The notes under the pieces are model-generated. The model was not told where the DNA came from. It made no database searches and saw only the letters and a list, made by a program, of their open reading frames with translations. From assembly GCF_964194155.1 (NCBI RefSeq), contig NC_135901.1, positions 19,282,001-19,346,000 of the forward strand: a DNA stretch of 64,000 nucleotides, written 5' to 3'. This stretch comes from Cetorhinus maximus. Its lineage: Eukaryota. Position numbers and translations under genes: made by a program. The first letter of the stretch is position 1. The number at the start of each line of letters is the position of its first letter. Positions 1 through 64,000 of this stretch are shown in pieces.

Positions 1-760
1 GATCTAATGCAATCTTTAACTTTTGTTAGCCACGGTTGATTCACATTTCCTGTTGGGTTTTTGTGTCTTAGAGGAATGTATATTTTTTTGTTATCCATGT
101 CATACTTCTTCAAATACTAGCCATTGCCTGTCTATCATCAAATATTTTAATGTATTTCTCCAATCCACCATTGCCAAATTGCCCCTCATACCTTCATAAT
201 TTCCTTTGTTCAGATTTAGGACTCTAGTTGCAGAATGAGTGGTATCACTTTCAAACTTAATGTAAAACTCTAACATCTTATTGCCATTATTTCCTAATGG
301 CTGCTTTACAGCAAGGTTATTGATTAACCCTTTCTCATTACATAATATTAAATCTAAATTAGCACAATCCCTATTTAATTCCTCAATGTACTGCTCCACA
401 AACTCATCTTGTACACACTCCAGGAAGACATCCTCTGCAGCATCAATGCTAATTAGCTTTACCCAGTCCATACATAAATTGAAGTTGCCCATTATTACTG
501 TTTTACCATGCAACATGCAGCTTTAATATCCTGATTAATACCGTGCCCAGCATTATCATGACAGTTTGGTGGCCTGTGAACACCTCCCACCAATGTCTGC
601 TGCCCTTTGCTGTTTCTTAGCTGCACCCAAACTGATTCCTTCCTGCTCCTTCTATCTAAGATCCTCTCTCACTAATGTACTGACCTTTCCCCTTCTTAAC
701 AATGCTACCCAGCTCCTTTACCCCTCTGCCTATCCTTCCAAAATGATGAATAATCCTGAA
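1..760 (-). mobile_element. CR1-type LINE ORF2 fragment (endonuclease C-terminus/linker), degraded
   Basis: ORF 100..516 has VIMGNFN and LDLILCNE, degenerate APE motifs typical of CR1 ORF2. Confidence 0.7.
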
Positions 761-789
761 TATTCAGTTCCCAGTCCAGGTCACCCTGT

Positions 790-1262
790 AACATAGTGTT
801 CTGGGAAAGTTGGGCATGGATTTGGGAGATGATAAGGACTTTGGAGAGTCCTTTGGAGAGGAAAAGCTGGCTAGAGATGGGGTGGTAGTTTGCAAGGACA
901 GAGGAGTTAATGGTAGTTTGTTTGAGGAGGGGGTGATGATGGCAGATTTGAAGGGCAGAGGGACAGGACCTGAAGGGAGAGAACCGTTAGCAATGTTCAC
1001 AATGGGAAAATTGGGTGATCGGCAGTTTAGTGGGAATATGGTCGATGGACCAGGAGGTGGGTCTCATGGACAAGATGAGCCCTAAGAGGGCATGAGGGGA
1101 GATAGGAAAGAAACTAAACAAACTTTAGAGACAATTTGGCCCTGAAGGGAGAGAAGCAGCAGGGGCAGCTGATTGGATCTTAGTGCAAAGAAGCTCCATG
1201 AACTCCTCTCACTTATTGGAGATGAGGATGGAGGAGACAGGGGAGAAGGAGAGCACTTCAAA
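790..1262 (-). mobile_element. L2-type LINE fragment directly downstream of ZNF A1
   Basis: Minus-strand translation VPLPFKSAIITP resembles L2 RT. The same fragment and junction follow ZNF A5 (about 41705) and A6 (45540-45830). Confidence 0.65.
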
Positions 1263-1289
1263 AGGAACTAACTCATGTTAGAGATATTG

Positions 1290-1460
1290 AGAAGATTCAA
1301 CACACTGTATTTAAAACAAAGTTGATTTATTTGACGTTTATCCACAATATTAACATCTATAATTGGGCTGGAGTTTATTAACATCAACAGAAACAGATCA
1401 CAATGGAGATGGTTCAGTCTTGCTGTGATTAACAGCAAAGTCCAATCAGCGTAGTTATTT
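1290..1460 (-). other. Conserved ZNF-family 3' UTR module with AATAAA (1326-1331, minus)
   Basis: Homologous to 8860-9030, 41520-41680 and 46270-46430. AATAAA is followed by TCAGC/TCAAC/TCTGC in these copies. Confidence 0.65.
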
Positions 1461-1871
1461 GTGAACTCACTAGTATCTCAGCAGGTGGGATAAATATGCA
1501 TTTCCCTTTCCATGTTCAGAGCAGGTGAACGTCTCCCCAGTGTGAATTCGCTGGTGTACAGTGAATTGATCGCCTGAACCCAGTCCCGCAGTGAGAGCAC
1601 CTGAATGGTCTCTCGTCAGCGTGAATATGACCAACAGTTCCCAGGAACTTTAATATCATTTCCCACAATCGGGCATTCAAAAGGTCTCTCCCCAGTGTGA
1701 ACCTGCTGGTGTGGCAGCAGATACAATAAATTAATTAATCCCTTCCAACACTTGGAGCAGTGTGAACTGGCGTGTTCGCAGGTAGGATGAATGGATCTCC
1801 ACAGTCTGTGCATTTAAAAGACCTCACCCCAGTGTGAACCCACGTGTGTCACAGCAGGGTGGATGACTGAG
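1461..1871 (-). pseudogene. Frameshifted, decayed C-terminal C2H2 fingers of ZNF A1
   Basis: Recognisable [13 protein letters not shown] remnants broken by indels. Confidence 0.75.
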
Positions 1872-2528
1872 TTAATCCCTTGCCTCATTTAGAGCAGTTG
1901 AATGCTCACTCCCAGTGTGAACTCGCTGGTGTGCCAACAGGTTGGAAAACTGAGTGAATCCCTTCCCACACTCAGTGCAGGTGAACGGCCTCTCCCCAGT
2001 GTGAACTCGCTGGTGTGTCATCAGGTTGGATGACTGAGTGAATCCCTTCCCACACTCAGGGCAAGTGAATGGCTTCTCCCCACTGTGAACTCGCTGGTGT
2101 CTGAGAAGGTGGGATGAGGTAGTGAATCCCTTGCCACACTCGAAGCAGGCGAATGGCCTCCCCCGAGTGTGAACACGCTGATGTACCATAAGTTGAGATG
2201 ATTGCCTGAACCCAGTTCCGCAGTGAGAGCACCTGAATGGTCTCTCATCAGTGTGAACTCGCTGGTGTCTCAGAAGGTGGGATGATTGAGTGAATCCTTC
2301 CTGACACACACAGCAAGTGAAGGGTCTCTCCCCCGTGTGTTTGCGCCGATGAGTTTCCAACTTAGATGGGGTAATGAATATCTTTCCACAGTCTTTACAT
2401 GTCCATGGCTTCTCCCTGTTGTGACTGTGCTTGTGTCTCGACAGGCCAGATGATCGGCTGAAGACTTGTCCACACACAGAACACGTGTATAGTTTCTCTC
2501 CACTGTGAACGGTGCTTTGTCCTTCCAT
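1872..2528 (-). CDS. C2H2 zinc-finger protein A1, 7 intact fingers, truncated by a frameshift
   Basis: Repeated CxxC-x12-HxxxH with TGERP/TGEKP linkers. ATG in AACATGG context at 2528; putative splice acceptor (TTTCACAG) with exon start at 2636. Confidence 0.85.
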
Positions 2529-3109
2529 GTTCAAAATCCGATGATACTCAGGTTACGATAAATTGGCAACTCCGTCAGACCCTGTTGTGATGTTTGGTTT
2601 GAGTTTCCCGACTGCGAATCCTCCACTTCTTTTACCCTGTGAAATTGATTAAAACAGAGAAAAGGGAGCGAGAGAGAACCCACAAAAACACAAGGGCAGG
2701 TTGTGAAATTGAGCTGAATGAATCTGGTAATTTATGGGGTCGGCACGAGGGAAAACTGCCGAACTGTCACAAAACCCAACTGGTTCACTAATGTCCTTCT
2801 GGGTAGGGAACCTGCCACACAGCCTGGGTCTACACATGACTCTAGTCTCTATGGGGGGAGAGAAGGAAAGAGAGAGTTGGGGGTGGGGGGGCGGCAGGGA
2901 GGCAGTGGCTGGAGAGAGAGAGAGAGAGATAAGTGGGGGAGGGTTGTGAGAGGCAGGGTATGAAGGAGAAGAATTTTATATATCTACAACTCGATGAGAA
3001 ATTTAACAGAACCTCCTAAATCCTCAACCTCCACCACCAAGAAGGACCTGGGTAACAGGTATATGCGAACATTATCACCTCCAATCTCTCCTCCAACTCA
3101 CACACATTC

Positions 3110-3600
3110 CTGACTTGTCTGACATCCAGTACTAGATGAACAGAAATTTCCTCCAATTAAATATTGGGAAGACTGAAACTAGTGTCGTCAGTCCCCACTA
3201 CTAACTCCATTCTCTAGCCACAGACTTCATCCCTCTCCCTGCCAACTGTCTGAGTCAGAACCAGACAGTTCACAGGTTCAATGTAATATCTGATCCCAAG
3301 TTGAGCTTCCAACCACCTATCTGGATCATCACCAACACCGCCAATTTACACCTCACTAACATCACCCGATTCTGCCCTGGTCTCAGCTCATCTGCTGAAA
3401 CTCTCATCCATTTCTTTGTCACCTCCAGTCTTGACTATCCAAACACACTCCTAGCTGGCCTCCCACATTCAATATCCCCATAATGTTGAGGTCTTGAGGT
3501 CATCCAAAACTCTGCTGCCTGTGTGCTTACTCGTACCAAATGTTGTTCACCCATCACCCCTGTCCAACAAAGGCTCCTGGTTGAGCATCTAATTTTACCA
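3110..3600 (+). mobile_element. L2 LINE 3' ORF fragment
   Basis: SAETLIHFFVTSSLDYPNTLLAGLP matches the L2 C-terminal AETLIHAFVTSRLDYCNSLL motif. Confidence 0.75.
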
Positions 3601-4245
3601 TCAATCAGAGTAAACATGCAAGTCCCGTGTGTCCATAGTCACTTACACGAGGTCAGCCCGCTGGATGGAACCTCGGGCACCCTGAGCTTGATCTCCGGTG
3701 TCTCCAGTCCCAACTGTTCCTAACATCAGAATGCCTCACTTTTATACCCTGTCATGCTCTGGCCCCTGACTCTTTGTCTTCTCTGCTGGGTTTTGGTAGA
3801 AAATGAAGAAATGACAGCTGAAATTTCTCAAGTCTGTGATTTACAGGGACACATTCCCTGATTCCCATCAGTTACTTCATTTCAGTAATTTTCTCATTAA
3901 CACTAAACTACCTTGCCTACTATTAATTCTGTTATTTCTCATAGAATTATGATTATATATATAAACATTACACATTATAATTTAATCTATTTTATTCCTC
4001 ACTCTGGTTTAAGTTTTTAATGTGCTTAACAGACAAACTCTGTCCTTTCCCTGATCTGATTAGAGTTTTCAATGAGTCGATTCTGTGGAATGGAATGTCT
4101 TATCAGTGTTGCCATGGTGACCTGTCTGCAATGAAGAGCCTGTTTGAGTTTCTAACTCAGACTAAACTTCTCTATCCCATAATACATATTGTTTCAGGCA
4201 TTCCGAGTCATTCAGTCCAGCTGGTCCTCTCCTTGTCCCTTTAAA

Positions 4246-4441
4246 GGTGGAGAACTGGGACATCCTGTCTGAAAACACATCCCACGCTGTTCATACTGAG
4301 AATCCCAGGGTGGAGAACTGGGACATCCTGTCTGAAAACACATCCCACCCTGTTCATACTGAGAATCCCAGGGTGGAGAACTGGGACATCCTGTCTGAAA
4401 TCACATCCCACCCTGTCCATACTGAGAATTCCAGGGTGGAT
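4246..4441. repeat. 63-bp tandem repeat, about 3 copies
   Basis: Unit GGTGGAGAACTGGGACATCCTGTCTGAAA... starts at 4246, 4309 and 4372, with a partial copy at 4435. Confidence 0.95.
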
Positions 4442-5639
4442 AATTCTCTCACATTGATCCCTGTGGAAAAATTGATCGAGCTGTGTGCTGAAACAGATAT
4501 TAGGGTTCACTGGTTACTTAAGCACAAAGAGTACCTGGTCGAGTTTGGTCCAATAATTCTACACATTTCACATACCCTAGTGACATTATTAATAAAGGGT
4601 CAAGTTAAGGGAGTATCCCCAGTGTGATAGTGCAGATGGATTATGGAATTATAAAGCAAATACATTACTCTGCTGCAATCTCACAACTACTAATTGGCTG
4701 GGAAGTTGCAATAAGAAGAAGCCCACATATTTGTAAGGTGGGAGAGGCTGTGTCCAGCAGATCCCCTCCCTCTGGGAGGGGCAGGGCCTTCCTGCGCCTG
4801 TGCATTACAACCCTTCTGATGGAGATAGGCCGTATTCACCCACATGGAGCATTCTGGGTAGAATGATTCGCCATTCATATGTTATAGAACGGAGGGGAAA
4901 CTCATGCATCATAATAATAGAAAAATAGAATAGTATAAAACAGTGAACATTATCCACAACGATTCCTCATCGGTGTTGGGCAAACTGAATATAGTAATTG
5001 GAAACAATTATTTTGATCTGAAGTTCAATACATTAATTTGTAAAGTGAATTGTATTTCTTTCACTGTATTTCACAAATTAGATTCACGGCCTCATATTTC
5101 TTTTTCCTCTGAGACCCTGAACTCTTGATAGTGTAATAATGTTGGCCAGTAGTGATTGATTGGCAAGTGGACCAGGTCATTTCCCTCTTTCCAAGCCAAT
5201 GTCTGTTAAAGATATAGAGATTGATACCCCCCTCATTTTGTATCTATATCCGACATTTAGATGGACAATGTTTCACTTTTCTACCCTTTCGGTAGTTAAT
5301 GTAACATTCTTCATCTTTAGTAGGGAGTAAAATTCTGATGCCTTCAGCCTTTCAAATTCTCTTTGTCTTGTTCAAACCCACCAATAGCTCAGGACCTACG
5401 CAATCAGCTTGTACACAAACTAGTTAAAGACGGATTCCCTGACCCAGAAGCATGGATGGAAAAACTGCTGGCTGATGCACAAAAGGTGTCTTGAGCTTCG
5501 GTATAATTTGGTTCCTAATTTTATTGATTTCCATCCCACCGCGCCCCTACTTCCACATCATAGCAAACGAGAATCACTAGTCACTGGTTTAAACTTTCCA
5601 TGTCGGGGAAGTTACGCAGCATTCCCCGGGATGGTGAAT

Positions 5640-6000
5640 GTCCCCTAACCCCACCAAAGGAGATAGGTGCGCATGCGCGATACCGCCCAATGGTTAGAGC
5701 ATGCGCAGAGATGACTTTGGGGCATCTCTTGTCTGTCGTATCTCCAAACCGGTAAGAATGCGGAGGGAGCGATGGAGTCGGCAGGTAGATGGGGAGGGTT
5801 TCTAAACAACTGGTGAAGGCCTAAAAACCCGAAATCGAACCTGCAGTTCCCGCTTTTGCAGCCTCGGGTCTTCCAAGAAACAGACCCAGATTCATGGCCA
5901 CCATCATGTGTCAGCAGGGAGCGAAGCGCATGCGCTGTATTGGTGACGTAATGGGGTGGGCGGGTCTTCAGGCTCCCTGTTCCCAGCTGGGACCTAGTGC
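5640..6000. promoter_or_regulatory. CpG-rich promoter between divergent ZNF A1 (-) and B2 (+)
   Basis: NRF1 palindromes GCGCATGCGC at 5669 and 5926, CCAAT/ATTGG boxes, TGACGTAA (CRE-like) at 5944, GC box, local CpG enrichment. Confidence 0.7.
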
Positions 6001-6439
6001 CCGTCAAATATAGTCTGGCCCAGTTGATGTTTGCAGCTGAAAGGAGTCCAAGGGCCATGTTTATATTCAGTGGGAGAAGTTGCAGCCCTTGTATAGTCCC
6101 TGAAGGGGCTGCTTCTCCATTTTTGGGTAGACTTCAGCCCCACAACCCTAACCTTTGGCTGCCCAGTCTGGAGGATCTTCAACTGGCCCTGCTCTTGGTT
6201 GAAAGAACAATTTGTAGATCCAGAATGGGTGGGGCATCTAGGAGGGGGCGGGGGAGGTTACACTAGCTGTCGGCCTCTCTTTCACAGTCTCATCCGTGCC
6301 CGGTAACCGTGGAGAGGTAGCATGCAGTATCCATTGCTTGATACTTTGTAGAACATCAGCAGACAGAGTGTTTCATAGATACCGGGAATAATATTCTGTT
6401 TATTCAGAAAGGTTCTCTGAACTCTTGTTGGGACTTTGT

Positions 6440-7540
6440 TGCTGATTTTCAGTTCTTTTAGTTTAATTGGCATGGATTGAGAATTGGTTGACAGACCGGA
6501 AACAGTCTTTATCTGGGTGGCTGGTGGTGACTAGTGGTGTACCGCAGGGATCAGTGCTTGGGCCCCAGCTATTCACGATATATATAAATGACTTGGATGA
6601 GGGAACCAAATGCAATATTTTCAAGTTTGCTGACGACTCAAAACTGGGCGGGGCTGTGAGTTGTGAGGAGGATGCAAGGAGGCTTCAGGATGATTTAGAC
6701 AAGTTGTGCGTGTGGGCAAACACTTGGCAGATGCATAACGTGGATAAACGTGAAGTTATATGCTTCGGTGTGATAAACAGAAAGGCAGAGTATTATTTAA
6801 ATGGTGATGTATTGGGAAATGTGGATGTACAAAGGTGTCCTTGTACACCAGTCAATGAAAGTAAATAGACAAGTGCAGCAAGCAATTACAAAGGCAATTG
6901 GTATGTTGGCCTTCATTGCAAAAGGATTTGAGTTCAGAAGTAGGGATGTCTTACTGCAGTTATACAAGGCCTCAGTGAGGCCACACCTGGAGTATTGCAA
7001 GCAGTTTTGGTCTCCCTACTGAAGAAAGGATATACTTGCCATAGAGGGAGTGCAGCAAAGGTTCACTAGGCTGATGCCAGGGATGGCAGGACTGTCGTAT
7101 GAGGAGAGATTGGTTCGACTGGGCCTGTATTCACTAGAGTTTAGAAGAATGAGAGGGGATCTGATCGAAATGTATAAAATTCTAACAGGGCTAGACAGAC
7201 TGGATGCAGGAAGGATGTTTCCCCTGGTTGGGGAATCTAGAACCAGGGGAAACAGTCTCAAGATAGGGAGCAGGCCATTTAAGACTGAGATGTTGAAAAA
7301 TTTCTTCACTCAGAGGGTGGTCAACCTGTGGAATTCTCTATCACAGAAGGCTGTGCAGGCCAGGTCACTGAGTATATTCAAGGAAGAAATTGATCATTTT
7401 TTGGATTTTAGGGGCATCAAGGGGTATGGAGAGAAAGTGGGAACATGGCGTTGAGATGGAGGATCACTGTGACCATATTGAATAGCGGAACAGGCTCGAA
7501 GGACTAAATGGCCTACTCCTGCTCCTAGTTTCTATGACTG
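6440..7540 (+). mobile_element. CR1 LINE RT 3' portion with 3' UTR
   Basis: [32 protein letters not shown] and FFTQRVVNLWNSL; frameshifted. Confidence 0.92.
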
Positions 7541-7653
7541 AACCACATCTTTGGGGAGACAAGACAAGAATGTTCCGTAGGAACTAGAATTGCCTATTCT
7601 GAATTACTGTCCTGGGCTGACAGTGATACTGATACTGTGAACTCCTTTTGTAG

Positions 7654-8010
7654 GGGATTAGGAGGGTATAATTTTCTGAAACTTTAAAACTTTCTGAAGA
7701 TCTGACAAAGTCACTTGATTCATCAGGACCTGAACATCATCGACATTTGCATGTGGAAGAAGAATTTTTTGTACATTCTGTTGTGGGAAGATTTCAAACA
7801 TCAGTGTGACTGGAGAAACACCGAGACAGACAGACACACACCAAAATGAGAGTGTTCCAATGAACTGACTGTGGAAAGAGCTTTAACCAGTTACATAGCC
7901 TGAAAAAACATCACACCATTCACAGTGGGGAGAGACTGTGAACGTGTTGTGTGTGTGGACAAGGCTTCAAATGATTATCCAACCTGGAGTGATACAAGAA
8001 TACCGACACC
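7654..8010 (+). other. B-type leader of the ZNF B2 exon (vestigial fingers, probably 5' UTR)
   Basis: Follows a TTTTGTAG acceptor, homologous to the other leaders, multiple stops. Confidence 0.65.
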
Positions 8011-8904
8011 ATGGAGAAACCATGGAAATGTGGAGCCTGTGGGAAGGGATTCAGATCCCCGTCTGTGTTGGAAATTCATCAACGCAGTCACACTGGGGAG
8101 AAGCCATTTGCCTGCTCAGAGTGTGGGAAGGGATTCATGCGACTAACCCACCTCACTGCACACCAACTTGCTCACAGTGACATGAGACCTTTTAAATGTT
8201 CCAACTGTGAGAAGAGCTTTAAAAGAAAACAAAACCTGCTGACTCACCAGCGAGTCCACACTGGGGAGAGGCCATTCCCCTGCTCAGAGTGTGGGAAGGA
8301 ATTCACTCAGTTATCCAGCCTTCAGTTACACCAGCGAGTTCACACTGGGGAGAAACCATTCACCTGCCCTGAGTGTGGGATGGCATTCACTCAGTTATGC
8401 AAACTGTCGGATCATCAGAGAGTTCACACTGGAGAGAGACCGTTCACCTGCTCTGTGTGTGGGAAGGGATTCGCTCAGTTATCCACCTTGCTGAGACACA
8501 AGCGCATTCACACTGGGGTGAGACCATTCACCTGCTCCGAGTGTGGAAAGGGATTCACTCAGCTCGCCCAACTTACTTCACACCAACGTGTTCACTCTGA
8601 CATGAGACCTTTTAAATGCACAAACTGTGAGAGGAGCTTTAAAGGCAAAATGGATCTGCTGATTCACCAGCGCACTCACACTGGAGAGAGGCCGTTCACC
8701 TGCTCTGTGTGTGGGAAGGGATTCATTCTGCATTCCCTCAGGCTGAAACACCAGCGCATTCACACCAGGGAAAAATCGTTCACCTGCTCCATGTGTGGGA
8801 AGGGATTCTCTCATTCATCGACCCTGCAGACACACCAGCAAGATCACAAGTTGCAGGGGTTGGATTCTGCTCTTATTGCTGCTGTTAATCACATCCAGGA
8901 GTGA
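8011..8904 (+). CDS. C2H2 zinc-finger protein B2, 10 fingers, intact, with C-terminal tail LQGLDSALIAAVNHIQE
   Basis: 297-aa ORF starting at CACCATGG (strong Kozak); AATAAA at 8996. Confidence 0.92.
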   Translation: MEKPWKCGACGKGFRSPSVLEIHQRSHTGEKPFACSECGKGFMRLTHLTAHQLAHSDMRPFKCSNCEKSFKRKQNLLTHQRVHTGERPFPCSECGKEFTQLSSLQLHQRVHTGEKPFTCPECGMAFTQLCKLSDHQRVHTGERPFTCSVCGKGFAQLSTLLRHKRIHTGVRPFTCSECGKGFTQLAQLTSHQRVHSDMRPFKCTNCERSFKGKMDLLIHQRTHTGERPFTCSVCGKGFILHSLRLKHQRIHTREKSFTCSMCGKGFSHSSTLQTHQQDHKLQGLDSALIAAVNHIQE

Positions 8905-9117
8905 ACCATGTTTGTTCTGAAAGTTGGAGTTTGTTTCAGTTGATATTAATAATCTCTGTAACTGAGATGGAGTTTAATATTCCGGATATAGATTAAATAA
9001 ATCAGCTTTGTGTCAAACACACGGTGTTCGAACCCTTGATTTCTCTAAGATAAGAGGAGACTGATTGATGTCCTGTTACTGACTGTTCCATTTTTGGGCC
9101 TTTTCTCCTTTGTTAAT

Positions 9118-9570
9118 AGAGACTTGTATTTATATAGCACCTTTCACAACTTCAGGATGGCCCAAAGTGCTTTACAGCCAATGAAGTTCTTTTGAAGTGT
9201 AGTCACTGCTGTAATGGAGGCAATGCAGTTGCCAAATTGTGCACAGCAAGATCCCACTAATAGAAATGTGATTGTGACCAGATAATCTGTTCAGTGATGT
9301 TTGTTGAGGATAAATATGAAGCAGTACACCAGGGAGAACTCCCCTGCTCATTGGAATAACATCATGGGAACTTTTACACCAACTGAGAGGGTAGATGGGG
9401 CCATAGTTGAAGGTCTCATCTGGAAGACGGGACCTCTGACAGTGCAGTGCTCCCTCAGTACTGCATCAGAATATCAACCTGGATTTTCTGCTCATGTTTC
9501 TGGATGTGGATTTGAACCCACAACTTCCTGACTCAAAAATAAGAATGCAACCACTGAGCCACAACTAACA
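9118..9570 (-). mobile_element. tRNA-derived SINE with L2-like 3' tail
   Basis: On the minus strand the head has A-box TGGCTCAGTGG and B-box GGTTCAAATCC; the tail reads GGTGCTATATAAATACAAG. Confidence 0.7.
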
Positions 9571-9629
9571 CCTCATCATTACTCTAGATTATTTCAGTTC
9601 TCATACCCTCAGTTACTCTCATGGACAAG

Positions 9630-12600
9630 TGTAAGATTTTAGTCCAGGAGTCACAGATTACCCAAAAAGAACATCGAAGTCCTAGGTAATCTTAAAGCAT
9701 TTTACTAAGAAGCAATAGTTTAGATACGATACATCAGTTAAATAGGCAGAAAAAACATTCGGCCCATAACAGGTGAGAACGGTTTACTGGTCCTGGATTA
9801 GACAAATGGATGGGGAGAAGCAGTGGGATGCTAATCTCCGTGGCTGGAGGTGGCAATCTCCTCGGAATGGTTTACTGGTCCCAGATCAGGAGGATGCTGA
9901 TCTCCGTGGCTGGAGGTGGCAGTCTCCTCAGAATGGTTTACTGGTCCCGGATCAGGGGGATGCTGATCTCCGTGGCTGGATGTGGCAGTCTCTTCCTTTC
10001 TCGGTCTCCTTGAGTCAAAGTGTTTGTCTGAAGCCAGCACGGATCACTTTGAGAAGCTCTTTGTTGTCTGAAGCGATTTTACCTTTTGGAAGACTGTTTA
10101 TATACGTTATTCCTGGGGGTCTTTTGTCAATCACTTATTCAATTATCAAGGGACAGATATTCAAGTTAATCCCTCCTATTTCCATCGGAAATCCATGAAG
10201 TCATTTTGTAGCTCGTCACTCTCCAGGACATCCTGTTCAATCTTTACTCAGACAGTTAACATTTGGGTTATGAGATCTCCCCACCCTATCAAGTTTGTCT
10301 TGTTTTAGGGTCAGGGCCAGAGACACGTCCTTGGCAGAGATAACAGGCCTGCACTGTCCTGTGTTTGTCAACCCAGGAAGCTTTCTTCATAAGTGAGAGA
10401 GAGATTCCTATAGTCAATAAATTTCTTTAAAAACTACAAGCTTATTGGACAGTGATTTCTTACACATCTCCCAGCCTCAAGAAGTGAATATCCTTATTGT
10501 CTTCTCACATCTTATTTCTGGCTAACCCAGCTATTTCTAAGCTATGAGCTTGTTTTCCTAATTTGTTGATTGCAAAATCAGCAACACAAAATCTTTGAGC
10601 TGCCACCAAGAATAGATGTAAAAGCTTCCCAGTGAAATGTGACAACTATCGACTTTGATTCATCCTCCCCTCCTGCAGATCATCTCACACAATTCTAAAT
10701 TATTGGCATATTGTAAATACATATGGTTCAAACAAAAGTTCATGCATGGAGTTTAAAAATTCTCCAGCTCTCTGTTCATTGGCACCCACTTTGTGGATAT
10801 TTTCTAAATCCAGATTCTATATCCCTCTTCACTTTAATTTTACTCCCTCTGATAGATGTGTGTTTATTTCTTTCCAGATTGTTTTAAAGTCAGTTTCTCT
10901 GTGGAGTTCGTGTCAATACCTTGATGATTTAAAATGTTAACTCAGTCTTTGGCCACATTAATCACTTCATATTGTTCTGTTGTCGAGTAGCTGAGCATGT
11001 CTGGGACCCAGCCTTCAGTGCAGCTTCACCATGCATTTCTGCATTTTAGTTACTCCATACATAACAAATCACATCTGCACACTCAGACTGGTATCCCAAA
11101 ATCATGCTCCCTGTGCCATCTGATACAGGTCATTCTTGGGCTTTAAGGTAATCTTACCAAAGCCCGGGGTGGGGCTGGTGGGGGTGTCTATCTGAAGATA
11201 TTTGTTTATTTCGCCCTGCATGGTGCGATGTCTCAGATAGTGGCCAGTTTATCAAATTCAGTTTTCTGAAAAGGTTCAGAGGCAAGGATACAAACATCTC
11301 CAAGAGAAAGCTACTAATTTACAAGTCTCATCTACATTTTTCTGACTTTCACTGGAATGTACCTGGATACTAGATTGATCTATTGTATTGAACTATACCC
11401 AGGGTGAATTATTCCAATTCCCATTTGGTGGTGCGATTTTCTCTACCTTTTATTCTAAGTGGGACATCCCATTAATTACCATCCTAACTTATTCAGGAGC
11501 CCTGGAGTAACTTTACTGTCCAATTCAGTATTTGCATAATCTGGTGTTTTTGCATCAGAGACAGATGTGCTAATTTCGAGGTGACTTCGATATCTCCCCT
11601 TCTCTACCACTACATCTTGGTAGATAACAAACGGGATAAAGCCAAATCCTGAAAAGGCAAAGTCTTTAGTTCAATTTGTAACCACATTGTCAGTTGAAAG
11701 GGCCAATAGCTGAAGTCACTGGGTGTCTGGAGCTGCTAGTCCGGGTACCTGATTCACTGCAGCAACCAGCCAATCTGTTCCTAATTCACATGGCCTCTAT
11801 CATTGCCTCTAGCTGCTGCTCAGCAGGGTCAGGACTCAGTTGTACAGGAGCAGAGAGTAAGCAGGGCTCACCATTACTGTCAGCCTCCACACTGCACCTA
11901 TTGTGACAGTGACGGACATAGTGGCCCAGGCGGTTATGATTATAACAATGCACCGAGGCATCCCTTCCTGGCAACAAGTTCCTGGATAGTCCAGGTTTCT
12001 GGTTGGGCTATGGGCCTTTGATGGCCACTATCTTCACCTTCCTGGGTGCTCAGGTCCATGGATCTGATCCCAGATTATATGGGGATGGGGGAGCAACTCA
12101 TCCTAGGGCATTGTTTAAGTGTTACAAATGACCATTGCACTACGCACTAACAGCTGGAGCCCTTTCTGAAGAGTGCATGTTAAGCACTCAGGTTTACTTT
12201 TTACGACTCCCCCAAGAATTCTCTTACAAGACACATCAAACTTAAAGTTATTGACTTCTATCAGGACCACCCATAAACATGCCACAGTCCTCTGGAGAAT
12301 TCTCTTCAACTCCAGCTATTCTCAGAGGTAAAACTTTCATTTCCCATCTCTTGACTGTGGTTGCCTCAGTCCCTTGTCCTGATAAGCTAATCTGCTTATT
12401 GCTTTCTTTACCGCAAGTCTCTGTGAGGATCACTGCAGATTCTCCCACTAGCTTTAAACTATGAGACCTTCCGGCTTCTGTTCCCTCACAAAATTCAAAC
12501 TAAGATGAAGTCTTACCTGCATTCCACATGGTGAATTATTAAGTTCGGTTTTTTTTAAACTCTGTTTACAGCAAAGGTCTATTTAACTGTCATTTCCTTT

Positions 12601-13333
12601 GGCTATCTTCTCTCGGTGCGCTACAAACCACGTGAGGTCCAAACTGCAACTAACTTTGCAAACACCCAGATAAATTGAAACCAGAGAATCACCCAACTGC
12701 ATGGCAACATAGCCTTTTCTGGGATGTTCTGAAACTGACCTTTATGATAATTATCCCTCATATACAATTTCTTCTTTGATCTGATGAAGTAAATGAGTTT
12801 TCAGTTCCAGGCTTTACTGAAGGCTTTTAAACTAATCTAGCTCTAACCCCTAAAACAAAAACGTCTCACTTGACTGCCCTGGCTCTTGCAAGAATTGCTG
12901 ACATCATGTCTCCAGCTCTTTAGCTAAGTAAGCTCACCTGCTGCTTTAGATCTTACCTTTCTAGCTGTTAACCTCTTAAGTCAACATGGCCCCCCATTTT
13001 TTAAGTGTAATAGAGTCCAAGCTTGCTTGAATTCAATTTATCCCATTTTCTATAGTTAAGACTTTAATTCCAAAAACCAAAAGCTATGCTCTAAAACACA
13101 TGAACTGTGAACTAGATATCTGCTACAACAGACAGTTTATGTCTAGTTCATGAGATCCAATTGTATCAGGGCTAGAAATATCTTTTTAAGGGCCTGTGCT
13201 AGAGACATGTCCTTGGCAGAGATAACAGACCTGTCCTTTGTTTGTTACCCAGCACGCTGCTGTGGAAACTTTCTTCATAAGAGAGAGTTAGCAATTTCTA
13301 CAATATTCCATAAATTTCTTAAGATTTTATACA
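9630..13333 (-). mobile_element. Degraded LTR retroelement (ERV- or Gypsy-like): LTR 9630-10438, partial second LTR about 13130-13333, gag remnant
   Basis: TGTA...TACA termini on the left LTR; about 200-bp diverged direct repeat (10250-10438 vs 13130-13333); zinc-knuckle relic CYNHNRLGHYVRHC at about 11905-11947. Confidence 0.6.
9827..9992. repeat. 66-bp tandem repeat (about 2.5 copies) inside the putative LTR
   Basis: GATGCT(G/A)ATCTCCGTGGCTGGA at 9827, 9893 and 9959. Confidence 0.92.
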
Positions 13334-13888
13334 TTCATTAGATGGCAATTTATTACAGTCTGGTACTTGGATTGGGCTTGTCTCCATTCCTGTGCTGAGG
13401 GGATTTCTGTGCCAGACAGGACAGGTAACATTTAGGGTCTCTCGATTCTCCACCAGTTCCCATTCCCCTTCTTTCTGGTGGATAATGGAGGTGTCACTGT
13501 GAATAATGTGCAAGTCAGTAAGAATTGTCAGCAAGGATTAATCAGCACTTTCTGAATGGAGATGTTAATCAGTGGAACCTTCCAGACACTGATTTGTACA
13601 GTTTGTACCAAAGATCAATTTAGGGTTGAAGTAAAAGTTCATGATCTTTTTGTGAACTAATTTCTGATGAGAATCCCTAAATTATGGAGAAAGATCACAG
13701 ACAGTGGTTCTTAAAGGGACACTGCAGCCCCGATAACACAATTAGTTATAGATCCAGAATATTAAACTGTAGTCCAGTTACAGGGATTATTAACATCAGC
13801 AGAAACAAACCCCAACTGTCAGAATGAACATGGTTCAGTCCTGGTTGTGATTAACAGCAGCAATAACAGTAGAATCCAACCCCTGCAG

Positions 13889-14563
13889 TCACTTGTGAAC
13901 TCGCTGGTGTTTCAGCAATTGGGATGAATCAATGAATCCCTTCCCACACTCGGAGCAGGTAAACGGTCTCTCCCCTGTGTGAACTCGTTCGTGTCTCAGC
14001 AGTTGGCATGAATCAGTGAATCCCTTCCCACACATGGAGCAGGTGAACGGCCTCTCCCCAGTGTGAACTCGCTGGTGTACAATGAGACTGCCTGAATGCC
14101 TGAAGCTCTTTCCACAGTCAGTGCAGCTGAATGGTTTCTCCCCAGTGTGAACTCGCTGATGTTTCAGCAGGGTGGATGAAAGCCTAAAGTTCATTCCACA
14201 GGAAGTGCAGCTGAACGGTTTCACCTCAGTGTGAACTCGCTGGTGTGACACTAGGTTCGATGAATTGATGAATCCCTTCCCACACACGGAGCAGGTGAAT
14301 GGCCTCTCCCCGGTGTGAACTCGCCGGTGTAATGCTAGGTTGTATGACTGAATGAATCCTTTCCCACACACTGAACAGGTGAATGGCCTCTCCCCAGTGT
14401 GAACTCGCTGGTGTAACGCTAGGTTAGATGACTGAGTAAATTCCTTCCCACACACGGAGCAGGTGAACGGTCTCTCCCCAGTGTGGATGCGTCGATGAGT
14501 TTCCAGCTTGGAAGGGCAAGTGAATGCCTTTCCACAGTCCCCACATTTCCACGGTTTCTCCGT
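13889..14563 (-). CDS. C2H2 zinc-finger protein B3, 8 intact fingers; the family start codon position is ACG
   Basis: Open frame from the TGA at 14600-14602 to the TGA at 13889. CACCACGG at the site where B2 has CACCATGG. Acceptor with exon start at 14922. Confidence 0.8.
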
Positions 14564-15399
14564 GGTGTCGGTGTCCTTGTGTCTCTCCAGGTTGGACAAT
14601 CAATTGAAGCCCCGTCCACACACAGGACACGTGTACAATTTCTCCCCGCTGTGAATGGTGTGTTGTCTTTCACGCTGTGTAACTGGTTAAGGTTCTTTCT
14701 ACAGTCAGTGCACTGGAACACTCTCACTCGGGTGTGTGTGTCTCGGTGCTTTACCAGTCACACTAATTTTTGAAATCTTTTCCCACAGACAGATCAAACA
14801 TTTCTCCTTCCACAGTCAAAGGCCAATGATATTCAGTTCCTGATGAATCAAATGACTCTGTCAGATCTTGATGTGATGTTTGGTTTGAGTTTTCCATCCA
14901 CAAATCCTCTCCTTTTAATATCCTGTAAAAGGGGTTTACAAAAGTCATCACTGTAAGTCCAAGACAAAAACGCAGAACAGACAATTCTAATTTCTATAGA
15001 ACATTTTTCCTCTCATGTTCTCCCAAAGCCACAGATCTCCATCCCACACAGTCTCCCTCCTCCCTGTGCTGAAATCCGAATAAATGTTAGATAATCCTTT
15101 CCATATCCTTTCAACAAATTTGTACAACTAGAGATAACAATATGTTTAATAACTCACTTCATTCATGACTTAGAACAAAACATTAATCTGAAAAACCCTG
15201 ACCAACCACACAGAATAGCAGACATTAACCTTGTGTCCAGAACTTACTGTGTGGAGATTTAATGAGCAATTGTGAGGTCTCTCCAAACCTCCCAGGGTTT
15301 CCTTCCTTCTTTCTCTCCCACACTAACTAAGTTAAAACTGGTATCAGTCTCAGGGCCCATTCTGGTTCCTGGTTCTCTCCCTGCTGACTACTTAACTCC

Positions 15400-16230
15400 A
15401 GTTAAATATTGAGAAGATTGAAGCCACTGTTTTTGGTCCCTGCTCCAACTTCCTTTTCCCACTGACCAACTCCATCCCTCTCCCTGGCAATACTCTGAGA
15501 TTAAGCCAGTCTGTTCACAACTTTGGTGAAACATTTGATCCTGAGATGAATTTCTGATCTCATATCTATGCCATCACTAAGACTGCCCGTTTCCAAGTGT
15601 GTAACCGCCCGACCTGTCTCAGCATATCTGCTGCTGAAACACTCATCTGCACTTTCGTTACCTCCGGACTCAACTGTTCCAATTCACTCCTGGCTGGTCT
15701 CCCACATTGTACCCTCTGTAAACTTGAGGCCATCCAAATGTCTGCTGCCGGAGTCTGAACTTGCAGCAAGTCCCATCACCCATGTGCTCCCTGACTTGCA
15801 ATGGCTCCCAGTCGAGCAATGTCTTGATTTTAAAATTTTCATCCTTGTTTTCAAATCCCTCCATGGCCTCATCCATCCCTATCTTTGTAATCTCCTCCAG
15901 TGCCACAACCCACCGAGATATCTGTGTTGCTCTAATTCTGACCTCTTGTACATTCCTTGTTATAATCGCTCCAACTAAGGTCGCCGTGTCTTAAGTTTCC
16001 TCAGCCCCAAGCTCTGCAATTCCCTCCCTACATCTCTCCGTCTCTACCTCACTTTCCTCCTTTCAGACACTTTTTAAAACCTACCTTTGACCAAGCTTTT
16101 GGTCACCTGCCCTCATATCTCCTCATGTGTCTCGGTGTCACACTTTGTTTTATAATTTTCCTGTGAAATGCACTGGGATGGTTTCTGATGCTAAAGGCTC
16201 TATATAAATAGAAGTTGTTGTTGTTGTTGA
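15400..16230 (+). mobile_element. L2 LINE 3' end with (TTG)n tail
   Basis: PITHVLPDLQWLPVEQCLDFKI motif; ends TATATAAATAGAAGTTGTTGTTGTTG. Confidence 0.8.
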
Positions 16231-16299
16231 CTGTAACCCTGACCCCCTGATTTACAACAACCCATTGACTTCACAACAAACTCTCTCTCTGATTTTTTG

Positions 16300-16800
16300 C
16301 CTCCTGCGGGTTTGCGGCCTCTATAAACATGGTGACCATTAACTCAGGCCTGTCGCCGGGAGAAGCCGCAGTTGTTTCCCACCCCGCTCGATACAAACGC
16401 GGGACCAGAAGCTTCTTATTCAGGTTTGGGGCCGACAGGCCTCACTCCAGCTACAGCATCAGCACTGCGCATGCTTCAACTCACAAAGCCCGGTGATTGA
16501 TGGTAGGTATGGACCAATAGGAAGAGGGGGCGGGACTGGAGTCCGAGAGGCCTCCAACCAATCAGAGTGAATGAGGGGCGGGGCATATCCAGGATCTCCC
16601 TCATTTTGAAAGCTGATTTGTCATAAATTCCAGCCGGAAACTGGACTTTTTCTTCGCGGTGACAGGCCCGGGGGCAGCGGGCTCACTGGCCGCCATCTTG
16701 CGAGTGGGAATCAGGGCGATCCAAGGAGGCGGTGCCTCCTTCCCGGTGACAGGCCCGGGTTACCCGGGCAACCGGTCGCCGCCATCTTGTGCAGAGGGTT
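16300..16800. promoter_or_regulatory. CpG-island promoter between divergent ZNF B3 (-) and B4 (+)
   Basis: TGCGCATGC, two CCAAT plus GGGGCGGG pairs, two YY1 motifs CGCCATCTTG (16691, 16780), X-box-like GTTACCCGGGCAAC (16759). Confidence 0.8.
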
Positions 16801-16934
16801 TGCCATCCGGGTCTTTGGTGAAGGAATGGACAATGAGCTGGAGTCAGTTTGAAAACTGTTCAGAGGAAGGTCTGAAATCAGAATTACATCCAGATAACTG
16901 TAAGGACAATAAAGTTTACATCAATTATGTGTTT

Positions 16935-17100
16935 AAAATGAAATCAGAATGCTGGAAATACTCAGTTCTGAAGAAGAATCATATTGGATTGGAAATGTTA
17001 AATCTGTTTCTCTCTCTTCACAGAAGCTGCCAAACCTGCTGAGGATTTCCAGAACTTTCTGTTTTTATCTCAGATTTCCAGCATTCATCGTATTTTACTA
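16935..17100 (+). mobile_element. Short non-coding PLE-terminus derivative with hammerhead-like core
   Basis: A short inverted copy of the PLE tail is followed by CAGTT-CTGAAGA...GAAATGTT and the PLE 3' tail (CCTGCTGAG...GATTTCCAGCAT). Confidence 0.6.
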
Positions 17101-17294
17101 AAATTATGTTTTTCTAAAAATTTGTTGCATGACTAGTTAAGAGTAAAATAATTTCTACCATTTAAATGTACAAATAATTTATTTCTTATATTTATTTGTG
17201 TAATTGAGACTCGGCTGTTCAGGAACAAAGTCAGAAATCACCACAGAAAATATAGTGGAAATCTGGAATTCTGTTGAGATTTCGTCAATTTTTA

Positions 17295-18312
17295 AAAAAT
17301 TGATTAATGGGATGTGGGTGTCGCTCGCACTTATTGCCCATCCTTAGTTGCCCTTGAGAAGGTGGTGCTGAGCTGCCTTCTTGGAACCGCTGCAGTCCAT
17401 GTGGAGTAGGTACACCCACAGTGCTGTTAGGGAGAGAGTTCCAGGATTTTGACCCAGTGACAGTGAAGGAACGGTAAGATATTTCCAAGTCAGGATGGTG
17501 AGTGGCTTGGAGGGGAATTTCCAGGTGGTGGTGTTCCCATCTATCTGCTGTCCTTGTCCTGCTTGATCATAGCGGCCATGAGTTTGGAAGGTGCTGCTGA
17601 AGGAGCCTTGATGAGTTCCTGCAGTGCATCTTGTGGTTGGTACACATTGCTGCCATAGTTCATTGGTGGTGGAGGGAGTGAATAAAGCCAGCTGCTTTGT
17701 CCTGGATGGTGTCAAGCTTCTTGAGTGTTGTGGGAGCTGCACTCATCCAGGCAAGTGGGGAGTATTCCATCACACTCCTGACTTGTGCCTAGTAGATGAT
17801 GGACAGGCTTTGGAGAGTGGGGAAGTAACTTACTCACCTTAGGGTTCCTAGCCTCTGACCTACTCTTGTAGCCATAGTATTTATATGGATAGTCGAATTC
17901 AGTTTCTGTCAATGGTAACCCCCAGAATATTAATAGTGGGGAATTCAGTGATTGTAATGCCATTGAATGTCAAGGCTTGATGGTTCGATTCTCTCCTGTT
18001 AGAGATGGTCATTGCCTGGCACTTTTGTGATGCAAATGTTATGTACCACATGTCAGCCCAAACCTGGATATTGTCCAGATCTTGCTGCATTTGGACATGG
18101 ACTACTTCAGTATCTGAGGAGTTACGAATGGTGCTGAACATTGTGCAATCATCAACAAACATCCCCACCTCTGACCTCATGATGGAAAGACGGTCATTGA
18201 TGAAGCAACTGAAGATGGTTGGGCCTAGGCCACTATCCTGAAGAACTCCTGCAGTGATGTCCTGGAACTGAGATGATGGATCTCCAACAACCTCAGCCAT
18301 CTTCCTTTGTGC
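17295..18312 (-). mobile_element. CR1-group LINE 3' end (same family as 26232-28450)
   Basis: ITAGVLQDSGLGPTIF and MFVDD; 3' UTR matches 28150-28450 in reverse. Confidence 0.85.
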
Positions 18313-18397
18313 TAGTTATTGAAAATTGAAAAACTGAGATTGCTGAATGTTTATGAGGCAAGGATATTAACGGTTATGGAATCAATGCAGTTTAGAT

Positions 18398-19560
18398 TTA
18401 ACATACAGATAAAGCATCTGTATCCTGGAGCTCAATGTCTGAGGTTGGACTGATTCTGTTTTTGTTTAAGGCGGTGTAGGCTTCCTGTCTGTTCTTTGGA
18501 TTATCTCCATGCTTGAGGGTAACTTGCTGAAGGTGAGATACAGGGAAGAAAATGGCGAAGAGGGTTGGTGATATGACACAGCCTTGTCTGATCCCAGTCT
18601 TCACTGAGATAGGGTCTGTGGTGGCTCCGCTGATGAGGATCACGGCTTTCATGTCATCGTGGAGTAGGTGGAGGATGGTGACAAATTTCTGAGGGTAGCT
18701 GAATTTGAGGAGAATACTGCATAAAACTTCATGTTTGACAGCATAAAAGGCTTTTGTGAGGTTGAAAAAGGGCCAGTACAGCGGTTGGTGCTGTTCCTTG
18801 GATTTTTCTTGGGTTTGCCGACCAGTAAAGATTATGCCTGCGGTGCCTCTCAATAGGGGAGAACTACACTGTGAATCCGGAAGGAGATTTTTAGCCACTA
18901 AGTGGAGGTGATTGAGGAGGATCCTTGTAATGATTTTCCTTGTGGCAGGCAGCAGGGAGACTCCCCTGCAATTACCGCAATCAGACTTGTCCCTCTCCTT
19001 GAATACAGTCACAGAGATCCCCCGGCGTGCATCCCTCTTCCCAGTGAGGAATACCAGATTGTCCAGCCAGGAGCGTAACTTCGCCATGTTTCAGAATTTT
19101 AGCCGGGATTCCATCTGCTCCAGATCTTGTTGTTTTTCAGCTGTCAAATTGCTTTTTCACTTTCACTCTGGACCGTGGTAGCACCGAGACTAAGCCAGAT
19201 GGGGTATTGAGGAATGGAGCTGAAGCCATTGAAGTCAAAGACAGAGTCTTGGTTGAGGAGTTCTCCATAATGTTCTCTCCAGTGAGTACTGACCGCCTCC
19301 CTCTCCTTGAACAGGTTCCCTCCGTGCTTAGCTCTTGGTGGGGTTGGTCCTTGAGTGTTTGGGTCGTAGATGGTCTTGGCAGCACTGATGAAACCACGCA
19401 TGTCGTTGGTGTCCGTGAGTTGTTGGCTTCTCCTGTGCACTTTCTACCCATCGTTTGTTATCTGTTTTGTGGGTTTTAAAACCTTCCCCCGTCGACCGTG
19501 AGATCCAGGAAAATGTGGATTGTTTTCCATATGTTGGTTGCTTCTTTTTGACGGAGGCAG
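18398..19560 (-). mobile_element. RTE-clade LINE RT fragment (inverted 5' part)
   Basis: DKSDCGNCRGVSLL, FNLTKAF and TGIRQGCVISPTLF; ends at degenerate LQYADD (ELQDTD). Confidence 0.85.
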
Positions 19561-19594
19561 ACATAGACGATTAAATACATCGTCTCCTCTAATA

Positions 19595-20290
19595 TTCCAG
19601 CTCAGCCTTTGGCTGAATGAGGAGATGAGTATTTGAGGATACTCAAATTCGAGACAGAGATCATGGTTTACTGGGCAGCGGTGATCCCCACACTCCCAAA
19701 GGTTTCAGAGACTTGGACAGCCTAGAGCAGGCACCTCAGAGCACTGGAGAAGTCCCACCAGCATATTTGGAGGATCACAAGATCCCTCAAATCTGGTGGG
19801 AAGAAAGGTGGTCAGCCAGCAGTGTCCTCTCCCAAGCCAACGTGCTCAGCATTGAGGTGCTAACCACTCAAAACCAGCTCCACTGTGCAGGACATGTCGT
19901 TTGTGTGCCTGACATCAGACTCCCGAATCAACTGCTTTTCTCAGAACTGAGTCACATCAGGAGACTCCCAAGAGAATAAAGAAAACACTTAGGATTGTCC
20001 TTAAAACATCACTGGAGAGACCAAACATCCCTGCAGTCTCATCGGATTTTGACAAATAGAAGGTTTATTTGTGAAGGCACCGATCACATTGAAAGACTTC
20101 ATCGAGAGTATGCAGGGGCAAGGTTAAGGCATCAGACAGCACACAACCCACCAACACCTTCTCTATCCAACCCTTCAATCACTACCTGCCCATATGTGAC
20201 AGTCTGCTGAGTGCACCTTGGACATATCTCTAAACCCATTGAACGAGAATGAAAGCAAATCATACTCAATCCTGAGGCACTGCTTAAAAA
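19595..20290 (+). mobile_element. RTE-clade LINE C-terminal fragment
   Basis: QNQLHCAGHVVCVPDIRLPNQLLFSEL matches the RTE QLRWAGHVxRM-RLPKQLLYGEL motif. Confidence 0.8.
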
Positions 20291-21052
20291 AGGGAGTCAG
20301 GATGAATCAGAGGGGCGGGGCTTCCTCGGTGACAGGCCCAGATCACCCAGGCAACCGGCCAGCATCTTGGGAGAGGCATTTTCAGCCGGCAGGGTGCATG
20401 CATGACCATCTTGATGAAGACACAGAGAGTGGGCAGAGCTCCAGGGTTCCAGTGACCAGGAGAGAAATGATTGACTGAATCATTTTACTCTGCACACAGG
20501 GGTTGGAGTACTGAACCCAGTCAGAGTAGATAGAGGGAGAAAACTGTGAGTGGAAGAAAGAAATGGATGGGATTTCAGCCCAGGGATGGGGGAGGATTAT
20601 GTGGGATGGGGATTTACAGCTTTGGGGAAAATTGTTCCATAGAAACTAGAATTGTCTGTTCTGAATTTCTGTCTTCTTCTTACAGTGATGATGGTTTTTG
20701 TAAACTCCATTTTCAAGCATTAGAACTGGAGTATTTACAGACAGGAAACTCCAACCCTTCAAGATTTAACAGAGTCACTCAATTCATCAGGACCTGAATT
20801 CCATCAGACTTTGAATGTGGAAGGAGAAAAGGTTGTCTACTCTGTCTGCAGGATGATTTCAAACATTAGTGTGACTGGAAAAGCGCTGTTGTGAGTGTTC
20901 CAGGGAACTGACTGTGGAAAGAGCTTTAATCAGTTACACAGCCTGAAAAAACATCGCATCGTTCACAGCAGGGAGAAACCGTACACGTGTTCTGTGTGTG
21001 GACAAGGCTTTACTGATCATCCAACCTGGAGAGACACAAGGACACCCACACC

Positions 21053-21811
21053 ACGGAGAAACCGTGGAAATGTGGGGACTGTGGGAAGGGCTTCAGATCC
21101 CCGTCTGTGCTGGAAATTCATCGACGCAGTCACACCGGGGAGAGGCCGTTCACCTGCTCCGTATGTGGGAAGACATTCACTCAGTTATCCAGCTTACATA
21201 CCCACCAACGAATTCACACTGGGGAGAGACCATTTAAATGCCCAGATTGCGGGATGTGCTTTAAAAATTCCGGGGAACTGAGGTCCCATCGACGTGTTCA
21301 CACTGACGAGAGACCGTTCATATGCTCTCACTGCGGAACTGGGTTCAAGCGATCATCTCAACTCACTGCGCACCAGCAAGTTCACACTGGGGAGAGACCG
21401 TTCATTTGCTCTGAATGTGGGAAGGGATTCACTCAGTCAGCCCACCTGCTGACACACCAGCACACTCACACTGGGGAGAGGCCATTCATCTGCTCTGAGT
21501 GTGGGAAGGGATTCGCTCGGTCATTCACACTGCTGATACATCAGCGCACTCACACTGGGGAGAAGCCGTATACCTGCTCCAAGTGTGGGAAGGGATTCCG
21601 TGTGTCAACCACCCTGCTGACCCACCAGAGAGTTCACACTGGGGAGAGGCCGTTCACCTGCCCCGAGTGTGGGAAGAGATTCGTTTGGTCATCTCATTTG
21701 CACAGACACCGACGCACTCATAGTGAGGAGAGGCCGTTTACCTGCTCTGTGTGTGGGAAGGGATTCACTCAGTCATCCCACCTGCAGAGACACCAGCGAG
21801 TTCATGAGTGA
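21053..21811 (+). CDS. C2H2 zinc-finger protein B4, 9 intact fingers; the family start codon position is ACG
   Basis: Open frame 21017-21811; CACCACGG with ACG at 21053; B-type leader from about 20718. Confidence 0.8.
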
Positions 21812-24336
21812 CTGCAGGGGTTGGATTCTGCTGTTTCTGCTGCTGTTAATCACATCCGGGGCTGAACATGTGGGTTAATCCTGAGGTGTGTGAGAAATGT
21901 GTCCCAGCTGCTCTCTTCCATGGTTCAGAGCTCCTGTACACGGAACAGAAGGTTCCTTTACAACTGTATTTAGAATCAGGAAGAACAACGGTGAATGTTG
22001 GAAACGTGCTGTTAAACCAGAGATTGGTGTAAAACTGTGATCTGTTCCTGAGTGAAAGTGAAACAGCAGGTTTGAGTCCAGTGAGTATGGTCCGAGGATT
22101 GAAAATGTTTGTGTGACATTCCTGAGTCTACCAATGCAATGCAATAACAACAATAAGTTGCATTTATATAGAACCTATAACATAATAAAACATGTCAAGG
22201 TACTTCACAGATGATCAAAAACTTGGTCAAAGAGATAGATTCTAAGAAGTATTTTAAAGAAGGAGAGAGAGTGAGTTTTAGGGAGGGAATTCCAGAGCTT
22301 GGGACCTCGGGAGCTGAAAACACGGCCCCCAGTGGTGGAGTGATGCAGGTGGGGAAGTGAGACAGGGTCACGATTGGAGGAGCATAAGGTGCTCAGAGGG
22401 TCGTTGGGCAGGAGGAGGTTCCAGAGACTGTCTGTCATGGAGAGAGTGTCTGCCTCCATGGAGATTCAAGCATGACTCTGAAATGGGTCCATGCAGGTTC
22501 TGACCACGGCCGTGCAGGAGATGTCAGCTGCCTTAAACAGGATGACAGACACTGTATCTGTGACGTTACAACACGTCACTGATCTCCACCAAGCTGGTCT
22601 GCAGCAGAGTGGGAGGAATGATGTGCTGCTGGTTCAGGAGAGGGACGATGGAGAAAGGAGACCTGGAACTGGGAACTCCGATCAAAAGCGTTCTCAATCC
22701 TCATGCACTACCCCACCCACCCCCAGGCAGTAGCCTACACACTGCCCTCTCTCCCACCAGCTGAATCTGCCCCTGCACAGATACAGGTGGATCAGTCTTT
22801 GCCGGGACCCTGAGGGGCTCTGAAATCCAGAGGGTGGAGACCACAAGCCTCTCGGCATTGAGAGCAGGGATGTGAGCAGCCTATCTCTCCCTCTGCTGAA
22901 ACCACACAGGATGTACCATGTAGAAGCAATAGGAAGGGTCTGGGCCAGAAATTTTAATTTGCCAAGGGTGTGCACAGGGGTGTTTTACAAAATATTAAGT
23001 TTCCTTTTTAAATAATGACACAGAAAATGTATTGATTGGAATCATTTCCTGCTCCTGTCCATTCTGACATCGCAAGGGCCAGCTCACCCTCTCACTGGGT
23101 TCATGCTGAATGTCAATCTGGGCTGGGAGCCATTGGGTGGATGTGCAATGGGTGGATGAGTGGGTGAAGGAATGTTCAGTGAACAGGGAGTGGGAGGGGG
23201 GGTTGGTGTTGCTGGTGGGAAGTGTTCATCCTGAAACAGTGACCATTCATTGATCACTTTGAAATGATTGACCTGCTGTGTATTTCCCCATTTTTGTTCT
23301 TTTAGTTTTCCAGGATTTATATATTTGTTTTCTTTTTATGAAAACATTCTTGTTGTAACACTGAAATCCAGAGGATTTTAAATCTGTTAAAGTCAATCCC
23401 CATCGAGTACACAGGAGGACTCAATTGATCTTAATAATTTCTGTTATCAATAAACAAAAAGATCTTACAAGACGTCCATATGGGAAATTGTTTTTCTCTG
23501 AGACCAGGGATGGCCAAACTATGTCCCAAAGTTCAGATCTGCGCTTTGAGCCTGGTCTATCGGGCCCACATACATGGAGCGCCATGTCCTTCATCCCCGA
23601 TTTTAATCACTGCACCATTGGTGGCTGTGTCTTCAGCTGCCTGAACCCTAAGCTCTGGAATTTCCTCCCTAAACCTCTCCACCTTTCTACTTCACTTTCC
23701 TCCTTTAAGACAGTCCTTATAACCGACCTCTTTGGCCAAGCTTTTGGTCATCTGGCCTAATATGTCCTTATGCTCATGTGAAACCCCTTGGGATATTTTA
23801 TCATGTTAAAAGCTCAATATAAATATAAGATGATGTTGTTGTAGCTCAGTCAGACCAAATCACTTGCTGAGTGAGTGAGGCTATATAAATGTAACTCAGA
23901 CAGACACAGCTTGTTAGAACAGACCTGGGGAGAAGGAAGCTCTGAACTAATCACTGGACTCCTTGATCTCCACAAATGGGAAAAGGTGATTCTTTCCAAA
24001 CATTCGAAAATACATTCATCAAAGATGGTTTGTTGTTGTGAGCTGCATTATTTGGTAGAATTAGAGTGAAGGAGTGGGATTGATCCACGGCCTGAGTCAC
24101 CAGTTTAAGGACAGGAGGAGTAAGAATCTGGAGAGGAGAAAAGAATAAGTAGGAGACTGGACACTGAATCTGGAACAACGAGCGGAGAGGGAGAGGAGTG
24201 TGTGGGACAGAGATTTATAGATTTAGTGGAATGAGAGGGAAAATGTTCCATCGATACTAAAATTGTCTATTCTGAATTTCTATCTGAATTTCTATCCTGG
24301 ACTGACAGTGATGATTTTTGTAAACTCTGTTTACAG

Positions 24337-24530
24337 GATATTAGAAGGGGAGGATTTGCAGATGAGAAACTCGAACCAAATATCTCAACAAGATCTTATG
24401 GAATCACTGAATTCATGTAAGATCAGCCTCTGATTATTGCAGGAGAAATGTTTGTTCTGTCTGTGGGAAAAGATTTAAATCATCAACGTAACTGGAAAAT
24501 CATCAGGATACACACACCCGACTCAGACGC
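24337..24530 (+). pseudogene. Truncated B-type ZNF leader exon, cut off by an L2 fragment
   Basis: TTTACAG|GATATTAGAAGGGGAGGATTTGCAG..., includes the first vestigial finger, no ZF array follows. Confidence 0.7.
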
Positions 24531-26231
24531 TCATCTCGAGGTCAAATATGACATCAAATGTCCAAAAAGTCCAGTTTAGTCTCAGACAGTTAGCAGGGAG
24601 AGGAATGGAGTTAGTAGCTAGGGAATGAAAACAATGACTTCGGTCTTCCCAATGTTTAATTGGAGGAAAATTCTGCACATCCACCACTGGATATCAGACA
24701 AACAGTCTGATAATGTAACAAAAGTGGAGAGCTTGAGAGAGGTGGTGGTGAGGTAGAGCTGGGAGCTGGCAGTGTACATGTGAAAACTGATGTCATTATG
24801 TGGAGCAGGTTGATGAGTCTCAGTTCATCTGCTGCTGAAACCCTCAACCATTGCTTTGTTTTCTCTAGACTTAACTCTCCCTAACGCATTCCTGGCCAGC
24901 CTCACACAGTCAACCTCCCTGTGATCTTGAGATCATCCAAAACTCTGCTGTCCATGTACTTACTACTCCAAGTCTTGTTCACCCATCACCCCTGTGCTCA
25001 GTGAACTACAAAAGCTCCTGGTTTATAACACACCTGTGAAACACCTTGAAAAGGTCAAATACATGAAAACCATTTTACAAATCCAAACTGCTGTTGTTGA
25101 TTTGGACATTTATCACTGTTCCTCAATCATCACTGAGTGAATAACCTGTAACTCCTTATCTACCATCATTGTGGGAGCACCTTCACCACATGGACTGCAG
25201 CAGTTCAAGAAGGTCAAACATCATCTTCTCCACAGATAACTGGGGATGGGTAATATCTGCTGCTGGTCTTGTTAGTTAAGGGCAGGGGAGTGGGTTCGAT
25301 GATTTGATGAAAAGGGACCTACTTGAGGCCAGGAACTAACTTCTACAACCAATGCCTACCCTGAAACAAACTGGCTCTTAACTGGTCCAACTGTGTTTCT
25401 AGACTCACTTCTCTGAACGACGCTTGCAATAAAATAATAGCAAAATACTGCAGGTGCTGGAAATCCGAAATAAAAAGAGGGAATGCTGGAAATAGCAGGT
25501 CAGGTAGTATCTGCGGGGAGAGAAAGAGAGTTAACATTTAAGGGTGTGCAGGATGAATTATGGGGAATAAAAATGGTGTAGAATTTGATGGTCAATATAA
25601 GCACAGAAGTGGAAGAGAAATGAGCGATAGTGCAGGAAAAACATTTCCTGACTATTAAAGATAACTGTGGGAAGATAAAGCTGGAAAGCCAGCAGTACCT
25701 GGTCGGGGTTTGGGCAGCGGTGGAAACCTCATTTAGACACAGTCTGCAGAAGTAACAGAAAAATACTAAACATAGTTCAAATGCATCCATTATTAAAGAC
25801 AGAGGAACTTAAACAATAGGAGAGAGGTGATCAGGGATGGCAGAGCAATGGATTTAGATCCACAGTAAAGTTGCTGAACAGCCTCAGAGCCATGGAACCT
25901 CTCACAGCATACAACTTAAGCCCAAATATGTAGACAACTGGTTAAAAATACTCATCTCTGAAACAATTTCACTGTTTTCAATTTTAAAATCTCCTTCTGG
26001 AGCCTGCAACTGGAAAGATATCAGAAGTACTGGAGTCAGAGAAAAATCTCCCAGTTGAGGAAATACCCGGGGAGCGGGGGTGATGTCACCGAGCAATTGT
26101 CGATGCGTGATGACATCACAGACACGAACACAGAACATCTGGGTCTGTGCAAACCAGTGATCACCACACATTATGAAGGATGTGAGGGTCCTTGAGAGGG
26201 TGCAGGGATGAGGGATTATAGTTGCAATGTT

Positions 26232-28450
26232 GTATTTTAGTTCCAATCAGCAGCAACAGAATTGTACTCGAACACAATCTGTAACCTCGTGCCCCGGGAT
26301 ATCCCCCACTCTACCATTACCAACAAGCCAGGGGATCAACCCTGGTTCAATGAAGAGTGCAGGAGGGCATGCCAGGAGCAGCACCAGGTATACCTTAAAA
26401 TGATGTGTCAGCCTGGTGAAGCTATAGCACAGGACTGCTTGCGTGCCAAACAGCATACGCAGCAAGTAATAGACAGGGCTAAACGATCCCACAACCAATG
26501 GATCAGATCTAAGCTCTGCAGTCCTGCCACATCCAATCATGAATGGTGGTGGACAATTAAACAACTCACTGGAGAAGGCTCCACAAACATCCCCATTCTC
26601 AATGATGGAGGAGCCCAGCACATCAGTGCAAAACATAAAGGCTGAAGCATTTGCTACAATCTTCAGCCAGAAGTGCAGAGTGGACAATCCATCTCAGCCT
26701 CCTCCGGAGGTCCCCAGCATCACAGATACCAGTCTTCAGCCAATTCGATTTACTCCACGTGATATCAATAAATGGCTGAAAGCACTGGATACTGCAAAGG
26801 CTATGGGCCCTGACAATATTCCGGCAATAGTCCTGAAGACTTGTGCTCCAGAACTTGCCGCGCCCCTAGCCAAGCTGTTCCAGTACAACTACAACACTGG
26901 CATCTACCCGGCTATGTGGAAAATAGCCCAGGTATGTCCTGTACACAAAAAGCAGGACAAATCCAACCCAGCCAATTACTGCCCCATAAGCCTACTCTCG
27001 ATCATCAGTAAAGTAATGGAAGGGGTCATCAACAGTACAGTCAAGTGGCAGTTGCTTAGCAATAAATAACCTGCTCACTGATGCCCAGTTTGGGTTCCGC
27101 CAGGGGCACTTAGTTCCTGACCTCATTACAGTCTTGGTTCAAACATGGACAAAAGAGCTGAACACCTGGGGTGAAGTGAGAGTGACTGCCCTTGACATCA
27201 AGGCAGCATTTGACAGAGTGTGGCATCAAGGAGGCCGTGCAAAACTGGAGTCAATGGGAATCGGGGGGGAAAACTCTCCACTGGTTGGAGTCATACCTAG
27301 CACAAAGGAAGATGGTAATGGTTCTCTGCCAATGCTGCCAGACCTGAGTTTTTCCAGGTATTTCTGTTTTTGTTTTGGATTTCCAGCATCCGCAGTTTTT
27401 TGTTTTTATCTCTATTATTATTAAGATGGTAATGGTTGTTGGAGGTCAGTCATCTCAGCTCCAGGACATCACTGCAGGAGTTCCTCAGGGTAGTGTCCTC
27501 GGCTCAATCATCTTCAGCTGCTTCACCTTCCTTCCAGCATAAGGTCAGAAGTGGTGATGTTCACTGATGATTACACGATGTTCAGCACCATTTGTGACTC
27601 CTCAGATACTGAAGCACTCCATGTCCAAAGTGCATCAAGACCTGGATAATATCCAGGCTTGGGTTGGCAAGTGGCAAGTAATGTTCGCACCACACAAGTG
27701 TCAGGCAATGACAATCTCCAACAAGAGAGAATCCAACCATTGCCCCTTGATGTTCAATTGCATTACCATCACTGAATCCCCCACTATCAACATCTTGGGG
27801 GTTACCATTGACCAGAAACTGAACTGGACCAGCCATATAAATACTGTGGCTACAAGAGCAGGTCAGAGGCTAGGAATAGTGTGACGGGTAACCCACCTTC
27901 AGACTCCCCAAAGCCTGTCCACCATCTACAAGGCACAAGTCAGGAGTGTGATGGAATACTTCCCACTTGCCTGGATGAGTGCAGCTCCTACAACACTCAA
28001 GAAACTTGATACCATCCAGGACAAAGCAGTCCGCTTGATTGGCACTACATCTACAAACATTCACTCCCTCCACCACCGACGCACTGTAGCAGCAGTGTGT
28101 ACCATCTACAAGATGCACTGCAGGAATTGACCACGGCTCCTTCAACAGCACCTTCCAAACCCATGACCACTATCATCTAGAAGGACAAAGGCAGCAGATA
28201 GATGGGAACACCACCAAGAAGTTCCGCTCCAAGGCACTCATCATCCTGACCTGGAAATATATCGCCATTCCTTCACTGTCGCTGGGTCAAAATCCTGGAA
28301 CCTCCCTCCAACCACCACTGTGGGTGTACCTACACCACATGGACTGCAGCAGTTCAAGAAGGCAGCTCACCACCACCTTCTCAAGGGCAGCTAGGGATGA
28401 GCAATAAATGCTGGCCCAGCCAGCGAAGCCCACATCCCATGAATGAATAA
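26232..28450 (+). mobile_element. CR1-group LINE, 5'-truncated, about 2.2 kb, nested in an older CR1 fragment
   Basis: KAMGPDNIP, ALDIKAAFDRVWH and GVPQGSVLG; 3' end CCCATGAATGAATAA; the empty site is visible in the paralog at about 49110-49150. Confidence 0.92.
27324..27422 (+). mobile_element. 99-bp PLE 3'-tail insertion with 15-bp TSD
   Basis: AAGATGGTAATGGTT at 27309-27323 and 27423-27437. Confidence 0.85.
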
Positions 28451-28689
28451 TATGTTAGGTTGGAGAAACTGGGGTTCTCCTTGGAACAAAGGAGATTAAG
28501 GGGAGAATTGACAGAGGTGTGCAAGCTCATGGTAGGTTTAATAAGGTAAATAAAGAAAAGCTGTCCCCATTGGGTGATCGTAAAAGGATTATGGGACACA
28601 GATTTAAGATTTTGGGCAAGATCTACAGGGAGGATGTGAGAAAGAAATTTTCCACAGTAAGTGGTAATGACCTGGAATTCAATTCTTAC

Positions 28690-28800
28690 ACTCAGAGGTC
28701 GATAAAATCCAGGTCCTTATGAACTGAATGATGCTGTCAGGTGTTGCTGTGATGTTTGGTTTGAGTGCCTTGTCTGCAAACCCTCTTCTAACCCCCTGTA
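28690..28800 (-). pseudogene. Truncated B-type ZNF leader exon
   Basis: TTTTACAG|GGGGTTAGAAGAGGG...CTCAAACCAAACATCAC on the minus strand; paralog of 49350-49462. Confidence 0.65.
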
Positions 28801-29218
28801 AAATGAGCTTCCAAAATCCATCCCTGTCAGTCCAGGATAGAAATTCACAACACTCTCACCTCTTCCTGACAGGGATGACCACGCATGCGCTCTGCTGCCC
28901 ATTAACCCTTGTTGTCGTTGGCAGTCCCTCGATTCGAGGATGACGGCTACTCAGAGTAATGAGTTTCTGTGGTAGGGGGTCTTCATCTGACTGAACATAC
29001 CTACAGATCATTGAATACATGGGGCAGAATGTGCCATGAGGTAGTTGAATCAGGAAAGCAGGATTTGCTTCCTTTACTTTCCTTCTCTGACCTTTCTCTG
29101 TCTCATCAATAATACAATTAAGACTCAAAGGTTAATGCAACTTGATGGACAAGTTGTCACCATTCTGAACAATGGGTAACAAGCTCCTGTCATTACAAAC
29201 ATCGCCCCCTATAAAGAT

Positions 29219-30845
29219 CTTCCTTCCACAGTTTCCAACCTGATAGTCACCCAACCTCGGACGGCCCACTTCTACCTCCTACCCAAAATCCACAAACAGG
29301 ACTGTCCCGGCAGACCGATCGTGTCAGCCTGTTCCTGCCCCATGGAACTCATTTCTCGCTATCTTAACGCCCTTCTCTCTCCCCTTGTCCAGATCCTTCC
29401 CACCTACATCCGTGATTCCTCTGACACCTTACGTCACATCAACAATTTCCAGTTCCCTGGCCCCAACCGCCTCCTCTTCACCATGGACATCCAATCCCTC
29501 TACACCTCCATCCCCCACCGGGATGATCTGAGGGCTCTCAGTTTCTTCCTCGAACAGAGGCCCGAACAATCCCCATCCACCACTACTCTCCTCCGTCTGG
29601 CTGAACTTGTTCTCACACTGAATAATTTCTCCTTTAACTCCTCTCACTTACTCCAAATAAAAAGTGTGACTATGGGTACCCACATGGGCCCCAGCTATGC
29701 CTGTCTCTTTATGGGGTATGTGGAACATTCCTTGTTCCAGTCCTACTCTGGCCCCCTCCCACAACTCTTTCTCTGGTACATCGATGATTACTTCGGTGCT
29801 GCTTTATGCTCTCGTCGGGACCTGGAAAAATTTATTAATTTTGCTTCCAATTTCCACCCCTCCATCATTTTCACATGGTCCATCTCTGACACTTCCCTTC
29901 CTTTTCTTGACCTCTCTGTCTCAATTTCTGGTGATAGACTGTCCACCAATATCCATTACAAACCTACCGACTCCCACAGCTACCTCGACTACAGCTCCTC
30001 ACACCCCGCTTCCTGTAAGGACTCCATCCCATTCTCTCAGTTCCTTCGCCTCCGTCGCATCTGTTCTGATGATGATACCTTCAAAAACAGTTCCTCTGAC
30101 ATGTCCTCCTTCTTCCTTAACCGAGGTTTTCCACCCACGGTAGTTGGCAGGGCCCTCAACCGTGTTCGGCGCATCTCCCGCGCATCCGCCCTCACGCCTT
30201 CTCCTCCCTCCCAGAAACATGATAGGGTCTCCCTTGTCCTCACTTATCACCCCACCAGTCTCTGCATTCAAAGGATCATCCTCCGCCATTTCCGCCAACT
30301 CCAGCATGATGCCACCACCAAACACATCTTCCCTTCACCTCCCCTGGCGGCATTCCGTAGGGATCGTTCCCTCCGTGACATCCTGGTCCACTCCTCCATC
30401 ACCCCCTACTCCTCAACCCCCACCTACGGCACCTCCCCATGCAAACGCAAAATATGCAACACCTGCCCCTTCACTTCCTCTCTCCTCACCGTCCAAGGGC
30501 CCAAACACTCCTTTCAAGTGAAGCAGCATTTCACTTGCATTTCCCCCAACTTCGTCTACTGCATTTGTTGCTCCCAATGCGGTTTCCTCTACATTGGAGA
30601 GACCAAACGCAGACTGGGTGACCGCTTTGCAGAACACTTTTGGTCTGTCCGCAAGCATTACCCAGACCTCCCTGTCGCTTGCCTTTTTAACACTCCACCC
30701 TGCTCTCTTGCCCACATGTCTGTCCTTGGCTTGCTGCGTTGTTCAGTGAAGCTCAACGCAAACTGAAGGAACAGCACCTCATCTTCCGACTAGGCACTTT
30801 ACAGCCTTCCGGACTGAATATTGAGTTCAACAACTTTAGATCTTA
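29219..30845 (+). pseudogene. PLE RT + GIY-YIG endonuclease ORF with a 1-bp frameshift near the C-terminus
   Basis: LPKIHK..GRPIVS, MDIQSLYT, MGTHMGPSYA, YIDD, C-x4-C-x2-C linker and VYCI...YIGET. Confidence 0.9.
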
Positions 30846-31190
30846 AACTCCATCCCCACCCCCTTTCCGTTTCTTCCCCCTCCCTTTTGTTTTGTACAAC
30901 AATTTATATAGATTTTTCTTTTCCCACCTATTTCCATTATTTTTAAATGTATTCTGCCCATCGGTTATTTCACCCCACCCCCACTTGAGCTACCTTGCTT
31001 GTCCTGCTCTCCACTCTTAATTAGCACATTCTTTTAGATAATATCACCACCTTCAACACCTCTTTGTTCTTTTGTCTGTGACATCTTTTGGTTATCTCCT
31101 CCTATCACTGCTTGCTTGTCCCAACAACACCTCCCCCCCCCCCCCCCCCCCGCAAAACCAGCTTATATTTCACTCCTTTCCCATTTGTAC

Positions 31191-31232
31191 TTGGTTCTGT
31201 TGAAGGGTCATGAGGACTCGAAACGTCAACTG
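31191..31232 (+). ncRNA. Minimal type I hammerhead-like motif of the PLE
   Basis: TGGTT-CTGTTGA-A-GGGTC/GACTC-GAAA-CGTC-AACTG. Stem III is the loopless palindrome ACGT. Core A6 is non-canonical. Confidence 0.55.
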
Positions 31233-31290
31233 TGCTCTCCTCCGCCGATGCTGCCAGACCTGCTGAGTTTTTCCAGGTATTTCTATTTTT

Positions 31291-31700
31291 GCCCCCTATA
31301 AAGATAGCGGCCATTAATTGGCGCCGATATCTAAGAGCTGTGGTCCCACTCGGCGCAAACGGGGGAACGGTCACGTCTTTTTCGGGTTTGTAACTTCCAT
31401 AACATGTTTACGAAGCTTCCCCGCCCGATCCATTACTCCCTCCCCTCGCTATCTCACCTTTACCTGTTGTGGAGCCAACAAGAAACTTCACCCAATCGTC
31501 ATTATCAGCATTGCGCATGCTTCAGTCACAGCCCTGCCCCGTCATTCATTCACCCCGATTACTTGGATAACCAGCAGCGCACGCTCGGTCTTCCAGTCCC
31601 GCCCCCTCTTCCTATTGGTCTTGAGCTGCGTCAATCACCCGGGCATTGTGACGGTTTCAAACGCTGAGAGCGGCCACAGACTCAGCCTGACTTGCTGATT
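31291..31700. promoter_or_regulatory. CpG-island promoter with an inverted copy of the CCAAT/GC module
   Basis: TGCGCATGC, CCCGCCCCC, ATTGG; AAGATAGCGGCC (YY1-like) at the PLE junction. Confidence 0.7.
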
Positions 31701-33369
31701 CTTGGCAGCATTTTCTGTTTGGGAATTAGAGCTAGAGATGGATGGTCAGTTCCCCTCTGTCCCCGGGAGGATTCACACTCATTTCCCCAGTGCAGTGAGT
31801 TTAGTTTCATGTCGAACAGGGAGACAGATGCTGTTGTATCATTCTTTAAAAGCTCCTTCTTCAACGATAAGTGAGGGAAAACTGAGCCACCCTGACCCAA
31901 AAACAAGATACTGTAGATGGTGGAAATCCGACCTCAAAACAGAAAATGTTGGAAACACTCAGCAAATCAAACAGCATCGATGCAGGGATAAAAATAACTT
32001 AAATTTCTTATTGACACTGTTCTATCCACATCAATGCGGTTGACTTTTCACTATCCTCTGACGTTGCCTCGTAAGCCACTCAGTTGTATTCAGCCACGTT
32101 TAGTGGTTCGAAAAGGTCCATTCCCACCTTCTCAGGACTGCTAGAGATGCATGCCCATATTCTGAGAGCAGATTTAAAATTTTATTTTCCATGCTGACTA
32201 ACAGATCTCCCATAGCATTGCTCATGGAAAGTCTGTTTTATAATGCAGAAACAATAAACCATATTACACCAAATATCCTGCTACTGATGGGAACTGTGAG
32301 CAAGCTGGCTGAGTTCATGAAGGATGGAGCTTCTTCTTGTAAATAAGAACGTTAGGAGGTTAAATGCCATTTGGCAATTAATGCCAATTTAGAGGTACAG
32401 CTGAGTAAATTTCTCAGAAATCAGTAGGAAATATAGCTAGCTTCTTTTTCTTGTTTGTTTGTGACCCAGATTTGCACATGCGACACCTGAAGTGACACCT
32501 GAAGTGTGCCGTATATATCACAAACCGTTATATGCACCGTAGAGCTCCTGTTGTGTTGGGAGAAGAAATTGTGTAGTAGGCAACATGGAACTCAGTCAAG
32601 AATTTGTTTTTGTGTTTTGTTGAGAAGGGAATTATGTTTGGAGAGGCACAGGATTGTAAGGATGGGGGTTATTATAATAGATCAGGAAGCACCTTTTTGC
32701 CAAGTGAGATGGACTTAAGAGTTTTGCTGCAATGCATTTTATGTTCTCGAGGAGTAGTTTGGCATCGAATCTTAACTGATTTGGGGGCATTCATACAGTC
32801 TATGATGCACAGACTGTAAAACCATATTGTCTTCCTTCTCCTTAGACTTGCATACAATCTCTGTATTTCATTCATATTAAACCACGAATCCATCGACAAA
32901 CTACTTCCACATTCCACGTCAATTTCTCCTTTGCTTTCCCTATTCTGAAAATAAATAATTCCTCTCCATCCATCACTATAAGCCAGCATTAGTTGTGGCA
33001 ATTATCTTCGGTTTTATCATTAATTAACTTTTTTTATTGTGTAATTGCCATACATAGTTGGTCTGTGATCAAACTACTTGGGTGGAAGCTTCCTGAGACT
33101 GCAGTGAGTAACTCAGCCACACGTTACAACTAGGTCTCAAGTTCGATGCCCAACTGACTCTGCGTTGGACCACTCACTACCTTTGCTGTTGTCAGCCTTG
33201 GACTAATGAAGTGACATTCAGCCAGTATTACCGTTTATCATTGCTATCCAATGACCCTTGCTGGAAGGAGGACAGAATCAGGATTAACTGTGATATGCTG
33301 AATGCTTCAGTCACTTTCTTACTGGTATGCCGTACCGGACCCTATGGCTTACTTTCACCTCTGATCTAT

Positions 33370-34110
33370 GGGGAAGGAAACGGAGTGAACATTTCATTTT
33401 GGCGACCCTTTATCCAAACTAGAAAAAATTAGTGATTTAATAGTTCACCAGCAAGTACAGAGTTGGAGAAAAGAGAGGCGGAGAGGAGAAAAGATCTAAC
33501 AGTGTTGTGATAGGATGGAAGACTGGAGTGATTAAATGACAAAGGGGATGATGGTGAAAGACAAAATTGGCTGAAAATGAGACAAGTAAAGAAACTAATG
33601 GGACAAGTGAAGAACCAAAGAACAGCCCCCCAGAGGAGGGATAAATGGTAACAGCAGAACCATTACCAGCACTTACTGTCTGAAAAAATGGGAGCAGTGG
33701 TTATGATCTGAAATTGTTGAAATGAATGTTGAGTCTGGAAGGCTGTAAAGTGCCTAATCAAAGTTGAAGTGTTGTTCCCTGGGTTTCCTTTGAGGTTCAT
33801 TGGAACAGTGCAGGAGGCCAAAAACAGAGGTCAGACTGGGAGTGGGATGGAGAATTAAAATAGTAAATGACTGGAACTCAAGATCACATTCATACTGAGT
33901 GGTGATGTTCCACAAATAAGTCACCCAATCTGGATTTAGTCGTCTCGGTGTAGAGGAGATCACATCGTGAGCAGTGAAAATGTGATAATAAATAGCAAGA
34001 AGTACAAATAAATCCCTGTGTCACCTGGAGAATGTGTTGAGGCCCTGGAATCTAGGAAGGGAGGAAGTGAAAGTGCGGGCGATGCACCTGCTGTGTTTGT
34101 ATGGAAATGA
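33370..34110 (-). mobile_element. Old, degraded PLE 3' fragment
   Basis: GAAGGCTGTAAAGTGCCTA matches the end of the GIY-YIG ORF (compare 61106). A second small relic lies at about 37390-37550. Confidence 0.7.
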
Positions 34111-34924
34111 TTCACAGTGATGTTCATAAGCACACAAGAAATAGTACAGGGGTAGACCATACAGCTCTTTGAGTCTGCTCCACTATTAAATGATTTTCCA
34201 TCTCAACTCCACTTTCCCGTCCTATTCCCAAATCCATTGATTCCTCGAGCATCCAAATCTTCATGGATTTGCATCTTGAATACAGTCAAGACAGAGAGTC
34301 ATAGATTCAATTCATTTTAATCTGGAAAATGCACAGTGAAGGCCCACATTAATTGAAAGTTGCCCCTATCCCTGCTCAGCAATCATATGAATTGAACTGG
34401 ATCTGACCTAGTGTCACCGCGCTGAAATCCTGTATTTCTCTGACACGTTATTCTTAATGTCATAATTGATGGATTATATGTGAAACAGCCCACTGTTTCA
34501 CTGTAAAGGGAAGAGACAACTTTGTAGATGCTCCATATGTTGCAGACTGGCTCGCTAGATCTGCTCATCCATCTCATCTGATATTCAGCTGATGGAAAAT
34601 GCCTGAAATACTGCAACATACAGACATTTGGGGACAATGATGAGTTTGTAGCTCAGATTAGCTTAGGACACCATATTATAAGATGGTATTTGGAATTCTC
34701 TAACTGACAGGTTATACTCATCAAGAAAGGGTGAACAGACTGGATACGTTTTCTTTGGAAAAGGGAATGAGGAGTGGCTTGATCAAGGAATTTAAGATTT
34801 CAAAAGTGTTTTTTACAGGGAAGACAACTGGAAGATTTTCCGCTTGTGCAAGTATGAAAATAATTATAACTTACTTAGTAATAAATCTAATGTGCAGTTC
34901 AGGAGAAACCTCCTTAACCAGAGA

Positions 34925-35150
34925 TAAAAACATAAAATGCTTGAAATATCTGGCAGCATCTCGGGATTGAGAAACAGAGTTAATGTTTCAGGTCTGTGCA
35001 ATGATGTAGTGCAGTTCTGATAAAAGGTCCTAGACGTGAAATATAAACTAAGTCTCCCTCTTCATGGACACTACCAGATCTCCTGACTATTTTCAGCTAT
35101 TTTGTTGTTAATTCAGATTTCCAGAATGTGCAGTATTTTCCTTTTCATTA
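34925..35150. mobile_element. Degraded inverted pair of PLE tails
   Basis: Minus tail (TGGCAGCATC...AACAGAGTTAATGTTTCAGG) joined to a plus tail (CAGTTCTGATAAAAGGTC...CAGATTTCCAG). Confidence 0.55.
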
Positions 35151-35244
35151 ACCAAAGCATATTAAGAATGTGGAACTTATTACCAGATGGTTTTTAGATC
35201 ACCATCTGAGCTGGAAACTGAGCTGGAAAATCTAACCACAAAAA

Positions 35245-35565
35245 AAGATCGTTCACCTGCTTAATGAGAAAATGGATTCACTCAGTTATCCAGTTTACTG
35301 ACACAACAGCTCAGTCACACTGGCGGAAGACCATTCAGATGCTTCACCTGTGCAAAGGGATTTACTCCATTTTCACGCCTGTTAACACTCGAGCTTTAAA
35401 GGTTCAAAGGATTTGATCCACAACCAGCGCATTCTTATTGGCGAGGAGCAGTTTAACTTCTGTTTAAGGGAAAAAAATCACGTTCACCCCTCCTGCTGAG
35501 ACTCCAGTGAGTTCACATCTGACAGTAGGGATTAGTTGTACTGTTAATCGCATCCAGGACAGAAA
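35245..35565 (+). pseudogene. Highly decayed C2H2 ZF exon relic (about 3-4 fingers plus 3' module)
   Basis: GTTCACCTGC...GGATTCACTCAGTTATCC...CACACTGGCGGAAGACCATTC; ends CTGTTAATCGCATCCAGGAC. Confidence 0.7.
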
Positions 35566-35689
35566 TATAGCAGAAGGTTTATGCACTTTGCTTGCTCAAT
35601 TGATTTAATAATTTCATATCCTGGCACTGTGACTCCAATCGAAATCGGATCACAAAGCATAATTTTCGATTGAACAGTACCGTCTTTCA

Positions 35690-36090
35690 ATGGCGGGGTG
35701 TTTACCCAGCATGTTGCGCAGGCGTACTGCTGGGCTGTAATCGGAGCATGCGCGATGCGGTCTCTGACTGGGACATGCGCAGTGCGGGTTGTGCCTGGAG
35801 TTCGGCGGAGCAGGGAGGAAATTCGGGTGCTGTTGAGCCATGGAGACGCAGGGTGGGTGGAGAGGATTAGAGCCAGTGGAATGGGCGGGGAGGCTTCATA
35901 AGCACTCGGTGGAGGTCGGGGTCACTAGGAGCCGACCGATCCTGCGTTTACGTGGGGCGAGAGCTCGTGAGTCCCAGTGACTGGCTGACAGCCTTATAGG
36001 GGGCGATGTGCAGGAGAGCGCATGCGTGATCGCCATCTTGATAGGGGCAATGGGCAGGAGGGCGCATGCGCGGTCATCCTGTCCCTGTCA
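35690..36090. promoter_or_regulatory. CpG-island promoter upstream of ZNF A5
   Basis: Several GCATGCGC/GCGCATGCG motifs, YY1 CGCCATCTTG at 36031, GC boxes. Confidence 0.75.
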
Positions 36091-36128
36091 GCATGAAGTG
36101 AGAATATTGTGAATTTGGTAAATATACA

Positions 36129-36322
36129 GGTTACTGGAAGTGGAGGCTTGACAGACGGGAAACTCAAACTGAACACCACATCAAGAGCTGACAGAGTCGT
36201 TCAATTCATCAGGACCTGAATGTCATTGGCCTTTGAATCTAGAAGGAAAAAGGTTTGTCTGCTCTGTCTGTGAGAGAAGATTTCAGTTATCAGTGTGACT
36301 AGAAAAGCACAGATACACAAAC
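36129..36322 (+). pseudogene. Truncated B-type ZNF leader exon
   Basis: Translates ...ELTESFNSSGPECHWPLNLEGKRFVCSVCERRFQLSV*LEKH, then joins CR1 sequence. Confidence 0.7.
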
Positions 36323-37950
36323 CCTGGTTAGACTACACCTGGAGAACTGTGTTCAGTAATGGGCAACAATACTTAGGAAGGACAGAATGGCCTTGGAGGG
36401 AGTGTAGCACAGGTTTACCTGAGAGATATCTGAACTCCAAGGATTAGATTAGAAAGCAAGATTCCACAAAAGTCACAGAGTCATTATGGCACAGAGGAGG
36501 CCATTGAGTTCATGCCAGCTCTCGAGAGCAATCCAGTCAGTTATTACCCTACTCTATCTCATATCCTTGAAAGTTTATTTCCCTTAAGTGCCTATGAAAT
36601 TTACTTTTGAAATCACTTATCGTGTCCGTTTTCACCCCCCTCATCGGCTGCAAGTTTTGGGTCATTACCACTCACTGTACAAAAACATTTTTCATCACAT
36701 CTTCCATACCTTTTATCCTAAACTTTAAACCTGTGTCCCCCTAGTCCTTGTACGATCAGCTAATGGAACAGCCTTTCTTTGTCCATTTTACCTAAACCTG
36801 TCATAATCTTGTACACCTCTATCAATCTCCCCTCAACCTCCGTCACTGGAACCATTCTGGTAAATCTTCTCTGCACCTTTTCAAGGACCTTCAAGGATTC
36901 TTCCTAAAGTGAGGTGACCAGAACTGGATGCAATTTTCAAATTGTGGCCTAACCAGAGCTTTATAAAGACTCAGCATAACTTCCTGTTTTTGTTCTCAAT
37001 ACCACTATTTATGTAGCTCAAGATCCAATCTGCTGTGGTAACTTCTCTCTAAATACATCCTGTCGCCTTCAGAGATCAAAGCACATGAAGCCCTCTGTCC
37101 ATGCTCACTCTTTAGAGCTGTGCCATGAATTATATCTTCCCCCTCCCTATTCCTCCTGCTAAAATACATCACTTCACTGTGAGGGTTGTAATTCCTGGAA
37201 TTTAGAAGATTAAGAGGTGATTTGATTAATGTTTTTGGGATACTAATTGGAACTGACAGGGTAGATATAAAGGAACTATTTCCACTGGTTGGGGAATCTA
37301 TGTTGAGTGGGTGGAGACTAAACATAGAATCAGGTTCCAGCACCTTTTCAGGTAGAGAGTTCCCGATCCTGACAACTCTCTGTTGGCGCAGAAGCTGCTG
37401 AACTCGATGCTGAGTCTGGAAGGTTGTAAAGTGCCGAATTGAAGAATGAGCTACTGTTCCTCGAGCTCCCATTGAGCTTCATTAGAAAAGCTCAGGAGGC
37501 CAAGGACAGAGAGGTCAGAGTGGGAGCGGGGAGGAGAATTAAAATGACTGTAAGCTCTGAGTCTAGTGTTCACTTAACGTGGCCAAATCCTCAATAAATT
37601 TCCTTTTGAAATGATTAATTGTCTCCACTTTCACCACCCTTGTGGGCTGCGAGTTCCAGGTTATCATCACTCGCTGTGTAAAAATGTTCTTCTTCATATC
37701 CCCGCCCCCTCCTCCACATCTCTTGTCCAAAACCTCTATCCTTGTGTCATCAGCTAATGGGAGCAGGTTTCCTTTGTCTATCTCATCTAAATCTTTCATA
37801 ACTTTGTACACCACTATCAAATCACCTCTCAATCTCCCCTGCTCCAAGGAGAACAACCCCAGATTTTCCAACCTAATGTTGTAGCTAAATTCACTCATCC
37901 CTGGAACCATTCTGGTAAATCTCCTCACACCTTGTAAAGATTTAGTCATC
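36323..37950. mobile_element. Mosaic of CR1 3' fragments in both orientations
   Basis: RRFTRMVPGM..LENLGLFSLEQGRLRGDLI in ORF 37563..37952 and related pieces. Confidence 0.7.
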
Positions 37951-40029
37951 ACCCATACTCAGAAAGCCTATATAATGATACAAGATTTAAAAGAGTTCCT
38001 GTACTATGTGCCCTGAATATCATACACCTGTCCCCAAGGTTATGTCATCATCTACAAGGATCTCAATGTTCAGATGATAAGGGAATTATCCGGGGATTTC
38101 AGAAGTCAGAACGCAGGGAGAGAGATGGGTGGACTATGACAACCCAGTAGCCAAGTGTTAAGGCAGTTTTGGAAAACACTGAAATCGTCCCTGTGATAGT
38201 GACACCAGTAAAAAGGGTGGAGGGAAGAGAGGGATCAGTGACTGGGCTGGAGTAGGGGCCACGGCTGGCACGGCTGCTGGGAAGCACTTAGATATGGAGA
38301 ATATGTGGGAACAGGACGAGGCTGTGAGGCAGCAATCTTCAGTAAAAGAAATAAAAGGCAGAGAGATGAAATCCTGGAACAACAATAAGGAATGAAATCC
38401 AGAAAAGAGATGGTGGACGGACTGATCGAGAGAAAGGGAATGGTCAGTGAGATCGTTCAGCAGCATAAAATTGAGGTGAAAAGTCAGAACGTATCTAAAG
38501 CTGTTCCCTGTGTGATGTAAGGAGGGTTTTTATTGGATCAGGTACAAGGCCAGGAGGACATTGAAAAGCAATAGAGAGTCCAACAATAGAGAGCCCAAAG
38601 GGTCTGGAGGGGGGAGAGTTAATAATCCCAGGGAGTCACAGGCTGCACAAACTTCAAGTGTGAGCCCAGACCCATTTTAAAACAGTGAACAAATAAGTTC
38701 CTGATTTTACTGAAACTTTTTTCCATGTCCCAGCTCCTGTAAATACTGACGGGAAAGGGACCGGAATCTCCGGAGGCTCCACTCCACTGGCTGCTCGTGA
38801 GGAAGTGATCTCCGATCAGATTAATGTGCTTCTGCTGTGAGTATTTAATAAAGTGTCCGAACCTCTCAATGTGCTTCCTGTCCAATATCCCCCTCATCCA
38901 TGGATCTTCCGTTTTACCAACTGGGAAAAAAAATGCCTGTTCACTGATTGGTCTCGATGGCGGCAGGATTATCCAGAATGCCTTATGGGTCAGAAAGTCC
39001 CCTATCAATGAGAATAGGAACCCAGAGCACCGGCGTGGGTGCCAGGCTGTGCTCAGTGTGGCTGGTGGAGATGGATTGAGGTGGAACAGGGAACAGGTGA
39101 CTCAGGAAGCCGGGGGAGATTGTGGGCGCACAGGAGGAATTGGAGCTGGGGGTGGGTCAGAATTCAATTATCCCAGATAATCCTGAAAGAACTGTAGGGC
39201 TGGAGACGACCACGACCGTCAGGGAGCACAGGGGATGATGGTGAACAGGACTTGGTGCGAGTAAAGACATGAGCAGCTGAGTTTTGGGTGACCTCCAGTT
39301 TCTATGGAGTTGAATCTGGGAGGCCGACAAGACGCACAGTCGAATGGTCCAGTTTAGAGGGAACAAAGGAATGGATGAGTTTCAGCAGCAGATGAACTGA
39401 GGCAGGGGCACAGCTGGGCGATGTTACTGAGGTGGAAATGGGTGGTTTTAGTGATTTGTAGTCAGAAGCTCAGCTTGGGCTGAAATACGACAACAAGATT
39501 GTGAACAGTCTGGTTCAGCCTCAGAGAGCTGCAAGAGGGATGGAGTCGTTGGTTAGTGGTTGGAGTTTGTAGCAGGGACTAAAGACGATTATTTTAGTCT
39601 TCCCAATATTTCAATGGAGGAAACTTCTGCTAATCCAGTACTGGATGTTAGATAAGTCAGGATGGTGTGTGACTTGGAGGGGAACTTGGAGGTGATGGTG
39701 TTCACATTCATCTGCTGGCTGGTCCTTCAAGGTGGTGGTGGTTGAGGATCTGGGATGTTCCATCAAAGTTTTGGTTGAGTTGAAGATGTATTGAACACTC
39801 CTTCAGCCCCTGCATCTCCCACCTCTCTCTCTCTCTCCTCCCATGGAGGCCAGAGTCTTGTGTAGCCCAGTCTGGGTGACAGGTTCCCTTCCCTGAAGGA
39901 CATTGGTGGACCAGTTGGGTTTTTATGACAATCCATCAGTTTTCATGGTCATTTTTCCAAGTGTCAGTCCCACAAATTCAGCTCAATTTCACAACCTGCC
40001 TTTGTGTTTCTGTGGACTCTCTCTCACTC

Positions 40030-40207
40030 ATCTCTTTAGTTGAGCTTTATTTATAGAGCTGCTGGATTAGCTGCAGGCCTCGAGCAAGGCTACAATACAC
40101 TCGCCAGAGTAGGAAAACCCCGCCCCTATAAGCTTCCCCATGCTCGGTGCTGATTGGCTGTTCTGACCACGTGACCCTCACTCAGTCAGGCTGGCCTTAC
40201 AGCAACA
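40030..40207 (-). mobile_element. Putative LTR fragment
   Basis: Minus strand begins TGTTG and carries CACGTG, CCAAT, a GC box and ATAAATAAA; it interrupts a locally duplicated intron segment. Confidence 0.45.
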
Positions 40208-40483
40208 ATCACCACATTGGGTTTTTACCATAATCCAGCAGTTTTCATGTTCACTTTCTCCAAGTGCCGGCCCCACAAATTACCAGATTCATTCAGCTCA
40301 ATTTCACAACCTGCCTTTGTGTTTTTGTGGGTTTGGTCTCATTCCCTCTTGTCTGTTTTAAATCAATTTCACAGGGTATTAGAAGGGGAGGATTTGCAGT
40401 CGGGAAACTCAAACCAAACATCACATCAGAATCTGACGGAATCGCCCAATTTCTCGTAACCGGAATATCATCGAATTTTGAAC

Positions 40484-41521
40484 ATGGAAGGAAAAAGCAC
40501 CGTTCACAGTGGGGAGAAATCATACACGTGTTCTGTGTGTGGACGAGGCTTCAGCCAATCATCTGGCCTGTTGAGACACGAGTCCAGTCACACCGGGGAG
40601 AAACCATGGAAATGTGGGGACTGTGGGAAGGGATTCAGATCCCCATCTGAGCTGGAAAAGCATCAGCGCAGTCACACTGGGGAAAGACCGTTCACCTGCT
40701 CCACACGTGGGAAGGGATTCACTATTTCAGCCCACCTGCTGAGACACCAACGAGTTCACAGTGAAGAGAGACCTTTCAAATGTCCATACTGCGGGAAATG
40801 CTATAAAAGCTCCCAGGAACTGATGTACCATCAACGTGTTCACACTGACGAGAGACCATATAAGTGCTCTCTTTGTGGTACTGGGTTTAGGTGATCATCT
40901 CAACTCACTGTACACCAGCGAATTCACACTGGGGAGAGGCCATACACCTGTTCCAATTGTGGGAAGGGATTCACTCAGTCCTCCGACCTGCTGACGCACC
41001 AGCGAATTCACACAGGGGAGAGACCGTTCATCTGCTCCGAGTGTGGGAAGGGATTCACTCAGTTATCACAGTTGTTGACACACCAGAGAGTTCATACTGG
41101 GGAGAAGCCGTTCACCTGCTCTGAGTGTGGGAAGGGATTCACTACCTCATCCACCCTGCTGACACACCAGCGAGTTCACACTAATAAGAGGCCTTTTAAA
41201 TGCTTGGACTGTGGAAAGTGCTTTAAAAGTTCCTGGGAACTGATGTACCATCAACGTGTTCACACTGACGAGAAACCGTTCAGGTGCTCTCACTGCGGAA
41301 CTAGGTTCAGGCGATCATCTCAACTCACTGACCACCGGCGAATTCACACAGGGGAGAGACCGTTTACCTGCACTGAGTGTGGGAAGGGATTTACTCAGTC
41401 ATCCAACCTGCTGACACACCAGCGAGTCCACACTGGGGAGAGGCCATTCACTTGCCCCCAGTGTGGGAGGGGATTCACTACGTCATCCAGCCTGCTGAGA
41501 CACCAGCGAGTTCACAAGTAA
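40484..41521 (+). pseudogene. C2H2 zinc-finger gene A5, 12 fingers in one frame, interrupted by a single TGA (40892-40894)
   Basis: ORFs 40478..40894 and 41072..41521 share a frame; finger 3 also has C->R; exon start 40375; AATAAA at 41646. Confidence 0.82.
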
Positions 41522-41704
41522 CTGCAGTGATGGGCTTTTGCTGTTAATCACATCCAGGACTGAACTACATTCACTGGGGTCTGTTTCTGCTGATGTTAAT
41601 AAACTACAGACCACTTACAGGGGCTAATATTCAGGCAAAAAGTCAAATAAATCAGCTTTGTGTTAAAGACACAGTGTGTTGACTCTTTTTAATATCTCTA
41701 AACA

Positions 41705-43200
41705 AAGTTAGTTCCTTTTGAAGGGCTCTCCCTGTCCCCTGTCTCCTCCATCCTCACCCCCAATAACAAGTTTGAGGAGCTCATGGAGCTTCTTTGTCAC
41801 TGAGGTTGAGACAATCTGATCAGCTGCCTCTGCTGCTTCCTTCCCTTCCACTAGCCTACGGGGCTGAACTGCCTCTAAAGTTCCCTGTTGCTCGAGCCCT
41901 GAACTCTCATCTTTCTGTGGTTTCCCTCCCATCTCCCCTGACGCCCTCTCAGAGCTCATCTTTGTCCATGAAACCCACCTCCTGCTCCATCGATCCTACT
42001 TCCACAAAACTGCTGATCACTCAACTTCCCCATGTTCACTAACTATGTTAACAGTTTCTCTCTCAGACACTGTCCCTCTCTCCTTCAAATCTCCCATCCT
42101 CACCCCCTCCTCAAAAAACAAATCCTTGACCCCACTGTCCTTCCAAACTATTGCCCCCATCTCCAGCCTCCCTTTCCTCTCCAAAGTCCATGAACGTGTT
42201 GTCACCTCACAAATCCCTGCCCATCTTTCCCAAAATTCCATGGACAGGTTATTGCCCTCATCGGGCCGGCACGCCCGACCCCAACATAAAATGATGGCCA
42301 ATGTCATCGCGCGATATTGCGGTCGGCGGGTGCACGTGGGAGTCGGCAGCGCGCCCGCTGACAATTAACAGGCCTATTGAGGCCATGAAAGTAATAATTC
42401 AATGAAATTTTGCGCTGCCCGTCTAACCTCACGGTCGGTGGGCAGGTGAACAGGCCAAGCGGCCTTTGGATTTTTTAGGAAACCACATCCACGGGCGGGG
42501 CGAGGTTTCCGACAACAAATAAAAACTAAATATTTTTAAATTTAATTAATAACATGTCCCTACTCCTGACAGTCACATGAGGTGACATGTTTTTAACATT
42601 GCTTAAATTTTTAATTTTAAAAATCTTCCTCGAATCCAGATCACGGGCGGCTTCCCAACTGCTCCCGGGCCCGACCACCGGAAAATCCTGGCCCATGTTT
42701 GAATCCCTCCAATCAGGTTTCCACCCCTGCCTCAGGACTGAACCAGCTCTTATCAACGTCACAATGACATCCTATGTGACTGTGACAAAGATAAGCTCGC
42801 CCTCCTCGACCTCGACCGTCTGCAGCCTTTGACAAGGTCGACCACATCATTCTGCACCTTCGCCTCTCCCCTGTCGTCCAGCTGGGTGGGGTCACTCTCT
42901 CCTGGTTCCATTCTTCTCTATCTAATCATAGTCAGGGAATCACTTGTAATGTCTTACCTTCCCACTCACACAGTTACCTCTGGCATCCCCAAAGGATCCA
43001 GCCTTGGTTTCTTATTTCTCATCAACCTGCTCCCCACAATGACATCATCTGAAATCACTGTCAGTTCTCACATTTACACTGACACCTCCCAGCTCTACCT
43101 CACCACCACCACTATCGACTTCTCCACTTTTGGTCAATTATCAGACTGTTTGTCTGACATCCAGTGGTGGATGTGCAGAAATTTCCTCCAATTAAATATT
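41705..43200 (+). mobile_element. L2 LINE RT fragment, interrupted by a CpG-rich insertion
   Basis: PISSLPFLSKVHERVV, FESLQSGF and SGIPKGS..YTDTSQLY. Confidence 0.8.
42241..42694. mobile_element. CpG-rich MITE-like insertion
   Basis: Imperfect terminal inverted repeats (TGGACAGGTTATTGCC / GGAAAATCCTGGCCC); L2 sequence resumes on both sides at CCATG. Confidence 0.5.
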
Positions 43201-44515
43201 GAAGTCGTTGTTTTCATTGTCAGAATGACTGGTAGAGCAGATTCAATAGTAACTTTCAAAAGTTATTTGGACTTTTATTTAATAAGGAAAGATATAGAGG
43301 GTGATCGGAAAAGAGCAGGGGAGTGGGACAGATTGGTAACATTTTCAGGGACAGTACAGGCACAATGGGCTGAATGGTCACCATCCATACTCTATGATTG
43401 TATCATATGATGTTTACTATGAATCATTATTATAAATCATAGAACCTTCTAATAGTACAGCAGAAAAGAAGGCCATTTGGCCTATTGAATCTGTGCTGGT
43501 AACGACTTACCCAATTAGTACCACTCCCCCATTCCTGCATCATTTCTCCTTCAAGTATTTATCCAATTCCCTTTTGAAGGTCACTTTTGAACTGTATCCA
43601 TCGCCCCATCAGACAGTGCATTCCAAATCCTTACAACTTGTTACTGAAAAGATTTCCTCCTGATGCCTCTGGTTCTCTTGCCAATCGCCTTAAATCAGTG
43701 TCCTCTGGTTATCGACCCATTGGTCATGGGAAATATTTTTTCCTTATTCACTCTATCTAAACCCTTCATGATTTTAAACAGGTCTATCAAATTTCTTCGC
43801 TTTCTCTGTACCAAGGAGAACAGCCCCAGGTTCTCTCATTGATCCGTGGTCCTGTGATCCACCAATGCTGGAATCATTGGAGTCAATCTCCTCTGTGCCC
43901 TCTCCAAAGCTTTCATGTCCTCCCTAAAATGTGATGCTCAGAATTGGACACAATCCTCCAGCTGGGGCAGAAATAATATTTTTTATAGTGAGACTTCCTG
44001 ACCTTTGTACTCTCTGTCTCTACTTATAAAGCCCAGCATCCCATATGCTTCACTGACCATTTGTTAACCTGTGCTCACGCCTTCAGAGATTTGTGCACAA
44101 ACAAACCCAAGTCTGTCCTTTTCTGCATCCTCTTCAAAATTGTACCATTTGGTCTGTGTTGTCTCTCCTCAGAACAGTGGGATTAGATGAAGTCAGCTGT
44201 ACAAGACTCCTGTGCCCAAACCATTGGGTTTGAGCATCGTCGTCACCAGGACTGGTTCAATGAAAATGATGCTCAAAACGTGACCTCCTGTAACAAAAAT
44301 GAACAACCTTCATTGCCCTGCAGAACAACCCGAGGTCGCAAGAAGGCAGAGTTCCAACAGCTCAAAGCTGACGGCCAAAGACAATAAAGTACAAGTGGTG
44401 GGAGGAGCAAGCCCGAGATATCCAACAATACGTTGACCATCATGACAAGCAAAGCTTTTTGAAGCCACCAGGGTCATGAATAGACCAAGATAAATGAACA
44501 AAATCCCCTTCACTC

Positions 44516-45400
44516 AGAATCAGAATCACAGTGCAGAAGAGGCCCTTTGGCCCATCGAGTCTGCACCAACACGTGAGAAACACCTGACCTACCTACCTAA
44601 TCCCATTTCCCAGCACTTGGCCCATAGCCTTGAAGGTTATGACATGCCAAGTGCTCATCCAGGTACTTTTTAAAGGATGTAAGGCAACCTGCCTCTACCG
44701 CCCCCCCAGGCAGTGCATTCCAGACCGTCACCACTCTCTGGGTAAAAAAGTTTTTCCTCACAGCCCTCCTAAACCTATTGCCCCTCACCTTGAACTTATG
44801 TCCCCTTGCGACTGACCCTTCAATGAAGGGGAACAGCTGCTCTATAGCCACCCTGTCCATGCTCCTCATAATCTTGTACACCTTGATCAGGTCGCCCCTC
44901 AGTCTTCTCTGCTCCAACGAAAACAACCCAAGTCTATACAACCTCTCTTCATAACTTAAATGTTTCATCCCAGGCAACATCCTCGTGAATCTCCTCTGCA
45001 CGACCTCCAGTGCAATCACATCCTTCCTATAATGTGGTGACCAGAACTGCACACAGTACTCCAGCTGTGGCCTCACCAAGGTTCTATGCAACTCCAACAT
45101 GACCTCCCTACTTTTGTAATCTATGCCTCGATTGATAAAGGCAAGTGTCCCATATGCCTTTTTCACCACCCCACTAACATGCCCCTCCACCTTCAGAGAT
45201 CTATGGACGCACACGCTAAGGTCACTTTGTTCCTCCGAACTTCCGAATGCCATCCCGTTCATTGAATACTTCCTTGTCAAATTACTCCTTCCACCTCATA
45301 CTTTTCAGGGTTAAATTCCATCTGCCACTTATCTGCCCATTTGACCATTCCATCTATATCTTCCTGTAGCCCAAGACACTCAACCTCACTGTTAACCACC
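44516..45400 (-). mobile_element. CR1 LINE 3' end nested in an RTE-like fragment
   Basis: 227-aa ORF with LVRPQLEYCVQFWSP and FFTQRVVTVWNALP; (ATTCTG)n tail at about 44516. Confidence 0.9.
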
Positions 45401-46430
45401 CGGAAAACACAGGATGGTGTTTCTCTCCTCGAGCATGATAATGTCATCCATCAACACAGGAAAGAACATTTTCAACAACTCCTCAACCGTGAATCCACAG
45501 TGGCAGCTGATACTGTCCAGGCGATTTCCCCAGTACCTTGGGCAAGATAGATGGTCAGCAGCTTTGTGGGAATAGGGTCGAGGGACTAGGAGGTGAATAA
45601 GATGAGCTCTGACAGGGCATTATGGGAGATATGAGAGAAACTGGAGAAAGATGTGAGTTCAGGGCTCAAACAAGGGGGATCTTTAGAGGCAGTTTGACCC
45701 GGTGGGCTAGTGGAAGGGAGGGAAGCAGCAGAAGCAGCTGATCAGATTGTCTCAATCTTAGTGACAAAGAAACTCCATGAGTTCTTCGCACTTGTTGGAA
45801 GGAAGGATGGAGACAGGGGAGATGGAGAGCACTTTTTTTATTTGTTCACAGGATGTGGGTGTCGCTGGCTGGGCCAGCATCTATTGCCCATCCCTAATTG
45901 CCCTTGAGAAAGTGGTGGTGAGCTGTCTTCTTGAACCGCTGCAGTTCATGTGGTGTAGGTATATCCACAGTGCTGTTAGGAAGGGAATTCCAGGATTTTG
46001 GCCCAGTGACAGTGAAGGAACGGCGATATATTTCCAAGTCAAGATGGTGACTGGCTTGGAGGGGAACTTGCAGGTGGTGGTGCTCCTATCTATCTGCTGC
46101 CCTTGTACTTCGGTAGAGGTTGCACGTTTGAAAGGAGCTGTTGAAGGAGCCTTGGTGAGTTACTGCAGTGCATCTTGTAGATGGTACACATTGTGTGTCA
46201 GTGGTGGAGAGAGTGAATGTTAACAGTGCTGGATGGGGTGCCAATCAAGGAATTAACCTGTGTTAGAAGTATTAAAAAGACTCATCACCCTCTGTTTATA
46301 AAGCAGATTTATTTGACTTTTATCCAGATATTAATATCTATAACTGGGCTGGAACTTAATAACATCAGCAGAAAAAGACCCCGATGAACATGGCTGTGTC
46401 TCCGACATGATCAAGAGCGAACTCCTGCAG

Positions 46431-47868
46431 TCACCTGTGAAGTCTCTGGTGTCTCAGTAGGTGGGATTTCTGAGTGAATTTCTTGCCACACCCAGTGGAG
46501 GTGAACGGTCTCTCTCCAGCGTGGATCCTCTGGTGCACAGTGAGCTGATATAATTGCCTGAACCCAGTCCCTCACTGAGAGCACCTGAACGATTTCTCCT
46601 CAGTGTGAACACGTTGATGGTGCCTCAGTTCCCCAGAACTTTTATAACACTTCCCACAGTCTGGGCATTTAAATGGTCTCTCCCCATTGTGAACTCGCTG
46701 GTGTGCCATCAGGTGGCATGATCGAATGACTCCCTTCCCACACTCGGAGCAGGTGAACGGCCTCTTCCCAGTGTGAATCCTCTGGTGTTCAGTGAGATGA
46801 GATGATTGCCTGAACCCAGCCCCACAGTGAGAGCACCTGAATGGTCTCTCCTCACTGTGAACACGTTGATGGCGCATCCATTCCCCGGAACTTTTAGAGC
46901 ACTTCCCACAGTCTGGGCATTTAAAAGGTCTCTCCTCAGTGTGAGCACGTTGATGGGACATCATTTCCCAGAGCTTTTATAGCACTTGCCACAGTCTGGA
47001 CATTTAAAAGGTCTCTCACTAGTATGGACATGATGATGGCGCATCAGTTCCCCAGAACTTTTATAGCATCTCCCACAGTCCAGGCACTTAACAGGTCTCT
47101 CCCCAGTATGAACTCGCTGGTGTGCCATCAGGTGGCATGATCAAGTGAATCCCTTTCCACACTCGGAGCAGGTGAACGGCCTCTCCCCAGTGTGAATCCT
47201 CTGGTGTTCGATGAGATGAGATGATTGCCTGAACCCAATCCCACACTGAGAGCACCTGAATGGTCTCTCGTCAGTGTGAACATGTCGATGGAACACCAGT
47301 TCCTTAGAGCTTTTATAACACTTCCCACAGACTGGGCAATCAAAAGGTCTCTCGTCAGTGTGAACACGTTGATGGGACATCAGTTTCCCTGAACTTTTAA
47401 AGCACTTCCCACAGTCTGGGCATTTAAATGGTCTCTCATCAGTGTGAACTCGCTGGTGTTTCAGCAGGGTGAATGATTGATTGAACCCCTTCCCACATTC
47501 AGAGCAAGTGAACGGCCTCTGCCTAGTGTGAATACGCTGGTGTCTCAGCAGGTTGGAAGACTGAGTGAATCCTTTCTCACACTTGGAGCAGGTGAATGGC
47601 CTCTCCCCAGTGTGAACACGCTGGTGTGTCAGCAGAGTGGATGAATGAGTGAATCCCTTCCCAAATAGAGAGCAGGTGAATGTCCTCTCCCTGCTGTGAC
47701 TGCGACGATAAGTTTCCATGTCAGATGGGCACCTGAATCCCTTCTTATCGTCTCCATATTTCTCCAGTTCCTCCCCAGCATGACTGCATTTATGGTTCGT
47801 GAGGCCAGTTGATTGGCTGAAGCCTGGTCCACACTCAGTTTCTCTCTGAACACTGCTTTTCCTTCCAT
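46431..47868 (-). pseudogene. C2H2 zinc-finger pseudogene A6 (about 16-17 finger units)
   Basis: Frameshift soon after the AACATGG start, stops at 47141 and 46572, additional indel; exon start 47976. Confidence 0.85.
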
Positions 47869-49349
47869 GTTCAAAATCCAATGATGTTCAGTTTATTATG
47901 AATTGGACAACTTCATCAGATCCTGCTTTGATGTTTGGTTTCAGTTTCCTGACTGCAAATCCACCCTTCTAATATCCTGTGAAATTGATTTAAAACAGAA
48001 AAAATGGACTGAGAGAGACCCCACAAAAACACAAAGGCAGGTTGTGAAATTGAGCTGAATGAATCTGGTAATTTGTGGGGCCAGCACCAGGAAAAAGTGA
48101 TCATGAAAACCGCTGGATTGTTGTAAAAACCCAACTGGTCCAATAATGTCCTTTAGGGAAGGAAATCTGTCATCCTTACCTGGTCTGGTCGACATGTGAC
48201 TCCAGATTCACAGCAATGTGATTGACTCTTAAATGCCCTCTGAAAAAAGGGAAAATAGGTATGGGCAATGAATGCTGGCCAATCCAGCAACACCCATAAC
48301 CCATGAATGAATATTATAAAAAGAAAACTGCAGCTGCTGGAAATCTAAAATGAAAAGAGAAAATGCTGGAAGTACGCAGCACGTCAGGAAGTATCTGTGG
48401 AGAGAGCAACAGAGTTAATGTTTCAGGCTGTGCAGAATGAACTATGGGGAATAAAATTTGATGGTCAATAAAAGCTCAGAAGCAAGAGATAAATGGACTA
48501 TGATGCAGGAAAAAAAAACAATTCCTGACTATAGAAGATACCGTGGAAAGATAAAGCTGGTCAGGTCAGGGATGGGCAGCAGTGGAAACCTCATTTAGAC
48601 ACAGTCAGTGGAAAGAACAGTAAAATGCTAAACACAGCTAAAATATACTCATTATTAGAGACAAAGGAGATTAGACAATGGCAGGGAGGTGATCAGGGAG
48701 GGCAGAGGTGAAACAGAGCAATGGATGGACATGGATTCAGGACCCACACCAGCCCCAGAGCCATAGAACCTCTCACAGGGTAAAGAGCATAGCATTATAA
48801 GCTCTAAATTTTAGATGAATGCTCAAAAATACTCACCTCCAAAACAATTCCACCGCTTTCAATTTGAAAATCTCCTGCTGGAGCCTGCAGCTGGAAAGAT
48901 ATCAGAAGCACTGGAGTCAGAGAAAAATCTCCCAGTTGAGGAAATACCCGGGGAGTGGGGTGATGTCACTGAGCAATTGTCCGTGTGTGATGACATCACA
49001 GACACGAACACAGAACATCTGGGTCTGTGCAAACCAGTGATCACCACACATTATGAAGGATGTGAGGGCCCTTGAGAGGGTGCAGAGGAGATTTACCAGA
49101 ATGGTTCCAGGGATGAGGGATTTTAGCTGCAAGGTTAGGTTGGAGAAACTGGGGTTTTTCTCCTTGGAGCAAAGGAGATTGAGGGGAGGTTTGATGGAGG
49201 TGTACAAATTTATCATAGATTTAAATAAGGTAGGTAAAGAAAAGCTGTTCCCTTTATCTGATTGTAAAATGATTACAGGACACAGATTTAAGATTTTGGC
49301 AAGAGTTACAGGGGAATGTGAGGAAGAACTTATTTTTACACAGTGAGTG

Positions 49350-49462
49350 ATAAAGCCTAAACTCAAAGGCCGATAATATCCAGGTCCTGATGAATCGGGT
49401 CTGCTCTGAATGTGATGTTTGGTTTGACTTTCCCGTCCGTAAATCCTCCCCTTCTCACCCCC
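49350..49462 (-). pseudogene. Truncated B-type ZNF leader exon between the promoter and ZNF A6
   Basis: TTTTACAG|GGGGTGAGAAGGGGAGGATTTACGG...CAAACCAAACATCAC on the minus strand. Confidence 0.7.
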
Positions 49463-49589
49463 TGTAAAAGGAGTTTCCAAAACCCATCAGTGTCAGTCCA
49501 GGATAGAAATTCACACCATTCTCTCCTCCTGCTCCAGGATCAGTAAAGTGAGTTAAAGGTGATTTCTCACTAACAAACCCATTGCTGCA

Positions 49590-50060
49590 TTTCCTTCATT
49601 AACCCACATTTGTCCACTCGGGCCTGGCACCGGGAGAAAGCCCGCAGCTGCCGTTCCGTTCGGTGCAAAGGCGGGCCCGGTACTTTCTTACTGGGGGTGT
49701 TGAGGCCTCCACTGGGTGTTTGTGAAGCCTCCCCTCCCACCCACTGCCCCCAACGCTGCCTCCGATTATCCGCCTCCTTCCCGCCTGAAGATGAGACAAA
49801 CAAGCGTCTGTCCATGGACATCACCCGCACGGCGCATGCTCCAGATCACAATCTCGGGGAATGATTGACGGCAGCTCCGCACCAATGGGAAAAGGGGGCG
49901 GGACTGGAGGACCAAGCTGGGAGCGACTGGTCCTCAAACCAATCAGAGTGAATGAGGGGCGTGGCTGAGCCCGGGTCTCCTTCATTGGCTGAAATTCTGC
50001 ATCATTTTGAAAGCTGATTTGTCTCAAACTCTAGGAGAAAACTGGACCTTTCTGTTTGTG
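49590..50060. promoter_or_regulatory. CpG-island promoter upstream of ZNF A6; paralog of 16300-16660
   Basis: GCGCATGC, CCAAT..GGGGGCGGGACTGGAG and CCAATCAGAGTGAATGAGGGGCG shared with the 16.5-kb promoter. Confidence 0.8.
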
Positions 50061-50276
50061 GCTTTAAACAGATGAAACCCTGTGGATGTGGAGCAAACAT
50101 TTCAACATTTGTTAGTGAACTGTGGGAACATGATGAAACAATGTACAAACAATTCAAGGGCTGATTTAAATAATTAACTGGGCAGAGAGGGAATGTCACC
50201 ATTAGAAAAAGGAGAGTCCCTGGTTTCAAGAAATTAACTGGCAGAAGAGTTAGAGCAGGTTAGGGAGAAGGTTAAA

Positions 50277-50322
50277 AACAAAAAGCTAAAAGCTACTGCG
50301 GATGCTGGAAATCCAAAGATTT
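50277..50322 (-). mobile_element. 46-bp PLE 3'-terminal micro-insertion with 14-bp TSD
   Basis: GGGAGAAGGTTAAA at 50263-50276 and 50323-50336; the insert matches 60574-60614. Confidence 0.85.
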
Positions 50323-50499
50323 GGGAGAAGGTTAAATCGGGTTCAAAGGGGTTAAATGATATATGTTTTCTAGGCTGGACAATCATTCAAATCTGAGACT
50401 CAGGTGAGGCTTTGGATTGGTGTTAGGTGAGATGATCTGGTGTATTACAATCAGACTCACAGACTCACTCTTTTTCAGAGCCATTCAGACTCGAACAGT

Positions 50500-52880
50500 T
50501 AAGACTATAAGATGTCGGAACAGAAGTAGGATTTTTGGCCCATTGAGTCTGCTTTACTATTCAATGAGAACATGGCTGCTCTGAAAATCCTCAACTCCAC
50601 TTCCCTGTCTTTTCCCCATAATCCTTGCTTCCCTTACTGATTAAAAATCTGTCTATCTCAACCTTGAATATACTTAATGACCCAGCCTCTACAGCCCTCT
50701 GCAGTAAAGAATTCCACAGATTGAATACCCTCTGAGAGAAGAAATTTCTCCTCATCTCCGTTTTAAATGGGCACCCCCTCACTCTGAGATTATGTCTTCT
50801 GGTCCTAGACTCTCTCACAAGGGAAAAAAAACCTTTCAGTATCTACCCTGTCCAGCCCCAGAAGAATCTTATATGTTTCAATAAGGTTGCCTCTCATTCT
50901 TCTAAACTCCAATGAGTACAGGCCCAACCTACTCAACCTCTCCTCATAAGAAAATCCCTCCATCCCCAAGATCAACCTCGTGAACCTTCCCTGGACTGCC
51001 TCCAATTCCAGTATATCTTTCCTTAGATAAGGGGTCCAGAATTGTTCACAGTATTCTGGGTGTGGTCTAACCAGTGCCTTGTATAGCTTTAGCAAGACTT
51101 CCCTATTTTTATACTCCATTCCCTTTGAAATAAAAGCCAACATTCCATTTGCCTTCCCTGTTACTGTTGAACTTGTATGTTAGCATTTTGGGATTCATGC
51201 ACAAGGACTCCAAAATCCCTCTGTGCTGCAGCCTTCTGCAGTCTTTCTCCATTTAAATAATATTCAGCTCCTCTATTCTTCCTGCCAATGTGCATAACCT
51301 CACATTTTCCCACATTATATTCCATATGCCAAGTTTTTGCTCACTCACTTAACCTGTCCATGTCCCTCTGTAGACTCTTTGTGTCATCCTCACCACTTGC
51401 CACCCCACCTAATTTTTGTGTCATCCACACGCTTGGTGATAGTACATTCACTTCCCTCATCTAAGTCATTAATATATATTGTAAATAATTGTGGCCCCAG
51501 CACTGATCCCTATGGCACTCCACTAGTTACATGTGGCCATCCTGAAAATGCCCCTGTATCCCAATTCTTTGTCTTCTATTAGTTAGCCAATTCTCTATCC
51601 ATGCTGATATACTTCCCCCAACACCTTGGGTTTTTATCTTATTAAGTGGCCTCATGTGCGGTACCTTATTGAATGCCTTTTGGAAATCCAAATATATTAC
51701 ATCTACTGGTTCCCCTTTATCTATTCTGCTTGTTACCCCTCAAAGAATTCAAATGAATTTGTTAGGCATGGGAAAGTTTTAAAAACCAACAAAAGATGAC
51801 CAAAAAAAAAATAAAGAGGGAGAAAATAAACTTTTAGGCATGACATCCCCTTCATGAATCCTTGCTGACTCTGCTTGATTAGATTGTGTATTTCTAAATG
51901 CTCTGCTATTACATCCCAATGACAGATGTTAAGCTAACTGGCCTATAGTTGCCTGTTTTTTGTCTCCCTCCCTTTTTGAATAAGGGTGTTACATTAGCTG
52001 TTCTCCAATCCTCTTTGACTTTTCCAGAATCAAAGGATTCTTGGAAGATTACTACCAGCGCATCCACTATCTCTGTAGCTACTTCCTTTAATATCCTAAG
52101 ATGCAACCCATCAGGTTCTTATTGGCCTTTAGCCCCATTAGTACTTTTTCTCGAGTGATAGTTATTGTATTTATTTCCTCCCCGCTTTTGCCCTTTGATT
52201 ATTTGGTATTTTTGGAATGCTATTAGTATCTTCTACCATGAAGACTGAAGCAAATATTTATTCAACTCCATTGCCATTTCCTGGTTCCCCATTATTATTT
52301 CCCCAGCCTCATTCTGTAAGTGGTCTATGTTCATTTTGTCCTCTCTCTTCCTTTTTATATATTTAAAGAAGCTCTTACTGTCCATTTTTATATTTCTTGC
52401 TAGTTTATCCTCAAAGTTTATTTTCTCCCTCTTTATTTTTTTTTGGTCATCTTTTGTTGGTTTTTAAAACTTTCCCAATCCTCTGGCTTACCATCAATCT
52501 TTGCCATATTTTATGTTTTTTCTTTCAATTTGATACTGTCCTTAACTTCCTTGATTAACCATGGTTGGTTTATCCCCTTCCTTGAATCGTTCTTCTTCAC
52601 TGGGATATATCTTTGTTGTGAGTCATGAAGTATTTTCTTAAATGTCTGCCATTGTTCAACAATCGTCTTTTCTGCTAAAGTGCTTCCCCAGTCCACTCCA
52701 GCCAACTATGCCCCCATTCCATTGTAATTACCCTTATTTGAGTTTAGCACAGTTGCTTCCAACCTAAGTTTCTCACTCTCAAACTGAATGCTAAATTCTA
52801 CCATATTATGGTCAGTTTCCTAGGGAATCCTTTATTCTGAAATCATTTATTCAACCTGCCTCATTACACATTACCAGATC
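50500..52880 (-). mobile_element. CR1 LINE ORF2, about 2.4 kb, degraded
   Basis: DWRTANVTPLFKKG..NYRPVSLTS, LYKALVRPHPEYC and FFSQRVFNLWNSL. Confidence 0.9.
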
Positions 52881-53174
52881 CAAACTCTGTTTCTCTCTCC
52901 ACAGATGATGTCAGACCTGCTGAGTTTTTCCAGCTTTTTCTGTTTTTATTTCAGATTACCAGAACCCGCAGTATTTTTCTTTTATAATAGTATTTCAGAA
53001 CTGATTCTTGTGATAGCAGCAATTCTATCACTATCTGTTGGTAAAACTGATGGAGTATTTCAAGTGGAGAGCATAGGCGTGTTGGAGGGTGATGCATGCA
53101 AGGAATTTATGAACTATCTGAGGATAATAGTGAGGGGAAAGGAAGGGATCTGTAAAACAGCTAAGGAGAAGCAG

Positions 53175-53400
53175 CACACATACACACCAACACACAAATA
53201 TCCACATGCACCTTCTCTCTCTCTCTCACTCACACCACCAACAACTCCGCCCCTCCCCCCCCCCCCGCCCCGTGCCCTCCCCACACAGACGCAGTCAGAT
53301 ACCCCCCCCCCCCCCCATACACACACACACACATACAGACATTCCCCCATACACACACACAAACTCATGGACACACCCACACAAACAGACACACACTTCC
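53175..53400. repeat. (CA)n / (CT)n / poly-C low-complexity tract
   Basis: Direct inspection. Confidence 0.9.
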
Positions 53401-54586
53401 TGTCCTATTGGATGGATAACACCAACTAATCTGACTAACACTGGGGATAAAGCATTGGTCTATAAGGACCACAATGTTCAACAAACTCAAGTAAACATTA
53501 CCCTGCAGAAACTGCGAGCAGCTTTGACCATCCAATTCCACCCTTTCACTGAATGTTAAACCTACATTGAACAACATCTGGGACAGAGACAACAACAAGC
53601 CTTGAACAATGAGCTGTCCATTGCCACCTTGGGTGATCGCCTTGGTGGGAGATAAAATGCAGCTCAGCCCCATCCCTCATTCACTCTGATTGATTAGAGG
53701 ACCAACTGCTTCCACTCGGTCCTCCTACCCTACCCCTTCTCCCTATTGGTCCAGAGGTACCCGGGGATTTGGAGTGTTTGTGAATGAAGGTGAAATAACT
53801 CATTACCTTTGGGAGGTTAGTTTGTGTGAACAAGTATCTCCCTGATTTTACTGAGACTCTTTTCCATGTCCCAGCTCCTTTGGATACTGACTGGAAAGGG
53901 GCTGGACTCTCAACAGGCTCCACACCACTGACTGCTCAGGTGTTAGTGTTCTCCCATCAGATTAATGTGCCAGGAGGAGCTAGCATAAATGAAATGGAGA
54001 GAAACACAAGAGTCCGCAGCCCAACACCACATAGAGCAGGTTCACACACCCCAGGCTCGCTGGGTCATGGCAACACACAATTAATGATCAAAAGGAGAGC
54101 ACCCAGAAAACTATCAACACCTCACTCATTCTTTAAGGGACAATATAAAGGACCCGACACTAGTTATTTTGCAGTTAGAGTAGCAGACACAGCTTCACCC
54201 TTCCCTATATTATATTTTTGGCAGTTAAAGGCTTGTAAAATTGTGGTGGATATTTGAATGGTCAGCATGTAGGAAACACAAATCAATTAAGTAGGGGATT
54301 CTTAGAAAAGCGCTGCAGGTCCTTAATCTGGCGATCTAAATGCAGTGTAATTGTAACAACAATGAACAGGTTCCTGTGATTTCCTCCATCTGATATTTTA
54401 TCACAAACTTTAACCAATTTGTTTGAGGCAGGTTTCTATTAAGTGAATTTTCATCTGTCTAAAATGTTAGTCTCTGGACTGTCACAGAAACATCTTAAAT
54501 CTTTACAGAATTAAGAGCCATTTTTTAGGCTGGGAACTTAAAGCTGCCGTTTCACTTTCAGTTAGGAACAGATCACAATTTCACAG

Positions 54587-55041
54587 TGAAAGGGTTAAAC
54601 AGTTTTAGAAGTGTCTTTTAGTAAAAAATAAAATATAAGCAGAAAAGCAGAACGGGAGAATAGCAGATGTGCTTTAGACGGGATAAGGTATGAGATAAAC
54701 AAACTATTAGAACAAAGGACAAGGCCAGGGAATGGATGTTGAAATCAAGGAGGCCCAGACTCCAATACAATCAGCAAGATATGGTGGTCTTGCATGGATT
54801 AGAACAATGTTTAATGTATGTACACATCGGAAATATGTAACTGAGACCAGAGAAGTGTGTGATTGTAAATTGATAAGATTAGAAAATGTGTACATGACTC
54901 AAGGTGTATATAAGGAGAGAACACTGGTAACTTTTTAGAGTACAGTCTTGGACTGCTTAAGATGTCTCTCCATGTGTACGGTTGAATAATAAAGGATCAA
55001 AACCTGTATGTGAGTCTTCTGGTTTGTTGAAACAAACTACA
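54587..55041 (+). mobile_element. Solo LTR, 455 bp
   Basis: TG...CA ends, TATATAAG at about 54907, AATAAA at 54988; absent from the paralogous segment at 22020-22070. Confidence 0.65.
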
Positions 55042-55499
55042 ATACCAATCTATGATTTGACAGCACGTTTCCAGCATTCACCCTTGTTCTTCTTGAATCT
55101 AAAGGAGCCTTCTGTTCCATTTCTAGGGGCTCTGAACCATGGAAGAGAGCAGCTGGGACACATTTTTTACACACCTCAGGACTCACCCACCTGGGGAGGT
55201 TATTGTCAGTGAAGGGAGATGAAAAAGACCAAAATGTCATTTGTCCCTCTCAGTGTGACCCTGAGGGACTGTGTCCAGGCTGAAGTTCTGTTCCTGCCGT
55301 ACGATCCTCCCCCAGGTTGTCCTTTCTGAGCTCCAACCAGGTGATGTTAAACACTCAGGTGGGAAAGACAAAAATCAACAACTATGTCTTTTAAACAAAG
55401 CTAGATTCAAATACATTTATCCAGAATATTAATAACACTACAATGCGGCTGGAATATGACATCAACAGAAACAAACCACAACTGCCAGGTTGAATATGG

Positions 55500-56459
55500 T
55501 TCAGCCTGGATGTGATTAACACCATCAATAACAGCAGAGTGCAATTCCTGCAGTCTCTTGTGACCTCGCTGGTGTCTCAGCAGATTGGATGACTGAGTGA
55601 ATCCCTTCCCACACTCAGAGCAGATGAATGGCCTTTCCCCAGTGTGAGTGGCTTCGTGCCTCAGCAGATCCTTTTTGCTTTTAAAGCTCTTCTCACAGTC
55701 AGAACATTGAAAAGGTCTCTGATCAGTGTGAACAAGCTGATGTTTACTAAGCTGTGATGACTGAGTGAATCCCTTCCCTCAAAAGGAGCAGATGAATGGC
55801 CTCTCCCCAGTGTGAACTCGCTGATGTACAATGAGATCAGATGATCGCCTGAACCCAGTTACACAGTGAGAGCACCTGAAAGGTCTCTCATCAGTGTGGA
55901 CACGTTGATGGAACATCAGTTCCCCAGAACTTTTATAGCACTTCTCGCAGTCTGCGCAATTAAAAGGTCTCTCATCAGTGTGAACTCGCTGGTGTTTCAG
56001 CAGGTTGGAAGATCCCCAAAATCTCTTCCCACAGTGAGAGCAGCTGAACGGTGTGGAACCAACGTGAATTCGCTGGTACTCCCTCAGTGTTGAAGGGTGT
56101 TTGAAGCTGTTTTCACAGTCACAACATTTAAACTTTCGCCGGTATGAACCAGCACGAGAGAGAAATCAGTGAATCCCTTCCCACACACCGAGCAGGTGAA
56201 TGGCCTCTCCACAGTGTGAATTCTCTGGTGTTCCAGTAGGGTGGATTACCGAGTAAATCCTTTCCCACTCATGGAGCAAGTGAATGGTCTCTCTCCAGTG
56301 TGACTGCACTGATGAATCTCCAGCTCATATGGGTAATTGAATCCCTTCCCACAGTCTGTACATTGACATGGTTTCTCATCGGTGTGACTCCGCTTGTGTC
56401 TCGACAGACCGGAGTGTGTGCGGTTTCTCTCCACTGTGAATGATGCTTTCTCCTTCCAT
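55500..56459 (-). pseudogene. C2H2 zinc-finger pseudogene A7
   Basis: About 10-11 finger units with several frameshifts and stops; AACATGG start at 56459. Confidence 0.85.
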
Positions 56460-57499
56460 GTTCAAAGTCCAACTCAGGTGCCAATGAATCAAGTAATTCC
56501 ACCAGATCGTGATGTGGTGTTTGATTTGATCTTCCTGTTTGTAAATCCTCCCCTTGTAATAGCATGTAAAATGAATTTAAAACAGGAAATAGAGAATGAG
56601 AGTGAACCCACAAAAACACAAAGGCAGGTTGTAAAATTGAGCTGAATGAATCTGGGACTTTGTGAGGTGAGCACCAGGAAAAAATGACCATGAAAAGCTG
56701 CCAGGTTGTCACAGAAACCTGACTGGTTCACTAATGTCCTTCAGGAAAGGGAACCCACCACCCAGTCTGAGCCTACACGAGACTCTGGCCTGTATAACAG
56801 GAGAGACAGAGGTGGGAAGGGGAAGCAGGAGATTTGGAGGGATTTTATATACCTACATCTCAACCAGAACTTTGACAGAATCTCCCAATCCACAACTTCC
56901 AGCACCTCGAAAGACAAGTGAAGCAGGTACCTGGGAAACCATTGAGTCCAGTTGCCTTCCCAGTCACACACTATCCTGACTTGGGTATATTTCACTGTTC
57001 CTTCCTGATGCTGGATGAATATCCTGTAACTCATTGCCTAACACCATTGTAGGAGCACCATCGCTACACAGGCTGCAGCAGTTCAAGAAGCTACCCAAAC
57101 CATAATGTTGAGGACTGACAATCAATGTTAGCCTTGTTAACGATGCTCACATCCCCAGAATGAATTTAAGACTCTATAATTGTCAAGCGGATTAAAAACC
57201 TTTATTAAAATCCTTGTTCCTTAAACAGTCTCTTTGAGACTGTCCGGACAGTGTCTGTTGGACAACCAAATCTCCCCTAGTCTCTCCCTCCCTGACAGTC
57301 TCACGTCAGAAATTGTTGGGCTGAGGGAGATTCATATTGGACTCGAATCGTTAACTCTGTTTCTCTTTCCACAGATGCTGCCAGACTTGCTGAGCTTTTC
57401 CAGCGCTTTCTGTTTTTATTTCCAATCTCCAGGAATATTCTGTTTTTATTTGAGATTCTCCTCCATCTCCAGTTCAAACTGATGCAACAAAAAGACCTG

Positions 57500-58150
57500 A
57501 ACAGGAGACCAGGGACTGAATTCCTCATCAACACCCGCCCTGAAATAAACCGGCTCTTTCACTGCTCCGAATGTGTTTCCAGACTCGGTTCTGCGAGCAA
57601 CGCCCGCAATAAAACAAATTAAAATGCTGCGGATGGGGGAGGCGCTGCACCATTGCTTTAATGGTCCCGCCCTCCTCTCCCGTCCGCCCGGCTCCCGGCC
57701 GCTTTCATTCAACCTCCGAGAGCCGCACTCGCTCTCACTGAGGCTGCGCTCCAATCCGCTCAGCTTGGAGCCGCACCGCGCATGCTCCTTACAGACGGAT
57801 GGGGACTTCCCGCGTCTGCGCGTTACAGACCTTCTGATTGAGATAGGCCGTATTCACCGGCGCTGAGCATTCTGGATTGGACCGTTCGCCATCATTAGCG
57901 AGATCTCTGCAGGCTGAGAGCTCCATTCCAATACTTTTGACACAGTTCGACATTTGCTTGGAGCGGGACAGGAGCAGAGATGTTTTTCTTGGTGACAGGC
58001 CGAGGTTGCCATCCTAACTGGGGCAATCTGCAGCAAGGCGCGTGCGCGGCCGCCAAATTAAAGGGGTGATGTGCGACATGGCGCATGCGCAGTCATGCCG
58101 GAACAGGAAGCCGGAAGAGAGAACGTTGTGACTTTCTTTCCGGGACCGAG
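57500..58150. promoter_or_regulatory. CpG-island promoter between ZNF A7 (-) and a plus-strand leader exon
   Basis: GCGCATGCGC at 58081, ETS CCGGAAG at 58111, GCGCATGC at about 57778, GC box. Confidence 0.8.
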
Positions 58151-58169
58151 AGTGAAATTCCTTTGAAAC

Positions 58170-58340
58170 TCGAGAAGGGGAGGATTTACTAACGGGAACC
58201 TTGAACCAAACATCACGTCGTGATCTGAGAGTCACTCGATTCATCAGGATATGAATAATATCGGCCTTTGAATGTGGAAGGTAAAATGTTTTGTCTGTTC
58301 TGTGTGTGGGAAAAGATTTCAGATATCAGGGTGACTGGGA
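58170..58340 (+). pseudogene. Truncated B-type ZNF leader copy
   Basis: GAAGGGGAGGATTTAC...AACCAAACATCAC...GGCCTTTGAATGTGGAAGG...GTGACTGG. Confidence 0.7.
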
Positions 58341-60678
58341 ATCTTTTAACGGGTTTTCCATGTTACGTTTGAGACTAATTACATCGATCTCATTGGGAAA
58401 GTTAAAGAATTTGGTGTTGTACTACGATGTATGCAGGCAAATTAACTCGTGTGCTGAAATAACTATATTAGCATACTTGGCAGCTAAATGGGTGGATCAT
58501 TGACCTGTGTTATTATTGAGAGTTACTATCCCAGTTTTGGTTAAAGTTTGTTACTCACGTTGCATTTCATTCAGCCCGTTGTGCCCACGATGACCAACTA
58601 GTAGTCATCCAGCCTAATTCCAATTTTCAGATCTTGCACTGTAGCCTTGTAGGAAAGTGTACATCCAAATACTTTTTAAATGTTATGAGGGTTTCTGTGT
58701 CTACATTCCTTTCAGGCAGTGGGTTACAGACCTCCACCACCCTCTGGGTGAACAGTAAATCCCTTGAATCCCTAAACCTCCTACTACTCCTAAATCCACA
58801 CCCGTAGTTATGGGCCCCTCAACCATGGGGAATAGTGCCCTTTTAAGATAGATAGGTTTTTGATTGGTATGGGGATCAAAGGTTACGGGGAGAAGGCGGG
58901 AGAATGGGGTTGAGAAACTTATCAGCCATGATTGAATGGCGGAGCAGACTCGATGGGCCGAATGGCCTAATTTCTGCTCCTATGTCTTATGGTCTCTTAT
59001 GGTCTTATTCAATCTATCTAGACCCCTCATAATTTTATACATTTCATTTCAGTCTCCACTCAGCCTAGCCTCTGTTCCAAAGAAAACAATTCCAGCCTAT
59101 CCAATCTTTCCTCATAACTAACATTCTCCATCTTCTTAAATCTCTTTTGTACTCTCTCTGGTGCGATCACATCCTTCTTGTACTGTACACAGTACTCTAG
59201 CTGTGGCTAAACTAGTGTTTTATACAGTTCTAGCAGAATGCCCCTGTTCTTATATTCTGTGCCTTGGCTAATAGAGGTAATTATCCTTTATGCCTTCTTA
59301 ATCACCTTATCTACCTGTCCTGTTAACTTCAGGGATCTGTGGACATGCACTCCAAGATCTCTCTGTTCCTCTACAATTCTTGGTCTCCTGCCACTTATCA
59401 TGTGATCTTTTACCTTGTTTTCCCTACAATTTTCATCCTTATTGTCAACCACGGCAATTTTTTGTATCATACGAACATATGAAGTAGGAGCAGGAGTAGG
59501 CCACTTGCCCTCGAGCCTGTTCCACTATTTAATAAGATCATGGCTGATCTCATTGTAACCTCAGCTCCACATTCCTGCCTACCGCCAAAAACCTTTAACC
59601 CCCTTGTTATTCAAGAATCTATCTAGCTCATCTGCAAATTTCTTATTCATGACCCATATATTTAAGTCTGAATCAGTGATAGAAGCCGGGAATGAGCGAC
59701 CCAGTACTGAGCCAGTACTGTTATTTCCACAAACTGTGTCAAAATGAGGTTTCCACTGTTGCCCACTCCCCGGCTATTTACTGCTGATTTACCAGCTTTA
59801 ACTTCCCATACTTAGGAATTGTTTTTCCTGCACTAGAGATAATTTCTTTTCCATTTCTGAGCTTATATTGACCATCTAATTCTGCTCCATTTTTATTCCC
59901 CATAATTCATTCCGTACGTCCCGAAATGTTAACTCTGATTCTCTCTCCGCAGTTAATGCCTGACCTGCTGAGTGTTTTCAGCGTTTGCTCTTTTTACTTC
60001 AGATTTCTAGCAACTGCATTATTTTTTGCTTTTGTTTTATTGCAGACGTTGCTCATAGAATCAAGTCTAGAAACAGAAATGGTCCAGTTGAGAGCCAGTT
60101 TATATTGGAGTGCTGGCAGAGGTTGGTCCCTGGCCTCCTGTTTCATGTAGTCATAGAATGATCACAATACAGAAGGAGGCCATTTATCCCATCATGCCTG
60201 TGCTAGCTCTCTGCAACAGCAAACCAGCTAGTCTCACTCCCCTGTCCTTTTCTCATAGTCCAGCAGTTTTTCTTTCTCTCCAGGGTGTTGCTCAATTCCC
60301 TTTGCTTTGATGTATTAGTTTGAGCTGGAGTGGAGATGGAAGAGAAGCTGCTGGGTTTAACCCTGAGGAATTTGGAACCGAGTCGGGACCGACAATTTCA
60401 GATGTGACACTGAAATTGACAGACACTGTCCGTACACAGTAAAAGGATATTGTTTTAGGAACAAGTATTTCTGTAGATGCTTTTACTCTATTTCACATGC
60501 GCATATTTTAAAAATTTATACTTGGGATTTGGGCGTCATTAACAAGACCGGCAACATATATTTCCAATATAAAAACAAAAAGCTAAAAGCTACTGCGGAT
60601 GCTGGAAATCCAAAACAAAATAAAAACAGAATTACCTGGAAAAACTCAGCAAGTCTGGCAGCATCGGCGGAGAAGAAA

Positions 60679-60721
60679 TCAGTCAACGTTTCGAGCCCTC
60701 ATGGCCCTTCGGCAGAACTGA
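60679..60721 (-). ncRNA. Hammerhead-like motif, left arm
   Basis: Mirror of 63469-63511. Confidence 0.5.
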
Positions 60722-61068
60722 AGCATAGTTTCAACAAGGGAGAAATATAAATTGGTTTAAGGTGGGTGGGGGGGAAGAGACACATTGAGGGTGTGGTGTG
60801 AGCAGATAATCAAAAGATGTCAGAGACAAAAGGGTCAAAGAGGTGTTGAAGGTGGTGGTCTTTGTCTGAGAAAAGTGCTAATTAAGAATGGAAGACAGGA
60901 TATTCAAAGTACAGCTCTAGTGGGGGTGGGGTGGAAAGACTAAAGGTTTTAGTTTTAGATTTAAAAATAATGGAAATAGGTGGGGAAAGAAGAATCTATA
61001 TAAATTATTGAAAAAAAAGGCGGGTGGGGGGGGAAAAGAAACGGGGTGGGGATGGGGGGAGGGGGAGT

Positions 61069-62232
61069 TTAAGATCTAAAGTTGTTGAATTCAATATTCA
61101 GCCCAGAAGGCTGTAAAGTGCCTAGTCGGAAGATGAGGTGCTGTTCCTCCAGTTTGCGTTGGGCTTCACTGGAACAATGCAGCAAGCCAAGGACAGACAT
61201 GTGGGCAAGAGAACAGGGTGGAGTGTTAAAATGGCAAGCGACAGGGAGGTTTGGGTCTTTCTTGCGGACAGACCGCAGGTGTTCCGCAAAACGGTCGCCC
61301 AGTTTGCGTTTGGTCTCTCCAATGTAGAGGAGACCGCATTGGGAGCAACGAATGCAGTAGACTAAGTTAGGGGAAATGCAAGTGAAATGCTGCTTCACTT
61401 GAAAGGAGTGTTTGGGCCCTTGGACGGTGAGGAGAGAGGAAGTGAAGGGGCAGGTGTTGCATCTTCTGCGTGGGCATGGGGAGGTGCCATAAGTGGGGGT
61501 TGAGGAGTAGGGGGTGATGGAGGAGTGGACCAGGGTGTCCCGGAGGGAACGATCCCTACGGAATGCCGTCAAGGGGGGTGAAGGGAAGATGTGTTTGGTG
61601 GTGGCATCATGCTGGAGTTGGCGGAAATGGCGGAGGATGATCCTTTGAATGCGGAGGCTGGTGGGGTGATAAGTGAGGACAAGGGGGACCCTATCATGTT
61701 TCTGGGAAGGAGGAGAAGGCGCGAGGGAGGATGCGCGGGATATGGGCCGGACACGGTTGAGGGCCCTGTCAACGACCGTGGATGGAAAACCTCGGTTAAG
61801 GAAGAAGGAGGACATGTCAGAGGAGCTGTTTTTGAAGGTAGCGTCATCAGAACAGATGCGACGGAGGCGAAGGAACTGAGAGAATGGGATGGAGTCTTTA
61901 CAGGAAGCGGGGTGTGAGGAGCTGTAGTCGAGGTAGCTGTGGGAGTCGGTAGGCTTGTAATGGATATTGGTGGACAGTCTATCATCAGAAATTGAGACAG
62001 AGAGGTCAAGGAAGGGAAGAGAAGTGTCAGAGATGGACCATGTGAAGATGATGGAGGGGTGGAGATTGGAAGCAAAATTAATAAATTTTTCCAGGTCCCG
62101 ACGAGAGCATGAAGCAGCACCGAAGTAATCATCGATGTACCGGAGAAAGAGTTGTGGGAGGGGGCCGGAGTAGGACTGGAACAAGGAATGTTCCACATAC
62201 CCCATAAAGAGACAGGCATAGCTGGGGCCCAT
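61069..62232 (-). CDS. 5'-truncated PLE ORF (RT C-terminal half + GIY-YIG), uninterrupted
   Basis: FLRYIDD, CPRRRCNTC, VYCIRC..YIGETKR and GLN. Confidence 0.9.
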   Translation of the reverse strand: MGPSYACLFMGYVEHSLFQSYSGPLPQLFLRYIDDYFGAASCSRRDLEKFINFASNLHPSIIFTWSISDTSLPFLDLSVSISDDRLSTNIHYKPTDSHSYLDYSSSHPASCKDSIPFSQFLRLRRICSDDATFKNSSSDMSSFFLNRGFPSTVVDRALNRVRPISRASSLAPSPPSQKHDRVPLVLTYHPTSLRIQRIILRHFRQLQHDATTKHIFPSPPLTAFRRDRSLRDTLVHSSITPYSSTPTYGTSPCPRRRCNTCPFTSSLLTVQGPKHSFQVKQHFTCISPNLVYCIRCSQCGLLYIGETKRKLGDRFAEHLRSVRKKDPNLPVACHFNTPPCSLAHMSVLGLLHCSSEAQRKLEEQHLIFRLGTLQPSGLNIEFNNFRS

Positions 62233-62242
62233 GCGGCTATGC

Positions 62243-63121
62243 GACTCCCACAGCTACCTCGACTACAGCTCCTCACACCCCGCTTCCTGTAAAGACTCCA
62301 TCCCATTCTCTCAGTTCCTTCGCCTCCGTCGCATCTGTTCTGATGACGCTACCTTCAAAAACAGCTCCTCTGACATGTCCTCCTTCTTCCTGAACCGAGG
62401 TTTTCCATCCACGGTCGTTGACAGGGCCCTCAACCGTGTCCGGCCCATATCCCGCGCATCCTCCCTCGCGCCTTCTCCTCCTTCCCAGAAACATGATAGG
62501 GTCCCCCTTGTCCTCACTTATCACCCCACCAGCCTCCGCATTCAAAGGATCATCCTCCGCCATTTCCGCCAACTCCAGCATGATGCCACCACCAAACACA
62601 TCTTCCCTTCACCCCCCTTGACGGCATTCCGTAGGGATCGTTCCCTCCGGGACACCCTGGTCCACTCCTCCATCACCCCCTACTCCTCAACCCCCACTTA
62701 TGGCACCTCCCCATGCCCACGCAGAAGATGCAACACCTGCCCCTTCACTTCCTCTCTCCTCACCGTCCAAGGGCCCAAACACTCCTTTCAAGTGAAGCAG
62801 CATTTCACTTGCATTTCCCCTAACTTAGTCTACTGCATTCGTTGCTCCCAATGCGGTCTCCTCTACATTGGAGAGACCAAACGCAAACTGGGCGACCGTT
62901 TTGCGGAACACCTGCGGTCTGTCCGCAAGAAAGACCCAAACCTCCCTGTCGCTTGCCATTTTAACACTCCACCCTGTTCTCTTGCCCACATGTCTGTCCT
63001 TGGCTTGCTGCATTGTTCCAGTGAAGCCCAACGCAAACTGGAGGAACAGCACCTCATCTTCCGACTAGGCACTTTACAGCCTTCTGGGCTGAATATTGAA
63101 TTCAACAACTTTAGATCTTAA
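62243..63121 (+). CDS. Inverted duplicate of the PLE ORF C-terminus (thumb + GIY-YIG)
   Basis: Translation identical to the corresponding part of 61069..62232. Confidence 0.88.
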   Translation, partial: DSHSYLDYSSSHPASCKDSIPFSQFLRLRRICSDDATFKNSSSDMSSFFLNRGFPSTVVDRALNRVRPISRASSLAPSPPSQKHDRVPLVLTYHPTSLRIQRIILRHFRQLQHDATTKHIFPSPPLTAFRRDRSLRDTLVHSSITPYSSTPTYGTSPCPRRRCNTCPFTSSLLTVQGPKHSFQVKQHFTCISPNLVYCIRCSQCGLLYIGETKRKLGDRFAEHLRSVRKKDPNLPVACHFNTPPCSLAHMSVLGLLHCSSEAQRKLEEQHLIFRLGTLQPSGLNIEFNNFRS

Positions 63122-63468
63122 ACTCCCCCTCCCCCCATCCCCACCCCGTTTCTTTTCCCCCCCCACCCGCCTTTTTTTTCAATAATTTATATAGATTCTT
63201 CTTTCCCCACCTATTTCCATTATTTTTAAATCTAAAACTAAAACCTTTAGTCTTTCCACCCCACCCCCACTAGAGCTGTACTTTGAATATCCTGTCTTCC
63301 ATTCTTAATTAGCACTTTTCTCAGACAAAGACCACCACCTTCAACACCTCTTTGACCCTTTTGTCTCTGACATCTTTTGATTATCTGCTCACACCACACC
63401 CTCAATGTGTCTCTTCCCCCCCACCCACCTTAAACCAATTTATATTTCTCCCTTGTTGAAACTATGCT

Positions 63469-63511
63469 TCAGTTCTGCCGAAGGGCCATGAGGGCTCGAA
63501 ACGTTGACTGA
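63469..63511 (+). ncRNA. Hammerhead-like motif, right arm
   Basis: TCAGTT-CTGCCGA-A-GGGCC/GGCTC-GAAA-CGTT-GACTGA; core A6 is replaced by C. Confidence 0.5.
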
Positions 63512-63739
63512 TTTCTTCTCCGCCGATGCTGCCAGACTTGCTGAGTTTTTCCAGGTAATTCTGTTTTTATTTTGTTTTATATATTTCCAATACCTAGTTG
63601 TCTTTAGAGAAGATGATGCTTGACCTTCTTGAACCACTGCAGTCCATGTGGTGAAGGTGCTCCCACAATGCTGTTAGGTCAGAAGTTACAGGTTATTCAC
63701 CCAGTGATGATGAAGGAACAGTGATAAATGTCCAAGTCA

Positions 63740-64000
63740 ATGACGATAATTTGTACTTAGATCATGCCTTTAATGTAATAAGACCTTCCAGGGCATTTCA
63801 CAGAAATGTTACAAAGCAACTTTTGACACATGAGGAGACATTACAGCAGATAACTAAAAGCTTGGACAAAGAGGTAGGTTTTAAGGAATATCTTAAAGGA
63901 GGAAAGTGAGGTAGAGAGATGGAGATGTGTAGGGAGGAAATTCCAGGCTTGAGTTCTAGGCAACTGAAAGAACAGCCACCAATGGTGGAGCGATTAAAGT
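63740..64000 (-). mobile_element. L2-type 3' end fragment
   Basis: Similar to 22140-22340 and to the reverse complement of 15960-16230. Confidence 0.65.

Follow-up and report, generated by a model that had tools for sequence, protein, structure and literature searches.

How does a single insertion of a Penelope-like element (PLE) come to hold two head-to-head copies of the same element, with the extreme 3′ end on one of them only? The question is raised by a palindrome at positions 60556–63592 of the window, by which we mean the whole 64,000-nucleotide stretch of Cetorhinus maximus DNA analyzed here. A first-pass annotation of this DNA had read the palindrome as a record of self-primed second-strand synthesis, in which the nascent cDNA snapped back, was extended by a few bases, jumped about 290 nt and copied itself. 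Our analysis of the locus and its relatives supports this mechanism in part: the snap-back is upheld, but the self-copied arm is not.

Results

The two arms (60612–61948 and 62242–63578) form an inverted repeat of 1337 bp each with 1336/1337 identity, the one mismatch lying at 61798/62392; equal arms and the single mismatch had been noted in the first-pass annotation and are borne out. The whole palindromic insertion of about 3 kb is enclosed by one 14-bp direct repeat (60556–60569 and 63579–63592), which is the longest word common to both flanks and confirms the target site duplication (TSD) that had been proposed around the whole. With one TSD and none at the junction, a single insertion event, as originally suggested, is supported, and the lone arm mismatch together with the perfect TSD suggests that the insertion is recent. 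The long arm (60570–62236, minus strand) is a 5′-truncated PLE retaining part of the reverse transcriptase (RT), the thumb, a CX4CxxC linker, a GIY-YIG domain, a 3′ pseudo-LTR (pLTR) and a tail. Its 3′ end at 60570 had been placed correctly, but not its truncation, which had been put at about 62233; the native match stops at 62236. Its pLTR (60570–61106, minus strand, 5′ limit approximate) has the same sequence as the upstream pLTR of a full-length copy, L034. The short arm (62242–63578, plus strand) is an inverted, 5′-truncated copy that ends in a T-tract at the inner of two 3′ start sites (see below), and, as the earlier reading had it, lacks the last 42 nt. That 42-nt tail (60570–60611, minus strand), delimited by comparison of the arms and by the bimodal 3′ ends of the family, lies between the outer and inner start sites and is present on the left arm alone. 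The same arm comparison defines a spacer (61949–62236, minus strand) of native element sequence peculiar to the long arm.

The minus-strand frame of the long arm encodes the C-terminal part of the RT, the linker and the GIY-YIG domain, whose core (61258–61365, minus strand) matches Pfam PF01541 with E = 1.6e-4 and 22.4 bits, slightly below the 22.6 cut-off. A sister copy, L129, at 0.35% from the window copy, has an uninterrupted frame of 924 aa in which RVT_1 (E = 2e-6) and GIY-YIG (E = 4.5e-4) are matched, both slightly under the Pfam cut-offs. The single ORF with RT followed by C-terminal GIY-YIG that marks endonuclease-bearing (EN+) PLEs is thus seen in L129, and its C-terminal part in the window. 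Other marks of the group are present as well: in the translation, LVYCIRCSQCGLLYIG is followed by two conserved-looking His residues, an EN+ PLE feature as defined in PMC8557442; pseudo-LTR or partial tandem organization is found in the family (some 550 nt are repeated at the two ends of L034, and L129 is a partial tandem); and the inverted truncated copy with a one-sided tail and a TSD is the EN+ PLE layout. The linker upstream of GIY-YIG, CPRRRCNTC, is of the CX2-5CxxC type of the Neptune and Nematis clades, a type that PMC8557442 describes as absent from Penelope/Poseidon. We conclude from the predicted protein that the element is an EN+ PLE, of Neptune/Nematis type by its linker. A candidate hammerhead-like motif was read from the pLTR sequence at 63469–63511 (plus strand; mirror copy at about 60679–60721), where we found no Rfam hammerhead match and a fold z of 0.05. 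The core of its stems departs from the hammerhead consensus.

At the center of the palindrome lies a hairpin (62216–62242, plus strand) whose 7-bp stem (62216–62222/62236–62242) folds as the first reading said it would, with a DNA MFE of −7.7 kcal/mol over 62210–62243. Comparison with the reference L034 had suggested that this stem is mostly native; L034 carries a minority allele, and the suggestion was overturned by the nearest relatives and by the copies considered next. The nearest copies spanning 62236 (0.35–0.78% divergent) carry different sequence beyond it, of the 6529 genomic copies of the 16-mer whose last base is 62236, 6062 go on into either of two native alleles, and the native allele departing from the window at 62237 is carried by all of the first 100 listed of the 6529. 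Because native copies diverge from the window right after 62236, we regard the five nucleotides at 62237–62241 (plus strand) as added sequence. They have one match in the genome and are the exact inverse of 62217–62221 (5/5 bases), a match with a chance for a random 5-mer of 0.5%, 1.0% or 1.8% if the template lies within 20, 40 or 100 nt and the terminal base is paired. On the strength of the relatives, the uniqueness and the template match, the addition is best read as snap-back synthesis on template 62217–62221 from a weak native primer stem (62222–62224/62234–62236) of three pairs only, one of them G-T, and in this respect the earlier proposal of a cDNA end that snapped back and gained a few templated bases is supported. 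Beyond the insert, the sequence picks up at the equivalent of 61948, where one base is shared; just upstream lies a resemblance over three bases. An apparent truncation hotspot at the hairpin (nine loci ending at ref 2301–2307) proved to be a search artifact, the query's rare junction words having drawn in such copies; the 6062 copies counted above read on natively through it, the window junction occurs once in the genome, and the fold of the L031 type occurs twice.

The family is abundant: the 4.0-Gb genome contains 44,694 perfect matches to a 26-nt motif of the pLTR. Neighbor pairs within 4.5 kb among the first 100 motif matches were head to head (−/+) in 28 cases, as against 2 +/−, 3 −/− and 2 +/+, which by extrapolation from 28 pairs per 100 matches would give about 12,000 such doubles in the genome. 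We took our main counts from a position-ordered sample on contig C1, comprising the first 60 of the 65 clusters of the first 100 motif matches, because a second set of 39 loci from a similarity search is biased by the query's junction words. Arm-length counts left out 8 of 56 rows, namely sub-rows of L034, L063 and L129, the segmental duplicates L047 and L055, and L084, L096 and L124; these last three are real exceptions and were counted as such in the tail count, where L129 was scored by its outer ends.

A tailed end was paired with a tail-less one in 34/37 head-to-head rows of C1. All 31 such rows with a TSD of at least 11 bp were mixed in this way, and the three exceptions (L084, tail-less at both ends, L096 and L124) are without a TSD; a TSD of at least 11 bp was found in 30/33 C1 rows tested. 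L124, tail-less at both ends, looks like a symmetric self-copy. The tail does not follow arm length. Among 31 simple C1 doubles, 11 had a tail-less arm longer by more than 10 nt, 9 had a tailed arm longer by as much, and in 11 the two arms were within 10 nt of each other, so that the tail sat on the shorter arm in 11/20 asymmetric C1 doubles (17/41 doubles overall). The coincidence of arm 5′ ends within 10 nt in 11/31 doubles exceeds a permutation mean of 2.9, with 0/20,000 permutations reaching 11; this excess needs either fold-back or a shared RNA end. Where the longer arm of a double is the tail-less one, both arms contain stretches that are missing from their partner, so that neither can be a simple copy. 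Recombination between the arms, by flipping the spacer, could mimic such doubles, and long arms leave room for it; set against this, several of them share very little arm sequence (in C1, L079 shares about 31 bp and L095 49 bp; in the search set, L048 shares 91 bp and L052 none). Most sister junctions, as read by eye, are 1–4-nt overlaps or short inserts. The first-pass annotation had called for other inverted copies to be examined for a common right-arm end in the T-tract and for junction micro-hairpins; the fixed end recurs, whereas most junctions are not of the hairpin kind. Arm was closer to arm than to the nearest other copy in 12/19 doubles (one marginally), tied in 2 and further in 5, which is a weak test of whether both arms came from one RNA.

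The 93 3′ ends in C1 were bimodal, with 53 at ref 3927–3949 (the T-tract), 40 at ref 3972–3985 and none between, the outer group lying about 35–45 nt beyond the T-tract group. Both kinds of end occur in single copies beside a TSD, tail-less in L089, L093, L099 and L111 and tailed in L036, L046 and L086. The window itself holds one of each, both with a 15-bp TSD: a tail-less copy at 29215–31291 (within 29204–31305) and a tailed copy at 27322–27407 (within 27309–27437). Since single copies end there against a TSD, the tail-less end is a start site in its own right. Snap-back-type inserts were found in L125 and L079 on a long arm that has no tail and is joined to a shorter, tailed one, and also in a single copy (L032), and a tail-only insertion in the window (50263–50336) has five templated bases and then the TSD directly. 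This last insertion and that of L052 stop exactly at the inner start. Snap-back in single copies and on tail-less long arms suggests that it is a joining step and that a second arm need not be self-copied.

Discussion

The insertion is genuine and clean, yet its layout is a known and ordinary one. An inverted copy with a one-sided tail and a TSD is the commonest known layout of PLEs and is already in print: Arkhipova et al. in 2013 described an inverted pLTR, one-sided tail and TSD as typical and already proposed self-priming on an antisense template (PMC3846280), and Craig et al. in 2021 gave the same scheme for all EN+ clades (PMC8557442). The interest lies in the family-wide pairing of tailed with tail-less ends rather than in the window copy. 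This rule, with the free choice of which arm is longer, speaks for priming from both ends. What the structure offers is evidence bearing on a step of PLE integration that is still unsolved. The literature searched, whose coverage leaves out most subscription journals, yielded no statement of two-ended priming for PLE doubles.

We consider it probable that the two arms were synthesized, within one insertion, as distinct cDNAs, each primed from a different end of a staggered cut. The endonuclease would have cut both strands 14 bp apart, as the TSD suggests. The left 3′-OH would have started reverse transcription at the outer start site, giving the tailed arm, and the right 3′-OH at the inner one, which lies 42 nt inward, the two probably sharing an RNA template. 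Each cDNA would have broken off early; the left cDNA end may then have folded on the weak native hairpin, gained the five templated bases (these are observed, their place in the order of events is deduced) and annealed to its partner at the equivalent of 61948, after which each cDNA could serve as template for the second strand of the other. The snap-back would be a joining step of the synthesis-dependent microhomology type and not the origin of the second arm, and the jump of about 290 nt, which the first-pass annotation had landing on the same cDNA, would have landed on the partner. Several observations argue for this reading: the bimodal 3′ ends and the use of both sites by TSD-flanked single copies, the pairing of unlike ends in doubles in which either arm can be longer, the snap-back inserts on tail-less long arms, in a single copy and in a tail-only insertion, and the cleavage and extension of both target strands from two start sites by a Poseidon protein (PMC11167929). 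Against priming from both ends may be set the coinciding 5′ ends, which fit fold-back as well as a shared RNA end, the rows L084, L096 and L124 and possible spacer flipping in long arms, and the in-vitro support coming from the Poseidon clade while the window linker is of Neptune/Nematis type.

More tentatively, and with somewhat less confidence than an even chance would warrant, one could envision a PLE dimer on one RNA, with one fixed RT start site serving each end of the staggered cut; two RTs, the first leading and the second trailing, would copy this same RNA, and their products would be joined head to head. If true, this would explain the one-sided tail, the strict pairing of tailed with tail-less ends, the coinciding 5′ ends and the tail-only insertions, and would amount to an integration route without a conventional second-strand step.

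Alternatively, both ends may have been primed but the right cDNA remained short, the left cDNA having folded back, copied itself over most of the 1337 bp and been captured by annealing. We regard this as unlikely, though the best of the alternatives. It accounts for the excess of near-symmetric junctions, for clean small-loop folds such as that of L031, and for the 1336/1337 arm identity together with fixed ends beside the TSD. It is unnecessary, however, for doubles with non-overlapping arms (L052) or with a short stub as the tailed arm, and a zero-loop center such as that of L061 would be sterically easier between two molecules. As far as the letters of the window copy go, it cannot be told from separate priming of two cDNAs.

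Still less probable is self-copying along the lines of the first-pass reading. Priming would then have occurred at the left end alone; the cDNA would have snapped back, made a jump of 290 nt and copied itself, and this copy, cut or arrested at the T-tract, would have been joined to the other end of the target. It was from such palindromes that self-priming was put forward (PMC3846280), and Craig et al. ascribe the tail to endonuclease resolution of an intermediate (PMC8557442). In the window copy, moreover, the snap-back is real, with 5/5 added bases templated by a hairpin at the junction, the second arm is wholly contained in the first, and the tailed arm is the longer; this copy fits self-copying too, since a jump onto its own cDNA or onto an identical partner gives the same letters. 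Across the family, however, the second arm is not always so contained. Self-priming predicts a tail that is always on the longer arm, and the tail was at least as often on the shorter (11 versus 9 of the 31 simple C1 doubles), including doubles whose arms share 31–90 bp or have nothing in common. The T-tract end of the right arm, furthermore, is the inner start site used by TSD-flanked single copies, and snap-backs occur where there is no second arm. As a family-wide rule, self-priming is thus already contradicted, unless spacer flipping is frequent even with arms of 30–90 bp.

Palindromes are prone to fold-back artifacts in libraries and assemblies, and none of the short-read contig pieces listed (4 runs, one sample; the list was cut) spans the central junction, although a missing piece proves nothing by itself. 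Such an origin is nonetheless very improbable here, given a perfect TSD, unique sequence in either flank, an arm mismatch, a templated 5-nt insert and dozens of sister structures of 150–300 bp that obey the same rule; the right junction is also present in a short-read contig identical to 63557–63636, although its element side is only 22 nt and falls under a 31-letter bridging rule. The least credible origin of all is a pair of insertions made one after the other, with the later one landing in or next to the earlier: in its favor are the great abundance of the family and the ability of PLEs to cleave their own pLTR (PMC11167929), but a single TSD surrounds the whole with none at the junction, the arms differ at 1/1096 compared sites versus 0.50% to the nearest other copy, and the −/+ pairs far outnumber the other orientations.

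The arrangement recalls several known systems. In LINE-1 twin priming, both target ends prime cDNA and a head-to-head inversion results inside one TSD, with arms that do not overlap and a second primer that lands at variable internal sites. Priming from both ends would differ here in that each primer starts at its own fixed site, the two sites lying 42 nt apart, and the arms duplicate each other as a result. Closer at hand is the purified Poseidon protein PAc of Anolis studied by Frangieh et al. in 2024, which is described as cleaving and extending both target strands with no need of homology, as starting reverse transcription at two internal sites on either side of the tail, and as a predicted dimer (PMC11167929). 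The window family likewise has two start sites bracketing the tail, although its clade differs; for PAc the start site is reported to be alike on both strands (PMC11167929), whereas in the window family the ends of a single insertion differ in nearly all cases. Two-ended priming could be tested in this existing in-vitro system.

The Pen2a/Pen2 elements of Adineta vaga, as presented in PMC3846280, resemble the window copy in having an inverted 5′-truncated copy beside the 5′ end within one TSD, a tail (30–40 bp) confined to one end, and a junction that contains palindromes. The tail is 42 nt and the TSD 13–15 bp in our material, compared with a TSD of 8–10 bp in A. vaga (PMC3846280), and the layout that is explained by self-priming or endonuclease resolution in the accounts of PMC3846280 and PMC8557442 is here ascribed, as the probable route, to priming at both ends. 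For the junction itself, the nearest parallels are the snap-back 5′ junctions of R2/PRINT (PMC11371274) and SD-MMEJ, a synthesis-dependent form of end joining by microhomology (PMC5728401), in both of which, as in the window, a 3′ end primes limited hairpin synthesis and then joins elsewhere; the partner in those systems is target DNA or a broken chromosome end, whereas here it is probably a second cDNA.

Other insertions and features of the window

The abundant EN+ Penelope-like element (PLE) family that formed the head-to-head double at 60570-63578 is also present in the window as a tail-only insertion (50263-50336) with a 14-bp target site duplication (TSD). Its tail piece, the 42-nt 3' segment lying between the outer and inner start sites, ends at the inner start site, and the 5 bases that follow are an inverted copy of the piece's own end; this insertion is a miniature snap-back, in which the cDNA end folds on its own hairpin and gains templated bases, without a second arm. 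The family is represented by two further insertions with one copy apiece, both flanked by TSDs of 15 bp: one at 29204-31305 (tail-less, 2.1 kb, 90% identical to the family reference) and one at 27309-27437 (tailed, ~90 bp plus a short extra stretch).

Older, putatively hammerhead-bearing pseudo-LTR ends from related PLE families, 73-83% identical to the reference, occur at 8 window positions (16962, 25446, 31905, 35071, 48327, 52890, 57342, and 59922). A 70-bp inverted repeat with 97% identity (51769-51838 and 52409-52477, spaced by ~570 bp) does not derive from the PLE family reference, with which it was compared. On the minus strand, a C2H2 zinc-finger array of 84-bp period (55450-56450) is divided between two frames and contains stops, and from its sequence looks like a decayed zinc-finger gene.

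Sister doubles and unusual arm ends

Among sister loci, L129:449-6925 is a double of recent origin that is flanked by a 15-bp TSD and whose reading frame stays open for 924 aa; because a Tyr-to-Phe variant is present in both arms, its sequence suggests that they came from one source. The copy at L124:499-1164 is symmetric, tail-less at both ends, and without a TSD; an identical internal deletion joint is found in either arm, and we regard it as a candidate for true self-copying.

In 10 of the 31 simple doubles of the C1 sample (position-ordered clusters on one contig), an arm ends at reference positions 3834-3841, where the hammerhead-like stem I begins. This stem is a small self-complementary motif, and the position may correspond either to the 5' end of an RNA or to a strong stop. 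At L092:4645-4809, the TSD adjoins the end of a short inverted arm at reference position 3870, which matches neither usual start site and adjoins the hammerhead cut expected from the consensus.
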